Source: Gammaproteobacteria bacterium
Lineage (GTDB): Bacteria > Pseudomonadota > Gammaproteobacteria > UBA4575
Direction of reading: 5' to 3'
Assembly: GCA_965221955.1 (NCBI GenBank)
Contig: CBDCTA010000002.1
Location: forward strand, 1 to 64,000
Length of the DNA stretch: 64,000 bases
Shown here: positions 1 through 64,000 of the stretch, piece after piece
Position numbering within the stretch: position 1 is the first letter of the stretch
Layout: the number at the start of each line of letters is the position of its first letter
The notes under the pieces: generated by a model
What the model was told of the DNA's origin: nothing
What the model saw: the letters and a program-made list of their open reading frames with translations, nothing else
Database searches by the model: none
Translations under genes and position numbers: made by a program

Positions 1-1097
1 TCTGCATAATATCCGACCATTCTAATCGCTCGCCCATTTTTATCACGAACTGCTTGTCCTCTTGCGCGGATCCATACATAACTTCCGTTTTCATGTCGAA
101 GTCTTACTTCAATATCATATTTAGTATTGTTCTTTAAGTGTGAAATTAATGCAGAATAAGCAAATTCTTTGTCGTCAGGATGAGTTAGTTTGTTAAAAAA
201 GTTCATACTAAGTTCTACATGCTCTGAACTAACACCTAATATTTCTAATATGCTGGAAGAACCATATATCGTGTCATCTTGAATATTCCAATCTATAATG
301 CCAACCTTTGTACCTTGTAAGGCTAAATTATAACGTTCTGTATTTTCTCGGAGAGAGTTTTTTGAGGCATAAAGTTCGCTAAATACATTATTAAGCGTTA
401 TTGCAACTGAGCCAAACTCATCATTTGATTTTATTTCTATAGGGCAGAAGTCATTAGATGAATCAGTTTTTCTTAAAGAAGAATTAATGATTTCTAAAGG
501 TTTAAATACGTACTTTCTAGTTAGGTAGTAGACAATGCCTATCGCAATAATAAGAGTTAGTACTAAATAAAAAGATGTTTCTAAAATTTGACGCTGAATC
601 AGTGCATGCGCTTTGTTTGTGTTAAATACAACTCCAACTGATGCTTTTGTAAATTGCCCATCGTTAAACTTATTTTCTAACCAAATAGATGAGATAGCAG
701 TAAATTGTTCATTTTCTTTATCAAAGTTAAATGAAAAGTTTTCATTATTATTAGTAAAAACTTCATTAGTTGGCAAACCAATGAGTGCTGTTTTGTTAGA
801 TGCAATAACAACTGGCGGCTCATTAATTCTTACAATAATGAGTTTGATATTACGGTTTGCTGCTAAAGTTTTGACACCTCTAACAAGCTCGGGTGATTCC
901 CCCGAAGTTTGAGCCATGAAATCGACAATATCTATTATTTCAGTTGCATGAATACGTAAATTATCGGTCAAGTTATTTTTGAAAATCATGCTCATCAATG
1001 AACAAATTGCAACTACAGCAATAATAAAGATTAGCATTAGAGAATATATAATTCTTTTTTGCGAGGACACTTTATTTGTCATACTGAAGGTTCTCAT
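1..1097 (-). CDS. Membrane-anchored sensor protein (2 TM, HAMP-like linker, PAS/PAC domain); 3' part lies outside the window
   Basis: Manually translated open frame from ATG 1097 (MRTFSMTNK...). It has two hydrophobic segments, 'KPLEII...NDEFGSVA' (HAMP-like), then 'ERYNLALQGTKVGIIDW...HPDD...RLRHENGSYVWIRARG' (PAS_3/PAC). It runs off the window start, so it is absent from the ORF track. Confidence 0.85.
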   Translation of the reverse strand, partial: MRTFSMTNKVSSQKRIIYSLMLIFIIAVVAICSLMSMIFKNNLTDNLRIHATEIIDIVDFMAQTSGESPELVRGVKTLAANRNIKLIIVRINEPPVVIASNKTALIGLPTNEVFTNNNENFSFNFDKENEQFTAISSIWLENKFNDGQFTKASVGVVFNTNKAHALIQRQILETSFYLVLTLIIAIGIVYYLTRKYVFKPLEIINSSLRKTDSSNDFCPIEIKSNDEFGSVAITLNNVFSELYASKNSLRENTERYNLALQGTKVGIIDWNIQDDTIYGSSSILEILGVSSEHVELSMNFFNKLTHPDDKEFAYSALISHLKNNTKYDIEVRLRHENGSYVWIRARGQAVRDKNGRAIRMVGYYA

Positions 1098-1111
1098 AAC
1101 TACATATAGAC

Positions 1112-2101
1112 TTATTGTGTATTTTTGTTAAATATGAATTGTGAATAGTCAAATTTCTCACGATCTAAGTGCCTGAGTACGATATTGCCAGTTTCTTTTA
1201 AATATTCAGACAACACCCCATTTTCATTCATATATTTATTTTGTTCATCCTCGTTTACCAAATGAATAAGATTCATTGATTGTTTAAATTCATCTATTGA
1301 AATTGGAAGTCTATCGGTTAATATTGCATATGATTCATTAGGGTGTTCTGAAACGTATTCAAGTGTTAAGCCCCATGCATTAGTCAACTTATTTTGTAAT
1401 TCAGGTCTTTCTTTGAGTACGTCGTTATTAACTGCAATAACATCCAAAATATTTTGTGAAATTGATGAACTGCTAAATATTACATTAGTGTTCAGCTGTT
1501 TTTTAATTGCTATAGATGTTGGAGGATATGATGTAATTGCATCAACTTTTCCAAACTTTAAAGCATTAGGTAGTTTATGTAACTCCATGGGTATAAGTAT
1601 CACTTCGGAATTATCAATATCATTCATAGATAGCGCATAATTAACAAGGTAGGTGCTAAAACTACCTGATTCCACGCCAATTTTTTTTCCTTTTAGGTCT
1701 TTAATTGTTTTTATATTTCCTGAAGCAAGTATTTCATCAGAACCTTTAGAATAACTAGTTACAACGATAGGTTGAGCTACGTTTCCAGAATATTTATATG
1801 CTTCTAGAACTTCGACTAATGTCGCGGTCATCCCGTCTATTTTTTTGCGTTCAAATGCTCGTCTTACCTCGGATAATGAACTTAATTCAACTAACTCAAT
1901 ATCTAATCCAACTTGTTCAAAAAATCCTTGTTTTTTTGTTATAAATAAGTATTCAAAACCAGGCCATTGGGTAATACCAATATGTAAAGTATCTGATTTA
2001 GTTTTATAAGGATTTAATGATAGATAAACAAAAAGCAATAATATTGCTGCAATTGAGCAAAACAGAATAATGTTTCTAGTTCCAGAATAATTCTGTGACA
2101 T
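1112..2101 (-). CDS. ABC-type substrate-binding protein, NMT1/THI5/SsuA-like family
   Basis: N-terminal TM anchor, 'IGITQWPGFEYLFI', 'DLKGKKIGVE', 'GKVDAITSYPP'. Confidence 0.85.
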   Translation of the reverse strand: MSQNYSGTRNIILFCSIAAILLLFVYLSLNPYKTKSDTLHIGITQWPGFEYLFITKKQGFFEQVGLDIELVELSSLSEVRRAFERKKIDGMTATLVEVLEAYKYSGNVAQPIVVTSYSKGSDEILASGNIKTIKDLKGKKIGVESGSFSTYLVNYALSMNDIDNSEVILIPMELHKLPNALKFGKVDAITSYPPTSIAIKKQLNTNVIFSSSSISQNILDVIAVNNDVLKERPELQNKLTNAWGLTLEYVSEHPNESYAILTDRLPISIDEFKQSMNLIHLVNEDEQNKYMNENGVLSEYLKETGNIVLRHLDREKFDYSQFIFNKNTQ

Positions 2102-2227
2102 GTATTTTAGTTTTAAGGTAAAAGGAAATAATATTTCAACGCCAATTAACTGGCATTTGAATTACTATGTATAAGATATCAGAAATACAGGATTATCTTT
2201 CAATTGAGTAAATATAATTTACCAATA

Positions 2228-2241
2228 GTCAAAATATTGAC
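2228..2241. promoter_or_regulatory. FleQ-box-like palindrome
   Basis: GTCAAAATATTGAC, the same GTCA-N6-TGAC form as the site upstream of fleS. Confidence 0.45.
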
Positions 2242-2308
2242 ACAATGATATTGTCATCTTTGTATCAATTACAATTACATATGTTTATGTAATTGAAAAA
2301 AGAAAAAT

Positions 2309-2668
2309 TTAAATAGGCTGATTAATCTGCGATTTGAATGTTTTTAAAGAAGATGGATTTGAGATTATAAAATCAGCACCTGTAGCTTTCGCAATTGTAC
2401 GAATATTTGCAGAGGATTGAGTTAGAAAAAAACCAAATTTCACAGGATTGTGTGTTTCACGTAACGTTTTAAGAAGTTGTAAGCCACCCATCTCAGGCAT
2501 GTTCCAGTCTGTGATTACCAGATCGGGTTTTTGAGTTTCGATGATGTCTAGCGCTTCTTGGCTACATGATGCCTCAAGAATTTTGTCGTGAATAAACTCT
2601 GTATGCCCAAGATTCCATTTAATGATCTTACGCATCGCTTGGCTATCATCTACAACTAAAATTTTCAT
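2309..2668 (-). CDS. Single-domain response regulator (CheY-like receiver), atypical
   Basis: 'MKILVVDDS', phospho-acceptor 'DWNMPEMGG'; the conserved Lys-Pro is replaced by 'ISNP'. Confidence 0.85.
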   Translation of the reverse strand: MKILVVDDSQAMRKIIKWNLGHTEFIHDKILEASCSQEALDIIETQKPDLVITDWNMPEMGGLQLLKTLRETHNPVKFGFFLTQSSANIRTIAKATGADFIISNPSSLKTFKSQINQPI

Positions 2669-2724
2669 AAATTGTGGCTATTGTTCAAACTGGAGGCCCG
2701 CTTTGAGTACTCATTCATAAGCCT

Positions 2725-2751
2725 ATATCGGCATATTTGCTTGATTTTTAA
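2725..2751 (-). promoter_or_regulatory. sigma28-type promoter for the receiver gene
   Basis: Minus strand (T)TAAA-N14/15-GCCGATAT. Confidence 0.55.
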
Positions 2752-2829
2752 GCATTTTTTATAAAAATAATAATTCCTTTGAATTCTTAGTTCACTCGTC
2801 AGTTACAACTCCATTTGTTAGTAAATCTC

Positions 2830-2856
2830 TAAATATTTGTGTGTTTTGGCCGTTAT
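2830..2856 (+). promoter_or_regulatory. sigma28-type promoter for the stator operon
   Basis: TAAA-N15-GCCGTTAT. Confidence 0.7.
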
Positions 2857-2963
2857 AGAGTATGTCGAATGAGTCTATCTTCGTTGCATAAAAAATTTAT
2901 ATAAATCAGTAAGTTACTGAAATGCATTTATTGAATAAAGGTTAAACAAGGAGTGTTTACAAT

Positions 2964-3737
2964 ATGGATATAGCGACTCTGGTTGGTTTGGTAGGAGCCA
3001 TGGCAGTCATTGCTTTAGCCATTGTATTAGGAGGATCTGCAGGTACTTTCTTCAATGTGCCTTCACTTGCAGTTGTGATTGGAGGCACCTTTGCTGCAAC
3101 GTTAACGAGAATTTCACTTGGTGATTTTTTGGGTTCTTTTAAGTTGGTTATATCCACCTTTTTGCACAAAGCGGTGAGCCTTACCAAACTTATAGAAGAG
3201 GCTGTTGAGTTGGCAGATGTAGCAAGAAAAGAAGGTGTCCTGGCACTTGAAGGAAAAGAAATTGGTCACCCTTTTTTAGAACAAGGCATAAATCTCTGTA
3301 TTGATGGCCACCCAACAGAAGTGGTGCAAAAAATGTTAAACAAAGATATTAATCTTTCCATTGAACGGCATGAAACTGGTAGAGAAATGTTTAAATCAAT
3401 TGGTGATGCAGCGCCTGCAATGGGCATGATAGGCACCTTGATTGGATTAGTGCAAATGTTATCGAATATGGATGACCCTAAAGCCATTGGTCCTGCGATG
3501 GCGGTAGCATTGTTAACTACACTATATGGAGCGGTTATTGCAAATGCTATAGCGCTACCAATAGCGGATAAACTTAAAAAGATTGCACTTGACGAAAGAC
3601 TCAGTAAAGACTTAATCCTCGAATCTGTTTCAGCTATTCAAGCTGGGACCAATCCAAGAGTGGTTGAGCAAATTCTGGCTACCTACTTGCCAGATAACTT
3701 ACGTGACAAAGTAGGCGAACAAAAAGAAGCTGCTTAG
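2964..3737 (+). CDS. pomA: Flagellar stator A subunit, PomA (Na+-type)-like
   Basis: 'MDIATLVGLVGA', 'APAMGMIGTLIGLVQML', 'GPAMAVALLTTLYG'. Confidence 0.93.
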   Translation: MDIATLVGLVGAMAVIALAIVLGGSAGTFFNVPSLAVVIGGTFAATLTRISLGDFLGSFKLVISTFLHKAVSLTKLIEEAVELADVARKEGVLALEGKEIGHPFLEQGINLCIDGHPTEVVQKMLNKDINLSIERHETGREMFKSIGDAAPAMGMIGTLIGLVQMLSNMDDPKAIGPAMAVALLTTLYGAVIANAIALPIADKLKKIALDERLSKDLILESVSAIQAGTNPRVVEQILATYLPDNLRDKVGEQKEAA

Positions 3738-3749
3738 CTAAGTTCAACA

Positions 3750-4634
3750 ATGTCTGATACTCCTCCAGCTAAAGCGCAAGAAGCCTCTGGTGCTCCGGCG
3801 TGGATGGCAACTTTTGCCGATCTGATGTCACTGTTAATGTGTTTTTTTGTTTTGTTGTTATCTTTTTCTGAAATGGATGCTGCTAAATTCAAAGAGCTTG
3901 CTGGATCTCTATCAAAAGCATTCGGTGTTCAGCGAGATGTTCCTGCAAATGAATTACCTAAAGGTACAAGTGTTGTTACTTCTGAATTTAGTCCTGGTAA
4001 GCCGGATAATGAAACGTTGTTAAAAATCATGCGACAACAAACAACAGATGAAAGTAAAGATAATCTAGACTTCTCAAGTAGTACAGGCGTAATTGACAAA
4101 AAGAAAGTTGCTGATGAAATTTATCAGGCTGCACTCAAACGCATGGAAGAAGAAGCAAATAAAATCAAACAAATACTGCGCGATGAAATTGATTCTGGAA
4201 TAGTAGAAGTAGAATGGACAGACAGAGAAATAGTTATTCGAATTAGAGAGCGAGGTACGTTCTCCTCGGGTGATGACAAAATAGATGAAAATTTTTCTAT
4301 TCTACTTAAGAAAATTGCTATCGCATTAAACTCGGTTGAAGGAAATATAATTGTATCTGGGCATACTGATAACCGACCTATAAATACTTCAAGGTTCCCA
4401 TCAAACTGGGTGTTATCTGCTGCCCGCGCTGCTGCTGTTGTGCATCATTTAGAAGCTAAAGAAGATGTAGATCCTAATCGACTACAAATACGTGCACACG
4501 GCGACACAAAACCAATTTTTACAAACTACACAGAAGAAAGCCGTTCCAAAAATAGAAGAGTAGAAATCTCTATTTTAGGAAATAAAAGCTTATTGTATGA
4601 ATATCAAGACGTTACTGCAGCGATCAAAAATTAA
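3750..4634 (+). CDS. motB: Flagellar stator B subunit, PomB/MotB
   Basis: 'WMATFADLMSLLMCFFVLLLSF' TM with essential Asp; OmpA-like 'GHTDN...NWVLSAARA...NRRVEI'. Confidence 0.93.
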   Translation: MSDTPPAKAQEASGAPAWMATFADLMSLLMCFFVLLLSFSEMDAAKFKELAGSLSKAFGVQRDVPANELPKGTSVVTSEFSPGKPDNETLLKIMRQQTTDESKDNLDFSSSTGVIDKKKVADEIYQAALKRMEEEANKIKQILRDEIDSGIVEVEWTDREIVIRIRERGTFSSGDDKIDENFSILLKKIAIALNSVEGNIIVSGHTDNRPINTSRFPSNWVLSAARAAAVVHHLEAKEDVDPNRLQIRAHGDTKPIFTNYTEESRSKNRRVEISILGNKSLLYEYQDVTAAIKN

Positions 4635-4643
4635 AATTTAAAT

Positions 4644-5249
4644 ATGAAAAAATCAAATACATTGACAGAAACCTCAAACGGTTTAATAGAAGAAAATCGC
4701 AGTGCATTTAGAATTGATGACAATATTCTATTATCCCTTCGAATTATTCCAGATGAACAAATAGAAGACATATTAAAAAAATATCCAGAGAATAATGCTG
4801 AACTTCAATTGTTAAATAGTTTTAGTGATTCTTCTAAAGCACTAACAGATCAGTTTGTGTTACTGCGAAGACGTAATCCTGAGGTGGCAAAGTATTTAAA
4901 AATTCTTGATGACAAAATTAATACTTTAGCAAGGCAGCAATTTACAAACTGCTCAATGATTCCAGATCTACACTGGCATGAAGTCAATATAAGTGCCAGT
5001 GGTATGCGATTTGATTATGATAAACCACTTAAAATAGGTTCATATTTAGAATTCAGACTACAGCTTTCGCAGATGTCAAACTTCATTTTAGCATATGGCA
5101 GGATTGTGCGATGTGACGATTGCGAAAGAGATAATCAGTTTAACGTGGGAGCAGAATTTACTCACATTAACCACGAAGATCGAGAAGCCATACACGCACA
5201 CGTGCGAGGCAAAGAAATCAGGCTGATTCGTGAGAAAAATCTTGCTTAA
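4644..5249 (+). CDS. PilZ domain c-di-GMP receptor
   Basis: RxxxR motif 'RSAFR' and 'NISASG' (D/NxSxxG). Confidence 0.85.
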   Translation: MKKSNTLTETSNGLIEENRSAFRIDDNILLSLRIIPDEQIEDILKKYPENNAELQLLNSFSDSSKALTDQFVLLRRRNPEVAKYLKILDDKINTLARQQFTNCSMIPDLHWHEVNISASGMRFDYDKPLKIGSYLEFRLQLSQMSNFILAYGRIVRCDDCERDNQFNVGAEFTHINHEDREAIHAHVRGKEIRLIREKNLA

Positions 5250-5304
5250 ACGGTAGATCCCAGCAGATGCCTATACTTTTCAATCACTTATCATGTCATT
5301 TCCC

Positions 5305-5331
5305 TAAAGGCCGAAGCAATTTGGCCGATAA
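5305..5331 (+). promoter_or_regulatory. sigma28 promoter (perfect consensus)
   Basis: TAAA-N15-GCCGATAA. Confidence 0.75.
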
Positions 5332-5370
5332 TATAGCTATATACACTATTTAATTTTAATTCGTAACCAC

Positions 5371-7008
5371 ATGGGCGATTTTCTACACATTGGTAAAACT
5401 ATAATTTCATATGGTCTTGAGATCTCTCAAGACATGTTTTCAATTCTATTTTTAATTTTGTTGATCTGTATTCCTATCTTATATATTGCAGACATCACGC
5501 AATCAAAACATGCAGTTCGAAGAAACTTTCCTGTAATTGGACGCTTCCGTTATTTTTTTGAACATATTGGTGAATTTTTTAGACAGTATTTCTTTTCTAT
5601 GGATCGAGAGGAGCTGCCATTTAATCGTGCCCAACGTTCGTGGGTGTATCGTGCAGCGAAAGATATTAGTAATACGATCGCCTTTGGTTCAACCAGAGAT
5701 CTAAAAGAAGTAGGCACAGTTCTATTTGCAAATTGCCCGTACCCAACTTTAGGTGAAGATGCAGCTCCTGTTTCTGAACAAACTATTGGTATGGATTGTA
5801 GAATTCCTTTTAAAACAAAATCTATTTTCAATGTTTCGGGGATGAGTTATGGAGCTATTTCAAAACCTGCCATTTTAGCGCTTGCTGAGGGGGCTAAAAG
5901 ATCGGGATGTTGGTTAAATACTGGGGAAGGTGGATTATCAAAATATCATTTGCGTAGTGGTTGCGATATTGTTTTTCAAATTGGGACAGCAAAGTTTGGA
6001 GTAAGAGATCCTATAAATGGAAAATTAAGTGAATCTAAACTTATAGAAGTAGCTCAACATGATCAAGTGAGAATGCTTGAAATAAAACTAAGCCAAGGGG
6101 GAAAGCCTGGTAAAGGTGGAATACTTCCTGGTGAAAAAGTGACCAAAGAAGTTGCAGAAATACGCGGTGTGCGAATTGGCGAAGATGCAATTAGCCCAAA
6201 CCGTCATCCAGACATAAGTTGTGATGCAGACCTTCTAGATATGATTGTGTATATACGTGAGTTAACGGGTAAGCCAGTTGGAATTAAGAGTGTGGTTGGT
6301 TCAGAAGATTGGCTAGATAATTTATTCAAGTTAATTTGCTCTCGTGGCGAGTCTTATGCGCCAGATTTTATTACTGTTGATAGTGCAGACGGCGGTACAG
6401 GTGCAGCACCTATGCCACTATTAGATGACATGGGGCTACCGTTAAATGAAAGTCTACCTATGTTGGTTAATAAACTAAAAGAATATGGTCTCTATGGTCG
6501 AATTAAAGTCATTGCTTCAGGAAAATTGGTTACACCTGCAGATGTTGCTTGGGCATTGTGTTTAGGTGCTCATTTTATAGCTTCTGCTCGTGGATTTATG
6601 TTTGCATTAGGATGCATACAAGCGTTGCAATGCAATAAAGGTACCTGTCCAACAGGTATTACAACGCATGATAAAAGGCTGCAACGTGGTTTAAATCCGC
6701 ATTTAAAATCTATACGTGTGGCAAATTATGTGAAAAATATTGTTCATGAGGTTGGCATGATTGCGCATTCATGTGGTGTTAAACATCCACGAGAACTAGC
6801 TAGACGACATGCGCGTGTTGTGCAGGCGAATGGCTTATCTGTACCTTTGAATATTTTATACCCTTCTACGAGCAAGCCAATCATAGAGCGCAGAAACTTA
6901 TCAACACGCCCTTGGTCTGGTAAGCAACAAACTTCTGAAGAATTGGAAAATACAGTTATTAAAGTTCCGGTTGAGCATCTGAGTGAGAAAATAAAATCTA
7001 ATTCATAA
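5371..7008 (+). CDS. FMN-binding glutamate synthase family protein (YerD-like, stand-alone FMN/3Fe-4S domain)
   Basis: 'SGMSYGAIS', 'NTGEGG', 'EIKLSQGGKPGKGGILP', 'CIQALQCNKGTCPTG'; N-terminal TM. Confidence 0.92.
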   Translation: MGDFLHIGKTIISYGLEISQDMFSILFLILLICIPILYIADITQSKHAVRRNFPVIGRFRYFFEHIGEFFRQYFFSMDREELPFNRAQRSWVYRAAKDISNTIAFGSTRDLKEVGTVLFANCPYPTLGEDAAPVSEQTIGMDCRIPFKTKSIFNVSGMSYGAISKPAILALAEGAKRSGCWLNTGEGGLSKYHLRSGCDIVFQIGTAKFGVRDPINGKLSESKLIEVAQHDQVRMLEIKLSQGGKPGKGGILPGEKVTKEVAEIRGVRIGEDAISPNRHPDISCDADLLDMIVYIRELTGKPVGIKSVVGSEDWLDNLFKLICSRGESYAPDFITVDSADGGTGAAPMPLLDDMGLPLNESLPMLVNKLKEYGLYGRIKVIASGKLVTPADVAWALCLGAHFIASARGFMFALGCIQALQCNKGTCPTGITTHDKRLQRGLNPHLKSIRVANYVKNIVHEVGMIAHSCGVKHPRELARRHARVVQANGLSVPLNILYPSTSKPIIERRNLSTRPWSGKQQTSEELENTVIKVPVEHLSEKIKSNS

Positions 7009-7010
7009 GT

Positions 7011-8429
7011 ATGGAATCTCAAGAAACAGAAAATAAAGATATAGAGAATAAATCTTCTGGTTTGTTCTCGTTACCAGCAGAATTTTTAAAGAAACTATAC
7101 TCGAATTCTGAACAAGCAGATGAAAAAAAACAGCATCAGCTTATGGAAGGTGATGAAAATAAAGTCGAGATTGAAGAAGAATTAAGTGAAGTTTCAAAAT
7201 CACTGCTTAGTCTAATCAATAATGCACAAAAACTATTTCAAAATAGTGAAGCATTTGAACCGGTTAGAAAACTTGTCTATGAAATTAATTATCCTGACGA
7301 GTCTAATGATGTTCTAATCATGCTTGCTGGTGTATTGAAAAATATAAGTAATAAATACGTAATTGAAAAGCAAGATACTGTATTTAGTCTACCACTTGAA
7401 ATACTTGAAAAATTTAAATTTTCAAAGCAATACCAAGACAAAAGTGCTGAGCTGAAGAAGCAGTGTAAGAATATAAAATCTATTTCCGATTTAAATTTTT
7501 CTTTACAAGCTGTATATGAGCTATTTTATTGTGTTTATCAAGACGCTTATGCAGATAAACAGGAGTTGGAAAATTTTTTGTTCAACATAGGCGCTCAAAT
7601 TAGTCGGATTGGAGATAAGTTATATACCGTAGCAGAAGAACAAGCATCTGATTTCAAGGTCCAAGGCGACTTAAACTCAAAAATGAATGATGCTGTAACA
7701 CTGATAAGTAATAATATAATCTCGAATAATGATCTGTCTTCATTAAAGAATACTGTAAAAGAACAATTGGATGCATTACAGGATATTGTTGAAGAAGAGA
7801 GAAAAATCGTCAAAGCTCAGGAACAACGCGTAAAGAATAATGTAAAAACATTAGCTAACCAGGTAAATGAATTAAAATTAGAAACCCAAGAGCTGAGAAA
7901 CAAAGTCGAACGTGAAAAGGAACAGGCACTTCGGGATCCACTTACGAAGTTATATAACCGGCAGGCTTATAACGAAAAGATTGAAGAATTGTTCTTAGAA
8001 AATGAAGGCTTGAATAATGATGTATGTCTGTTGATATGGGATATTGATCATTTTAAGAGATTTAATGACCGCTATGGCCATGTAATTGGAGATAAAGTAC
8101 TTAAGGCAGTAGCAGAAAAATTGAGCAAATCACTCAAAGATGAATACTTTTTAGCAAGATACGGTGGTGAGGAATTTGTAATGTTATTGCCAGGGTTATC
8201 TATTGAGAATGCAAAAGGATTCGCAGATTGTGTGCGGAATGAAGTATCTGGTATTACTTTTATGGTTAAAGGCAAACAGGTAAAAATCACAATCTCTTGT
8301 GGTATTGCCGATTTTCAAAATAAAGATAATGCAAAAACAATATTTGAACGTGCAGATAAAGCGCTTTATAGTGCTAAAGAAGAAGGTCGTAACCGCGTGA
8401 AAGCTATTAGGCCAACTGATTCAGCGTAA
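7011..8429 (+). CDS. Diguanylate cyclase (GGEEF) with coiled-coil N-terminus
   Basis: 'DPLTKLYNR', 'DIDHFKRFNDRYGHVIGD', 'RYGGEEF'. Confidence 0.92.
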   Translation: MESQETENKDIENKSSGLFSLPAEFLKKLYSNSEQADEKKQHQLMEGDENKVEIEEELSEVSKSLLSLINNAQKLFQNSEAFEPVRKLVYEINYPDESNDVLIMLAGVLKNISNKYVIEKQDTVFSLPLEILEKFKFSKQYQDKSAELKKQCKNIKSISDLNFSLQAVYELFYCVYQDAYADKQELENFLFNIGAQISRIGDKLYTVAEEQASDFKVQGDLNSKMNDAVTLISNNIISNNDLSSLKNTVKEQLDALQDIVEEERKIVKAQEQRVKNNVKTLANQVNELKLETQELRNKVEREKEQALRDPLTKLYNRQAYNEKIEELFLENEGLNNDVCLLIWDIDHFKRFNDRYGHVIGDKVLKAVAEKLSKSLKDEYFLARYGGEEFVMLLPGLSIENAKGFADCVRNEVSGITFMVKGKQVKITISCGIADFQNKDNAKTIFERADKALYSAKEEGRNRVKAIRPTDSA

Positions 8430-9347
8430 AAACTTTCCGTCAGCAACTTTTATTTGGTTACGTCCAGAATTTTTTGCAAATTTTAATGCGCTATGTGCTC
8501 TTTTATATAAAGAATCTACAGAATCATCTTGCTTTAAATTAGTAATTCCAATGCTAATAGTCAACCTTATTTTTTTATTGTCATGACCAAATAATTCATG
8601 ATTAGAAACAGAGTCTTTTATCCGTTTAGCTATAATTTCAGCATCACTAGCTTGTATATCTCTGAAGATCAATGAAAATTGGTCATAACCAAAACGATAA
8701 AGAATATCGGTATCTCTTAACGTTTTTTGCAATGTTTCATATACATGACGAATAATAATATCGCTGAATAATGATCCATTTTTTTCTTTTAATGTTGTAA
8801 AGCGATCAATATCAATTAACAACAAGCTAAGAGGTTGTTTCTGTCTAATGGCTAATTTTGCTTCTCGTGTAATTTGGCTTTCTAGTAGACTCCAGTTGGG
8901 TAGTCCCAAGTTAGACTCATTTGCCGCTAGGGTAATTGCGCTTTCATGTTGAATTGCATTACGTAAAGGAAAAATAATTGCTGAAACGTATTCATCTAAT
9001 CTGAGTTTTTTATCTTTATTTAAATCAATTTCAAAATATAAAATGATATTACCCCATGTGTCATTATCTACTTCAATGAGGTAGTTGTAATAATTATTTG
9101 TTTTTTCGCCTTGTTGAATATGCGTATAAAGAAGAGGATATTCATATTCTGCACCACAGGCATCCATATCAATTTTTAAAGACATAAAAAATGTCTCAAT
9201 AACATGACTTACACTTAATGTGGTCTGTAGCTTTAATATTAGCGCTGTTATAGTCCGATCTATCGGTTTATTTGCAGAAATTGCAGTTGCAATTTCAAGC
9301 GCATGGTTAGAGCTAGCGATGAATTTCTCAACACTAGAACTACTCAT
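8421..9347 (-). CDS. Degenerate GGDEF domain protein
   Basis: 'LLIDIDRF', active site reads 'RFGYDQF', 'SGRNQI'; ATG 9347 has an RBS GGAGAGGGAG. Confidence 0.85.
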   Translation of the reverse strand: MSSSSVEKFIASSNHALEIATAISANKPIDRTITALILKLQTTLSVSHVIETFFMSLKIDMDACGAEYEYPLLYTHIQQGEKTNNYYNYLIEVDNDTWGNIILYFEIDLNKDKKLRLDEYVSAIIFPLRNAIQHESAITLAANESNLGLPNWSLLESQITREAKLAIRQKQPLSLLLIDIDRFTTLKEKNGSLFSDIIIRHVYETLQKTLRDTDILYRFGYDQFSLIFRDIQASDAEIIAKRIKDSVSNHELFGHDNKKIRLTISIGITNLKQDDSVDSLYKRAHSALKFAKNSGRNQIKVADGKFLR

Positions 9348-9655
9348 AAACTCCCTCTCCTTAGAATTTAATACATTCCATGTACAACAGTTTGAGCCCA
9401 TTCAAGACTAGACTGTATTTTCTAATTATGAGGAAGTTATATTGCACCAGGTGTTAACTCAGTAGATATTTTTAGTTTAAGTGGCTCTATGTAACAAGAT
9501 TTAACAAAATCATTACAATCATGACACAATTGTTTTCAATTCAAATGCCCATACCACATTTCGTACAATAATTAATTGTGTGGTTTAGTTTCGTACACAG
9601 TGAAAGTAGCGCCTGAATAAGATGCTATAGAGCTTGATAAAGCAGTTTATAAAGT

Positions 9656-10174
9656 TTAAACGGAAGCTAATTGCCTGGATTTGTGCGCATGTTTAGAATG
9701 ACCGCGGTCATCATACGTTTTAGTTTGTTGCGATCCGGTTAAGGAATAGAGTGTATCTAAGGCGCTATTCGTAGATTTTAAGCGATTGGCTAAAAGTATA
9801 CTGTTTTCATCTGATAATTCACGACAGAGTTGGATTAAATTCTGCGATGCATTCCATTCTATTATCTTTTTTTCGACACAGATCACGTTCATCATTTTGA
9901 GTGCTTGTTCAAGGTTGCTATTTATAGTGTCAGATGTAGCATTAAAATAGTTTGCTATGAATTGAGATAATTCTTGCATATAGTCTGACTTAGATTGTGC
10001 AGCATGACCAATCTCGTCAGCACTTCCTTGCATTAATGTTTTTTGCTCGTGTTGTAGGATTTCTACGAGCGATTCTAGTTTTCGATTAAAATGTTCTAGA
10101 AAGTCTTTAATCGAAGAGGCCGCATAAGGGTCTACGTGCAGACCTGTATTGATACTGTGATCAGAGGATTGCAT
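9656..10174 (-). CDS. flgN: Flagellar export chaperone FlgN
   Basis: Follows flgM; helical, 'ENSILLAN...TYDDRG'. Confidence 0.8.
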   Translation of the reverse strand: MQSSDHSINTGLHVDPYAASSIKDFLEHFNRKLESLVEILQHEQKTLMQGSADEIGHAAQSKSDYMQELSQFIANYFNATSDTINSNLEQALKMMNVICVEKKIIEWNASQNLIQLCRELSDENSILLANRLKSTNSALDTLYSLTGSQQTKTYDDRGHSKHAHKSRQLASV

Positions 10175-10177
10175 GAA

Positions 10178-10480
10178 CTATTTCAATAATTGTTCATACT
10201 CAATTAGCTTAGCAGCAATATTCTCCGAATTAATTTTGTAAGTTCCATCTTGTAATGCTTGCTTAACAGAATCGACTTTTTGTCGATCTATAATAGGCTG
10301 TGAGGCCAAGCTCTCTCTAATCTTGTCCAGGGTTTGAGCCGAGGAAATATCAACGTTACCCACACTCGCAACTTTAGCAGATTCACTTCCACTAACATTG
10401 TTGTTACCAGCACCTTTGGAAGCATTTTGTAGATTGCTACCGTTTATCGGGCTAGATATATTGTTGATTTTATCTGTCAT
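10178..10480 (-). CDS. flgM: Anti-sigma28 factor FlgM
   Basis: 'IDRQKVDSVKQALQDGTYKINSENIAAKL'; start moved to ATG 10480, below the promoter. Confidence 0.92.
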   Translation of the reverse strand: MTDKINNISSPINGSNLQNASKGAGNNNVSGSESAKVASVGNVDISSAQTLDKIRESLASQPIIDRQKVDSVKQALQDGTYKINSENIAAKLIEYEQLLK

Positions 10481-10509
10481 ATTCGCTTTTCTCGTTTTCA
10501 CTAAGCTGC

Positions 10510-10536
10510 TTATCGGCAGTTTTCATATTAACTTTA
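10510..10536 (-). promoter_or_regulatory. sigma28 promoter of flgMN
   Basis: Minus strand TAAA-N15-GCCGATAA. Confidence 0.85.
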
Positions 10537-10567
10537 GTAGTTTATCGATATATACCAGTGAATTCTG

Positions 10568-11263
10568 TCAAATACTTACCAAAACTAGGTGTTTCCCCGA
10601 GACGTAGGCCTCAATTTCACGTTTCGAACGGCTATTTTTCACTTTGATTCGCTCTCCTTTGCTGCCATCGCTTAAGGCAATGCCTGTTGCTCGCACTTCT
10701 ATGCCATTGAATCGAGAGATGATGGTGATTCGGTCTCCACGTTTCACTATTTTTTGAGAATCCAATATGGTGTTTGTAAGTATCTGATTTGCAGGGATAT
10801 TTCGCTTTATTTGCATGCCCTCAATTGGTTTGTCAGCGAGCAAGTAGCCGCCTGGGAGACGCGTGATATCGCGTTTTTCCTTAGTAACTGACTCTAAATC
10901 AAGCACTTGGTTGCGATTTAAACGAATTTTAGATACCCAAACATACTTATATATATGTATCTCAGCACCAACAAAAATTTTCCAAGGTTTGTCTCCATTG
11001 CAACGGATACCTACCGTAGTATTTCCAAGCCGCTTATTGCCAAGTGGCCAGAACGTTTGTAAGGATGTGGAGCACTGATGTAAGCGTAACCGTTTATCAA
11101 ATTCATGCACAGAGATTTCTGCATCAGGAATATCTGTTATTTCACTTTCAAGAAATGCGATGACTGCTTTTTGTAGACTTTCATGGCTTTGTATTTTCGC
11201 ATAGGCAGTATTCACGCTAAATAACGTGAGGAGAACATATAAAAGTAAGAATCTTTTTTGCAT
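10568..11263 (-). CDS. flgA: P-ring assembly chaperone FlgA
   Basis: Signal peptide, 'IRCNGDKPWKIFV', 'VKRGDRITI...ALSDGSKGERIKVKN'. Confidence 0.92.
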   Translation of the reverse strand: MQKRFLLLYVLLTLFSVNTAYAKIQSHESLQKAVIAFLESEITDIPDAEISVHEFDKRLRLHQCSTSLQTFWPLGNKRLGNTTVGIRCNGDKPWKIFVGAEIHIYKYVWVSKIRLNRNQVLDLESVTKEKRDITRLPGGYLLADKPIEGMQIKRNIPANQILTNTILDSQKIVKRGDRITIISRFNGIEVRATGIALSDGSKGERIKVKNSRSKREIEAYVSGKHLVLVSI

Positions 11264-11356
11264 AGTTAATTATCGTTTACGAGTTAATAAGAAGTAAATT
11301 CCATCGATCTAAATTTATATTCATTTTATAAATTAGAAATGTTCTTACTTCTCTGT

Positions 11357-11372
11357 AGCAAGAAATATACCT
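11357..11372 (-). promoter_or_regulatory. sigma54 promoter of flgA
   Basis: Minus strand AGGTATATTTCTTGCT (GG-N10-GC). Confidence 0.55.
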
Positions 11373-11420
11373 AATTATTTTTTACAGTATTAAGCCTAAA
11401 AACTACGTTTGCTCAGATAT

Positions 11421-11448
11421 TTTTGCCGTGTCGCGGCAAAACTTGCCG
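11421..11448. promoter_or_regulatory. Inverted repeat, probable enhancer-binding-protein (FleR-type) site
   Basis: TTTTGCCG-N5-CGGCAAAA followed by CTTGCCG, 65-90 bp upstream of the flgB sigma54 promoter. Confidence 0.55.
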
Positions 11449-11511
11449 GACATTCTATTCTTTTGCTCGAAGTAGCGAGCTCATCTCTAACAAATCATAC
11501 GTTTTAAATTT

Positions 11512-11527
11512 TGGCACGGCACTTGCT
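11512..11527 (+). promoter_or_regulatory. sigma54 promoter of the flgB operon
   Basis: TGGCACGGCACTTGCT. Confidence 0.85.
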
Positions 11528-11563
11528 TTATAGCTAACTGTTATCAATAAAAAGAAATTAACT

Positions 11564-11968
11564 GTGAATGTACTAGATAATTATTTTGGGATTAACGCAC
11601 AATCTGTCTTAGTGAGATCAAAACGTGCGGAAGTATTAGCTTCTAATATTATTAATGCCGATACCCCAAACTATAAAGCCAAAGATTTGGATTTTTCTGC
11701 CATTTTAAATGCAAATAATCCAGTTAATTCATTTAAACCAGTTTCTGTTAATACAAACCATGAAAAACACATTTTAAACGGTTCGTCTGATTCTTTTTTA
11801 TTACATACTAAATTTCGCATTCCAGAAAATGCATCATTAGATGGTAACACTGTAGATAGTCATGTTGAGAAAAGTAAATTTGCAGAAAATGCTGTGCGAT
11901 ATCAGATTAGCTTGTCTATGTTGAATAATAAAATCCAAGGCTTAATTAGTACATTAAAAGGTGAATAA
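11564..11968 (+). CDS. flgB: Basal-body rod protein FlgB
   Basis: 'RAEVLASNIINADTPNYKAKD', 'DGNTVD'. Confidence 0.95.
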   Translation: MNVLDNYFGINAQSVLVRSKRAEVLASNIINADTPNYKAKDLDFSAILNANNPVNSFKPVSVNTNHEKHILNGSSDSFLLHTKFRIPENASLDGNTVDSHVEKSKFAENAVRYQISLSMLNNKIQGLISTLKGE

Positions 11969-11970
11969 TC

Positions 11971-12396
11971 ATGTCATTGTTTAACATATTCGATATTGCA
12001 GGAAGTGGTCTAAGTGCACAGAACACGCGTTTAAATACAGTTGCTAGTAATTTGGCTAATGCAGAATCTATTGCAAGCAATCCTGAGGGTGCATATAGAT
12101 CTAGACAACCGGTATTTGCTACCGCTTTACAAGATCAATTGAGTAGCGCCTATCCTTCAGCTAGTGCAGGTATTCGTACAGTGGGCATTGTTGAAAGCCA
12201 AGCAGAAAATGTTGCGCAATACCAACCCGGTAATCCAATGGCAGACGAAGACGGATATATATATTTGTCCAATGTAAATGTAATCGAAGAGATGACGAAC
12301 ATGATGTCTGCTTCAAGTAGTTATCAGTCAAACATAGAAGTACTGAATACATCAAAGGAATTATTATTACAAACACTACGTTTGGGTAGGTTATAA
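11971..12396 (+). CDS. flgC: Basal-body rod protein FlgC
   Basis: 'RLNTVASNLANA', 'NVNVIEEMTNM'. Confidence 0.95.
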   Translation: MSLFNIFDIAGSGLSAQNTRLNTVASNLANAESIASNPEGAYRSRQPVFATALQDQLSSAYPSASAGIRTVGIVESQAENVAQYQPGNPMADEDGYIYLSNVNVIEEMTNMMSASSSYQSNIEVLNTSKELLLQTLRLGRL

Positions 12397-12411
12397 AAAA
12401 GGTAAATAAAT

Positions 12412-13077
12412 ATGCAAGCAATTTCATCAGATATATTAAGCTTAATTAATCCACCTCAACAGCAAGATGGTAACTCTAATGATTTAGGCCAAGATGATTT
12501 TATTAATTTAATGATCACTCAATTGCGTAATCAAGATCCTTTTGAACCACTTCAAAGTGGAGAGTTCATTGGACAGCTTGCACAATTTGGAACTGTGTCT
12601 GGGATTAGTGAATTACAAAATTCTTTCAGCGATTTGGCTTCATCGTTAATCTCGAATCAAACTTTGCAAGCTACAAATTTAATTGGAAAGAGTGCACTCG
12701 TACCTTCTGATAGCTTGACTTTAAAACAAGGAGAGATAAGTAAGGGAGCAATTTCAACCAGTGCACCTGCAAATAATGTAACTGTCAGCGTTTTTGATGC
12801 TGCGGGGAATTTAGTACAAACCATACCATTGGGTGTTGTGAATGAAGGTTTAAAAGAATTTGAGTGGGATGGTACGGATGCAAATGGAAATCAAGCTCCA
12901 GAAGGTTCTTATTTCTTATCTGTTGTCGGCGCACAAGGTGAAGATAGTATTGCATTAGAAACATTTTCTTATAAACAAATTGAAAGCATTTCCTTAGGAG
13001 AAAGCTCAAATTCAATTCGTTTAAATGTGGAAAATGGTAATGAATTGAAAATATCTGAAATCTTAAAAATTGAATGA
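12412..13077 (+). CDS. flgD: Hook cap protein FlgD
   Basis: 'LGQDDFINLMITQLRNQDPFEP', 'WDGTDANG'. Confidence 0.95.
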   Translation: MQAISSDILSLINPPQQQDGNSNDLGQDDFINLMITQLRNQDPFEPLQSGEFIGQLAQFGTVSGISELQNSFSDLASSLISNQTLQATNLIGKSALVPSDSLTLKQGEISKGAISTSAPANNVTVSVFDAAGNLVQTIPLGVVNEGLKEFEWDGTDANGNQAPEGSYFLSVVGAQGEDSIALETFSYKQIESISLGESSNSIRLNVENGNELKISEILKIE

Positions 13078-13121
13078 ATATTACATTGTTAAAAAATTAT
13101 TGTTAAATAGGGAGAATTATT

Positions 13122-14354
13122 ATGCCATTTGATATAGCACTTACAGGACTGAATGCAGCGCAAAACGATTTACAAGTAATCTCAAATAATATTGCAAACA
13201 GTGAAACCAATGGTTTTAAAAGATCAAGAGCTGAGTTTGCAGATTTATATGCAACATCTCAATTTGGAACATCAAGTAATGCTATTGGCCAAGGTGTTGA
13301 AGTGGCAGCAATTACGCAACAGTTTACTGACGGTGACGTTACTTTTACTGACAATTCATTAGATCTGGCAATCACTGGACAAGGATTCTTTGTTTTAAGT
13401 GACGGTGGAGCACAAACGTTTACACGTGCAGGTGCATTTCAAGTAGACAATCTGGGCAATATTGTCAATTCATCAGGTAGTCAATTAGTTGGCTTTCAAG
13501 CAGATGCAACTGGCAATTTGACGGGTGCGCAAGGTCCGCTTGTTATAAGTCGTGCAAATTTAGCCCCAAATGTAACGAGTTCGATTAATCTTGATGCAAA
13601 TATTGATGCATCAGAACCGGTTTTACCTGCATTTTTAATTGGCCCAGGAGGAATACCTGATCCAGGTACCTATAACCATGCAACTTCTTATACTGTGTTT
13701 GATTCCTTGGGAGGTGAGCACGTTACTACAAACTATTTTAGAAAAGATAATGCAACAGATTGGCAAGTATTTCAGTTTGTGGATAACGTGCAAATCTCAG
13801 GTCCAGATGTACTAACCTTTGATGCATTTGGAGCATTAAGTGCAATTAATGCAGTACCTGGTGCTACAACAACAACATCTGCTGCATTTACACCTGGTGG
13901 TATTGGTGCACCTACGACATTCACAGTTGATTATGCAGACATCACACAATTTGGTGGGGGCTTTGGTATTAGTGCGATTGATCAAAACGGTTATGCAACA
14001 GGTCGTTTAAGCTCTTTAGATTTTGATCCTTCTGGAACTTTATTTGCACGGTATACCAATGGTCAATCGTTAACTTTAGGGCAAGTAGCACTTGCAAATT
14101 TTGCTAATGCACAAGGACTACGACCTGCAGGTAATACAGCATGGTCAGAATCCTTTGCATCGGGTCAACCTCTTATTGGTGCGCCAGGTTCAGCAGATCT
14201 AGGTTTGATTCAATCAGGTTCTTTAGAGGAATCAAATGTTGATGTTACGGGTGAATTAATAAACTTAATTCAAACACAACGGAACTTTCAAGCGAATGCA
14301 CAAGTAATTGGTACAGCAGATACCATTACTCAGACCATTATCAATATTCGTTAA
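13122..14354 (+). CDS. flgE: Hook protein FlgE
   Basis: 'ISNNIANSETNGFKRSR', 'QRNFQANAQVI'. Confidence 0.95.
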   Translation: MPFDIALTGLNAAQNDLQVISNNIANSETNGFKRSRAEFADLYATSQFGTSSNAIGQGVEVAAITQQFTDGDVTFTDNSLDLAITGQGFFVLSDGGAQTFTRAGAFQVDNLGNIVNSSGSQLVGFQADATGNLTGAQGPLVISRANLAPNVTSSINLDANIDASEPVLPAFLIGPGGIPDPGTYNHATSYTVFDSLGGEHVTTNYFRKDNATDWQVFQFVDNVQISGPDVLTFDAFGALSAINAVPGATTTTSAAFTPGGIGAPTTFTVDYADITQFGGGFGISAIDQNGYATGRLSSLDFDPSGTLFARYTNGQSLTLGQVALANFANAQGLRPAGNTAWSESFASGQPLIGAPGSADLGLIQSGSLEESNVDVTGELINLIQTQRNFQANAQVIGTADTITQTIINIR

Positions 14355-14375
14355 TAGTTTAAGGTAGTTAAAATC

Positions 14376-15116
14376 ATGGATCGTGCATTGTATGTAGCAA
14401 TGAATGGTGCAAAGCAAGTGCAACTGCACCAAGCTACAAACACAAATAATCTTGCTAATGCAAGTACCACGGGTTTTCGCGCTGACTTTGATGCGATTAA
14501 TAGTCTACCGGTGAAAGGTCCGGGTTATAACAGTCGAATTTATAGTCAAGATGAGCGTAGTGGAATAGATTTTTCGAGTGGTACATTGCAGCAAACGGGA
14601 AGGGAGCTTGATATCGCAGTAAATGGCAATGGTTTTATTGAAATTCAAGCGCCTGACGGTAACACAGCATACACGCGTGCGGGAGATTTACATACAACAG
14701 CAGCTGGTTTACTAGAAACAGGAGCGGGTCACCCTGTTTTAGGAAATGATGGACCGATAGCATTACCGCCATTTGAGAAGCTTGAAATTGCTGCTGACGG
14801 AACCATTTCGATTCTACCAGTTGGACAAGAAGCAACTACACTTGCAACAATCGATCGTATTAAGTTAGTCAATGCTAAACCAGAAGACCTATTCAAAGGT
14901 GAAGATGGTTTGTTAAGGGCGGTTCCCGATGCATCTATTGAGGCGGATGCATCGGTTACTGTTACATCGGGAGTATTGGAGTCTAGTAATGTTAATACGG
15001 TTGGAGAGTTGCTTGACATGATTGAGTTGACTCGAAACTTTGAAATGCATATTAAGGTGATGCAATCCATCGAAGAAAATGATTCTGCAACTTCACAATT
15101 ATTAAGAATTAACTAG
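14376..15116 (+). CDS. flgF: Basal-body rod protein FlgF
   Basis: 'MDRALYVAMNGA...NNLANASTTGFRAD'. Confidence 0.95.
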   Translation: MDRALYVAMNGAKQVQLHQATNTNNLANASTTGFRADFDAINSLPVKGPGYNSRIYSQDERSGIDFSSGTLQQTGRELDIAVNGNGFIEIQAPDGNTAYTRAGDLHTTAAGLLETGAGHPVLGNDGPIALPPFEKLEIAADGTISILPVGQEATTLATIDRIKLVNAKPEDLFKGEDGLLRAVPDASIEADASVTVTSGVLESSNVNTVGELLDMIELTRNFEMHIKVMQSIEENDSATSQLLRIN

Positions 15117-15139
15117 GAATATAATTATAGGTAAATAGT

Positions 15140-15925
15140 ATGTCTACAGCACTTTGGAACTCAAAAACAGGATTAGATACACAACAAACTCGAATTGCCG
15201 TAATTGCAAATAACTTGGCAAACGCTAACACCACAGGATTTAAACGTGATCGTGCTGTTTTTGAAGATCTAATTTATCAAACCGTGCGCCAACCAGGAGC
15301 ACAGTCTTCGCAAGACACACAATTTCCTACTGGCTTACAAGTAGGAACTGGTGTTCGATTGGTAGCTACAGAAAAATTATTCTCACAGGGCAACTTGACT
15401 AGAACTGAAAGTCCGTTGGATCTTGCAATTCAAGGAAATGGTTTTTTTCAAATTCTGCAGCCAGATGGAACAATTGGTTACACGCGTGATGGAACATTCA
15501 CGTTGGATTCAACAGGGCAAATCGTGAATTCCAGTGGTTATGTGTTGCAACCTTCTATCACTATTCCACCAAATGTACTCAATATAACAATTGGCGCAGA
15601 TGGGACTGTATCCGCACAAACAAGTGGTTCAGCAGCACCAACACAAGTTGGAAATATTCAACTAGTTACTTTTGTAAATCCAACTGGTTTGCAAGCACGT
15701 GGAGGGAATTTGTTGTTTGAAACTGCAGCTTCAGGAACACCACAAGTAGGTACACCTGGGGAAAATGGTTTGGGAAGGCTCGAGCAAGGCTCTTTAGAAA
15801 CTTCAAATGTAAATATAGTTGAAGATCTAATTAATATGATCGAGACACAACGTGTATATGAAGTAAATTCTCGTGCTATAGAAACGATTAGTAGCATGCT
15901 TGAATTCGCAAATAACACACTATAA
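15140..15925 (+). CDS. flgG: Distal rod protein FlgG
   Basis: '[26 protein letters not shown]'. Confidence 0.95.
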
Positions 15926-15938
15926 AAATAAAAGTCAT

Positions 15939-16601
15939 ATGAAAAAAAATATAATTCTTTTATTCATTAGCTTATTTGCAACAGCGTGTTCAAGTATGGG
16001 TAGTTTAAAAGATCCTGACTATGCGCCAAGTGAAGCGGTAATTCCTGAAGCAAAATCAACAATAGATGGTGCGATTTATGATCCTTCATCCAATTTATTT
16101 TTGTTTGAAGATGTCAAAGCAAGAAGAGTTGGTGATTTGATAACGATCGTATTAGAGGAAAGTATCAATGCTTCTAAATCAGCTAGTACTGAAGCGGATA
16201 AAGATTCATCGATTGACTTGCCAAATCCTACAATATTTGGCGCAGATAATCGTTTGAATGAGCTTGTAAATGATATTGATACAACACGAGAGTTTGAAGG
16301 TGAAGGTGAAACAACACAAGAGAATAGCATCCAGGGCAATATCACTGTAATGGTTCATCAAGTTTATCCAAATGGCTATTTGTTAGTTAAGGGAGAAAAG
16401 TTGATAGAGCTTAATGAAGGGAGTGAGATTGTAAGAATTTCAGGCATTGTTCGACCTACAGATGTAACTACAGATAATACGGTTTTGTCTAACCAAGTGG
16501 CTAATGCACAAATTACTTATAAAGGAAAAGGGATTGTAAGCGATAGTAGTAAGGCAGGGTGGTTAACAAAATTCTTTTATACAGCGGTTTGGCCATTTTA
16601 A
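15939..16601 (+). CDS. flgH: L-ring lipoprotein FlgH
   Basis: Lipobox 'LFATAC', '[10 protein letters not shown]', C-terminal 'WPF'. Confidence 0.95.
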
Positions 16602-16605
16602 GAAT

Positions 16606-17718
16606 ATGAATATTAAAAATTTAATAATTTATTTTTCAATACTAATTGTTCTTTTTGTATCTGGAGTAGTTAATGCGGAAAGAATAAAAGATATTTCTTC
16701 ATTTGCAGGAGTCCGAAGCAACCAACTTCTAGGATATGGGCTTGTCGTTGGGCTTGATGGAACGGGAGATCAAACCTCTCAGACACCATTTACAATTCAA
16801 AGTTTAAAAAGTTTTTTAAAGCAATATGGTGTGACAATTCCACCAGATATTAATCCACAATTAAAAAATGTTGCAGCTGTTACTGTACATGCAGAATTAT
16901 CACCATTTGCAAAACCAGGACAAAATATAGATATCACAGTTTCTTCTTTAGGCAATGCAAAGAGTTTACGTGGTGGAAGTTTATTGCTTACTCCATTAAG
17001 AGGAATAGATGGCCAAGTGTATGCCATTGCTCAAGGGAATCTTGTTGTTGGAGGGTTAGGGGTTCAAGGGAGTGATGGTTCAAGCATTAGTATAAATATA
17101 CCAAGCGCTGGAAGAATACCAAATGGGGCCACAGTTGAACGCGCTGTTCCTTCTCCATTCGCATCCAGTGATGAACTTTTTATAAATTTGCATACTGCTG
17201 ATTTTACAACTGCAAGACGAGTGCAAAATCGTATAAATAAACATTTTAAACAGAGTATAGCTCAAGCAATTGATGCGGTAACTGTAAAAATAAATGCACC
17301 TTTAGATCAAATTTCAAAAGTCGCCTTTGTAGCAGATATTGAAAATATTGAATTAATACCTGGTAATGCACCTGCAAAGGTCATTATAAATTCTAGAACG
17401 GGTACGGTTGTGATTGGTTCAAATGTCAGCGTAACACCAGCAGCTGTAACACATGGTAGCTTGGCTGTAACTATTACGTCAGATCCAATTGTAAGCCAAC
17501 CAAATGAACTTTCATTGGGTGAAACAGTAGTAGTGGATAGAAAAAATATTGAGGTTGAACAACAATCAAACCGAATGTTTGTGTTTGATCCGGGTGTAAC
17601 ACTGAATGAAATTGTAAATGCGGTTAACCAAGTGGGGGCCGCACCAGGAGACTTGGTAGCAATTTTAGAAGCACTTAAACAGGCCGGTGCTTTACGTGCT
17701 GAGTTAGTAATAATTTAA
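16606..17718 (+). CDS. flgI: P-ring protein FlgI
   Basis: 'RIKDI...[21 protein letters not shown]'. Confidence 0.95.
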
Positions 17719-17735
17719 TAAAGAGAATAGGTGCA

Positions 17736-18785
17736 ATGGAATCGCACGTTAATATAACCAAAGCATTTAGTGGCTTATTACAGCCAAATCAATCAATTAG
17801 TCAAAATAGTATCGGGAAGCCTTCAGCACTTAATGATGCTGTGCAGAAATTTGAAGCATTTTTCATTCAATCTATGTTGAAAAGTATGCGTGCGGCATCT
17901 TTATCAACAGGGTTATTGGATAGTGATAAATCTAATTTTTATCGAGATTGGCACGATCAACAATTAGCTGGAAATTTAGCATCAAAAGAAACCTTTGCAG
18001 TATCTAAACTACTGCGTCGCCATTTTGAAGGAGAGGACGATGTTACTAAGAATTCTGCATTGAATCCTGATGCGTTATTTACGCGTAGTGTGTATTCATC
18101 GACTGAAGCAAATATTAGTACATCTGCCAGTGCATCGATGGTGGCATCTATAGGCAGCTCAACGGCAAGCCAGGCAGAACCTATAAAACTTAAATTAAAA
18201 CAGTTAGTTACAAAACAAATATCAGAATATACACAAGATTTAAATAATACAGCGCTTTCCACACCAGAACGATTTGTACACCAAATTTACCCTTATGCTG
18301 AGCGTGCAGCTTCAAAATTGAAGATTTCGGCCGATGTATTAGTTGCGATAGCGGCTTTAGAAACGGGCTGGGGTGTACACACGCCAAAATCTATTTCTGG
18401 CCAAGATTCCTATAATTTCTTTGGAATTAAAGCCAAAAATTGGTCTGGTCAAGAAGTTCGAAATGTTACTCAAGAATATGATGGAAAAAAAATGATAGTG
18501 GTTAAAGACAGTTTTAGGACTTATCAGTCACCTGAAGATTCATTTAAAGATTTCACTCAGTTTCTGTCCAACAATCCGCGTTATCAAGATGCTATTCGAA
18601 CGAGTGATAACAAAGCATTTGTGGTGGAGTTGCAAAAAGCGGGATATGCAACTGACCCAAACTATGCCAAAAAAATTCATTCAATCATGGATGGGAGTAT
18701 CTTAAAAAATGCTATTAATTCATTGCCTGAAATTGATACTCCAAATAATGTTGTCTCGAACTACAAGTCTGAAAACTTACAATAG
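17736..18785 (+). CDS. flgJ: Rod-cap/muramidase FlgJ
   Basis: 'FEAFFIQSMLKSMR' rod-binding domain; 'ALETGWG...NFFGIKA...GYATDPNYA'. Confidence 0.93.
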   Translation: MESHVNITKAFSGLLQPNQSISQNSIGKPSALNDAVQKFEAFFIQSMLKSMRAASLSTGLLDSDKSNFYRDWHDQQLAGNLASKETFAVSKLLRRHFEGEDDVTKNSALNPDALFTRSVYSSTEANISTSASASMVASIGSSTASQAEPIKLKLKQLVTKQISEYTQDLNNTALSTPERFVHQIYPYAERAASKLKISADVLVAIAALETGWGVHTPKSISGQDSYNFFGIKAKNWSGQEVRNVTQEYDGKKMIVVKDSFRTYQSPEDSFKDFTQFLSNNPRYQDAIRTSDNKAFVVELQKAGYATDPNYAKKIHSIMDGSILKNAINSLPEIDTPNNVVSNYKSENLQ

Positions 18786-18801
18786 TAGATGAGATTGTAA
18801 A

Positions 18802-20703
18802 GTGGTAGATGCATCAAGAGTAGCGATAACAGGTTTGCAAGTTTTTCAACGCGCACTTGCTACAACATCAAATAATGTCGCAAATGTGGGAACTGAGGGT
18901 TATACACGCCAACGTGTTGATATCGTTTCACGACCAACACAAAGATTTGGTGATGGTTTTTTTGGTAGTGGCGCAAGAGTTTCGAGTGTGCAGAGGATTG
19001 AAGATCAATTTCTTAATGCACGTGTGCAATCAAGTTCATCAGATGTCGCACGCTTAGATTCTTATCTTAGTTTAGTGCAGCGTACAGAAAATTTACTTTC
19101 TGGCTCGCAAGGCGGGCTGGATAGCGCATTACAAAACTTTTTTAATAGTTTTCAAGATCTTTCAAATGATCCTGCTTCTATTCCCGCAAGGCAAGTAGTG
19201 TTAAGTAATACAGATACTCTTGTTGCACGGTTTAAAGATTTAGATGCAAGCTATAACGACATTAATCAAGAAATTAATTCTCGTTTGCGTGGAGGTATTA
19301 ACGATATAAATAGTATTACAAGTGGAATTGCAGATTTAAATAGAGCAATAGTAGAAGCTAAGGCGACAACATCTGGACAGGGTGCGCCAAATGATTTGGT
19401 TGATCAGAGAAATGTTTTGCTTGGGAGATTATCCGAAAGAGTGTCTGTAAATACTGTCGAGCTTTCAGATGGGTCAATAAATGTTTTTATAGGTGGAGGA
19501 GAGTCAGTTGTAATTGGAAACTTATCGAGAGATCTTTCTGCAATTAATGATCCTGCAAACCCTGGTGAATTACGTGTGGGAATTGAAGTGGGTGCAAGCA
19601 CATTTGATATCACAGATAAAATTACAGGTGGAAGTGTAAGCGGTATTTTAGATTTCAGGTCAGAACAATTGGGCGAGATCCGAAATCAAACAGGTCGTTT
19701 AGCATTAGTGCTAGCAAATGAATTCAATACACAGCACCAAGCTGGATTGGATATAAATGGTGCGCTAGGGGCTCAATACTTCTCGGTTGCGCTCCCACAA
19801 ACCATTGCCAATCAAAACAATACTGGTGCAGCAACTGTATCTACAGGTATTACTGACTACACTCAACTTACAACATCTGATTATGAGCTAAGCTTTGATG
19901 GTGCGAATTATACACTAACGCGATTAAGTGATGGTGCATCTACAAGTGCTGCGACGGGCCCAATTAATTTTGATGGTTTGCAAGTTAATATTGCTGGTGC
20001 TGCAGCTTTAGGCGATAGTTTTTTAATTCAACCCACTCGCGATGGAGCGTCTGGTATTAATGTACTGCTTACCAACACTAGTCAGATTGCTGCCGCATCA
20101 CCTGTTAGAACTTTAGAAAGTGTTGGTAATTTAGGTAGTGGTGTGGTTACCAGTCCAGAGATATTGGATATTAGCGATCCGAATCTATTCGACACAGTGG
20201 AAATTCGATTTAATACACCTGCAACAACATTTGATGTTGTAAATGTTACAGACAGTTTAACAATTGCAGCAGGTGTTGCTTATAGTAGTAATGCAGACAT
20301 CGATTTTAATGGTATTCGCGTTCAGATTCAGAATCAACCTGAAGCAGGTGATGTATTTACAGTTGAGAGAAATACAGGCGGTGTAGGTGACAACACTAAT
20401 GCCGTTGCACTACTTGGTGTGCAAGCTTCTCAAACTGTTGGCGGCACGACTACCTTGCAAGAAAGTTATGGAGCATTAGTTAGCCATATAGGTACTGTAA
20501 GTCGACAGACAAGTATAAGTAGTCAAACTCAACAAGCTTTATTTGATAGAGCAGTAGAAGCACGTGATGCAGTATCAGGCGTAAATCTTGATGAAGAAGC
20601 AGTTGATTTGGTGAGATATCAGCAAGCTTATCAAGCTGCTGCGCAAGTGATTTCTACATCTAATATTTTGTTTGATACATTTTTAGCTGCTGTTAGAAGA
20701 TAA
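18802..20703 (+). CDS. flgK: Hook-filament junction FlgK
   Basis: 'SNNVANVGTEGYTRQRV', 'VSGVNLDEEA'. Confidence 0.95.
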   Translation: MVDASRVAITGLQVFQRALATTSNNVANVGTEGYTRQRVDIVSRPTQRFGDGFFGSGARVSSVQRIEDQFLNARVQSSSSDVARLDSYLSLVQRTENLLSGSQGGLDSALQNFFNSFQDLSNDPASIPARQVVLSNTDTLVARFKDLDASYNDINQEINSRLRGGINDINSITSGIADLNRAIVEAKATTSGQGAPNDLVDQRNVLLGRLSERVSVNTVELSDGSINVFIGGGESVVIGNLSRDLSAINDPANPGELRVGIEVGASTFDITDKITGGSVSGILDFRSEQLGEIRNQTGRLALVLANEFNTQHQAGLDINGALGAQYFSVALPQTIANQNNTGAATVSTGITDYTQLTTSDYELSFDGANYTLTRLSDGASTSAATGPINFDGLQVNIAGAAALGDSFLIQPTRDGASGINVLLTNTSQIAAASPVRTLESVGNLGSGVVTSPEILDISDPNLFDTVEIRFNTPATTFDVVNVTDSLTIAAGVAYSSNADIDFNGIRVQIQNQPEAGDVFTVERNTGGVGDNTNAVALLGVQASQTVGGTTTLQESYGALVSHIGTVSRQTSISSQTQQALFDRAVEARDAVSGVNLDEEAVDLVRYQQAYQAAAQVISTSNILFDTFLAAVRR

Positions 20704-20709
20704 ATTAAT

Positions 20710-21912
20710 ATGACTAGAATCACCACAGCCTATTTGTTTCAAAAAACTGCGATTGATATCGCGCAAAAACAGTTTGATATTGCACAAATTCAAAATCAAA
20801 TTGGCACAGGTAAACGTTTAAACAAACCCTCAGATGGTCCTGCAGAAACAGCTCGAGTAATAGATTTAAATCAAGCAATCGATCAAATTGATCAGTTTCA
20901 ACGTAATGGCATATTCGCTAATCAACGATTGGGTTTAGAAGATGCAACATTATCCAGTGTTAATAATTCTTTGCAACGCGTAAGAGATCTTGCATTGCAA
21001 GCGAATAGTGGTAGTCAAACAACAGAAACTCGCGCAATTATTAAAGCAGAGGTAGAGCAGCGGCTGCAAGAATTACTTGATTATGCCAATGCACGTGACG
21101 GTAATGGTAATTATTTGTTTGCGGGCTCAAAAAATCGGACAGAGCCTTTTACTCAAACTGCATCAGGTGTTACATACAATGGAGATCAAAATCAACTATC
21201 CCTAAAAATATCAAGTAATCGAACGATTATTGCATCTGGATCTGGTTATGACATTTTTGTAAATATTAAAAATGGAAATGGTAAATTTGTTACCTCTTCA
21301 AATTCTACTAATACGGGTGATGGAGTTATAACAGTAGGATCTGTTATAGATAATGGCACTTTTCAGGCAAACGACTTTAGTATTACCTTTACATCACCAA
21401 CGACTTTTGATGTGGTAAACAATACTACAGCAACAACTATCTTAACGGGACAAAGTTACGTTTCCGGGCAAGCGATTAATTTTAATGGTGTAGAGGTTGC
21501 AATCTCAGGTGATCCGCAAACGGGCGATGAATTTCTAGTGAATGCAAGTCGCCGCCAGGATGTTTTTACCACTTTGCAGTCATTTATTAATGCTCTGGAT
21601 ATCAATCCCGCGAATCCTGCAGATCAAGCACAACTTACTCAAGCTTTAGATCGTACGATTAGCGATGTAGATCAAGCATTACAGAATATTCTAAATACTC
21701 GTACGTTTATCGGTACGAGACAAAATTCTATCGATACAGCTAATACTGAGAACGAAGGTGCCAAAATAGAATTGCAGACTACGCGTTCGCAAATCGAAGA
21801 TTTAGACTTCGCTCAAGCTATTACTCAACTGCAATTACAACAGACAACGTTGCAAGCCATTCAGGGTGCATTTGCGCAAGTACGCGGTCAAAGCTTATTT
21901 AATTTCCTTTAA
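20710..21912 (+). CDS. flgL: Hook-filament junction FlgL
   Basis: 'TGKRLNKPSD', 'GNYLFAG', 'SLFNFL'. Confidence 0.95.
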   Translation: MTRITTAYLFQKTAIDIAQKQFDIAQIQNQIGTGKRLNKPSDGPAETARVIDLNQAIDQIDQFQRNGIFANQRLGLEDATLSSVNNSLQRVRDLALQANSGSQTTETRAIIKAEVEQRLQELLDYANARDGNGNYLFAGSKNRTEPFTQTASGVTYNGDQNQLSLKISSNRTIIASGSGYDIFVNIKNGNGKFVTSSNSTNTGDGVITVGSVIDNGTFQANDFSITFTSPTTFDVVNNTTATTILTGQSYVSGQAINFNGVEVAISGDPQTGDEFLVNASRRQDVFTTLQSFINALDINPANPADQAQLTQALDRTISDVDQALQNILNTRTFIGTRQNSIDTANTENEGAKIELQTTRSQIEDLDFAQAITQLQLQQTTLQAIQGAFAQVRGQSLFNFL

Positions 21913-22034
21913 TAGATTCTTAATTTAACCCTTTGTCGGGTAAAACTGCTTCCTATTAATCTCATCGTTAAAGAAATCAACTTTGCTGCCATGCGTAGTT
22001 ATCTGAATTTCTTAGATTTTTTTCATAAAAGCTT

Positions 22035-22061
22035 TAAAGAATTTAAATATCGCGCCGATAA
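22035..22061 (+). promoter_or_regulatory. sigma28 promoter of flagellin
   Basis: TAAA-N15-GCCGATAA. Confidence 0.9.
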
Positions 22062-22162
22062 GCATAGCAGGACAGCGTAGAGGCTTAGTTCTTTGCGGTG
22101 TCGAAGGCTCTTTTATAAGAGACTTTGGACTTTTAAGGATGGATTACTAAGGAGTAAGTAAA

Positions 22163-23515
22163 ATGCCTCAAATTATTAATACTAACTTGTTCTCGTTGAA
22201 TGCTCAGCGAAACTTGAATACAACGCAGAGCTCTTTACAGACCTCATTACAGCGTTTGTCTTCAGGTTTACGAGTAAACAGCGCAAAGGACGACGCCGCA
22301 GGCCTGGCGATTGCCGAACGATTTACTGCGCAGATTCGAGGGCTTAATCAAGCGATTCGAAACTCTAATGATGGTATCTCGTTTTCGCAAACGGCTGAAG
22401 GTGCATTATCAACTGCAACTAATGCTTTGCAACGTGTTCGTGAGCTTGCTATTCAATCTGCAAATGATACTAACTCATCTTCAGATAGAGCAGCTCTAAA
22501 CAATGAAGTTCAGCAACTTGTTGCTGAGATTAACCGTATTGCGAATAGCACGCAGTTTAACGGCCAAAATATTTTGGATGGAACTTCAAATACACTTGTT
22601 TTCCAAGTGGGCGCTAATCAAAACCAAACTATTAGTGTGGACGGTGTAGATGCACGTGGCTCAATTCTTGGTGCACGTGCTTCTGTCAGTGGTTCAATTA
22701 GTCAAACTAACTTGGATGCAACGGTTGCTGCAGATGATTTGGTGATTCAAGGTATCGCTGTAGATCTTTCTGGATTGGCAGCTGGTGCATCAACTAATGC
22801 TGTAGTAAATGCTATTAATGAAGTAACTGCACAAAGTGGTATTAAAGCCCAAGTGAACACTACAACAGGATCTGGTGATATTGCTGTTGCAGCAGGTGCA
22901 GCAACTATTAACGGCGTACAACTTACATTAGTGGGTACTGCTGCAACTGATGCTGATACCATTAATGCATTAAGTGCTCAAACAGGTGTTACAGCAACGG
23001 TTAATGGTGCAGCCATTCAGCTAAGCAATACTGATGGTTCAACCATTTCTATTAGTGGTGCTGGTTTAAATGGTGGTACAGCAGAATCTTTTAATGCTGG
23101 TATTACTCTTGCGGGTGAAGTTGCTAGTACAGACTTTGTAGTTGCAGGTACATTCACAGTTGAAACTGGACAAACTGCACTTGGTGCTAGTCAAGCTAAC
23201 CAAACTGTAAATGGTACTAATGTAACAACACAAAGTGCGTCTACAACTGCATTATTGACAGTTGATTTCGCGCTAGACCAAATTAATACATTACGGTCTG
23301 AACTAGGTGCGGTGCAAACTCGTTTTGAGTCAACTATCTCTAACCTTCAAATTACGGTTGAGAACCTAACCGCTGCACGTTCACGTATTCAAGATGCTGA
23401 CTTTGCAGCAGAAACCGCAAACTTAACTCGTGCGCAGATTCTGCAGCAAGCTGGCCTTGCAATCGTGGCGCAGGCAAACTCTTTGCCGCAAAACGTGTTG
23501 TCACTACTTCAGTAG
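22163..23515 (+). CDS. fliC: Flagellin
   Basis: 'IINTN...[18 protein letters not shown]', 'SRIQDADFA...VLSLLQ'. Confidence 0.97.
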
Positions 23516-23536
23516 TGAGCAGCTTAGCTTTCGTAT

Positions 23537-23576
23537 TTATGCATCTAGGAGTTTTCCTAACTTTCTAGATGCATAA
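23537..23576 (+). other. Stable stem-loop after fliC (mRNA stabiliser or attenuator)
   Basis: TTATGCATCTAG ... CTAGATGCATAA 12-bp inverted repeat; no U-tract. Confidence 0.65.
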
Positions 23577-23602
23577 CCGAAAGTGTTGATAGGAGATTTA
23601 AT

Positions 23603-24004
23603 ATGGTTGCACAAGTAATTAAATTGCCTTCTGCAGCAACAAATAATTTTCAGTCTGGGAAAGTTAGTCAGCCTAAAGAATCAGCGAATAGATCTGCTAC
23701 TGAGAATGTTGAAGTAGATCATGCTAAGGCTAAACAGATAGCAGAACAAGCAGCGCAAAATATTGAAGTTGTGCGCAAAGCTGCTAAAGATCTAAATGAA
23801 TTTGCTAGGAGTATACAGACAAATTTAAGTTTTTCTATTGATGAAGGAAGTGGTCGTTCTGTTATTACAGTAACCGACACACAAACTGGAGATGTAATTC
23901 GCCAAATTCCGGCAAAAGAAATCCTCGCGGTGGCAAATTTGATCCGTGAATCTACTGCTTCTGAAATTGATAAAGTTGGTTTTTTACTAGCGGATCAAGG
24001 TTAA
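23603..24004 (+). CDS. flaG: FlaG protein
   Basis: 'LSFSIDEGSGRSVITVTDTQTGDVIRQIP'. Confidence 0.9.
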   Translation: MVAQVIKLPSAATNNFQSGKVSQPKESANRSATENVEVDHAKAKQIAEQAAQNIEVVRKAAKDLNEFARSIQTNLSFSIDEGSGRSVITVTDTQTGDVIRQIPAKEILAVANLIRESTASEIDKVGFLLADQG

Positions 24005-24011
24005 CTTAAAT

Positions 24012-24027
24012 TGGCATTAAAATTGCC
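24012..24027 (+). promoter_or_regulatory. sigma54 promoter of fliD
   Basis: TGGCATTAAAATTGCC. Confidence 0.7.
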
Positions 24028-24063
24028 TAACTATCATCAAGGATTGATGAAATTTAATATATT

Positions 24064-25449
24064 ATGGCAGGTTCAATAACATCGTTAGGTATTGGTTCAG
24101 GAATTGATATTGAATCAATTGTGAACCAATTAGTCGCGGTTGAACGTCGACCCATTCAGTTTCTTGAGACACGCCAAGCCGAGATTGATATTCAGATTAG
24201 TGCTTTGGGTCTCGTACAAGATTCGGTTACAAAATTTCAATCCAGCATTTCAGACCTAAAACTTACTACAGGCTTTAGATCTTTCTCTGTAACTTCAAGT
24301 GATGATCAAGTGTTAACGGCTGAAGCCGGTGAAGGTTCAGTTCCGATATCAAGCGATATCGAAGTCTTAACATTAGCACAAAGAAATAAATTAGCTTCTA
24401 CTGCTTATGCCAGTGGTACAAGTGTTGTTGGTGATGGGCAGTTAGACATTACTGTAGGTGCTGATTTGTTCTCCATAAGTATTGATACTAATAATAATAC
24501 ATTGGAGGGAATACGAAATGCCATTAATGACAATTTAAATAATACAGGTGTATCTGCATCGATTATTACTGCAGATGATGGCAGTCATCTTGTTTTAACA
24601 GCAGAGGATAGCGGTACCACAAATACATTAAGTGTAACGGTAACAGGTGATGGGGATGGTAACGATAGTGACGCAGCAGGTCTTTCAAACTTAGTTTTTG
24701 TTTCTGGTGGCACGCAGAACTTACAAGAAATAGATGTCGCGCAAGATGCAACGTTAAGAGTAGATGGTTTTGATGTGACTCGTTCTTCAAATCAGATATC
24801 TGATGTCATTGAAGGAGTGACGTTATCATTGAAAGATATTGGTACAACTACTTTATCTGTAAATGAAGATCGTTCAGTTGGTAAAAATGCTATTGAAGCA
24901 GCAATAACAGCTTATAACGACCTTATTACCAGTTTAAATACACAGCGTGAATCTACGTTACAAGGTGAATCGTTGTTGCTTGGTATTGAATCACGAGTGC
25001 GTCAAATATTTACAGATAGATTCAATGTTACAGGTACTAATTTGCAATATTTATTTGATGTTGGGGTTACTTTTGATCGTGATGGAATACTTAGTTTAGA
25101 TAGTGACAAGTTTGATCAAACGATTGAAGATGATTTTAATGGTGTGGTTCAGTTATTTACTGATCCCGAAAATGGATTTTCTCAAGCTATTGATACTGTA
25201 GTTTCAAGCTATGTAGATACGGGTGGGTTAATTCAAGCGCGTACTGATGGTTTAACCGAGAGCCGTTCGCAGATTGATGATGATATTGAACGCATTGAAG
25301 ACCGTATTGTTCTCACAGAGCAAAGATTGCGCAGACAATATACTGCGCTTGATAGTTTGGTCGGCCAATTGAATGCAACCAGTGGATTTTTAACTCAACA
25401 ACTCGCAAATCTGCCGACAAATAATATATTAAATCGAAATAATTCTTAA
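24064..25449 (+). CDS. fliD: Filament cap FliD
   Basis: 'SLGIGSGIDIESIVNQLVAVER', 'QYTALDSLVGQLN'. Confidence 0.95.
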   Translation: MAGSITSLGIGSGIDIESIVNQLVAVERRPIQFLETRQAEIDIQISALGLVQDSVTKFQSSISDLKLTTGFRSFSVTSSDDQVLTAEAGEGSVPISSDIEVLTLAQRNKLASTAYASGTSVVGDGQLDITVGADLFSISIDTNNNTLEGIRNAINDNLNNTGVSASIITADDGSHLVLTAEDSGTTNTLSVTVTGDGDGNDSDAAGLSNLVFVSGGTQNLQEIDVAQDATLRVDGFDVTRSSNQISDVIEGVTLSLKDIGTTTLSVNEDRSVGKNAIEAAITAYNDLITSLNTQRESTLQGESLLLGIESRVRQIFTDRFNVTGTNLQYLFDVGVTFDRDGILSLDSDKFDQTIEDDFNGVVQLFTDPENGFSQAIDTVVSSYVDTGGLIQARTDGLTESRSQIDDDIERIEDRIVLTEQRLRRQYTALDSLVGQLNATSGFLTQQLANLPTNNILNRNNS

Positions 25450-25474
25450 TTTATAACGCTAAAGGAAACAAGAT

Positions 25475-25876
25475 ATGAACATGACAGCAGCATCTCTGGC
25501 TATAGATGAGTACAGAAGCAGTGGGGTGTTAGGAAGTGTAGAGCGATCAGATGCACACGGTCTTGTAAATTTACTTTTCAAAGGTGCTATTGATCATTTA
25601 CTCGCTGCAAATGGTTATATCGAGCGTAATCAAAAACAGGATAAAGCAATTAGAATTTCAAAGGCTATAGCAATATTGGATGGCTTACGTTCCAGCCTTA
25701 ATATTGTTGAAGGTGGCGAAATTGCACAAAACTTAGACGATTTATATGACTATATGCAAAGACGCTTAGTTGTAGCGAACGCGGATGATGATATAACCAT
25801 TACAAACGAAGTCGTGGATTTATTGCGTGAGATCCAAGAAGCATGGAATACCATACCTGTGGAAGCAAGGATATAG
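25475..25876 (+). CDS. fliS: Flagellin chaperone FliS
   Basis: 'GGEIAQNLDDLYDYMQRRL', 'EAWNTI'. Confidence 0.93.
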   Translation: MNMTAASLAIDEYRSSGVLGSVERSDAHGLVNLLFKGAIDHLLAANGYIERNQKQDKAIRISKAIAILDGLRSSLNIVEGGEIAQNLDDLYDYMQRRLVVANADDDITITNEVVDLLREIQEAWNTIPVEARI

Positions 25877-25909
25877 AGTTATTTAAAATCATTGTATTTA
25901 GATTATATT

Positions 25910-26215
25910 ATGAATGTTCAGAAACGGTTAATGCATGTAACTGATTTAGCAAATGAATTACAACGCTTCATTGAAAATGAATTATGGGATGAAGCGATGC
26001 AGCTTAGCCAGCAATGGGACAGCGAAGTTCGTAAATTTGTACATAATTTATCTTCTGCACAATTTATTGCCATCAGGGATGAAATTGAAGAACTTGCTTC
26101 AAAAAATACACGTATAAAAACTAAACTTACTGGCCTACGTGCCAAAGTTTTGACGCAGATACAAGAAAACAATTATTCTCACACTGCTATTCAGTCATAT
26201 AGCAATACTTTTTAG
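25910..26215 (+). CDS. fliT: FliT-like flagellar chaperone
   Basis: Follows fliS; 'ENELWDEA' and helical C-terminus ending '...AIQSY'. Confidence 0.6.
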   Translation: MNVQKRLMHVTDLANELQRFIENELWDEAMQLSQQWDSEVRKFVHNLSSAQFIAIRDEIEELASKNTRIKTKLTGLRAKVLTQIQENNYSHTAIQSYSNTF

Positions 26216-26578
26216 TAGTCCACTAGTCATTTTGTTCAAAATTCCAGCATAAATTTACACACTGAATAAAATAAAAGTTGCGTATAGAAACTTTTTTACC
26301 TTAGAAAAAAATTTTTCAGTTACGCTGGCTAATTAAAAAAGTTAAATGCTTTGATTATTGGTATAATAGATTATCGATAATGCTTTGTATCCGTAGAAAA
26401 AGTGTTGTATCTTTATGTTGTGCAATAAGAGGTAAGCAAGAAAGTATTTAGATTAGTGTAGTAATTAATTAAAGGGGAAATGACAGAAACGGACTCTGTC
26501 AACGCAACAAACAAGTGGAGTGCGTAAATCTCTTAGTCTTAAGCTTTAAAAATTTAATGTAAAAGGCTGGTCAGAGTA

Positions 26579-27712
26579 ATGCAGATTGAACAATCCACAC
26601 AGAACTTCTATTCCGATACTAGACAAAATCTAGGTCGTCGCAAAAATAATAAATCACTTTTAGATGGTCATAGTAAAGCCGTTCAACAAGTCAGTGAACT
26701 TATTGAGCGCGTAGCGAATACCAATGCGAATGTTTTAATTCTTGGAGAATCTGGCACAGGTAAAGAAGTCGTTGCACGTAGTATCCACACGATATCGAAT
26801 CGAGCATCAAAATATTTTGTTCCTGTTAACTGTGCCGCTATTCCCCAGGAATTGCTTGAAAGTGAGCTATTTGGCCATGTTAAAGGTGCTTTCACAGGCG
26901 CAATAACGGACAGAAAAGGCCGCTTTGAACTAGCAGAAGGGGGTACTCTATTTCTCGATGAGATCGGTGATATGGATCTCAATATGCAGGCTAAATTATT
27001 AAGAGTTCTGCAGGAAAAAGTGTATGAGCGCGTCGGAAGTGGCAAGTCTATAAATGCAAATGTGCGTGTTATTGCTGCTACACACCGAAATTTAGAAGAC
27101 ATGGTAGCAAAAGGTGAGTTTAGAGAAGATCTTTACTATCGTTTGCATGTTTACCCAATTGAATTACCTCCATTGCGACGTCGAGCTGAAGATTTGCCCT
27201 CTTTAGTTTATGCGATTACGGATAAAATCAGACGAGAAACCGGCACAGAAGTTAAAGTTACTCCTGATGCAATGTCTGCATTAGCGCACTATACCTGGCC
27301 TGGTAATGTGCGTGAGCTTTCTAATCTACTTGAAAGATTGAGTATTTTATATCCGGATAAGGTTGTAGATGCGACTAAACTGCCCAGTAAATACGGTTCT
27401 TTTAATAATCCTGAAACAAATAATTCGGTAAGCGAAGACTTACCTATTGATACGTTTACTAAAGCTACGTCTTCTGAAACTTCATTGGAAGAACAAAATA
27501 ACTTAAGTAAAACGATAGGCATGCCGTTACTTACAGAAGAAGGTGTAGATTTGAAATCACATCTTGCCACGGTGGAACGATTTTATATTCAGCAAGCTTT
27601 AAACCTTGCAAATGGTGTAGTAGCACAAGCAGCAAAATTACTTGGTTTGCGTCGTACTACACTCGTCGAAAAATTGAAAAAATATCAATTTCAACGAACT
27701 TCTACGTCATAA
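26579..27712 (+). CDS. fleQ: sigma54 activator FleQ/FlrA, lacking the N-terminal domain
   Basis: 'GESGTGKE', 'GAFTGA', FleQ-typical C-terminus '[19 protein letters not shown]'; upstream of fleSR. Confidence 0.85.
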
Positions 27713-27719
27713 AATTGAC
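27706..27719. promoter_or_regulatory. FleQ binding box
   Basis: GTCATAAAATTGAC upstream of the fleS sigma54 promoter. Confidence 0.65.
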
Positions 27720-27771
27720 TTTATAGTCTTAGAAATTTCTTAACTTCTTGTTAAACATAGAAAAATAAAAG

Positions 27772-27788
27772 TGGGCATACTGTTTGCA
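27772..27788 (+). promoter_or_regulatory. sigma54 promoter of fleSR
   Basis: TGGGCATACTGTTTGCA (GG-N10-GC). Confidence 0.7.
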
Positions 27789-27848
27789 TAGTTATTAGTG
27801 CGCGTCAAATTTATGCGCATTAAAAATTACTACGCGAGGATATGCCAA

Positions 27849-29048
27849 ATGGAAGTAGCTATTGAAAACAGGAAACTGGCACTAGAGAGTGCTTTCGATA
27901 ACTTTAATCGTGTCTCTGAAGATTTAACTTCTGCCTATGATCAACTCGAAAGCCGAGTTGAAAGCCTTCAAAAAGAACTTGCTGAAACCAAAAATGAAAA
28001 GTTTCATGAGTTAGTAGAAAAAGAAAAATTCGCTGATCGATTATCTATATTACTTCGTACTTTGCCTGTTGGAATTGTCGTCTTAGATGATTATGGAACG
28101 ATCATTGAAAATAATGAGATCGCCGATAAGTTAGTTGGCACTAGTTTAAAAGGAGAATCTTGGAATAAGATTGCAAAAAAATACCTTGCAGAAGGATATA
28201 CAGGGAATAGTGAAGTTTGTTTAAAAAATGGCAACCGCATTTCACTAAAAATTGAATCACAGCAACGTAGCGAGGGGAAAGTAATTCTAATTAATGATGT
28301 TACAGCTGAGTTCAATTATCACGAATCTCTTAATAGAAAAGAAAGATTAGAGTCTTTGGGAAATATGGTAGCTTCACTTGCCCACCAAGTGCGCACGCCA
28401 CTGTCAGCAGCCTTCCTATATATATCAAGTTTAGAAAACCGTATTAACAAGCAAGAGGTTTCATTTCAACTGGTTGAGAATGTTAAGCATTGCTTACACA
28501 GTTTAGAAGAAACTGTAAATGATATGTTGTCCTTTGCTAAAGGAGAGTGGCAGCTAAATGATCTTATTGACGTTCGGCAGTTAGCTCAAGATATACGCAA
28601 GGATATCCAATGTGAGTTTGGCAATTACTTGATTGATGTGCATGAAAAGTTTACTGCTGACGACCTACAAGTATCTATTAACTATGTTGCATTTTGGGGT
28701 TCGCTAAAGAATGTAATTCACAACGCGATTCAAGCTAGTGAGTTTGACGCAAAAGTATTGATTGAAATTAAAACTGAAGGTAAAGAAATTATTTTCTCTG
28801 TACATGATAAAGGCAAAGGGATTTCTAATGAGCTTAAAGAGAAAATGTTTGAACCATTTTTTACAACAAAAGCAGGTGGAACAGGCTTAGGGTTAGCGGT
28901 TGTTAAATCAATAGTAGAAGCTCATCAAGGTACGGTTATAGCAAAAGACGAGGTACCGCAGGGTTTGTGTATAGATATTCGTATTCCTAAATATACTGGG
29001 TTTTCGCCAATCTCAAGTTCAAGTAAACAAAATACATCAGCTAGTTAA
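27849..29048 (+). CDS. fleS: PAS histidine kinase FleS/FlrB
   Basis: 'LAHQVRTPLSAA' H-box, 'FFTTKAGGTGLGL'; ATG 27849 with RBS GAGGA. Confidence 0.92.
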   Translation: MEVAIENRKLALESAFDNFNRVSEDLTSAYDQLESRVESLQKELAETKNEKFHELVEKEKFADRLSILLRTLPVGIVVLDDYGTIIENNEIADKLVGTSLKGESWNKIAKKYLAEGYTGNSEVCLKNGNRISLKIESQQRSEGKVILINDVTAEFNYHESLNRKERLESLGNMVASLAHQVRTPLSAAFLYISSLENRINKQEVSFQLVENVKHCLHSLEETVNDMLSFAKGEWQLNDLIDVRQLAQDIRKDIQCEFGNYLIDVHEKFTADDLQVSINYVAFWGSLKNVIHNAIQASEFDAKVLIEIKTEGKEIIFSVHDKGKGISNELKEKMFEPFFTTKAGGTGLGLAVVKSIVEAHQGTVIAKDEVPQGLCIDIRIPKYTGFSPISSSSKQNTSAS

Positions 29049-29089
29049 ACATAATTAAGTAAAAGCAAATAAATAGAAAAGGGTAAATT

Positions 29090-30448
29090 ATGCAAGGGAA
29101 AAACATATTGATTGTTGAAGATGATATGAAACTAAGCCATGCAATTGCAGGAACGATTCGTGATCATGGTTTTAATGCATTTGAGTCATCATCTCCAATG
29201 AATGCAATGGGGCTGCTTGGGAGAGAACGCATAGATATGGTGCTTAGTGATATACAGTTTGATAACAGTATTGATGAGAACGACCCAATTTCTGATGGGT
29301 ATGAATTACTTGATGCGATTAAGCAGAAATATTTATCGTTACCGGTAGTATTAATGACAGCGTATGGAACGATAGAAAAAGCGGTTTCTTGTATTAAAAG
29401 TGGTGCCAGTGATTATTTGGTAAAACCATTTGATGTGGATCTACTGCTAAATATCATCAAGAACAATATTCAAGTGAAGCTTTCGAAGCAGACTAATATT
29501 GATAGTTATATTTCTGTTGATAAAAAATCTATCGAAACAAAAAAAATTGCGAGACGTGTAGCCAATACATCGGTATCGGTATTTATAAGAGGAGAAAGTG
29601 GAACAGGCAAGGAAGTGCTTGCACGTTTTATTCATGCTAACTCTCCACGTGCCGAAGGTCCTTTTGTTGCAATTAATTGCGCTGCCATTCCAGAAAACAT
29701 GCTTGAAGCGGTTTTATTTGGTTACGAGAAAGGAGCTTATACAGGCGCCCATCAAGCCAAAGCGGGTAAGTTCGAAGAAGCACAGCGGGGCACTCTGTTA
29801 TTAGATGAAATATCAGAAATGGATCTTGGTTTGCAGGCGAAATTGTTAAGAGTTTTGCAAGAGAAGCAAGTAGAGAGGCTAGGTGGAAAAAAAGTAATTG
29901 ATTTGGATGTCAGAATTATTGCAACTTCTAATAGAAATTTAAAAGATGAAGTTAAAAAAGGCACGTTTAGAGAAGATTTATTTTATCGTCTAAACGTGTT
30001 TCCAATCACGCTGCACCCTTTACGAGAGCGTGTTGATGATATTTTGCCGCTCGCTTACATGATGCTGAATAAACATTCTCCTGGAAAATCATTGGAACTC
30101 TCAGAGAAGGCGCGCGAATGTTTAACAAAAAATTACTGGCCAGGAAATGTAAGAGAGCTAGAAAATGTAATTCAAAGATCAATTGTTTTATGCGGTGAAA
30201 GTGTAATTGAAGCCGATTTGCTAGAGCTGGATGAACAAGATTTGAATAATGAAAAAACTGTTACAAATTTAAATACTGATTTGAAATCTCATGAACAAGA
30301 CCTGATCTTGCAAGCATTAGTTGCAGAACATGGAAATAGAAAACTTGTTGCAGAGCGACTTGGTATAAGCCCCAGAACACTCAGATATAAAATAGCCAAG
30401 ATGAAAGAGCAAGGTGTGCCAGTGCCTTCTGCATATCGATCAGCATAA
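29090..30448 (+). CDS. fleR: sigma54 response regulator FleR/FlrC
   Basis: Receiver + 'GESGTGKE' + 'GAYTGA' + 'LGISPRTLRYKIAKM'. Confidence 0.93.
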   Translation: MQGKNILIVEDDMKLSHAIAGTIRDHGFNAFESSSPMNAMGLLGRERIDMVLSDIQFDNSIDENDPISDGYELLDAIKQKYLSLPVVLMTAYGTIEKAVSCIKSGASDYLVKPFDVDLLLNIIKNNIQVKLSKQTNIDSYISVDKKSIETKKIARRVANTSVSVFIRGESGTGKEVLARFIHANSPRAEGPFVAINCAAIPENMLEAVLFGYEKGAYTGAHQAKAGKFEEAQRGTLLLDEISEMDLGLQAKLLRVLQEKQVERLGGKKVIDLDVRIIATSNRNLKDEVKKGTFREDLFYRLNVFPITLHPLRERVDDILPLAYMMLNKHSPGKSLELSEKARECLTKNYWPGNVRELENVIQRSIVLCGESVIEADLLELDEQDLNNEKTVTNLNTDLKSHEQDLILQALVAEHGNRKLVAERLGISPRTLRYKIAKMKEQGVPVPSAYRSA

Positions 30449-30488
30449 ATATGATGATGATTTAAAGATACTGATAAGGATAATTATT

Positions 30489-30809
30489 ATGAGCGACATT
30501 AAAATTAATGAATTACTTTCACAGATTAGAAGTATTTCTAGTCAAGTAGAGCCCAATGTAAATATCAATCAAGGAAATGAGGAAGTAGACAAGTTTTCTT
30601 CTTTGCTGAAAAATTCTATTGATAAGGTTAATGAACAACAAATGAATGCGTCTGATTTGGCAAATAAATTTGAAAAAGGAGACTCAAGTGTTGAATTGTC
30701 TAGAGTGATGATTGAGATGCAGAAAGCGCGTGTTTCATTTGAAGCTGTAAAGCAGGTGCGTAATCAATTGGTAACGGCATATCAAGAAGTAATGAGTATG
30801 CCTGTTTAA
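30489..30809 (+). CDS. fliE: Hook-basal body protein FliE
   Basis: 'QVRNQLVTAYQEVMSMPV'. Confidence 0.95.
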   Translation: MSDIKINELLSQIRSISSQVEPNVNINQGNEEVDKFSSLLKNSIDKVNEQQMNASDLANKFEKGDSSVELSRVMIEMQKARVSFEAVKQVRNQLVTAYQEVMSMPV

Positions 30810-30838
30810 CGTTATAAATAATAAGAGAATAAAAATAT

Positions 30839-32491
30839 ATGCAAGCTACCATAGAGGAAACTCAAGCACGTAATTCATTTGACTTAGGTCATTTTTTGCG
30901 CCAATTATTTTCGCATTTAGGATTGATATTAAGTCTAGCAGCTGTATTGGCCTTAGGTGTTGGCGTGACATTATGGTCTATCAAACCAGAATATACACCT
31001 GTGTATTCAAATTTAACTCAATCGGATGTGAGTATGGTGGCGGATGTTCTGCGCAGTTCTAATATTCCATTTCGAATAGATTCATCGTCGGGGATGATTC
31101 TTGTCGCGAACGATAAAATCGGTGAAGCAAAAATATTACTTGCAGCAGAAGGCTTACCACAATCCCATGGTACAGGTTATGAGCTACTCAATGACAAACC
31201 TGCTTTGGGTACTAGTCAATTTATGGAAACTGCACGTTACCAGCACGCATTAGAGACTGAATTAAGCCGCACGATTGCTGGTATGAGAAATATCGAAAAT
31301 TCTAGAGTGCATATTGCGACACCTAAACAATCTGTATTTGTTAGAAATCGTGGTCTTACTTCAGCATCGGTAATGATTAAATTAATGCCAGGAAGAGTGT
31401 TAGAAGCTGGGCAAGCAGCTTCGATAACACATCTAGTTGCTTCGAGTGTTCCTTATTTAGATGCATCGAGCGTGACAATAGTAGATCAATGGGGGCAATT
31501 ACTGAGTTCTACCGGTGAAGATGATGTTGTAGCACAGTCAAATAAGCAATTGGCATATCAAAAGTCAGTTGAACAAACGTATGCAAATCGTATTGAAGAT
31601 TTGCTTTCACCTATTTATGGGCGCAATAAAATTAAAGCACAAGTACATGCGGATATAGAATTTTCTAAAAGTGAGAGTGCTGAAGAATTATATGACCCTG
31701 GCGATAGTCAAGTGCGCAGCGAGCAGATTTCTGATCAACGTAATCAAGGTAGTGCAACTGCAGCATTGGGTATACCTGGTGCCTTAAGTAATCAACCTCC
31801 AGAAGGTGGCGCCTTGCAACAAGAAGGTGGCGAAGATGAAGAAGGTGCTTCTGCAAACACGACACCAATATCTACTTCACAGAATACAACTAGAAACTAT
31901 GAATTAGATAAAACTATGCGTTATACGCAAGAAGCTAAAAGTTTGATTAATAGAATATCTGTAGCGATTGTCGTTGATGATAAAGATGTTATTAACGAAG
32001 CAGGAGAAGCTGTAAAAGCTCCACTTGAAGAAAAAGACTTAGAGTTAATTCGCGGCATTGTGCAAGGAGCAATAGGTTTTAACGAAGAACGCGGTGATAG
32101 TATTGCAATATACAACAGTAGTTTCCTTCCAGAAGAGATTTTGGAAGAACCTGAAGCTACACCTTTATGGAAACAACCTTGGCTAGTTGCAATTATAAAA
32201 CAAATCTTTGCAGGTATCTCAGTATTGATTATTTTGTTTATGTTCGTACGTCCAGCTATGAAAACTTTAATGGGTAAGCACACTCAAGTACCAGCTGCTG
32301 ATAATGAAAATATTGACTCACAATCTATGTTACGAGGGGGTTCTAAACAGATGGCATTAGCTGCACCAGGGGCTGCTGGAAGTTATCCAAATTATGTACA
32401 ACAGCTGGCAATGGCAAAAGAACTTGTTGCGCAAGACCCTAAACAAGTGGCAAAAATTGTAAAAAGTTGGGTAGCTCCAGGCGATGAGTGA
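30839..32491 (+). CDS. fliF: MS-ring protein FliF
   Basis: 'ETELSRTI', 'GIPGALSNQPP', 'TRNYELD'. Confidence 0.95.
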   Translation: MQATIEETQARNSFDLGHFLRQLFSHLGLILSLAAVLALGVGVTLWSIKPEYTPVYSNLTQSDVSMVADVLRSSNIPFRIDSSSGMILVANDKIGEAKILLAAEGLPQSHGTGYELLNDKPALGTSQFMETARYQHALETELSRTIAGMRNIENSRVHIATPKQSVFVRNRGLTSASVMIKLMPGRVLEAGQAASITHLVASSVPYLDASSVTIVDQWGQLLSSTGEDDVVAQSNKQLAYQKSVEQTYANRIEDLLSPIYGRNKIKAQVHADIEFSKSESAEELYDPGDSQVRSEQISDQRNQGSATAALGIPGALSNQPPEGGALQQEGGEDEEGASANTTPISTSQNTTRNYELDKTMRYTQEAKSLINRISVAIVVDDKDVINEAGEAVKAPLEEKDLELIRGIVQGAIGFNEERGDSIAIYNSSFLPEEILEEPEATPLWKQPWLVAIIKQIFAGISVLIILFMFVRPAMKTLMGKHTQVPAADNENIDSQSMLRGGSKQMALAAPGAAGSYPNYVQQLAMAKELVAQDPKQVAKIVKSWVAPGDE

Positions 32492-33506
32492 AGAAACATC
32501 ACAAGAAGGTGTAAGTTCACTAGATGGTGCGCAACGGGCAGCTATTCTTATGATGGTGCTCGGTGAGTCAGAAGCTTCTAAAGTTCTTAAGTTTATGGAC
32601 CCTGAGGAGTTAGAGCTTATCGGTTCAGCGATTAGTGCACTAAAAGATGTGACTCAGCATCATATTTATGATGTTTTAAACAATTTTGGTGAAGTTAATA
32701 ATAAACATACACCTTTAGATATTGGTGCGCAGGATTATTTAAAGAAAATACTATTTCAAGCAATAGGACCACAGAAAGCAAACAGTATCATGTCAAGAAT
32801 CGAGCTAGGCCCTAATGCTAGTGGGCTCGAAGCATTGAAATGGATTGAGCCTTCAGAAATTGCAGATGCAATTAAAGACGAACATCCACAGTTGATTGCT
32901 ATATTACTCGTACATTTAAAAGATGAACAAGCGGGTAAAATATTAGAGCTTTTGGGCGAAGAAAAAAAAGCAAATGTGATAATGAGGATTGCTAAGTTGG
33001 GAGATATAAACTCATCAGCTTTGAAAGAACTTGAATTGCTGATTGAGAGCAGGTTCTCTCAAGAAACAGATAGCAAGATTAAAAACCTTGGAGGTATTAA
33101 AGCTGCAGCTGATATTTTAAATAATGTTGATAAAGACAATGAAAATAGCATAGTTGAAACCCTTACAGAAATAGATAAGGAGTTGTGCGAGGCTATTAAA
33201 GGAAAAATGTTTGTCTTTGACAATTTACTTAGTGTTGACGATCGAGGCATGCAAACAATATTAAGAGAATCCCCTCAGGATAAGTTGGTGGTTGCGCTTA
33301 AAGGTGCAAGTACAGATATCGCTAATAAAATATTTAAAAATATGTCTAAACGTGCAGCTGAATTACTTAAAGATGATCTTGAAACCGCTGGACCTGTGCG
33401 TTTAGCTGAAGTGGAAGAAGCACAGAAAGAGATCTTAGATGTTGCGCTTAGGCTTGCAGAAGACGGAACTATTATGTTGGGTGGCAAAGGTGACGATTTC
33501 CTTTAG
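32484..33506 (+). CDS. fliG: Motor switch protein FliG
   Basis: 'EHPQLIA', 'MFVFDNL', 'GPVRLAEVEEAQ'. Confidence 0.95.
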   Translation: MSEETSQEGVSSLDGAQRAAILMMVLGESEASKVLKFMDPEELELIGSAISALKDVTQHHIYDVLNNFGEVNNKHTPLDIGAQDYLKKILFQAIGPQKANSIMSRIELGPNASGLEALKWIEPSEIADAIKDEHPQLIAILLVHLKDEQAGKILELLGEEKKANVIMRIAKLGDINSSALKELELLIESRFSQETDSKIKNLGGIKAAADILNNVDKDNENSIVETLTEIDKELCEAIKGKMFVFDNLLSVDDRGMQTILRESPQDKLVVALKGASTDIANKIFKNMSKRAAELLKDDLETAGPVRLAEVEEAQKEILDVALRLAEDGTIMLGGKGDDFL

Positions 33507-33522
33507 ACTTTAAGTTCTCTTT

Positions 33523-34125
33523 ATGGATAAGCAAGATAATTGGCAAAGAGCATCATTAGGCTCATTTGAAACAAATAAACAAGGCCCATATTTAGACCGG
33601 GATTTGTCAGTTTCTGGAACAAAAAAATCATATGATGAAGAACTAAAAAATGGTTATAAGGATGGGCTGAAACAAGCACAGCAAACTTTAAATGAATATC
33701 AGCAAACCTTTGGAGTTCTTTTTTCTAGTTTTGATGATGCGTTGAAAGTAGTTGATGAAGATGTAATTCAGGGCATCACTCAGCTTGCTATTTCTATTTC
33801 TAAACAAATTATTAGAAGAGAGATACAAATTAACTCGGAGCAAGTGGTTTCTGTAGTGCGAGAGGCGATTAAATTACTGCCACTTGAAAAAGGTCGCCTA
33901 ACTATCCATTTAAACCCTAACGACATAAATATAGTACAAAAAGTATTTAATCAAGATGATACTGAGCATAGTTATTCTCTTGTTGAGGACCCTTCTATTC
34001 AACGAGGGGGTTGCAAGCTATCCACTGATGACTCAATCATCGATGCCAGCATTGATTCACAAGTAGCTCAGATTGCTGCAAACATATTAGGTAGTCAACG
34101 TACTACGGATCGTGCTGATGACTAA
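33523..34125 (+). CDS. fliH: Export protein FliH
   Basis: 'IHLNPND', 'RGGCKLST', position between fliG and fliI. Confidence 0.9.
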   Translation: MDKQDNWQRASLGSFETNKQGPYLDRDLSVSGTKKSYDEELKNGYKDGLKQAQQTLNEYQQTFGVLFSSFDDALKVVDEDVIQGITQLAISISKQIIRREIQINSEQVVSVVREAIKLLPLEKGRLTIHLNPNDINIVQKVFNQDDTEHSYSLVEDPSIQRGGCKLSTDDSIIDASIDSQVAQIAANILGSQRTTDRADD

Positions 34126-35488
34126 GTTAGCTAACTCATTGCCTTATCTTTCACAACGAAAACAGCATTGGCTTGATGCTATTAATCGTTGTGAACAATC
34201 TCTATCGCCCTACATTTATACTGTAGAAGGCAGATTAACGCGTTTGGTGGGTTTAACGATTGAAGCACAAGGTTGCCAGGTAAATATTGGAGGTAGATGT
34301 TTAATTGTGTCTCCAAATGATCAAACGATGGAAGCTGAAGTGGTTGGGTTTTCGGGTACAAAAAGTTACTTGATGCCTATTGGAAATATGCAAGGGGCTG
34401 TTCCGGGTGCGCGTGTCATACCAAGTAAAGATAACCACAAACTACCCGTTGGTGAAGAGTTGTTAGGACGTGTGATTGATGGTTCCGGTCAGCCATTAGA
34501 TAAAGGAGAGCCAATTCAAACTCAAGAGCATCGTGACCTAGAAGGTAAAAACATTAATCCATTTGAACGTAAGCCCATTCAAACTCCTCTTGATGTGGGT
34601 GTGAAAGCCATTAATGCTTTGTTGAGTATAGGTACTGGGCAACGAATGGGATTATTTGCGGGTAGTGGTGTGGGAAAAAGTATTTTATTAGGCATGATGA
34701 CTAAATTTACTGCTGCAGATGTCATTGTAGTGGGTTTAATTGGTGAGCGCGGTAGAGAAGTAAAAGAATTTATTGATCAGATTTTAGGTAAACAAGGTTT
34801 AACAAAAACCGTTGTCGTTGCAGCCCCTGCTGATTGTTCTCCATTGCAAAGAGTACATGCTGCAAAATATTCCACCACGATAGCTGAATATTTTCGTGAT
34901 CAAGGTCAACAGGTATTGCTATTAATGGATTCACTTACAAGGGTGGCACAATCCTATCGAGAAATTGCGCTTGCAATTGGTGAGCCACCTGCAACAAAAG
35001 GTTATCCGCCTTCTGTGTTTACTAAAATTCCAGCTTTAGTAGAGCGTGCAGGTAATTCAAGTATCTTAGGTGGTTCGATCACTGCATTTTACACTGTGTT
35101 AGTAGAAGGTGATGACCATAACGATCCTATCGCAGACGCTTCAAGAGCAATTTTGGATGGGCACATTACCTTGTCAAGAACTTTGGCTGAAGTAGGACAC
35201 TTCCCGGCTATAGATGTTGAAGCTTCTGTAAGTAGACTTTTTCATACAGTAAATGATGAGAGACAAGTAAAACTAGCTCAACAGTTTAGAGAACTTTATG
35301 GGCGTTATAAAAAACATGAAGATATGATTAACTTAGGTGTATATCAGTTAGGTACAGATGAAAGTATTGATCAAGCCATTGAATATTACCCTAAGTTAAT
35401 GAATTTCCTTAAACAAAATATGAAAGAACCATTCGATTATGCATCTTCCTTACAGGAAATGAGTCATTCCTTAGAACCAAATGCGTAA
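34112..35488 (+). CDS. fliI: Export ATPase FliI
   Basis: 'FAGSGVGKS', 'GERGREV', 'LLLMDSLTR'. Confidence 0.95.
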   Translation: MLMTKLANSLPYLSQRKQHWLDAINRCEQSLSPYIYTVEGRLTRLVGLTIEAQGCQVNIGGRCLIVSPNDQTMEAEVVGFSGTKSYLMPIGNMQGAVPGARVIPSKDNHKLPVGEELLGRVIDGSGQPLDKGEPIQTQEHRDLEGKNINPFERKPIQTPLDVGVKAINALLSIGTGQRMGLFAGSGVGKSILLGMMTKFTAADVIVVGLIGERGREVKEFIDQILGKQGLTKTVVVAAPADCSPLQRVHAAKYSTTIAEYFRDQGQQVLLLMDSLTRVAQSYREIALAIGEPPATKGYPPSVFTKIPALVERAGNSSILGGSITAFYTVLVEGDDHNDPIADASRAILDGHITLSRTLAEVGHFPAIDVEASVSRLFHTVNDERQVKLAQQFRELYGRYKKHEDMINLGVYQLGTDESIDQAIEYYPKLMNFLKQNMKEPFDYASSLQEMSHSLEPNA

Positions 35489-35503
35489 TTAGATTAATAA
35501 TTA

Positions 35504-35947
35504 TTGCTCGTGACACGCTCAAAGAAATTAAATGCGGCATTGGAAATTTTAGACTTCAAGCTAAATAAGCAATTTTCATCTTTAATTGAGCTTATGCAAC
35601 ATAAGATCGAAAATGATCAAAAATTACAAGATTTACTAAATTATCAAGCGAACTATTTATCTACAAATAAAAATAAATCGAATCAAACCATTACAAGCAT
35701 ACAATTACATCATAGTTTAATGAATAGACTGGAAGAGGCTATCAATATCCAGCAGAAGGTAGTCCATGATTTAGAGTATAAAGTGAATCAAAAAATTCTT
35801 ATGCTGCAAAAAGATCGTGCACAAAATAATGCTTTAGGCATGCTAGTGAAACGTTACCATCAACAAGAGCTAGAAATTAACCAGCGTGATGAACAAAAAG
35901 AAATGGACAGCCAAATTCTTGCAATGCTGCAAAGTGATACCTCATGA
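35504..35947 (+). CDS. fliJ: Export protein FliJ
   Basis: Coiled coil, 'EQKEMD', position after fliI. Confidence 0.8.
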   Translation: MLVTRSKKLNAALEILDFKLNKQFSSLIELMQHKIENDQKLQDLLNYQANYLSTNKNKSNQTITSIQLHHSLMNRLEEAINIQQKVVHDLEYKVNQKILMLQKDRAQNNALGMLVKRYHQQELEINQRDEQKEMDSQILAMLQSDTS

Positions 35948-35969
35948 AATCAACATAACTGCTTAAAAC

Positions 35970-35985
35970 TGGCCTAAATAATGCA
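35970..35985 (+). promoter_or_regulatory. sigma54 promoter of fliK
   Basis: TGGCCTAAATAATGCA. Confidence 0.6.
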
Positions 35986-36013
35986 TTATCTAATACAAAG
36001 GAAATGATTAGAT

Positions 36014-37416
36014 ATGGCAGAAACAGAGGCATTGCAGAGTAGTAATATACTTCTTACACCGAATTCCTGTGCAAACTGTCTTGATACGCAAACAGTTGGC
36101 CAAAATCAGAGTGTAAACGGTAACTTTAGTAACTATTTACATGGGCATTTAAACAAAGTTTAAACTCCGGTGACGGAAAAGTATTGCCTGTAGATGGCAA
36201 AAACTTGCCACAAACATTGCTGCAACCAGTATTAAAAAGCCTTAAAATAAAGCTGCCAGCTCTGATAAATGATATTCAAGTTTCTGATATCGAAGTAAAT
36301 AGCTTAACTGAACAGTTAGATGGGTCTATAGAAAGTGATATCGATGCTAATATAGTTGGTCTTCAAGTACTGTTGGATCAATTGGTTGAGACTGAACCCA
36401 CACTAGAGAAAGTATTAGGAAAAGATAACTTACTAAATGTATCTAAGCCGGTACAAGATGAAATTACACCTGAACTTAAAGATGCCAATGAGCTCGTTAG
36501 CAATCTCATTCGCGAACTGTCTAGTAATCCCGTTCCTATACAAGCTGCTCAAATAGATAATAGTTCCTTGGCAACTAATATATCGGAATATCAGCGAAGT
36601 TTAGTAAATGAAAAGCAGATAAATCATACAGAAATTCAACAACGTATAGTTGCTGATTTTGCGGTTGAATCGAAACAACCTGTAGTTGCACTTGCTACAC
36701 AAAAGCATGAAACAAGTGAAAATAAGTCTGCAAATTCATATGAGTTTACAAATAATATCTTGTCAGAAGAGAGTGCATTCAAGAATGTTGTTAAAAACCC
36801 AGCTATAGGTGCTGATATTTTCCAGCAAAATATAAATGCAATAAAGTCAGATCCAATCTCGCTGAACTTGAACACAAGCTCAGTTATTGATACCTACAAT
36901 AGTCATCATCCATCTGGATTGCAAAATAAAGTTATAGAGGCACCTATACCTTTGTTGATTAAACAAGGAGTAAGTGTTGAGCAAGTGCAACAGAATGTTG
37001 ATCAATCTATTTCACAGAATATTAAGTGGTTGATTGGAAATAATACTCAGAATGCAAAGATTAATATTTATCCAGAATCTTTAGGGCAGGTTAATATTGC
37101 GCTCAATCTTGAAGACACAAATCTGAAGATTAACTTTTTAGCAAGTAATAATGTTACAAAAGAGTTAATCGAAGCTAGCGTTTCTAGCTTGCGTAATCAT
37201 TTCAATGAGAGCGGTATAAATTTACAGGAAGTTAATGTTGAGACACGCTTTTCGAGTCAAACAAACCAAAATTCACAGTTTTCTGACTTGAATGATCAGA
37301 ATGAAAGAAAAATTAATTCGAATTCAAGCTACACTACGCAAGATGATGAAATAGTTTCATGGCATGAATCTACTCGTATTTCTACACCACGATATTTGCT
37401 TGATGCTTATGCTTGA
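36014..37416 (+). CDS. fliK: Hook-length control protein FliK, apparent -1 frameshift near 36143-36145
   Basis: C-terminal FliK domain 'AKINIYPESLGQVNI...LRNHFNESGINL...LDAYA'. The upstream ATG 36014 frame joins it if one G is added to GGG at 36143-36145. Confidence 0.85.
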
Positions 37417-37472
37417 ATAGATGTTTTAAAGAACAAATCTTTGACGCTGTTCAAATAGCTTTAAATCTTTAA

Positions 37473-37486
37473 GTCAATTTATTGGC
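37473..37486. promoter_or_regulatory. FleQ-box-like site upstream of fliL
   Basis: GTCAATTTATTGGC. Confidence 0.5.
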
Positions 37487-37548
37487 TGTCAAAAAATAAA
37501 CCTAAGCTAACTTCCTGATATTTATAGACTTAAATGCTTATAAAAAGT

Positions 37549-37564
37549 TGGCACGCTGGTTGCT
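37549..37564 (+). promoter_or_regulatory. sigma54 promoter of the fliL operon
   Basis: TGGCACGCTGGTTGCT. Confidence 0.85.
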
Positions 37565-37608
37565 ATCTATTATTTGTAAGTAAAAAAGTCTGACAAGAAG
37601 GTTTGTAT

Positions 37609-38070
37609 ATGAAAAAAATGATTATTTTTGGCGGCCTTGGTGTGGTTCTGATAGGAGCTGGCATAGGGGGTGCGATGTTTTTTCTAAAATCTCCTGAGCC
37701 ACCTGAAGGCGAAGTAGAAATGGCAGAAGAAGAGATGATGTCAGCTGCTAAAGAAGCTATTTATGAAAACATACATCCCGCTTTTACAGTTAATTTTAAT
37801 GAAGATTCAAAGAAGAAATTTATGCAGGTCTACATGGTTGCAAAGTTTTATGACATGGAAGCAAGAGATCAGTTCAAGATGCATATGCCAGTTGTGCGTA
37901 ATAATTTACTTTTGCTCATGTCTGGAAAGACGAGTGAAGAATTGTCAACGGTAGAAGCAAAAGAGCAGTTACGTAAAGACGCACTTATGTCAGCTCAGTC
38001 CGTAATGCAAGAAATTTATGGTGAGAATTTAGTAGAAGATATCTATTTTACTAAACTTGTAATGCAATAA
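37609..38070 (+). CDS. fliL: FliL
   Basis: N-terminal TM, 'FTVNF', 'HMPVVRN', 'YFTKLVMQ'. Confidence 0.92.
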   Translation: MKKMIIFGGLGVVLIGAGIGGAMFFLKSPEPPEGEVEMAEEEMMSAAKEAIYENIHPAFTVNFNEDSKKKFMQVYMVAKFYDMEARDQFKMHMPVVRNNLLLLMSGKTSEELSTVEAKEQLRKDALMSAQSVMQEIYGENLVEDIYFTKLVMQ

Positions 38071-38095
38071 CCATTAGTTCCGAAGAGATTACGTC

Positions 38096-39148
38096 ATGAG
38101 CATGTCTGAACCTGAAGAGAATCAAGAACAAGAAGCGGGTCAAGAGCCTCAGGAAAGTATCGAGGCTGAATCAAAAGAGAGTACTGATGAAAATGAAGAT
38201 GGAGAAGTACTGAGTGAAGAGGAGCTAGAAGCCTTATCTGGTGATGTTGAGGAACTCACTGATGAAGCAGGTGTAATGACGTATGACTTTTATTCACCAG
38301 CTCATATAAACAAATCCAGTCTTCCTGCTTTAGTAATCATAAATGAAAAAATCATTGAATCCATGAATGAAGGATTGATAAATCTATTACAGCGAGAAAT
38401 TGAGGTTACGGTAAATGATATTGAAATAAGTCGGTATGGCGATTTTATCCATTCGCTACCAACTTTAGTTGACACAAGCATTATTAATGTAAGCAAGATC
38501 GATACACAGGCAATGGTTTGTATAGATAGCGCATTAATCGAAATTATTATGGATTCATATTTTGGTGGAGAAGGAAAATTAAGTGAAGCAAGTGAAAAGC
38601 AAGTTTTTACGAGTACAGAATTAAATTTAAGTAACAAAATATTAGAAATGTTTCTTAAATCAAATAAAGATGCATGGGAAAAAACAGAACCATTAGAATT
38701 TCAATTTGCACAACGCGAGTTACAACCAAAGTTAATTAATCTGATAGCAGAAACAGATTTAGTGGTTATTAGTCAGTTTGCAGTTTCATTAAATGAGGAA
38801 GCTAGCTATATAAGAATGATTTATCCCTATAAATCGCTAGAGCCAATAAAACAAAGCTTAAGAAATATGGTTCCAGAAAAAGGTAGTGAAACAGATGTGC
38901 ATTGGAAGAGAGAGTTTTTTAATAGTGTTAAAGCTGCGCCTATAGAACTAAATACTGTACTTAGTGAGTTTAATCTTACTGTTGATGAAGTAGTTAGGCT
39001 AAAAGCAGGGGATGTGATTCCTTTTCCAATGCCGGATTCAGTAACAGTGTATTCAAACGTTACTCCGGTTTTCACTGGAAAAATTGGTTCAGTGAATGAT
39101 GCGGTTGCTGTGAGTATTGATTCATGGATACGAAATAATAAGCGTTAA
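38096..39148 (+). CDS. fliM: Motor switch protein FliM with acidic N-terminal extension
   Basis: 'LSEEELEAL', 'YDF', 'FGGEG', C-terminal SpoA domain. Confidence 0.9.
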   Translation: MSMSEPEENQEQEAGQEPQESIEAESKESTDENEDGEVLSEEELEALSGDVEELTDEAGVMTYDFYSPAHINKSSLPALVIINEKIIESMNEGLINLLQREIEVTVNDIEISRYGDFIHSLPTLVDTSIINVSKIDTQAMVCIDSALIEIIMDSYFGGEGKLSEASEKQVFTSTELNLSNKILEMFLKSNKDAWEKTEPLEFQFAQRELQPKLINLIAETDLVVISQFAVSLNEEASYIRMIYPYKSLEPIKQSLRNMVPEKGSETDVHWKREFFNSVKAAPIELNTVLSEFNLTVDEVVRLKAGDVIPFPMPDSVTVYSNVTPVFTGKIGSVNDAVAVSIDSWIRNNKR

Positions 39149-39165
39149 ATTTATTAGGAAATAAT

Positions 39166-39519
39166 ATGAGTGAAGAACAAGTCAATGATCAAGTGAGTGT
39201 TGCTCAAGAAGGTAAAAGTCAAACCGAAGATGCTTCTGTTAATGCATTACCAGATATGAATAATTTAGATGTTGTGCTAAATATTCCAGTCGATGTTTCA
39301 CTTGAGCTTGGAAGAGCAACAGTAGATTTAGAAAATTTAATAGAATTAAGTCAAGGCTCAGTAATTGAATTAAATCGGTTAGTGGATGAGCCGGTAGATG
39401 TTTTAGTAAATGGAAAGCTCGTTGCAAAAGCAGAAGTAGTCGTGGTGGATAATAAATTTGGCGCACGAGTTACGAGTATTGTTAGTCCAGAGAAGCGTGT
39501 CGAAAAACTCAAGAATTAA
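39166..39519 (+). CDS. fliN: Motor switch protein FliN
   Basis: 'IPVDVSLELG', 'GSVIELNR', 'VNGKLVAKAEVVVV'. Confidence 0.95.
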   Translation: MSEEQVNDQVSVAQEGKSQTEDASVNALPDMNNLDVVLNIPVDVSLELGRATVDLENLIELSQGSVIELNRLVDEPVDVLVNGKLVAKAEVVVVDNKFGARVTSIVSPEKRVEKLKN

Positions 39520-39527
39520 TCTAACGA

Positions 39528-39986
39528 ATGAAAAACTTTCAAAGAATAGCAATACTTGGGTTACATCTTCTGTTATTGCTTTTCATCACAACAAACGTTC
39601 ACTGCCAAGAGCTTTATGGTAACCAATTATCTGGGAATCTAGGGAAGCCAGTAATAGATTATGGGCAGATTATATATGCTGCTGTATTTCTAATACTCAT
39701 GGTATTTGGCGCTTTGTTTTTGGTAAAAAAATCAAATTTTAATCATTCAAATAGCGCTGGATTTATAGATATTGTTTACAACCATGCAATTACATCAAAG
39801 GATAAATTATTAATAGTAAAAATTGGAGAGGAATATCTTTTGTTGGGTGTATCTGCAGCAGGGATAAATAAGTTGCACGAATTAGATAAAGAAACTATTC
39901 AAAAAATGATGTCTGAAAAAAATATAAAAACAAATGATTTTTCTAACATATTAGTCAACTTAATAAGTAAACATCGCAATGCTTAA
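39528..39986 (+). CDS. fliO: FliO
   Basis: TM + '[17 protein letters not shown]'. Confidence 0.85.
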
Positions 39987-40719
39987 GTTAATATTAATAG
40001 TAATGTTCTGGTTTATTGCACCCTGTGTGTTTGCCGAATCAGGGCTGCCAGCATTAACAATTGAGTCTACAGAGAGTGGAGGTCAAGCTTATTCCTTAAG
40101 CTTGCAGGTACTCGTATTGATGACGGTAATCACCCTATTGCCTGGCTTATTGCTTACTATGACTTCTTTTACACGCATTATCATTGTATTGGCAATATTG
40201 AGACAAGCACTTGGGACTGCGCAAACACCATCAAACCAAATTCTTCTTGGGCTTGCTTTGTTTATTACATTCTTTGTTATGACACCTGTGTTAACTGAAG
40301 TGTATAACGATTCACTAAAGCCATACATCTCTGAAAATATTGATGCAGAGACAGCTGTTGGAAATGCGATTAATCCAATAAAGCAATTCATGCTTGCACA
40401 AACACGCGAGACAGATATTGCTCTGTTTGTAGATTTATCTGGTGGAAATGTGATTGAAAAGCCAGAAGACATTTCTATGTCAGTGCTGCTTCCCGCATTT
40501 GTTACTAGTGAGTTAAAAACGGCATTTCAAATAGGATTTATTTTATTCATTCCGTTTTTAATAATCGATTTAGTTGTTGCAAGCGTATTAATGTCGATGG
40601 GAATGATGATGTTATCACCCTTGATTATTTCATTGCCTTTTAAATTAATGTTGTTTGTATTGGTTGATGGGTGGTCGCTTGTATTAGGGATGTTGGCATC
40701 TAGTTTTTATATTGCTTAA
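39979..40719 (+). CDS. fliP: Export gate FliP
   Basis: '[11 protein letters not shown]', '[11 protein letters not shown]', 'MGMMMLSP'. Confidence 0.96.
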
Positions 40720-40729
40720 AGGAAATTAC

Positions 40730-40999
40730 GTGACACCCGAAACAACATTAACACTATTAAATAATGCCTTATGGATAACGGTTATGGTTGCGGCACCAAT
40801 CTTATTAGCAGTATTAGCGATTGGTGTGTTAGTTGGAATGTTACAGGCAGCTACACAAATAAATGAAATGACTTTAAGTTTCATACCTAAATTAATTATT
40901 CTTTTTTTTACATTATTGCTAGCAGGTCCTTGGATGCTAAAGACGTTAGTCAATTACGCGACTAATTTAATAGCCGGCATACCTGATTTACTTATATAG
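40730..40999 (+). CDS. fliQ: Export gate FliQ
   Basis: 'QAATQINEMTLSFIPK'. Confidence 0.95.
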   Translation: MTPETTLTLLNNALWITVMVAAPILLAVLAIGVLVGMLQAATQINEMTLSFIPKLIILFFTLLLAGPWMLKTLVNYATNLIAGIPDLLI

Positions 41000-41020
41000 C
41001 TATGCAATAAAAATATTCTA

Positions 41021-41788
41021 ATGTTTTTTCAATTAAATGAAATTTTAACAAGTTTTGAGCAGTTCATACTGCCATTTTTTCGTGTTGCAGCATTATTTTC
41101 AGTTGCGCCTGTGTTGAGTAGTCCATTCTTACCATTAAAAATCAAGATAGCGATCGCATCAATTCTTACAATATTTATTGTCCCTCTTTTAGAGAAAACA
41201 CAAGCTGTAGAATTATTTTCATCCAGTGGATTCATACAAGTAGGCGTTCAGTTATTAATAGGTTTGTCGATGGGTTTTGTTTTGCGTTTGGTATTTTCTG
41301 CGTTGACTATTGCGGGCGAGAATATAGCAGTAACAATGGGTTTGGGTTTTGCGCAAATTACTGATCCAGTTAATGGTGTAACAGTACCTGTTATTAGCCA
41401 ATTTTTAATTATTACTGCAACTCTAATATTTTTAGCATTAGATGGCCATCTTGCACTTTTTAATATGTTGTTTGATAGCTTTACTTATATACCCGTTGCA
41501 TACAGTTTTGATTATCAAGCAGTAATATGGGATGTGTTAGCTTGGGGCGCTAATATGTTTTCGGGCGCATTAATGGTTGCTATTCCTGCGATCACTGCTT
41601 TGTTGATAGCTAACTCAGCATTAGCACTAATGACACGTGCTGCACCACAATTAAATGTATTTTCGGTTGGTTTCCCAATCACAATCATGCTTGGACTTGC
41701 AGTCATTGCCTTAACTTTGCCAAGTATAGTGGTGGTATTTCAGAATTTACTAAGTAATACATTTGAGCAAATGCCATTAGTGCGTTAG
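41021..41788 (+). CDS. fliR: Export gate FliR
   Basis: 'MGLGFA...DPVNG', 'RAAPQLNVFSVGFP'. Confidence 0.95.
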   Translation: MFFQLNEILTSFEQFILPFFRVAALFSVAPVLSSPFLPLKIKIAIASILTIFIVPLLEKTQAVELFSSSGFIQVGVQLLIGLSMGFVLRLVFSALTIAGENIAVTMGLGFAQITDPVNGVTVPVISQFLIITATLIFLALDGHLALFNMLFDSFTYIPVAYSFDYQAVIWDVLAWGANMFSGALMVAIPAITALLIANSALALMTRAAPQLNVFSVGFPITIMLGLAVIALTLPSIVVVFQNLLSNTFEQMPLVR

Positions 41789-41798
41789 AGATTTCACA

Positions 41799-42926
41799 AT
41801 GGCAGAAGAGAATTCACAACATGATAGAAATCAAGAGCCTACGCAGAAGAGGCTTGATGATGCGCGCAAGAAAGGACAAATCCCCAGATCCAGAGAGTTG
41901 AATACTATGTTGGTTACATTTTTAGGTGCAGTTGCTTTGATATTTACTACTGAAAATATTACACAAAACTTTCATAAAATATTTTTACATAATTTTCAGT
42001 TACCTATCTTGCACGTTATGGATAAAAACTATCTTATTCCACATTTTACTGAAAGTGGTATGACAGCGTTACTGTCGATCACTCCATTCTTAGTTGCAAT
42101 GTTTATGGTTGCTTTATTTGGCCCTATGTTTATTGGCGGCATGTCATTTTCGATGAAAGCTATGGCATTTAAGGCAAGTCGGATGAGCCCTCTATCTGGA
42201 CTTAAACGTATGTTTGGTTTAAGAGGGCTTGTTGAGTTAGTAAAAGCGTTGTTGAAAGTAGGCTTAATAGGTTCAATTGTATATCTATTATTAAAAACAT
42301 TTACAGATGAAATATTAAATTTAGGTTTTGAATCTGTACAAGAGAGTACTGCTCATGCATATCGGTTGATTTTACTGATTTTTACCGTTTCTTCGGCCGG
42401 TCTTATTATTGTTGCATTAATCGATGCACCTTATCAGTTTTGGCAACACAAAAAGCAATTGCGTATGACATTGCAAGAAGTGAAAGATGAATTCAAAGAG
42501 ACAGAAGGAAATCCAGAGAATAAAGGTCGTTTGCGTAATTTACAAAGAGAGCTCGCACAAAAGAGAATGATGGAAGCGGTTCCAGATGCAGATGTGATTA
42601 TAACTAACCCAACACACTTTGCAGTGGCGCTTAAATATGATGCGGATAAGTCAAGTGCACCGGTTGTTGTTGCAAAAGGTATCGATTTTATCGCAGAAAA
42701 GATTAAAGAAATTGCTTTGAGCAATGATGTAAGTGTGTTTTGTGCGCCAGCACTGGCAAGGGCTGTTTATTACAGTACAGATGTTGATAAAGAAATACCT
42801 TCTGGCTTGTATATTTCAGTAGCAAAAGTTCTTGCATATGTATTCCAAATTAAAAATGCAGTGCCTGGAAATTATCCTAACCCGCCGGATGAATTAGAAA
42901 TACCAAATGAATTCAGGACCAACTAA
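41799..42926 (+). CDS. flhB: Export switch FlhB
   Basis: 'NPTH' autocleavage motif, 'GQIPRSREL'. Confidence 0.96.
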   Translation: MAEENSQHDRNQEPTQKRLDDARKKGQIPRSRELNTMLVTFLGAVALIFTTENITQNFHKIFLHNFQLPILHVMDKNYLIPHFTESGMTALLSITPFLVAMFMVALFGPMFIGGMSFSMKAMAFKASRMSPLSGLKRMFGLRGLVELVKALLKVGLIGSIVYLLLKTFTDEILNLGFESVQESTAHAYRLILLIFTVSSAGLIIVALIDAPYQFWQHKKQLRMTLQEVKDEFKETEGNPENKGRLRNLQRELAQKRMMEAVPDADVIITNPTHFAVALKYDADKSSAPVVVAKGIDFIAEKIKEIALSNDVSVFCAPALARAVYYSTDVDKEIPSGLYISVAKVLAYVFQIKNAVPGNYPNPPDELEIPNEFRTN

Positions 42927-42942
42927 GTAAGGATACGATAAC

Positions 42943-45057
42943 GTGGATAGTGCTTTACATACTTTTAAAGAATTTACAAAAAATGGCTTAGGTACACCAT
43001 TATTGGTGGTCATGATGTTTAGCATGATGATAGTGCCATTGCCGCCCTTTGCTTTGGATTTGGTTTTTACATTTAACATTGCGCTTGCATTAATCATTAT
43101 CTTGGTAAGTATTTATACCTTAAGGCCGCTCGATTTTGCTGTTTTTCCTACGGTTTTGCTCGTAGCGACTATGCTGCGCTTAGCGCTTAATGTTGCTTCT
43201 ACACGCGTTGTACTGTTAAACGGACACACGGGTACAGATGCAGCAGGAAATGTAATTGAGTCATTTGGAAATTTTGTTGTTGGTGGAAATTATGCAGTAG
43301 GTTTTGTTGTGTTTGCGATTTTAGTCATTATCAACTTCGTTGTAGTGACTAAAGGTGCAGGTCGTGTTTCTGAAGTAAGTGCACGTTTTACTTTGGATGC
43401 CATGCCAGGCAAACAAATGGCAATTGATGCGGATTTAAATTCAGGACTCATTTCTCAAGAAGAAGCTTTAAAGAGAAGAGAAGACATTTCAAAAGAAGCA
43501 GATTTTTATGGCTCTATGGATGGTGCAAGCAAGTTTGTACGAGGTGATGCCATCGCAGGTATTTTAATTATCTTCATAAATATCATTGGTGGTTTAGCGG
43601 TAGGTATGGGGCAGCACGATTTAAGTTTCAGTGTCGCTACTCAAAACTATCTTCTTTTATCAATTGGGGATGGGCTAGTAGCGCAAATACCATCATTACT
43701 ATTATCTACTGCCACTGCAATTATTGTTACACGCGTATCTGCTTCGCAAAACATGGGTGATACCGTAGTCAGTCAAGTATTTAGTGATAAGCGTGTGTGG
43801 ATGGTAACGGCAGCAATTATTGGTGGTATGGGACTCATTCCTGGGATGCCAAATGTCGTGTTCTTAATTATTTCAGCGCTATGTTTAGTTTTTTCACGCA
43901 TGACGGTGAATAACACACAAGAAGAGGAAAATCCTGAAGCTGAACTAGATGAAGAAGCTGAACCTGCGCCTGATGATGTTGAACTAAATTGGGGAGACAT
44001 GCAGAGCGTAGATGTGATTCGCTTAGAAGTGGGTTATCGGCTTATTTCATTAGTCGATAAAGAACAACAAGGTGAACTGATTGGACGTATTAAAGGTGTT
44101 CGCAAAAAAGTTTCACAAGATCTTGGCTTCCTGCTTCAGCCTGTACATATTCGCGACAATTTAGATTTGCCGGCAAATAATTACCGCATTGTGATTCAAG
44201 GTGTAATTGAAGGTGAGGGTGAAGTTTATCCTGAGCGTGAATTAGCGATTAATCCTGGAAATGTAAGCGGTAAAGTGGATGGTATTGCTACTAAAGATCC
44301 TGCATTTGAAATGGAAGCGATTTGGATTGAACCCAGTCATCGCGATCAAGCTCAGACATTAGGTTATACCGTAGTGGACCCTAGTACTGTGGTAGCAACA
44401 CACCTCAGTAAAATACTGCGTGAAAGTGCGCATTACTTCCTAGGCTATGATGAAACTAAACAGCTTCTAGACAAACTAGCCGAACGTTCACCTCAATTAG
44501 TTGAAGATTTAGTTCCTAAAACTTTACCAATGAGCGCAATCGTTAAGGTAATGCAAAACCTATTACAAGAAGGTGTACCAATTAGGGATATTCGAACAAT
44601 CGTTGAAACTTTGGCGGAAGCGGCAAACACTAGCCAAAATACTGACGTTTTAACAGCTATTGTTCGTGTTGCCTTGCGAAGGGCAATTGTCCAGGAAATC
44701 AACGGGATGCGTAAAGATTTATCCGTATTTACGCTTTCACCAAAGTTGGAACAGTTATTGCAAAAGACTATACATGATGGACCAGAAAGTTATTTTGCTT
44801 TAGAGCCAACGTTAGCAGAAAAGATGCAAGATTCAGTACGAGAAATAGCGCAACAGCAGGAGGCAGTAGGTTTGCCACCAGTGCTTTTAGTTACAAGTAG
44901 TTTGCGTGTAATGCTATCAAAATTATTTAGAACCAGTGTTAAAAATCTACATATTTTATCTTTTGATGAAATACCAGAGAGTAAGAGAATTAATATTACC
45001 GCTAGTGTAGGCGATCAACATGAAGATGCTCAACAACTACCAGTAACTGCAGCTTAA
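42943..45057 (+). CDS. flhA: Export protein FlhA
   Basis: 'RFTLDAMPGKQMAIDADL', 'FYGSMDGASKFVRGD'. Confidence 0.97.
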   Translation: MDSALHTFKEFTKNGLGTPLLVVMMFSMMIVPLPPFALDLVFTFNIALALIIILVSIYTLRPLDFAVFPTVLLVATMLRLALNVASTRVVLLNGHTGTDAAGNVIESFGNFVVGGNYAVGFVVFAILVIINFVVVTKGAGRVSEVSARFTLDAMPGKQMAIDADLNSGLISQEEALKRREDISKEADFYGSMDGASKFVRGDAIAGILIIFINIIGGLAVGMGQHDLSFSVATQNYLLLSIGDGLVAQIPSLLLSTATAIIVTRVSASQNMGDTVVSQVFSDKRVWMVTAAIIGGMGLIPGMPNVVFLIISALCLVFSRMTVNNTQEEENPEAELDEEAEPAPDDVELNWGDMQSVDVIRLEVGYRLISLVDKEQQGELIGRIKGVRKKVSQDLGFLLQPVHIRDNLDLPANNYRIVIQGVIEGEGEVYPERELAINPGNVSGKVDGIATKDPAFEMEAIWIEPSHRDQAQTLGYTVVDPSTVVATHLSKILRESAHYFLGYDETKQLLDKLAERSPQLVEDLVPKTLPMSAIVKVMQNLLQEGVPIRDIRTIVETLAEAANTSQNTDVLTAIVRVALRRAIVQEINGMRKDLSVFTLSPKLEQLLQKTIHDGPESYFALEPTLAEKMQDSVREIAQQQEAVGLPPVLLVTSSLRVMLSKLFRTSVKNLHILSFDEIPESKRINITASVGDQHEDAQQLPVTAA

Positions 45058-45101
45058 CCATCTTATGTAAGGAATAGTGAATTAATGAAGGATATAACAA
45101 T

Positions 45102-46292
45102 ATGAATATGAAAAGATTTCACGAAAAAAACATGCATACAGCACTACAAAAGATTCGTGAAGAGCTGGGTGACAACGCAGTAATTATTTCTTCTAACCAA
45201 AACTCGAATGGAGTTGAAGTCGTAGCAGCAACGGATTATGAAGCCGTAGCGAATAGTGATGTGGTTCCAAATATAGAAGCATTCGAAGAAGTACCAATGA
45301 ATGATGCTGAATACAGCCAGCAAAAGAATAAACAAAATATTGAATTACAACCCGTCATACAACAAATTGACACCTCTGCTATAGAGGAAGAAATTACTCA
45401 ATTGCGCACAATTATTGAGTCGCAAACAGAGTTAATAAGTTGGAGAAAGCTTAGAGACCAAAATCCAAACACTAGAAAGTTATTGCAAAAATTATCAATA
45501 AGTGGATTTGGCTTTAATCTAAGTAAAAAATTACTCGGTAATGTAAAAGATGTTAACGATTTTGATTGTGCGTGGAGTGAGATAGAGAATGGCTTAAAAG
45601 AAAATATTTCAATTACACAAGAAAGCGTTATTGAAGAAGGCGGAATCGTTGCGCTTGTAGGACCTACTGGAGTTGGAAAAACTACTACGATTGCAAAAAT
45701 TGCAGCTCAATATGCAATTTCACATGGTAACAATAATATTGCAATAATTAGCACGGATCATTTTAGGATCGGAGCGCATGACCAAATTAGTATCTATGGA
45801 AGCATTCTAAATGTTCCGGTTATTACTGCTAATAATGAATCTGAATTGCATAAAGCACTTAAGATTGTTAAGAACAAGAGACTCGTATTAATTGATACCG
45901 CGGGTTTAAGTCAGCGAGATGCACGGGTTCATGAAATCACTAGTACACTAAGTAAATTATCAAAGGAATTAATAAGCTATTTAGTGGTTTCGGCAAATTC
46001 TCAACTATGTGTTCAAAAAGAAGTAATTAACAAATTTGGTTCAGACAACCTCAGTGGAGTGGTAATTAGTAAAACCGATGAAGCTTCGCAAATTGGTGGA
46101 ATTTTAACTGCTCTCATTGAGCAAAAATTACCTCTTGCCTATGAAACTACTGGTCAAAGGGTCCCTGAAGATATAAATCGCCCAAATCAAGAACAAATAT
46201 TAACTAAGGCGTTCGTCTTTGGTGAGAGGTTTGGAAGTATGGAGTCACTTCACTCAACAGAATTATATAGTGAGCTTGTAAAAAATGTTTGA
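45102..46292 (+). CDS. flhF: SRP-family GTPase FlhF
   Basis: 'GPTGVGKTTTIAK', 'DTAG', 'GQRVPEDI'. Confidence 0.95.
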   Translation: MNMKRFHEKNMHTALQKIREELGDNAVIISSNQNSNGVEVVAATDYEAVANSDVVPNIEAFEEVPMNDAEYSQQKNKQNIELQPVIQQIDTSAIEEEITQLRTIIESQTELISWRKLRDQNPNTRKLLQKLSISGFGFNLSKKLLGNVKDVNDFDCAWSEIENGLKENISITQESVIEEGGIVALVGPTGVGKTTTIAKIAAQYAISHGNNNIAIISTDHFRIGAHDQISIYGSILNVPVITANNESELHKALKIVKNKRLVLIDTAGLSQRDARVHEITSTLSKLSKELISYLVVSANSQLCVQKEVINKFGSDNLSGVVISKTDEASQIGGILTALIEQKLPLAYETTGQRVPEDINRPNQEQILTKAFVFGERFGSMESLHSTELYSELVKNV

Positions 46293-47169
46293 ACAAAATA
46301 ATTGTAGTGTAATCCCTATTGATCAAGCTTCTTCTTTAAGAAGAATGAATACTGCTGATGGCATTAATGTATTAGCAGTTACAGGTGGAAAAGGTGGCGT
46401 GGGAAAAACCAGTATTGCCATTAACTTAGCGATTGCATTAGCAGATCAACAAAGAAAAGTGATGCTATTAGATGCAGATTTTGGGTTATCAAATATTGAT
46501 GTAATGCTAGGTTTGCGTGCAAGTAAAAATTTACACCACGTACTGCATAACGAATGTAATGTTGAGGACATCATACTGTCAGGGCCACACGGTATACAGA
46601 TTATACCTTCTGCTTCTGGTGTTAAAGAAATGGCCAATCTAAGTGTTCAGCAGCATATGGGCATTATTGATTCAATTTCAGAATACAATCCCTCGCTCGA
46701 TTATTTCATCATTGATACAGCTGCAGGTATTAGCAATAGCGTATCACTATTCACTCATTTGGCAAACAATATATTAATTGTTGTATGTGATGAGCCTGCT
46801 TCCTTGGCAGATGCATATGCGCTGATCAAGGTATTAAGTAGAAATAATACTAAACAAAAATTTCGCATTCTGAGCAACATGGTTGAATCAAGTGCGCATG
46901 GTGAACGTTTATTTTCACAATTAGAAAAAGTGTCTAACCGCTTTTTAGGTACGTCTCTAGATTATTGTGGTTATATTCCAAATGATAAATACGTTAGGAA
47001 AGCAACTAAAAAACAATGTTCGGTTATTGATGCCTATCCAACCAGTCGTTCTTCATTGGGGTTTGCACGGCTAGCAAGAAAAATTAGTAGTTGGCCGGCT
47101 GATACAGATGTGAGTGGAGCCATTGAGTTGTTTTTATCGCAGCAGTTAACAAACCAAAAAACGAATTAA
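46285..47169 (+). CDS. fleN: MinD-like ATPase FleN/FlhG
   Basis: 'GGKGGVGKTS', 'DADFGLSN', 'DAYALIKVL'. Confidence 0.93.
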   Translation: MFEQNNCSVIPIDQASSLRRMNTADGINVLAVTGGKGGVGKTSIAINLAIALADQQRKVMLLDADFGLSNIDVMLGLRASKNLHHVLHNECNVEDIILSGPHGIQIIPSASGVKEMANLSVQQHMGIIDSISEYNPSLDYFIIDTAAGISNSVSLFTHLANNILIVVCDEPASLADAYALIKVLSRNNTKQKFRILSNMVESSAHGERLFSQLEKVSNRFLGTSLDYCGYIPNDKYVRKATKKQCSVIDAYPTSRSSLGFARLARKISSWPADTDVSGAIELFLSQQLTNQKTN

Positions 47170-47180
47170 AAATAAAAAAT

Positions 47181-47915
47181 ATGAGTGAATCAGCAGCAGC
47201 AAGTTACACTGAAGTACAAAACCTAAATATTGAGAGTGTTGTAACGCAACACGCATCTTTGGTAAAAAGAATTGCATACCATTTGAAGGGTAGATTGCCT
47301 GATACAGTTTTAGTTGATGATTTAATACAGTCAGGAATGGTTGGTTTACTCGAGGCTGCAAAGAATTTTAATCCTACTCAGGGTGCGAGTTTTGAAACTT
47401 ATGCAGGCATACGTATTCGTGGCGCGATGTTAGATGAAATTAGGCGTGGAGATTGGACGCCACGATCTGTGCATCGTAAATCTAGAGATATGATGGAAGC
47501 GATTAGAAAAGTAGAAAATCGAACCTTATCAAGTGCTACAGATACAGAAATTGCTCAAGAGATGGGGATAGATTTAAACGAATATAACAAAATTTTACGC
47601 GATTCATCTGTCGCACAAGTATTCAGTATCGATGATAGCGAGGAATCCTCAGATTACAAAATTGAAATGGGTTCTGATTCTGACCCAGATAAAGAATATG
47701 TTGATGAAGCATTTCATTCGGAACTAACATCTGCAATTAATCAACTACCAGAGCGTGAACGTTTAGTGATGTCTTTATACTATGAAGAAGAAATGAACTT
47801 GCGTGAAATTGGTAGTCTCTTAGAAGTGAGTGAGTCACGAGTTTGTCAGATACATGGTAAAGCACTCGTCATGCTTCGAGCTAAATTGAGCGAATGGTTA
47901 GAAAATAAAAATTAA
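47181..47915 (+). CDS. fliA: RNA polymerase sigma28 FliA
   Basis: 'FETYAGIRIRGAMLDEIR', 'SESRVCQIH'. Confidence 0.96.
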   Translation: MSESAAASYTEVQNLNIESVVTQHASLVKRIAYHLKGRLPDTVLVDDLIQSGMVGLLEAAKNFNPTQGASFETYAGIRIRGAMLDEIRRGDWTPRSVHRKSRDMMEAIRKVENRTLSSATDTEIAQEMGIDLNEYNKILRDSSVAQVFSIDDSEESSDYKIEMGSDSDPDKEYVDEAFHSELTSAINQLPERERLVMSLYYEEEMNLREIGSLLEVSESRVCQIHGKALVMLRAKLSEWLENKN

Positions 47916-47986
47916 TATCAAAAAAGGACTAATTTAATTTACATAAAGGATTGATAGGAAAACATAAATGATTTAAGAGTTTTTAA

Positions 47987-48160
47987 ATGGTTGATAGCAA
48001 CAAAATTGGTTCATTAACTAGAACTTGGCCAACTCAGCCAATCAAAAAAGATCGTCCAGATCAAAATAAAAAACATAGAAACAAGCAAGACGATCAGGTA
48101 AAACAAAAAAGTGATGAGCCTAAAGATCCTGGCGATACAATCATTGATGAATACGTATGA
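47987..48160 (+). CDS. 57-aa hydrophilic small protein ending IDEYV (below ORF-track cutoff)
   Basis: Manual translation MVDSNKIGSLTRTWPTQPIKKDRPDQNKKHRNKQDDQVKQKSDEPKDPGDTIIDEYV; its stop overlaps the next ATG (ATGA). Confidence 0.65.
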   Translation: MVDSNKIGSLTRTWPTQPIKKDRPDQNKKHRNKQDDQVKQKSDEPKDPGDTIIDEYV

Positions 48161-48639
48161 TCAAAAAAGAGGTAATTATGGAAGTTTATAGTGTAACTTT
48201 AGAATATTTTATAAACCTATTTAGCAGTATCTCTATGCATGTTATCTCTAACTATGAAATTTCAATTTTATTATTATCTATGTTGGTAATATTAATTTCA
48301 GCATTCGTATTCAACCGAAAAATAATAAAATTAGAAAAAACACAGTTCAATGATATAGATGATATTACTAGTTATAGTCGTTTGATCGATGACGAGTTGG
48401 GTATTCTAAGAAAACAACAAGATGAACTTAACCAAGTCATCAATAGTTCTGAGGTGAAAATAACATCAAATGCAGGCTCAGCTAAAGAAGGAAAGCTATT
48501 TACTAACACACCTTATTCACAAGCTGTGCAACTAGCTCGACGTGGATATGCAAGAGAAGACATTATTTCTCTATGTTCACTTACAGACTCTGAAGCAGAA
48601 CTGATTCTTGCTCTACATTCAAATACAGAAGCTGCGTAA
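48157..48639 (+). CDS. DUF2802-like membrane protein
   Basis: TM + C-terminal 'YSQAVQLARRG...CSLTDSEAELILALH'. Confidence 0.8.
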   Translation: MIKKEVIMEVYSVTLEYFINLFSSISMHVISNYEISILLLSMLVILISAFVFNRKIIKLEKTQFNDIDDITSYSRLIDDELGILRKQQDELNQVINSSEVKITSNAGSAKEGKLFTNTPYSQAVQLARRGYAREDIISLCSLTDSEAELILALHSNTEAA

Positions 48640-48691
48640 CACTTTATTTAAATTATATTTAGTAATATTTAAATAGTTACAAATAATTAAC

Positions 48692-48718
48692 TCAAGAAAT
48701 CTATAATCTAGTCGATAT
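48692..48718 (+). promoter_or_regulatory. sigma28-like promoter
   Basis: TCAA-N15-GTCGATAT. Confidence 0.55.
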
Positions 48719-48744
48719 ATCCTTTCATATAGGGATATATCGAT

Positions 48745-48933
48745 ATGTATTACAAGTGTACATGGTGTAAGAAACGAATAGTTTCACCACCAGTTTATTA
48801 CACACAAGGGTTTCCAACTTTACAGCCTGGCTTTGAAGTGTATTGCAATGCTGCTTGCTCCTTATTTGCATATGGGTCTGTATCAAAGTCCCATATTCCA
48901 ATAGAACAAAATTCTAGCCCCAAAAAAGCCTGA
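48745..48933 (+). CDS. Small Cys-rich putative metal-binding protein
   Basis: CTWC...YCNAAC pattern (TRASH/MYM-like), RBS AGGGA. Confidence 0.6.
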   Translation: MYYKCTWCKKRIVSPPVYYTQGFPTLQPGFEVYCNAACSLFAYGSVSKSHIPIEQNSSPKKA

Positions 48934-48975
48934 TATGCGAGTAAAAATATATTTATTTCAATAAGTTACTTTGTT

Positions 48976-49002
48976 TAAAGTAGTTCTTTCTAAGGCCGAT
49001 AA
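48976..49002 (+). promoter_or_regulatory. sigma28 promoter (perfect consensus)
   Basis: TAAA-N15-GCCGATAA. Confidence 0.75.
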
Positions 49003-49112
49003 ATTAAATAAGAGTTATTGGCTATGGGTAGCAGATTTTCTACCTTTTTCAATAGCTGACTAAATTCGCTGATTCTTATATTTGCTGCATAGGATGCTAA
49101 ATAAAATCATAC

Positions 49113-50159
49113 GTGAGTATTTATGCAATGGAGTATGCATTGAAGAAGATTTTGTCTAGACAGCGCACTTTTGAAATCTTAGAAATAGCTTCATCAGGAG
49201 ACAAAACAAGCCGCTTAGTAGATATTGTTTTGATAGCGCTCATATTACTTAGTGTATTAGCAATTATTCTAGAGTCTGTCCAGGTTATTAATGCTTCATA
49301 TCATGAGTACTTTTTTTGGTTTGAAGTCTTTTCGGTATCAATTTTTACACTTGAATATGTGTTAAGAATTTGGTCATGTATAGATAATCCTTGTAATGAA
49401 AATAATAAAGTAAGTAATTTTAAATTAAGACTTCGTTATAGTGCATCATTTTCTGCTGTCATTGATTTGCTTGCAATATTGCCTTTCTATTTCATGATGC
49501 TTGGTTTGTTTGGTAATGTAGATATGAGGTTCCTGCGCGCTTTCCGTTTACTCAGGATATTTAAGCTGACTAGATATTCTTCTTCTTTTGATATTTTAAC
49601 GACTGTCTTTAAAGAAAATTTGCATGCTTTTGGCGCAGCATTTTTTGTTTTACTAGTTGTAATGTTGTTAGCTGCATCAGGTATGTACTATTTTGAGCAT
49701 GATTCGCAACCTAAAGAGTTTTCTAGCATCATTGCCTCAATGTGGTGGGCGTTTACTACTTTAACAACAGTAGGCTATGGTGATGTCACGCCAATAACAG
49801 CTGGTGGCAAAGCGTTTGGTGCACTTATAACAGTAGTTGGAGTAGGTATGGTTGCGCTTCCTACAGGTATATTGGCTTCAGCCTTTTCTGAGCAATTACG
49901 TTTACGTGCTAATAAATATGAAAATTTGGCGGATAGAGCTTATGAGGATGGTATTTTAACCGCAGACGAAAAAGAAGAACTAGAATCTTTACGCGAAGAG
50001 TTAGGAATTGCAAAAGGTGTAGCAGAACAAATTTTAGCAAATGAAGAAGAAAAGCTTGTGGCACAGAAGATATGTGCAGTTGAAAAGTGTCCGCATTGTG
50101 GAAATAAATTAGCTGATACAGATAAAACAAGCCCAATTACCTTAGTCAAGGCTGTTTAA
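49113..50159 (+). CDS. 6-TM voltage-gated potassium channel (ion transport protein)
   Basis: S4 'RFLRAFRLLRIFKLTRY', selectivity filter 'TTVGYGD', C-terminal 'CPHCG'. Confidence 0.93.
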   Translation: MSIYAMEYALKKILSRQRTFEILEIASSGDKTSRLVDIVLIALILLSVLAIILESVQVINASYHEYFFWFEVFSVSIFTLEYVLRIWSCIDNPCNENNKVSNFKLRLRYSASFSAVIDLLAILPFYFMMLGLFGNVDMRFLRAFRLLRIFKLTRYSSSFDILTTVFKENLHAFGAAFFVLLVVMLLAASGMYYFEHDSQPKEFSSIIASMWWAFTTLTTVGYGDVTPITAGGKAFGALITVVGVGMVALPTGILASAFSEQLRLRANKYENLADRAYEDGILTADEKEELESLREELGIAKGVAEQILANEEEKLVAQKICAVEKCPHCGNKLADTDKTSPITLVKAV

Positions 50160-50297
50160 GTGGTTTAAATAGGCAAGCCATAACTGATGTAGAGAACGAC
50201 GAAGTGCTAGAAATTATCTAGGAAATTGGTGTTGAATTATGCCGAAGACTATTGGGTAAGAGATACCAAAAGAATGCTATAAATAGCCATTTTTGAT

Positions 50298-50324
50298 TCA
50301 AGTAATCCCCAGTTTGACCGTTAA
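50298..50324 (+). promoter_or_regulatory. sigma28-like promoter
   Basis: TCAA-N15-ACCGTTAA. Confidence 0.45.
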
Positions 50325-50388
50325 CTTAATGAAGTAAACCAAACCTATTCATAGTCTAGGAATAAAGTCGCAAGAAATAAGGATAGAC

Positions 50389-51933
50389 GTGGCATTATTA
50401 AATAACCCTGATTTAGTAGCTCGATTAGAGCGTTGTATAGATTTGCCTACACCACCCGGTGTGGCTGAACAAATCATTGAGTTAAGTGCAGATCCAAACA
50501 GTGATATAGGTGTATTGGCTGAAGTTGTTAGTCTAGATCCGGCTTTAACAGTTAAAGTTCTGCGCATGGCAAATTCTCCCATGTATGCAAGAAATGCGAA
50601 AGTGGAAACGTTAGAACAAGCCGTGATGATGTTTGGGTGGAACGGTACCTTAAACCTAGCATTAAGTTTTTCATTAGTATCAAAAATTAATTCAAACTCA
50701 GATGAAGGGCTTGATTATAACTTCTTCTGGAAACGCTCTATATCGGCAGCTGTATCAGCAAAACATTTTGCTAAGGTTGTTGGCATCGAAAGTAGAAAGG
50801 AAGACCTCTTCTTACCAGGTTTATTACAAGACATCGGTATGCTCGCTTTAGATAAAGCTGTACCAGATTTGTATAACAATATTCTTGATGATCAACATCA
50901 ACACAAAGTTGTGCAAAAAATTGAAAAAGAAAAACTCAGTGTTGACCATGCTGTAGTTGGTGCTTGGTTATTAGACAGATGGAATTTGCCTGAAAGAATA
51001 ATTGATTTAGTTTCTATTAGTCACAATGAAGAGCGTTATGCTAATGTGGGGAACACAACACCTGCCGAAAACTGTATCGAAGTTTCTAATGTTCTTGCTG
51101 ATTGTATCTGTAGTGATGTAGATAAAAAAGACTATGGCTATGCTGCAAATGTATGTGAGAAACTCTTGGGAATTGATCAAGAAGGATTTTTAGATAATCT
51201 AAAAGGTATTGTTGATGAAATTCAAGATACTGCGATAATTTTTGAATTAGATGTTGGTGATCCAAGACTTTTAAATTGTATTGCTGAGCAAGCTAAAGAG
51301 CTATTGTTGTTGCGCAGCATGGAGTCTCTAAAGACTGCTGAAGAATTACATCATGAAGCAGAGTATTTAGAATCTAAAGCAAAAAAACTTGAAGATTCAG
51401 CCAGATTAGATGGACTCACTAAAATATATAACCGTGGATATTTAGAGAAAGCAATTGAGAGTGAATTTGAGTCCTCTAACCTACGAAATTCACCTTTTGC
51501 AGTTGTAATGGTCGACTTAGATCATTTTAAAAAAATAAATGATGAATATGGCCATAGTTGCGGTGATAAAGCTTTAGTCTATGCAGTCGAAATTCTTAGA
51601 TCTTGTATACGTGGAACAGACTCCTTATTTAGATATGGTGGTGAGGAATTTGTAGCGATATTGCCAAATACTAATGATGCGGGAGCAGAAAGTTTCGCCA
51701 CTAGAGTAATCGAAACATTTAATAATAAAAGATTCGTAATTGAAAAAGAAAGTATTAATTTTCCACTCACAGCTTCACTAGGTGTTGTGACACATGGAGA
51801 GAACTATGAGTTTGATAATTGGGAGCATCTGTTAAATATAGCGGACTATTGTTTATATGCATCGAAAGCAAATGGCCGTAATCAATATACGCTGTATAAG
51901 GAAGATGATATAGCAAAGGCTGCTGTGGGTTAA
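50389..51933 (+). CDS. HDOD-GGDEF diguanylate cyclase
   Basis: 'DPALTVKVLRMANS', 'GLLQDIG', 'DLDHFKKINDEYGH', 'RYGGEEF'. Confidence 0.92.
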   Translation: MALLNNPDLVARLERCIDLPTPPGVAEQIIELSADPNSDIGVLAEVVSLDPALTVKVLRMANSPMYARNAKVETLEQAVMMFGWNGTLNLALSFSLVSKINSNSDEGLDYNFFWKRSISAAVSAKHFAKVVGIESRKEDLFLPGLLQDIGMLALDKAVPDLYNNILDDQHQHKVVQKIEKEKLSVDHAVVGAWLLDRWNLPERIIDLVSISHNEERYANVGNTTPAENCIEVSNVLADCICSDVDKKDYGYAANVCEKLLGIDQEGFLDNLKGIVDEIQDTAIIFELDVGDPRLLNCIAEQAKELLLLRSMESLKTAEELHHEAEYLESKAKKLEDSARLDGLTKIYNRGYLEKAIESEFESSNLRNSPFAVVMVDLDHFKKINDEYGHSCGDKALVYAVEILRSCIRGTDSLFRYGGEEFVAILPNTNDAGAESFATRVIETFNNKRFVIEKESINFPLTASLGVVTHGENYEFDNWEHLLNIADYCLYASKANGRNQYTLYKEDDIAKAAVG

Positions 51934-51957
51934 TTCATAAATCTAAGAAGTATTATT

Positions 51958-52917
51958 ATGGAACTATGTTTACAAGATTTATTGGACAGTGAAACGTTTG
52001 TCTTATTAGAAGAATGTGGTGACTTGCCAAGCCCTCCAGGTGTGGCAGATCAAATAATTCACCTTAGCTCAAATGCAAATTCTGATATTGATACGCTTGC
52101 TGAAATAGTGAGTTTCGATCCCGCACTTACAGCAAAAATTTTACGTATTGCAAATTCATCTTTATATGCGCGTAGAACAAAAACTGAAAATATTCAACAA
52201 GCAGTTGTTATGTTTGGTTGGGAAGGGACGTTGAATTTAGCACTTAGTTTCTCACTTGTTGGGAATTTAAAGGATGATGGTGATGGCTTGGATTATAGTT
52301 ATTTTTGGAAGCGATCTTTAGCAACAGCAGTTGCATGTCGATGCTTGGCAGGTGCCACGGGCTATACAAAGAAAGAAGAATTATTTCTTCCAGGATTATT
52401 GCAGGATATTGGAATGCTTGCGCTTGATAAAGTGCATCCAGAATTGTATTTAGGAATTGGAAAAAAGCAGCAAGACCATCAAAGTTTGATTGAATTTGAA
52501 AAAAGTAAATTAGGCTTTGATCATGCTGTAGTGGGAGCTTGGTTGTTAAATAAATGGGATATTCCTGAAAAAATTACAGAGCTTGTAGAAGTCAGCCACG
52601 GTAGTGGATTAGATTTATTGGATGATAGCAACAAAGATGCAGCAAAGTGTGTAGCGTTTGCTGGAGAGTTAGCTGACTGCATTTGTTTTGATCACACAGA
52701 CCAGGGATACCTTAAAGAAGCAGATCGAGCTGAGAAAGAATTCGGGATCGATATCTTAGATTTTATGAATTTGATTGGTACTATGACTCGAGAATTTTTA
52801 GAAACTGCGAACGTATTTGATGTCGAAATTGATGATCCTGACATTCTCGAAACAGTAGCTGAAATGGCTAAAATGACGCTTGAATTAAGTGGAGCAAATA
52901 GTAATCAAGCAGCATAA
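51958..52917 (+). CDS. Stand-alone HDOD domain protein, paralog of the upstream HDOD domain
   Basis: 'DPALTAKILRIANS', 'FLPGLLQDIGMLALDK', 'DHAVVGAWLL'. Confidence 0.9.
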   Translation: MELCLQDLLDSETFVLLEECGDLPSPPGVADQIIHLSSNANSDIDTLAEIVSFDPALTAKILRIANSSLYARRTKTENIQQAVVMFGWEGTLNLALSFSLVGNLKDDGDGLDYSYFWKRSLATAVACRCLAGATGYTKKEELFLPGLLQDIGMLALDKVHPELYLGIGKKQQDHQSLIEFEKSKLGFDHAVVGAWLLNKWDIPEKITELVEVSHGSGLDLLDDSNKDAAKCVAFAGELADCICFDHTDQGYLKEADRAEKEFGIDILDFMNLIGTMTREFLETANVFDVEIDDPDILETVAEMAKMTLELSGANSNQAA

Positions 52918-53034
52918 TCAAAAGCTCCTCTCTATAATAATTAATTTTTCCACAATTGTAGCATTCGCTATAATGGTTTCGTTTTATACTTAATATAGTT
53001 TAAGAAATTTAAACTTCTGGATAAACGTATATTT

Positions 53035-53592
53035 ATGAACCTTTATGACGATGAAAAAATAGAAATAGCTATATTAGGAAGTGGCAAATTATCTGATTTG
53101 ATAATTGAAAAGCTAATACCTACTCAAATTACTATTAATATTTTAGAGTCTGATAAAAATCCATACTCTGGAAATTGTAGTGTCCAATCTCATAGCTCTA
53201 TATTAAGAGTCGTAAAATCATCTTCAATCATAATTACAATTCTTTCCGATGGTCCAGCATTAGAAGAAATGCTATTTGGCGAGCAAGGAATACTCAATTA
53301 TGTATCGAGTGTGAACACAATAGTTGATATGAGCTCTGTTTCGCCAGAGCTAATAAAAGAAATTTCAGAACAATTAGTAGAGAAAGAGGTTCCATTTCTA
53401 GATGCTGCGATTATTAATGAAGTGGCGAGTGAATCAGCTCTTATCCAAATGATATTGATTGGAGGAGAGGAGCATATATATAAGAGTGTTTTACCTGTTT
53501 TTCAGACAATCGCAGATGAGGTGAAACACATTGGTGAAAATGGGGCGAGTCAATTCTATCGACAAGCCTTTGGAGTGAGGGCTAAAAGGTAG
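53035..53592 (+). CDS. NAD(P)-binding domain of the 3-hydroxyisobutyrate/6-phosphogluconate dehydrogenase family, truncated and degenerate
   Basis: 'IVDMSSVSP', 'FLDAAI', 'HIGENGASQ'; ends before the helical C-terminal domain. Confidence 0.7.
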   Translation: MNLYDDEKIEIAILGSGKLSDLIIEKLIPTQITINILESDKNPYSGNCSVQSHSSILRVVKSSSIIITILSDGPALEEMLFGEQGILNYVSSVNTIVDMSSVSPELIKEISEQLVEKEVPFLDAAIINEVASESALIQMILIGGEEHIYKSVLPVFQTIADEVKHIGENGASQFYRQAFGVRAKR

Positions 53593-53780
53593 TAAATTAG
53601 CTGAATTATTCTAATGAGAGTGGTTAATAGCTAATATTAAAATACTTTTTAAAGTTTATTGATTTAATTCTGTAACCACTTGATTATATTAATAATGCAA
53701 GCTATCTTGTTTTTAAAATTACTAAAATGCTTATTGAAGTAATATAATTGCTAAACATGCACTAAATTGGTGAGGAAATT

Positions 53781-54017
53781 GTGTCGGTTGTTCAGTATTT
53801 AGATATTCCAAGTGCCTCAAGGTTTACTGGTATCTCAATCACAAAACTATACAGATTTATCCATGCAGGAGATCTATCCGCCCATAAGGAAAATGGGAAA
53901 CTCGTTGTCAAAGTTCAAGATATTTTGAGGATGAAATCACGAATAAAGGACAGTGAGCTGCTAGAGCCTGCCTTTATGAATTTTATTGCAGAAGTTAAGT
54001 CTAAAAATACAAATTAA
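53781..54017 (+). CDS. Small excisionase-like helix-turn-helix protein
   Basis: 'YLDIPSASRFTGISITKLYRFIHAGDL'. Confidence 0.7.
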   Translation: MSVVQYLDIPSASRFTGISITKLYRFIHAGDLSAHKENGKLVVKVQDILRMKSRIKDSELLEPAFMNFIAEVKSKNTN

Positions 54018-54030
54018 TTTTCAAGCTAAG

Positions 54031-54516
54031 TTAATTGCTCAGTTTGCAAAATTTACCCGCATGCCATACTGAAGGTGGGCAACTATTTACACTTAAAAAT
54101 TCAACTTGACCAACTAAAATAATATGGTCTCCACCTGGATAAACGTGACTAGTCTTACATTCTAATGATACAGGGCAGTTAGGGAGAATAGGTAGGCCAG
54201 TTGAGCCTTCAACAAATTCATCACCATCAAATTTGTCACATCCTTTAGTGGCAAATTTAAATGCGAGTGCTTCATGCTCATTATCTATGATATTAACTGC
54301 AAACGTGGTTTTTTTGTTGAAGGATTCAAAACAATCAGCATTATTTGCTAAACAAACTAGTATTAACGGCGGAGAAAGCGATAGTGAAGTAAAAGCAGAA
54401 GCTGTAAAGCCACAACGATCACCTTGGTCATTAATAGTTGTGACTATCGTAACGCCACTAGGAAAGCAAGCCATCGCCTGTTTAAAAGAATCATCATTAA
54501 TTTTGTTGGTTGGCAT
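54031..54516 (-). CDS. Flavin reductase (HpaC/RutF family)
   Basis: 'FPSGVTIVTT', 'SAFTSLSLSPPLILVC', 'GGDHIILVGQV'. Confidence 0.92.
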   Translation of the reverse strand: MPTNKINDDSFKQAMACFPSGVTIVTTINDQGDRCGFTASAFTSLSLSPPLILVCLANNADCFESFNKKTTFAVNIIDNEHEALAFKFATKGCDKFDGDEFVEGSTGLPILPNCPVSLECKTSHVYPGGDHIILVGQVEFLSVNSCPPSVWHAGKFCKLSN

Positions 54517-54638
54517 ATTGTCAAATTATAATTTTACTGCACGATTGAATATACACAATAAATCTACGGTTATCGATGTAATAGGAAATCGCTATTGTTA
54601 TTTTAGTATTTAATCATTTATCTTATACACTATTTACT

Positions 54639-54654
54639 TGCAATTTATATGCCA
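54639..54654 (-). promoter_or_regulatory. sigma54 promoter of the flavin reductase gene
   Basis: Minus strand TGGCATATAAATTGCA. Confidence 0.75.
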
Positions 54655-55001
54655 TTAATGTTTAAAAGTTTAATCTACTTAATCTTCGATTTAATAAGGT
54701 TATGCTATTAAAGTTCAGTGAGCTTAATTATTTATTTGTTTCAATATGAAAGCTTGAAAATTTTAACTTGTTCTTTTTGATACAAATGTTGTAGTGTAAT
54801 ACTAAACAAAATGTAGCAAATTGATAAATAAAGTATCAGCTACATTCTTTATGAAATCATTATAGTAATGAGAGTTAGTTTGGAAGTGGCTGTAAAGATG
54901 TAAGTTATTAAGTACAAAATCTTTTACAACCCGCTAAATGTGAGCATAAGAAATTGCAGCTATTTTTTTATATTACACAAACTAAACATTAAAATTGAGG
55001 A

Positions 55002-56402
55002 GTGAAAATGAAAATTTCTCATAAAATTTTAGTTGTTGAACATGATGTAGAGTTTGGTGAATCCGTGAAAATTTTGCTCGATGGTGAGCAAATGTCTGTA
55101 ACACATGTCTCAAAAGTTCATGATGCAATGAAAATGCTCTTGTCAGAGCATTATGATTTAATTTTGAGTGATCTAAAGTTAAGCGGTCCAACTGGCCTGG
55201 ACTTATTAAGAAAGGTTCGTGCTGAAAAGCTAGAAATACCGACGATCATTATGACTAGCTACACTTCTATTAAATGTGCTGCACAAGCATTGCGCCTTGG
55301 TGCTGCAGATTACATCCTAAAACCATTTACTGATTCATATTTATTACATGCTGTCGAGAGATGCTTAAAAGAAAAGTATATTCAAAAAGAAAATACTCTA
55401 TTACGACGAAATTTAAGCGCTGCACTACATACCAAGCAAGAAATAATTGGTGACAGTCATTCCATGCATGAGCTTAAGAAATTAATTAAAAGGGTTGGGC
55501 CAAGTGATGCAACTGTTCTTATACAAGGTGAAAGTGGTACTGGTAAAGAATTGGTGGCCTTAGGAATTCATAAAGAAAGTCCACGAAGAGAAGGTAGATT
55601 TGTTCCTGTTAATTGTGGCGCAATACCAATAGAGTTGATGGAATCTGAATTTTTTGGGCATGTAAAAGGTGCATACACGGGTGCTGTTTCAAGTAAAGTA
55701 GGGCTGATTCAAGAGGCGCATGGGGGAACTCTATTTTTAGATGAGATTTCAGAATTAGCACCAATGCTACAAGTGAAATTGTTGCGATTTATACAGGAAA
55801 AAATGATTAAGCCTGTAGGTGAAAGCAAATCTCATGAGGTAGATGTTCGTATTATTGCTGCATGTAATCGAGATTTACAAAATGAAGTTAATGAAGGGCG
55901 AATGCGAGAAGATTTATTTTATCGATTAAATGTCATTCAAATTTCTGTACCTCCGTTGCGTCAACGACTAGAGGATATAGAAATTCTCACACAATATTTT
56001 ATCAATCATTACAATAATAAATTAGGCAGGAAAATTGATAGTGTTGAAGATGAAGCGATTGACTTATTAAAAGAGTATCAATGGCCTGGAAATATTAGAG
56101 AATTAGAAAATTCAATTGAGCGCGCTGTAATATTAGCTAAAAGTGACGAACTGACTGCAGAAGATTTCAAACATATAAAATCAAATGGAGTAAATCAAAA
56201 ACCAATAAATGGTCAAGAGCATAAGTCACATGAGCCGATGTCAATAGAAGATTATACGCGTCGAGTAATTGAAAATTACCAAGATCGCTATAGTGAAATT
56301 GAACTTGCAAATTTATTAGGCATAGGGCGAAAAGCGTTATGGATGCGCCGAAATAGATGGGGACTGTTTAGGGATAAACCAAAAACAGCTGCAGAATTAT
56401 AA
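55002..56402 (+). CDS. sigma54-dependent response regulator, CbrB-like
   Basis: Receiver, 'GESGTGKE', 'GAYTGA'; HTH 'SIEDY...EIELANLLGIGRKALWMRRNRWG' resembles the CbrB C-terminus. Confidence 0.88.
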   Translation: MKMKISHKILVVEHDVEFGESVKILLDGEQMSVTHVSKVHDAMKMLLSEHYDLILSDLKLSGPTGLDLLRKVRAEKLEIPTIIMTSYTSIKCAAQALRLGAADYILKPFTDSYLLHAVERCLKEKYIQKENTLLRRNLSAALHTKQEIIGDSHSMHELKKLIKRVGPSDATVLIQGESGTGKELVALGIHKESPRREGRFVPVNCGAIPIELMESEFFGHVKGAYTGAVSSKVGLIQEAHGGTLFLDEISELAPMLQVKLLRFIQEKMIKPVGESKSHEVDVRIIAACNRDLQNEVNEGRMREDLFYRLNVIQISVPPLRQRLEDIEILTQYFINHYNNKLGRKIDSVEDEAIDLLKEYQWPGNIRELENSIERAVILAKSDELTAEDFKHIKSNGVNQKPINGQEHKSHEPMSIEDYTRRVIENYQDRYSEIELANLLGIGRKALWMRRNRWGLFRDKPKTAAEL

Positions 56403-56669
56403 GATATACATTAAAAATATTTTATAAGCGACATTTAATTTCTGTATATTTAAATTTATTTCAGATTAAATTTCCATTTTAGCTATTACTCATAACTTAT
56501 ATTCTTAAATAATAATTTACTAATTAGCTCGAAATAGTAGATAAATAAATTCGTTTAAAACAAAAATGTGTGCTTCTTTGTTTCTATCTAGATATGTTAA
56601 GTGTCTTTTAGAAACACTCTATTCTATTTAATTCTCTTAACCCTGTGAGTTTGCGCGGTTTGCATAAAC

Positions 56670-56685
56670 AGGAACGAAAATTGCT
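56670..56685 (+). promoter_or_regulatory. sigma54 promoter
   Basis: AGGAACGAAAATTGCT (GG-N10-GC). Confidence 0.65.
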
Positions 56686-56903
56686 TTATAATTTAAGTAA
56701 GGTATTCTCATGTGCCGCAAGTTTTTAATTATTTGCTTTTGATGGGTTTGTGTACTCCTTCAACATGAATTAAATTACTAATTTGCGGTTACATGAGATT
56801 ACTGAAAATTCAGAAATTAAAATAACTAAATATAAATCCTTGCTTTTTAATATTCATAGACATGCTATGCAATACACAAAAGTATTTATGTAGGAGGAAA
56901 AAA

Positions 56904-58332
56904 ATGAAGTTCTTTAACTTTACAAAGCTAACAGTGTTAACAATATCATTTGTTGCAATGTTAATTAGTCCTTTAGCAATTTTTGCTGAAGGTAAAATGT
57001 ATATTCCTATACCAAGTTATCGTGTAGGACCATACGCTGCAGGAGGAACAGGTTATTACGGCGGTATTCTTGATTACTATAATCTAATGAATATTCGTGA
57101 TGGCGGTGTAGGCGGTGTCAAACTCACTTGGTCAGAGTGTGAAACAGAATATTCTGTAGAACGAGGTGTTGAATGCTATAAGCGAATGAAAGACCGTGAT
57201 GGTGGGGCATTGTTTTTTGATCCTTTAAGTGTAGGTATAGCAATTGCCTTAAATGAAGTGGTTCGTAAAGATCAAATCCCTATGATCACAGTGAATCATG
57301 GCATGAGTGAAACTATTGATGGTGAGGTTTTCCCATATGTATTTCCATTAGGTATGGGTGTTCCTGATGAATACAATGCAACAGTTCGTTTTATGGCACA
57401 TTTAGAATCTGGTGAAAACCCTAATACGGTTGACATCAAGAAGGCTTTAGATGGCAAGAAAATTGTTACATTATTTCATGGGTCTCCTTATGGAAAAGAA
57501 GCACTTGATTACATGGACGCGATGGGTGAAGAGTATGGATTTGAGCATCATAGAATTGAAATTCCACACCCAGGTAACGAACAGCAAGCGCAATGGCTTC
57601 AGATAAGAAAAATTAAACCAGACTTTGTATTCTTACGTGGATGGGGAGTAATGAACCCTGTAGCAATGCAATCTGCAGCGCGTATTGGTTATCCAGTGTA
57701 ATCGTTTGATTGGAAATATTTGGAGTAATTCAGATGAAGATGTGGTGCCTGCGGGTAAAGCTGCACATGGCTATCAAGCTATTACCACACACCCTGCTGG
57801 TATTTTCGCGGATGTTCAAAATGAAATTATTGAAACCGTCTATGGTGGCGGAAAAGGTGATTTACAAGATAAAAGCCGTCTAGGAAGTGTGTATCATAAT
57901 CTTGGTATCACTGCTGGCATCATGCACGTAGAAGCGATTCGAAATGCTCAAAAACGTTGGGGTAATGTGCCTTTAACCGCACAGCAAGTGCGATGGGGCT
58001 TTGAAAACATTCACTTTGACGAAGCAAGAATTAAAGAGTTAGGTGCTGAAGGTTTGTTAGCGCCAATGTTAGTTACTTGTAAAGATCATGTAGGTGGACA
58101 TAATTCTAAATTCCAAAAATACAATGCTGAGAAACCCGTCAAGTGGGAAATTGTTACACCTTGGATTAAAAGCCAAGCACCAATTGATGGGCTCTATGCG
58201 TCAGCTGAGAAATATCGTGCAGATAACGAAATAGAGAAGCGTAACTGTGACGATGAAAATGATCGTAATAACTGGACGCTATCAGGCGATCAGCCAGCTG
58301 TTCCTGCAGGTGTAAGCACTTGGGGCAGTTAA
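56904..58332 (+). CDS. Branched-chain-amino-acid-fold ABC substrate-binding protein, split by a +1 frameshift near 57699
   Basis: RBS AGGAGG, signal peptide, 'YRVGPYA...ECETEY...GVECY', 'HPGNEQQAQWLQIR'; removing one T joins GYPV to NRLIGNIWS. Confidence 0.85.
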
Positions 58333-58593
58333 AAGGTATTGTGTCTAGATAGTAAATCTATCTACTTGTACATTAGCTGCGCTTTCAAAACGTAGAACAA
58401 CGCATTAGCCACTGAGCAAAAGGCAAGCCGGGTTACAGGAAGTAACTCGTTACAAGGAAGTGCGTCCGGTTTCGTTCAATGAAACACAAAAATTCGTTTC
58501 TTTTTGACCTATGTTTCTAAAATGAAACATAATATAGTTCTGTGTAAAAACTTATAGTATATTTATAATTGTATCGATAGATCATGGGTCTTA

Positions 58594-58610
58594 TGGCATA
58601 ATAAAATGCA
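58594..58610 (+). promoter_or_regulatory. sigma54-like promoter of ribBA with one extra base
   Basis: TGGCATAATAAAATGCA (GG-N11-GC) in an insertion-rich region. Confidence 0.5.
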
Positions 58611-58674
58611 GAATTAGAGCACAATCGCTGCAAGTTTTTATTCAAGGCAATAACTTATATTCAGTAAGTCATCT

Positions 58675-59916
58675 ATGGGTGAAGTTCAATTTAATAGTAT
58701 TTCTGAAGCATTGATTGATTTGCGTCGAGGTAAGTTAGTAATCGTAGTCGATGATGAATGTCGTGAGAATGAAGGTGATTTCATAGGAGCGGCAGATAAA
58801 TGTACCCCTGAAATGATCAATTTCATGGCTACTCATGGTAGAGGTTTAATTTGTACTGCAATTACAAGAGAACGAGCAGATGAGCTTAATTTAGATTTAA
58901 TGGTATGCTGAGTCAGACAATGATTCATTGCACATGAAACACCGTTTTCACAACTTCTGTAGATTTTAAACATGGAACAACAACAGGAATTTCTGCAGCA
59001 GATCGATCGAAAACAGTTAAAGCTTTGTCAGACCACAAATATTAGATGGGGAAAGATTTTGCACGACCTGGGCATATCTTTCCATTACGTGCGGCTAGAA
59101 GGAGGGGTATTTAGAAGAAATGGTCATACTGAAGCAACGATAGATTTAATGGATTTAGCAGGTTTAAAAAAGCCGGTGTTCTGTGTGAAATTATGAATGA
59201 AGATGGTTCACCATGGCGCGTCTTGCCTGAACTTACAAGACATTGGCAAAGATGCATGGATTAAAGATTAATAAGTATAAAAGACTTAATCCAATATAAA
59301 TTACGTTATGAGTCTAGAGTTCAGCGTGTAGTTACGGTTGATTTGCCAACAAATGGGGCGATTTTGAGTTAGTCGCGTTTAGTGATATTTATACTGATAA
59401 AGAACATTTAGCAATCGTCAAAGGGTCATGGGGAAAAGATGATGAAGTCATTGTGCGAATACATTCTGAATGTTTGACGGGTGATGTATTTGGTTCGTCA
59501 CGTTGTGATTGTGGGGATCAACTTCAATCATCAATTAAAAATTCATCAATGAGCATGGCGCTGGAGTCGTTTTATATATGCGAGAAGAGGGAAGAGGCAT
59601 TGGATTGCTTAGTAAACTTAAAGCCTACTCATTACAAGAATGTGGCTTAGATACTGTTCAAGCAAATAGAGCATTAGGATTTGATGCAGATCATCGAGAC
59701 TACACTGTAGCAGCACATATACTAAGTGCATTGCATGTTGAACGAGTTCAGTTGTTAACAAATAATATGAATAAATGTTGTTGGATGGAGAAACATGGAA
59801 TTGAGTGTACAAAAAGAATTCCGATCTTGTCACCATGTGAAGATCACGAATACCGAAAAAAATATTTAAATACTAAAAAAGAGAAAATGGGTCATGTAAT
59901 CCCCATGAAGAAATGA
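58675..59916 (+). pseudogene. ribBA: Bifunctional DHBP synthase / GTP cyclohydrolase II with multiple frameshifts (pseudogene or sequencing error)
   Basis: Motifs spread across frames: '[12 protein letters not shown]', 'TTGISAADR', 'RPGHIFPL', 'GHTEA', 'RIHSECLTGDVFGSSRCDCG', 'EGRGIGL', 'KKEKMGH'. Confidence 0.9.
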
Positions 59917-59980
59917 AAGAGATAAATTATTAATTGTTTTAACCTGGATTATTTAATGGAGAAATTTCGTAGGAGGAAAA

Positions 59981-60169
59981 ATGTCTGAGAATGAAGAATT
60001 TGGTTTAAAGGACTTAACTGCAGAAATGATAAAAATCGTAAGGAATGAGACAAGAGCTGGAACAATAGACTGTAGGGATGCGTTGATTGAAAGTAAGGGA
60101 GATACGGATAAAGCGATAGAGATTTTGAAAGAGAAGGGAATTGGAACACCAAAAAAAGTTTGGACGTAA
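59981..60169 (+). CDS. Stand-alone EF-Ts N-terminal (UBA-like) domain protein, 62 aa
   Basis: 'TAEMIKIVRNETRAGTIDCRDALIESKGDTDKAIEILKEKG' parallels the EF-Ts N-terminus '[29 protein letters not shown].AI'; strong RBS AGGAGG. Confidence 0.75.
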   Translation: MSENEEFGLKDLTAEMIKIVRNETRAGTIDCRDALIESKGDTDKAIEILKEKGIGTPKKVWT

Positions 60170-60287
60170 GAATTATGCCTTTTGCAACGGTTGTATTATT
60201 GAATATATTTAACTTGATAAATAATTGTTCAAAGAATGCAGAGAAAATTGATACATAGTCGACTATATAAGAGAACAGAGGTGAAAA

Positions 60288-61460
60288 ATGGCAACATATC
60301 CAAAACTATTACCAAATTCTGAGAATCCACTTAAGCCTTCGGCTTGGCTGGAATCAGATCAAGTGGAGTTTGCGTATTGGGTGCCCAACATATCTGGTGG
60401 TTTGGTAATTACAACACTACCTATGGATACTGATTGGACTCCTGAGGCAAACATTAAATATGCGCAAGATGCAGAAGAAGTAGGATTTGCAACTGCTCTA
60501 TGCCAAACACGTTGGTTTGCAAGTTATGGCGCAGACCATCAACACGAAGCATTCACAATTGCGAATGTACTTCTACAACACACTAAAAAAATTGAAATGA
60601 TTACTGCATGTCATCCCGGTTTATGGCATCCGGCAATTGTGGCTAAGTTGCAAGCATCGCTTGATGTTTGTTGTCAAGGCCGTACTTCAATTAATATCGT
60701 GAGTGGCTGGTTCAAAGGCGAATTTACGGGTTATGGCTTACCATGGCTTGAGCATACTGAACGATATCGTAGATCCGAAGAATTCATTCGTATTATGAAA
60801 GGTATGTGGACTGAAGAAGAGTACACCATGTACGGGGATTTCTATCAAATAAATGGTGCTCCAATGCTACCAAAGCCGTTACACAGAATTACAGTATTTC
60901 AGGGTGGAAACTCTAAAGATGCGCGTCGAATGGCAGGTAGAGTGACAGATTGCTTGTTTATGAATGGAAATACAAACAAAGGCTTTAAAGAAATTATGGA
61001 TGATTCTCGTGCCTCTGCAGTCGAGAGTGGTCGTGATCCTAACGAACTTAAGTTTGGTGCAAATGGTTTTTGTATTGTTCGCGATACGATGGAAGAAGCA
61101 ACCGATACTTTGCGTGAAATCATCGTTAATGCTGATGTAGAAGCTGTGAAGGGTTTTGGTGAAGCTGTGAAAAACGCAGGCCGATCATCTGCTGAAGGTG
61201 AAGGCATGTGGGCAAATTCATCATTTGAAGATTTAGTTCAATATAATGATGGCTTTAAGACTGGCCTTATTGGCACACCAGAAACAGTTGCTGATCGTAT
61301 TATTGAGCTAAAACAGTTAGGTATGAAAGTAATCCTTTGTGGGTTCTTGCACTACAATACAGACTTAAGAGCATTTGGCGAGAAGGTTATTCCTTTAGTG
61401 CGTGAGAAAGAAGAAGACCTTCGCAAAGGTAAGTCTTACGGCAAAAAGAAGTCTGCTTAA
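60288..61460 (+). CDS. sfnG: FMNH2-dependent luciferase-like monooxygenase, dimethylsulfone monooxygenase SfnG family
   Basis: 'FAYWVPNISGGLV', 'NIVSGWFKGEF', 'WLEH.ERYRRSEEFIR', 'FEDLVQYNDGFKT.LIGTP'. Confidence 0.85.
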   Translation: MATYPKLLPNSENPLKPSAWLESDQVEFAYWVPNISGGLVITTLPMDTDWTPEANIKYAQDAEEVGFATALCQTRWFASYGADHQHEAFTIANVLLQHTKKIEMITACHPGLWHPAIVAKLQASLDVCCQGRTSINIVSGWFKGEFTGYGLPWLEHTERYRRSEEFIRIMKGMWTEEEYTMYGDFYQINGAPMLPKPLHRITVFQGGNSKDARRMAGRVTDCLFMNGNTNKGFKEIMDDSRASAVESGRDPNELKFGANGFCIVRDTMEEATDTLREIIVNADVEAVKGFGEAVKNAGRSSAEGEGMWANSSFEDLVQYNDGFKTGLIGTPETVADRIIELKQLGMKVILCGFLHYNTDLRAFGEKVIPLVREKEEDLRKGKSYGKKKSA

Positions 61461-61512
61461 TCAAGTAAAGTACTAAGCTTAGATTATCTAATGCTATGTA
61501 TTTTCCTCTGCC

Positions 61513-61572
61513 AGAAACGCTGAGAAAAGGAATTAAATAGAAATTATAAATTCCTTTTCTCTTGTCGTTTCT
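61513..61572 (+). other. Long intergenic stem-loop between sfnG and the FMN reductase
   Basis: GAGAAAAGGAATT...AATTCCTTTTCTC 13-bp stem, extended by AGAAACG/CGTTTCT. Confidence 0.7.
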
Positions 61573-61596
61573 AGCATTATTTAGGAGGTATATGTA

Positions 61597-62196
61597 ATGA
61601 AATTACTAGGAATATCAGGAGGCATGAGTCAAAAAACTCTTGTTGCTTTAGAAAAGGCACTTGATTTTGCATATCAATATGACAATGCTATAGATATTGA
61701 GGTAATAAGTATTGGCGAGCTTGATATCCAATTTTGTGATGGTAGAGATCCGGCAAAATATGAAGGCGATACAAAGCTTATTATTGACAAAATTATTGAT
61801 GCAGATGCATTGATATTTGGAACACCGATGTATCGAGGGACTTATACTGGACTGTTAAAAAACGTTTTTGACTTAATCCCGAATGACGCACTTATGGGTA
61901 AACCAGTAGGCTTGATTGCAACAGGTGGTAGTGATCATCATTATTTAGCATTAGAGCACGAACTCAAACCTTTGTTAGGTTTTTTTCTCGCACACGCTAT
62001 TCCTGGGAATGTGTATGCAAATAATGAGCATTATTCTAATAGGGATTTAGTAGATCAAGATGTTCTTGACCGTTTAAGAGAGCTTGCAGAGTCTATTGTA
62101 AATTTTGTAAGAATCTTGCCGGAAGATAAAGCAAGCCTCGTAGGTGCGAGAGCACCCACTATAAGAAGGAAGCCTATACTAAAAAAAGCTAGTTAA
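61597..62196 (+). CDS. NAD(P)H-dependent FMN reductase (SsuE/MsuE/SfnF family)
   Basis: 'GTPMYRGTYTGLLKNVFD', 'ATGGSDHHYLALEHELKPL'. Confidence 0.9.
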   Translation: MKLLGISGGMSQKTLVALEKALDFAYQYDNAIDIEVISIGELDIQFCDGRDPAKYEGDTKLIIDKIIDADALIFGTPMYRGTYTGLLKNVFDLIPNDALMGKPVGLIATGGSDHHYLALEHELKPLLGFFLAHAIPGNVYANNEHYSNRDLVDQDVLDRLRELAESIVNFVRILPEDKASLVGARAPTIRRKPILKKAS

Positions 62197-62218
62197 AAAT
62201 AAATAATAAATACTCATA

Positions 62219-62539
62219 TTGTCGGAGGAACGTATGTCTCAAAATAATCCTAAATATAAAATTTTGCAGCAAGTCGTAGATGAAGAAACGTATAGGACAG
62301 ATACATCTACTTTATTGGCTTATGATGAAGGCAATAGTAAATTTCTTTTTAGGGCATTAAATTCTAATTATTTTTTACAAAGTGACGATAAAGAAGAAAT
62401 ACAAGTATTAGAAATGGGTGAGGCTGAAGAGATGTGGAATGAAATGCCAAATAAGCATGTAACGAATATTACTGCTGCATTTCCAAAATATCATGGTGGT
62501 GTAGGAATGGATACCTATACTAATTTGTATGACGACTAA
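62219..62539 (+). CDS. Hypothetical acidic protein
   Basis: Operon-embedded ORF; likely start ATG 62234 after GGAGG; no recognised motif. Confidence 0.7.
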   Translation: MSEERMSQNNPKYKILQQVVDEETYRTDTSTLLAYDEGNSKFLFRALNSNYFLQSDDKEEIQVLEMGEAEEMWNEMPNKHVTNITAAFPKYHGGVGMDTYTNLYDD

Positions 62540-62588
62540 TCTTGTAGCACATTAAGATAATTAGCTTATAAGCTTTAAGGGGTTAGTA

Positions 62589-63164
62589 ATATCTACATTA
62601 GTAATACCTCCGTTAAATTATTGCACTAATTGTGGAGCAAAACTTACACGTTTTGTTCCAAATGGCGACTTGTTAGAGCGTAGTGTTTGTCATAAATGCG
62701 AACTAGTTCATTACGAAAATCCAAAAATACTTGTAGGAAGCATTATTGATTGCGATAGCAAAGTTTTATTATGCAAACGGGCAACTGAGCCGCGTCTGGG
62801 TTATTGGACATTGCCATCTGGCTATATGGAAAATAATGAAACTGTTCATGCTGCTGCGCTTCGTGAAACCTATGAAGAAACTAAGGTATCAGTGGAGGAG
62901 TTGAGTTTATACTCAGTATTCTCATGCCCTAACATAAATCAAGTTTACTTTATATTTCGTGGTCAGGCAGATAATGACTGCGCCTCTACAACAGAGGAAA
63001 GTTCAGAGACAAGATATTTTCAAAAACAAGATATTCCCTGGCATGATTTATCTTATTCTATTATGAAACAAGCCTTAGAGTGGTATTTTCACGATAAAGA
63101 AATTGGTAGCTACCACTTTAGAATGCATGATGTGTATGGTTGCGATCCGGATTTACAATCATAA
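62589..63164 (+). CDS. NUDIX hydrolase with N-terminal zinc ribbon
   Basis: The frame extends upstream of 62670 to include 'NYCTNCG...VCHKC'; Nudix box 'GYMENNET...AALRETYEET'; inferred ATA start at 62589. Confidence 0.85.
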   Translation: MSTLVIPPLNYCTNCGAKLTRFVPNGDLLERSVCHKCELVHYENPKILVGSIIDCDSKVLLCKRATEPRLGYWTLPSGYMENNETVHAAALRETYEETKVSVEELSLYSVFSCPNINQVYFIFRGQADNDCASTTEESSETRYFQKQDIPWHDLSYSIMKQALEWYFHDKEIGSYHFRMHDVYGCDPDLQS

Positions 63165-63345
63165 ATAAAACTCAATTAGTGTGTTGTTCCCACACTACTA
63201 AAATCCTAACCTTTTGCTCTTCATATGTTTCAAAGTGCACATATCCAGATAGCGTTAATGAAACATGTTAATTTTTAAATTAATAATGAATTCACTATTG
63301 ATACTTAAACTACTAGTTATTAAGGCAATATTTTTTCATAAATTG

Positions 63346-63361
63346 TGGCCCATTAGTTGCA
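63346..63361 (+). promoter_or_regulatory. sigma54 promoter of the OsmC-family gene
   Basis: TGGCCCATTAGTTGCA. Confidence 0.65.
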
Positions 63362-63402
63362 GGTATTTTAATTAAAGCTGTTAAAAATTAGGAAATGTAA
63401 GG

Positions 63403-63972
63403 TTGAGCCAAGAGAATATTAGAGATAATACAAGTTTAAAAGACTCCGTATTAAATCTTATTAGTAAAACTTCTGCTGACGAAAATGTTGGGAAATTTTC
63501 CTATAGTGTTTATACACATAATGAAGGAGGGGTATTGTGTAAAGCAAGGGTGCGAAATGAACATAGTTTAGTTGTTGATGAGAAACCAATCTTAGGCGGT
63601 TGTGATTTGGGTATGAGCCCCATTGAGCTTTTATTAGTTTCATTAGGTACATCACAAGAAATTGTATTCTCGATGATGGCGTCTAAATTAAATATTGAAT
63701 TAGAAGAATGTGAAGTGCAGTTAACAGCGGAATTAGATGTAAGAGGAATGCTTGGTGTTGCAGATAGGAACAATGAGGCAGGAACTGGGCTTAGCAATAT
63801 TAATTATACTACTAAATTGAAAAGTAACGCTTCAAGTAAGCAGCTTGAAGTGCTAATCCAAGCAGTTAAAAAACAATGTCCAGTATTAAATATATTGACA
63901 GAGAAAGTAAGTGTAAAAGGCACAACAATAATAAATAACTATGAATTGAATCATAGAGATAAAGTTGCCTAA
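63403..63972 (+). CDS. OsmC/Ohr family protein
   Basis: 'VDEKPILGG.DLGMSPIELLLVSLG', 'LDVRGMLG', 'KQCPVL'. Confidence 0.85.
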   Translation: MSQENIRDNTSLKDSVLNLISKTSADENVGKFSYSVYTHNEGGVLCKARVRNEHSLVVDEKPILGGCDLGMSPIELLLVSLGTSQEIVFSMMASKLNIELEECEVQLTAELDVRGMLGVADRNNEAGTGLSNINYTTKLKSNASSKQLEVLIQAVKKQCPVLNILTEKVSVKGTTIINNYELNHRDKVA

Positions 63973-64000
63973 TTACTCAAATATTTGCTGTTGTAGATAT

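Follow-up and report, generated by a model that had tools for sequence, protein, structure and literature searches.

The established reaction of the SfnG family converts dimethylsulfone to methanesulfinate and formaldehyde. A described system, the sfn/msu pathway of Pseudomonas, is set out in PMC11588060 and PMC13352529, and work cited within both places sfnG under sigma-54 control through SfnR of P. putida. Sigma-54 control of sfnG is the known part of the locus analysed here; the new part is the accessory gene set around sfnG, which was not found described in the literature searched. Within that literature, the statement of the initial annotation that this gene set is not a described system holds.

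The window is the whole stretch of 64,000 nucleotides analysed, from an uncultured marine sulfur bacterium. Judged by its sequence, the FMNH2-dependent dimethylsulfone monooxygenase SfnG (60288..61460, plus strand, 390 aa) is a solid family member, scoring 551 bits with TIGR04021 against an equivalog cut-off of 383. It matches PDB entry 8t0u with an E value of 9.5e-122, and 13 of the 15 residues to which the structure from P. fluorescens assigns FMN/DMSO2 binding are identical. The gene is followed by an MsuE/SsuE-type NAD(P)H-dependent FMN reductase (61597..62196, plus strand, 199 aa, PF03358) whose 135 bits with TIGR03566 (MsuE) lie below the cut-off of 212. Comparisons with same-genus and other-genus relatives showed a conserved order of flavin reductase/sigma-54 activator, periplasmic binding protein, ribBA, EF-Ts-N (UBA) miniprotein, sfnG, FMN reductase, 101-aa orphan, NUDIX and OsmC. 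Among 27 related loci, ribBA adjoins sfnG in 22 and the orphan is present in 25, so the neighbourhood conservation proposed as a check was found; the UBA gene occurs in 17, OsmC2 in 15, and the activator, binding protein and reductase in 12, while eight loci carry a minimal three-gene version, ribBA-sfnG-orphan. All the genes named in the initial annotation lie where it placed them, with ribBA and the binding-protein gene not open as described. The run extends past 63972: downstream of OsmC1, contig positions 64063-68576 carry OsmC2, AcsA (acetyl-CoA synthetase), a lipoyl-domain Lpd and a 96-aa ORF. Two neighbours on the left are also conserved. The first is a 185-aa NAD_binding_2 (HIBADH-type Rossmann) protein (53035..53592, plus strand; Pfam PF03446, E 4.7e-19; every NCBIfam match below cut-off), unchanged in length and position in relatives; the second is a 78-aa HTH_17 protein (53781..54017, plus strand; PF12728, E 6.4e-7), whose gene also adjoins that of the flavin reductase in relatives.

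The activator (55002..56402, plus strand, 466 aa) is an NtrC-family response regulator and sigma-54 activator with REC, AAA+, lid and C-terminal HTH regions (PF00072, PF00158, PF25601), and its sequence contains the Asp pocket, Walker A, GAYTGA and the HTH; the orthologue in G010 gives a faint match to HTH_8 (E 0.058). Its best NCBIfam matches are AtoC and NtrC, all below cut-offs, and the label "CbrB-like" given earlier is not borne out. No sensor kinase gene adjoins the activator gene; rpoN is present in the genome.

Three of the four -24/-12 promoters proposed earlier are canonical GG-N10-GC sites and are conserved. They precede the flavin reductase gene (TGGCATATAAATTGCA, 54639..54654, minus strand, one mismatch, an aligned equivalent in 5/6 genomes), the binding-protein gene (AGGAACGAAAATTGCT, 56670..56685, plus strand, two mismatches, a GG-N10-GC equivalent in 7/7) and the OsmC operon (TGGCCCATTAGTTGCA, 63346..63361, plus strand, one mismatch, an equivalent in 6/7). 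The fourth, ahead of ribBA (TGGCATAATAAAATGCA, 58594..58610, plus strand), is degenerate, with a GG-N11-GC spacing of 11 rather than 10 nt. All seven relatives have TGGCAYAA...ATGC with N10 at this place, which the present genome lacks, and the 345-nt spacer ahead of ribBA contains no GG-N10-GC site with at least 7/11 consensus letters. The third, ribBA-led operon is thus without a correctly spaced promoter in the present assembly, which counts against the regulon. The window holds 51 loose matches with up to two mismatches and shuffled sequence 33 +/- 5, which is weak evidence by itself; the promoter evidence is the conservation at aligned places.

GTTTC/GAAAC sites lie upstream of all four promoter regions. 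On the flavin reductase side, GTTTC-N5-GAAAG and TGTTC-N5-GATAC (54738..54783) form a block conserved in the alignment, to which the activator may bind. The candidate sites of the binding-protein gene (56580..56615, GTTTC-N26-GAAAC with inner half-sites AGATA and GTGTC) are kept in 7/7 genomes and those of the OsmC operon (63227..63264, GTTTC-N28-GAAAC) in 6/7. At ribBA the arrangement is GTTTC-N12-GTTTC-N6-GAAAC (58496..58528), whereas the dyad in relatives is GTTTC-N5-GAAAC. A fifth promoter, TGGCCTGCTAATTGCT, lies ~45 nt ahead of an unlinked Fnr-family gene together with GTTTC-N27-GAAAC and GTTTC-N5-GAAAC, and is conserved in the relative G007; the neighbours of this gene are an orphan paralogue and an NtaA/DmoA-family monooxygenase. 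The motif is loose; the genome has a single exact GTTTC-N5-GAAAC where its composition predicts about three, and a relaxed scan for promoter plus site returned 27/4547 sites, most of them unconvincing. Ahead of the ribBA control region, on the side of the binding-protein gene, alignment and folds also delineate a conserved stretch that can form hairpins (58416..58480, plus strand); it is single copy in the genome and has no Rfam match at E <= 1. The conserved -24/-12 elements and common GTTTC/GAAAC sites in relatives bear out the earlier proposal that sfnG, two flavin reductases and accessory genes form a regulon under sigma-54 and a bEBP. We consider it probable that the cluster is a sigma-54 regulon specific to one lineage, an uncultured marine family resembling Thiotrichales, and that a dialkylsulfone monooxygenase of the SfnG type is at its core.

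The second reductase is a Flavin_Reduct protein of the HpaC/RutF type (54031..54516, minus strand, 161 aa; PF01613, 128 bits), with HpaC-like NCBIfam matches below cut-offs. The 62-aa UBA miniprotein (59981..60169, plus strand) is a stand-alone EF-Ts N-terminal domain matching TIGR00116 positions 4-50 (E 4e-11); it is 36% identical to the N-terminus of the genome's own EF-Ts, and its 89 homologues are each about 60 aa long. The 101-aa orphan ("hyp106", 62219/62234..62539, plus strand) belongs to no family, with no Pfam, NCBIfam or PDB sequence match; it has 104 close homologues, none of them named, and 20 matches among 1.84 billion representatives. The protein P0112 is a natural fusion of the orphan with a UBA/TS-N domain, which matches EF-Ts in 1xb2_B (Z 8.2, rmsd 0.7, 44 residues), and a second orphan-UBA gene pair stands on its own at C4. 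The fusion suggests that the orphan is a functional partner of the UBA miniprotein. The NUDIX hydrolase (62670..63164, plus strand, 164 aa, PF00293) has NCBIfam matches all far below cut-offs. Ohr/OsmC enzymes are reduced by lipoyl groups, according to passages of PMC5384416, and a pair of OsmC and lipoyl-Lpd was found again at C18. Six relatives retain both OsmC2 and Lpd but have no AcsA, which has no explained place in the regulon model; this counts against the model.

In the present assembly, sfnG and its reductase are intact, while damage affects ribBA and the spacing of its promoter, the binding-protein gene and the active site of OsmC1. The remnant of ribBA (DHBP-synthase and GTP-cyclohydrolase-II, 58675..59916, plus strand) runs through three frames with in-frame stops. 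Comparison with four same-genus orthologues showed 12 indels at 58906-59541 (10 insertions and 2 deletions, net +15), whereas ribBA of relatives is intact and 408 aa long. The Peripla_BP_6 binding-protein gene (56862..58332, plus strand) carries a +1 insertion near 57698 and falls into two parts, 56862-57701 and 57685-58332; in relatives it is a single ORF of 477 aa, and the intact orthologue has a signal-peptide-like N-terminus. In OsmC1 (63403..63972, plus strand, PF02566), Ser84 replaces the first catalytic (peroxidatic) Cys, while Cys84 and Cys159 are found in 24/24 orthologue rows of relatives; OsmC2 retains both Cys.

Two readings of the damage, real decay and a badly polished patch, are close in probability. 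There is about an even chance that the indels arose in assembly or polishing, where coverage was thin, and that the organism's regulon is intact as in relatives. They are clustered in one stretch of 1.85 kb, are mostly insertions and lie outside homopolymers, and long intact ORFs extend over the rest of the window. Near-identical contigs in the runs X2-X4, at a depth of about 2, break around the damaged stretch. However, the metagenome comparison, with runs including X1-X4, leaves the ribBA centre uncovered, Cys84Ser in OsmC1 falls outside the damaged patch, and across the genome 58 regions of 700 nt or more lack a long ORF, the last bearing on general quality. A chance slightly short of even is given to a copy that is a decaying, largely non-functional regulon with ribBA, the binding-protein gene and OsmC1 inactivated, in an organism that would need outside riboflavin. 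The stops and indels of ribBA, the additional nucleotide in its promoter spacer and the frameshift in the binding-protein gene are consistent with decay, and Cys84Ser is a substitution rather than an indel. Moreover, no ribBA remnant was found at the second site used by the relatives G010 and G001, and AcsA is frameshifted in G010, indicating that cluster genes do decay in this lineage. An auxotroph with intact ribD, ribE and ribH would, however, be odd. The assembly has no other ribB or ribA, and with those three genes intact the cell should need its only ribBA, which favours an artefact. The excess of insertions within about 1.85 kb also speaks against decay, as does a marine-metagenome relative of 95-97% identity (X1), in which the insertions at 57698 and 59534/59537 are absent. 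Finally, the substitution codon-position bias of 0.17/0.055/0.50 in the damaged part, compared with 0.16/0.025/0.46 in the intact 3' part, retains the signature of purifying selection, and the damage is thus either very recent or not biological.

Sulfur scavenging under sulfate starvation, equivalent to the Pseudomonas sfn/msu pathway, is an unlikely role for the regulon, even though the enzyme family, the MsuE-type reductase and the sigma-54 dependence are shared. A search of the genome for SsuD/MsuD found no homologue, which leaves a gap in the known methanesulfinate-to-sulfite route and also counts against the probable regulon. The same holds for the lack of any match to a class III formaldehyde dehydrogenase or a RuMP synthase in the genome, which bears on the regulon and not on sulfur scavenging. 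As further points against scavenging, the activator has a phospho-receiver domain, no CysB-type element was seen, and the organism carries soxYZ. The habitat is marine according to record titles and the run label; seawater is rich in sulfate, and sulfur limitation there is unlikely.

The flavin supply attributed to the cluster is weakened: ribBA is co-clustered in relatives, but here it is broken, has a misspaced promoter and is not clearly an extra copy. Being broken and without a correctly spaced promoter, the copy as assembled cannot supply flavin. The housekeeping operon nrdR-ribD-x-ribE-ribH-nusB lacks ribBA, and the cluster's ribBA carries the sole DHBP synthase (ribB) domain found in the complete relatives G017 and G019; with no second copy in the present genome, an own extra flavin supply is doubtful. 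It is conceivable, though we tend to doubt it, that ribBA is the lineage's ordinary copy beside an FMN reductase gene and that the sfnG module grew around it. A pair of ribBA and an MsuE-like reductase lies at another site, behind tRNA genes, in G001, which has no sfnG, and in G010, with no -24/-12 site seen there. However, in 7/7 relatives a conserved sigma-54 promoter and activator sites belong to the cluster ribBA itself, which adjoins sfnG even in the minimal version and is one of two copies kept in G010 and G022, as expected if one were specialised.

In the probable regulon, the response regulator would be phosphorylated by a kinase encoded elsewhere and would bind the tandem GTTTC/GAAAC sites, switching on the sigma-54 promoters of the Flavin_Reduct reductase, the periplasmic binding protein, the run from ribBA through the UBA miniprotein, sfnG, FMN reductase and orphan to NUDIX, the OsmC-OsmC-AcsA-lipoyl-Lpd-ORF96 operon and, probably, the unlinked Fnr-family regulator. 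The reductases would supply FMNH2 with which SfnG cleaves dimethylsulfone, the UBA miniprotein and the orphan may act as one unit, and OsmC2 with the lipoyl-carrying Lpd could form an NADH-driven peroxidase that clears peroxides arising where free reduced flavin meets oxygen. Co-transcription of ribBA in the relatives would tie flavin synthesis to the regulon. If ribBA is the lineage's ordinary copy, its co-regulation with sfnG would follow from where the gene lies and would not be a means of sustaining high monooxygenase flux.

The cluster is a real, conserved and lineage-specific variant of a known regulon type. The central idea of the initial annotation, a sigma-54 regulon for dimethylsulfone oxidation with its own flavin supply, is upheld only in part, and this copy is unreadable in ribBA and in the binding-protein gene. 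The contig on which the cluster lies is 221 kb long, the window being its first 64 kb, and belongs to a genome of 2.69 Mb in 29 contigs (96.6% complete). Searches with Pfam and NCBIfam models found the named families of 54031-63972. From left to right, the 53-64 kb region carries a NAD_binding_2 protein and an HTH_17 protein, a Flavin_Reduct reductase on the minus strand, a sigma-54 activator with REC and AAA+ domains, a Peripla_BP_6 binding protein, the DHBP-synthase and GTP-cyclohydrolase-II fragments of ribBA, a 62-aa ORF matching EF-Ts positions 4-50 (the UBA miniprotein, 59981-60169), SfnG, an MsuE-like FMN reductase (135 bits, under its own cut-off), an ORF without family (the orphan, 101 aa, 62234-62539), a NUDIX protein and an OsmC protein (OsmC1). 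However, ribBA is not open, and the contig continues past the window with a second OsmC (OsmC2), an acetate-CoA ligase above the AcsA cut-off, a dihydrolipoyl dehydrogenase (Lpd), also above cut-off and with a lipoyl domain at its N-terminus, and a 96-aa ORF, after which comes a sortase gene on the opposite strand. Thus, the unit extends beyond 63972, where it was first taken to end. A genomic island, suggested by the HTH_17 neighbour, was rejected, the flanks being syntenic in relatives.

Relatives of the same genus and of other genera repeat the full gene order, which starts with the NAD_binding_2 gene and ends with the 96-aa ORF. SfnG above the cut-off was found in 10 of the 41 genomes searched, this one included, and matches at E <= 0.001 occur in 4/14 other genomes of the genus and 9/24 of the family. 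When one genome per species was scanned by pattern, 27 loci turned up in 26 records; 23 of the records are titled as uncultured Gammaproteobacteria or Thiotrichales MAGs, and three bear other labels. The sfnG-ribBA-EF-Ts-domain-osmC neighbourhood, whose conservation the initial annotation named as a check, was found in relatives: ribBA stands immediately ahead of sfnG in 22/27 loci, with one locus cut by a contig end and four without ribBA. The orphan gene is present in 25 of these loci, the UBA gene and the FMN reductase in 17 each, OsmC2 in 15, Lpd in 13, and the activator, binding protein and reductase jointly in 12, while eight show the minimal form of ribBA, sfnG and orphan only.

SfnG scores 551 bits against the TIGR04021 equivalog cut-off of 383, covers model positions 1-349 of 350 and matches the P. 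fluorescens enzyme (PDB 8t0u) with an E-value of 9.5e-122, at about 57% identity by eye. The residues that bind FMN, O2 and DMSO2 are named in the accessible part of PMC11588060 as W11, Q53, I54, R55, Y60, N116, W121, H136, Y140, S188, S189, F267, W285, Y296 and N297. Mapped by eye, 13 of these 15 are kept, including the sulfone-binding and aromatic-cage ones; the differences are I54 to T, a backbone contact, and S188 to N. Judged from the 13 identical residues, the substrate is likely to be a small dialkylsulfone. The known route onward, according to the accessible parts of PMC11588060 and PMC13352529, uses MsuC and then MsuD/SsuD to pass from methanesulfinate to sulfite. The SsuD model TIGR03565 matched only SfnG and an NtaA/DmoA-family protein in this 96.6% complete genome, both below the cut-off, so that the MsuD/SsuD step of the Pseudomonas type is absent by this search. 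Searches of the genome for a class III formaldehyde dehydrogenase and for a RuMP synthase were both negative.

Loose matches to the -24/-12 consensus number 51 in the window, compared with 33 +/- 5 in shuffles. Because this enrichment is modest, the promoter evidence was weighted to conservation, for which the four intergenic regions of this genome were aligned with those of as many as seven relatives, four from its own genus and three from other genera. GG-N10-GC stands at the aligned place ahead of the flavin reductase gene in 5/6 genomes, the binding-protein gene in 7/7 genomes, ribBA in 7/7 relatives and OsmC in 6/7 genomes. The four -24/-12 promoters of the initial annotation are conserved at these places, but the ribBA promoter ahead of the sfnG operon, canonical in all seven relatives, is GG-N11-GC in this genome. 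An activator gene is adjacent to the operon. Conserved blocks upstream of the promoters contain the candidate sites GTTTC-N5-GAAAG with TGTTC-N5-GATAC (54738-54783), GTTTC-N26-GAAAC (56580-56615), GTTTC-N12-GTTTC-N6-GAAAC (58496-58528) and GTTTC-N28-GAAAC (63227-63264), which the neighbouring activator may bind. The activator has the make-up of an NtrC-family response-regulator bEBP (PF00072, PF00158 and PF25601), with the receiver Asp pocket, Walker A, GAYTGA and a C-terminal helix-turn-helix; HTH_8 is faint (E 0.058 in the orthologue of G010, a complete genome of the same genus). An rpoN gene was found in the genome. No model for CbrB appears among the best 25 of 112 NCBIfam matches shown, and no kinase gene lies next to it. 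Neither an FMN riboswitch nor any other Rfam family was found at E <= 1 in 53500-64000. The scan for sigma-70-type promoters was uninformative, since 35 were found compared with 42.8 +/- 6 in shuffles.

A genome scan showed a fifth candidate promoter, TGGCCTGCTAATTGCT, about 45 nt ahead of an Fnr-family gene on contig 29. Upstream of it are GTTTC-N27-GAAAC and the sole exact GTTTC-N5-GAAAC of the genome, and the Fnr-family orthologue in the related genome G007 is preceded by a corresponding promoter and half-sites. The exact GTTTC-N5-GAAAC was rejected as a regulon-wide motif: it has one genomic site where about 3 are expected, and a relaxed scan is unspecific. At C29:471700-475061 (L040 5700-9061), the Fnr-family gene is arranged back to back with two others, a third paralogue of the orphan (about 50% identical) and an FMN monooxygenase of the NtaA/DmoA family, which passes its cut-off with 513 bits. 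G007 keeps this arrangement.

Other conserved or matching elements were seen in the window. A stretch of ~65 nt past the binding-protein gene (58416-58480, GCAAAAGGCAAGCCGG...GTCCGGTTTC) is conserved far above its surroundings and forms in relatives a long hairpin closed by GCAAAA/TTTTGC. The hairpin is single-copy in this genome, has no Rfam match and was found by pattern in only 6/27 related loci. The 5' leader of the binding-protein gene contains, downstream of the -12 element, a GTACTCCTTC motif with adjoining conserved bases (56740-56790), also in relatives. Perfect TGGCAC-N5-TTGCW sites are located at 11512-11527 and 37549-37564, about 40-50 nt ahead of the ORFs at 11564 and 37603; thus, sigma-54 appears to be in use elsewhere within the window. 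A paralogue of the cluster binding protein (61% identical) lies immediately after two LivH/M-type permease genes on contig 26 (C26:53339-56847). The 'orphan' binding protein of the cluster may share this transporter.

The two domains of RibBA are not in one frame in this genome. The gene is split into four fragments across three frames, interrupted by TAA, TAG and TGA stops, and an alternative genetic code is excluded by these frames and stops. Comparison with four same-genus orthologues showed 12 indels at 58906-59541, 10 insertions and 2 deletions (net +15), and the binding-protein gene has one surplus base near 57698; the intact single ORFs of relatives encode 408 aa for ribBA and 477 aa for the binding protein. 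Beyond these fragments, the whole assembly yielded neither a DHBP synthase nor a GTP cyclohydrolase II. The housekeeping riboflavin operon (C4:97001-105000, L037) is glyA-nrdR-ribD-(190-aa unknown)-ribE-ribH-nusB-thiL and has no ribBA between ribE and ribH. The genome as assembled is without any working ribB or ribA, and this copy, as it stands in the assembly, cannot provide the flavin supply first ascribed to the cluster.

Real decay and an assembly artefact each have about an even chance of accounting for the breaks. Decay is favored by the spacer of the ribBA promoter, likewise one base over length, by the Ser of OsmC1 where the first catalytic Cys stands in 24/24 orthologue rows of relatives, and by a frameshift of AcsA in G010; broken cluster genes do occur in other lineage members. 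Several features point instead to an artefact. The indels, mainly insertions, are crowded within about 1.85 kb, and the codon-position bias of a selected gene is kept (0.17/0.055/0.50 vs. 0.16/0.025/0.46 in the intact 3' part). The genes ribD, ribE and ribH are unbroken. A marine-metagenome relative at 95-97% identity lacks the insertions at 57698 and 59534/59537, and near-identical contigs in other runs (depth about 2) end around the damaged patch; the four runs compared are low-depth contigs, with coverage that excludes the ribBA centre. Open frames of at least 110 aa are missing from 58 genomic stretches of 700 nt or more, among which the ribBA patch ranks eleventh. With the 'flavin supply' gene unreadable in the present assembly, a claim of auxotrophy would be premature without an assembly check.

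At a separate site, the related genomes G010 and G001 have an additional ribBA together with an MsuE-like reductase; there, this genome has only about 1 kb and no ribBA remnant. Two copies of the DHBP synthase domain were found in G010 and G022, and in the complete genomes G017 and G019 the one in the cluster ribBA is the only one found. Because it is the sole such domain found in some genomes, the cluster ribBA possibly provides no extra supply.

The orphan has no Pfam, NCBIfam or PDB relative. Its 104 close homologues are all unnamed, only 20 matches occur among 1.84 billion representatives, and among 400 class-wide genomes it was found, beyond this one, only in G023 of its own family and as one marginal match (E 9.4e-4). 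The AlphaFold model (pLDDT 78) has six strands followed by helices; a Foldseek search of the PDB had no match at E <= 0.001, PipX as the top VIA match (Z 4.7) is in the noise range, and the Atlas search gave only unnamed clusters below 0.9. The UBA miniprotein is one of a family of proteins about 60 aa long and shares 36% identity with the N-terminus of EF-Ts from the same genome. It resembles the EF-Tu-binding N-terminal (UBA/TS-N) domain of EF-Ts in sequence and predicted fold. However, at 62 aa it is a free-standing domain with no EF-Ts core, and it is paired or fused with the orphan beside flavin monooxygenase genes, with no sign of a translation link. Another such pair, a UBA miniprotein 79% identical and an orphan 67% identical to those of the cluster, stands by itself at C4:64823-65396 (L068 7823-8399). 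It has an isochorismatase gene on one side and soxYZ on the other, and no monooxygenase gene is close by. The metagenomic protein P0112 is a natural fusion of orphan and UBA miniprotein, and its C-terminal domain matches, as a predicted fold, EF-Ts of the EF-Tu/Ts complex (Z 8.2). The P0112 model has two confident domains but is silent on their packing because the linker is disordered (pTM 0.53). Longer fused forms of the orphan were not found among 8000 candidates, a weak negative; one 207-aa match, P0121, has a low-complexity N-terminus without a Pfam domain. The orphan and the UBA miniprotein belong together, and genes of their type accompany both SfnG and the NtaA/DmoA-family enzyme.

OsmC2, just outside the window, has both catalytic Cys residues, as in all relatives, and the same operon encodes the Lpd with an N-terminal Biotin_lipoyl domain. 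This arrangement fits the reduction of Ohr/OsmC peroxidases by lipoyl groups described in the accessible part of PMC5384416. By sequence, OsmC2 and the lipoyl-Lpd could form an NADH-driven peroxidase against peroxide from free reduced flavin. Unlike Ohr/OsmC peroxidases, the cluster OsmC proteins are 189-201 aa long, are extended at the N-terminus by about 60 residues and fall below the cut-off of the sole OsmC-related NCBIfam model matched, and OsmC1 of this genome lacks the first Cys. A further OsmC and lipoyl-Lpd pair is located at C18:188581-194232 (L069 4581-10232), following a FadL/TodX-type outer-membrane protein and a pair of PAS histidine kinase and LuxR-type response regulator. In G010, the cluster acetyl-CoA synthetase gene lies in two overlapping frames (L026 13763-15653). 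Since the lineage has no MsuD/SsuD, the OsmC-OsmC-AcsA-lipoyl-Lpd operon or the orphan and UBA pair might conceivably be a new way to handle the sulfinate product or reduced flavin, which we consider improbable. In one version, the AcsA paralogue could activate methanesulfinate with ATP and pass it to an OsmC/lipoyl dithiol relay recycled by Lpd; in parallel, the orphan and UBA miniprotein could serve luciferase-family monooxygenases as an accessory subunit of a new kind.

The nearest known system is the sfn-msu system of Pseudomonas putida/fluorescens (SfnG, MsuE or SfnF, SfnR), in which sfnG of P. putida is reportedly sigma-54-dependent with a dedicated activator, from studies of SfnR. The cluster shares with it an SfnG-family monooxygenase above the equivalog cut-off, an SsuE/MsuE-type FMN reductase, and predicted -24/-12 promoters with a neighbouring AAA+ activator. 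It differs in that the activator bears a receiver domain, the genome is without MsuD/SsuD, and the cluster adds ribBA, a second reductase of HpaC type, a periplasmic binding protein, the UBA miniprotein, the orphan, NUDIX and the OsmC-OsmC-AcsA-lipoyl-Lpd genes. In Photobacterium lux-rib operons, riboflavin genes are joined to luciferase genes. The cluster likewise has a riboflavin gene beside a luciferase-family FMNH2 enzyme and a flavin reductase, probably co-transcribed in relatives, but it joins ribBA alone, and this ribBA has the only DHBP synthase domain found in some genomes. The joining of ribBA, two small proteins, a second reductase, a binding protein and OsmC-Lpd was not found in the literature searched (supplements excluded), where sfnG and ribBA in one paper are named apart from each other. 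Thus, the view that this is not a described system holds for the gene combination but not for the sigma-54 control of sfnG, already known in P. putida. The present analysis confirms the module and adds to it the damage seen in this copy, the status of ribBA as sole copy, a fifth promoter and the fusion of orphan and UBA miniprotein.

The only ribBA found in some relatives sits behind a sigma-54 promoter, which would be an unusual control of an essential vitamin pathway. Two small proteins, fused in one organism, are found alongside two kinds of flavin monooxygenase. Dimethylsulfone arises from marine dimethylsulfide oxidation, and to our knowledge its use by bacteria is understood only from soil pseudomonads and Acinetobacter. 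The cluster would be a conserved marine version of dimethylsulfone use, with a different switch and no recognised downstream enzymes.
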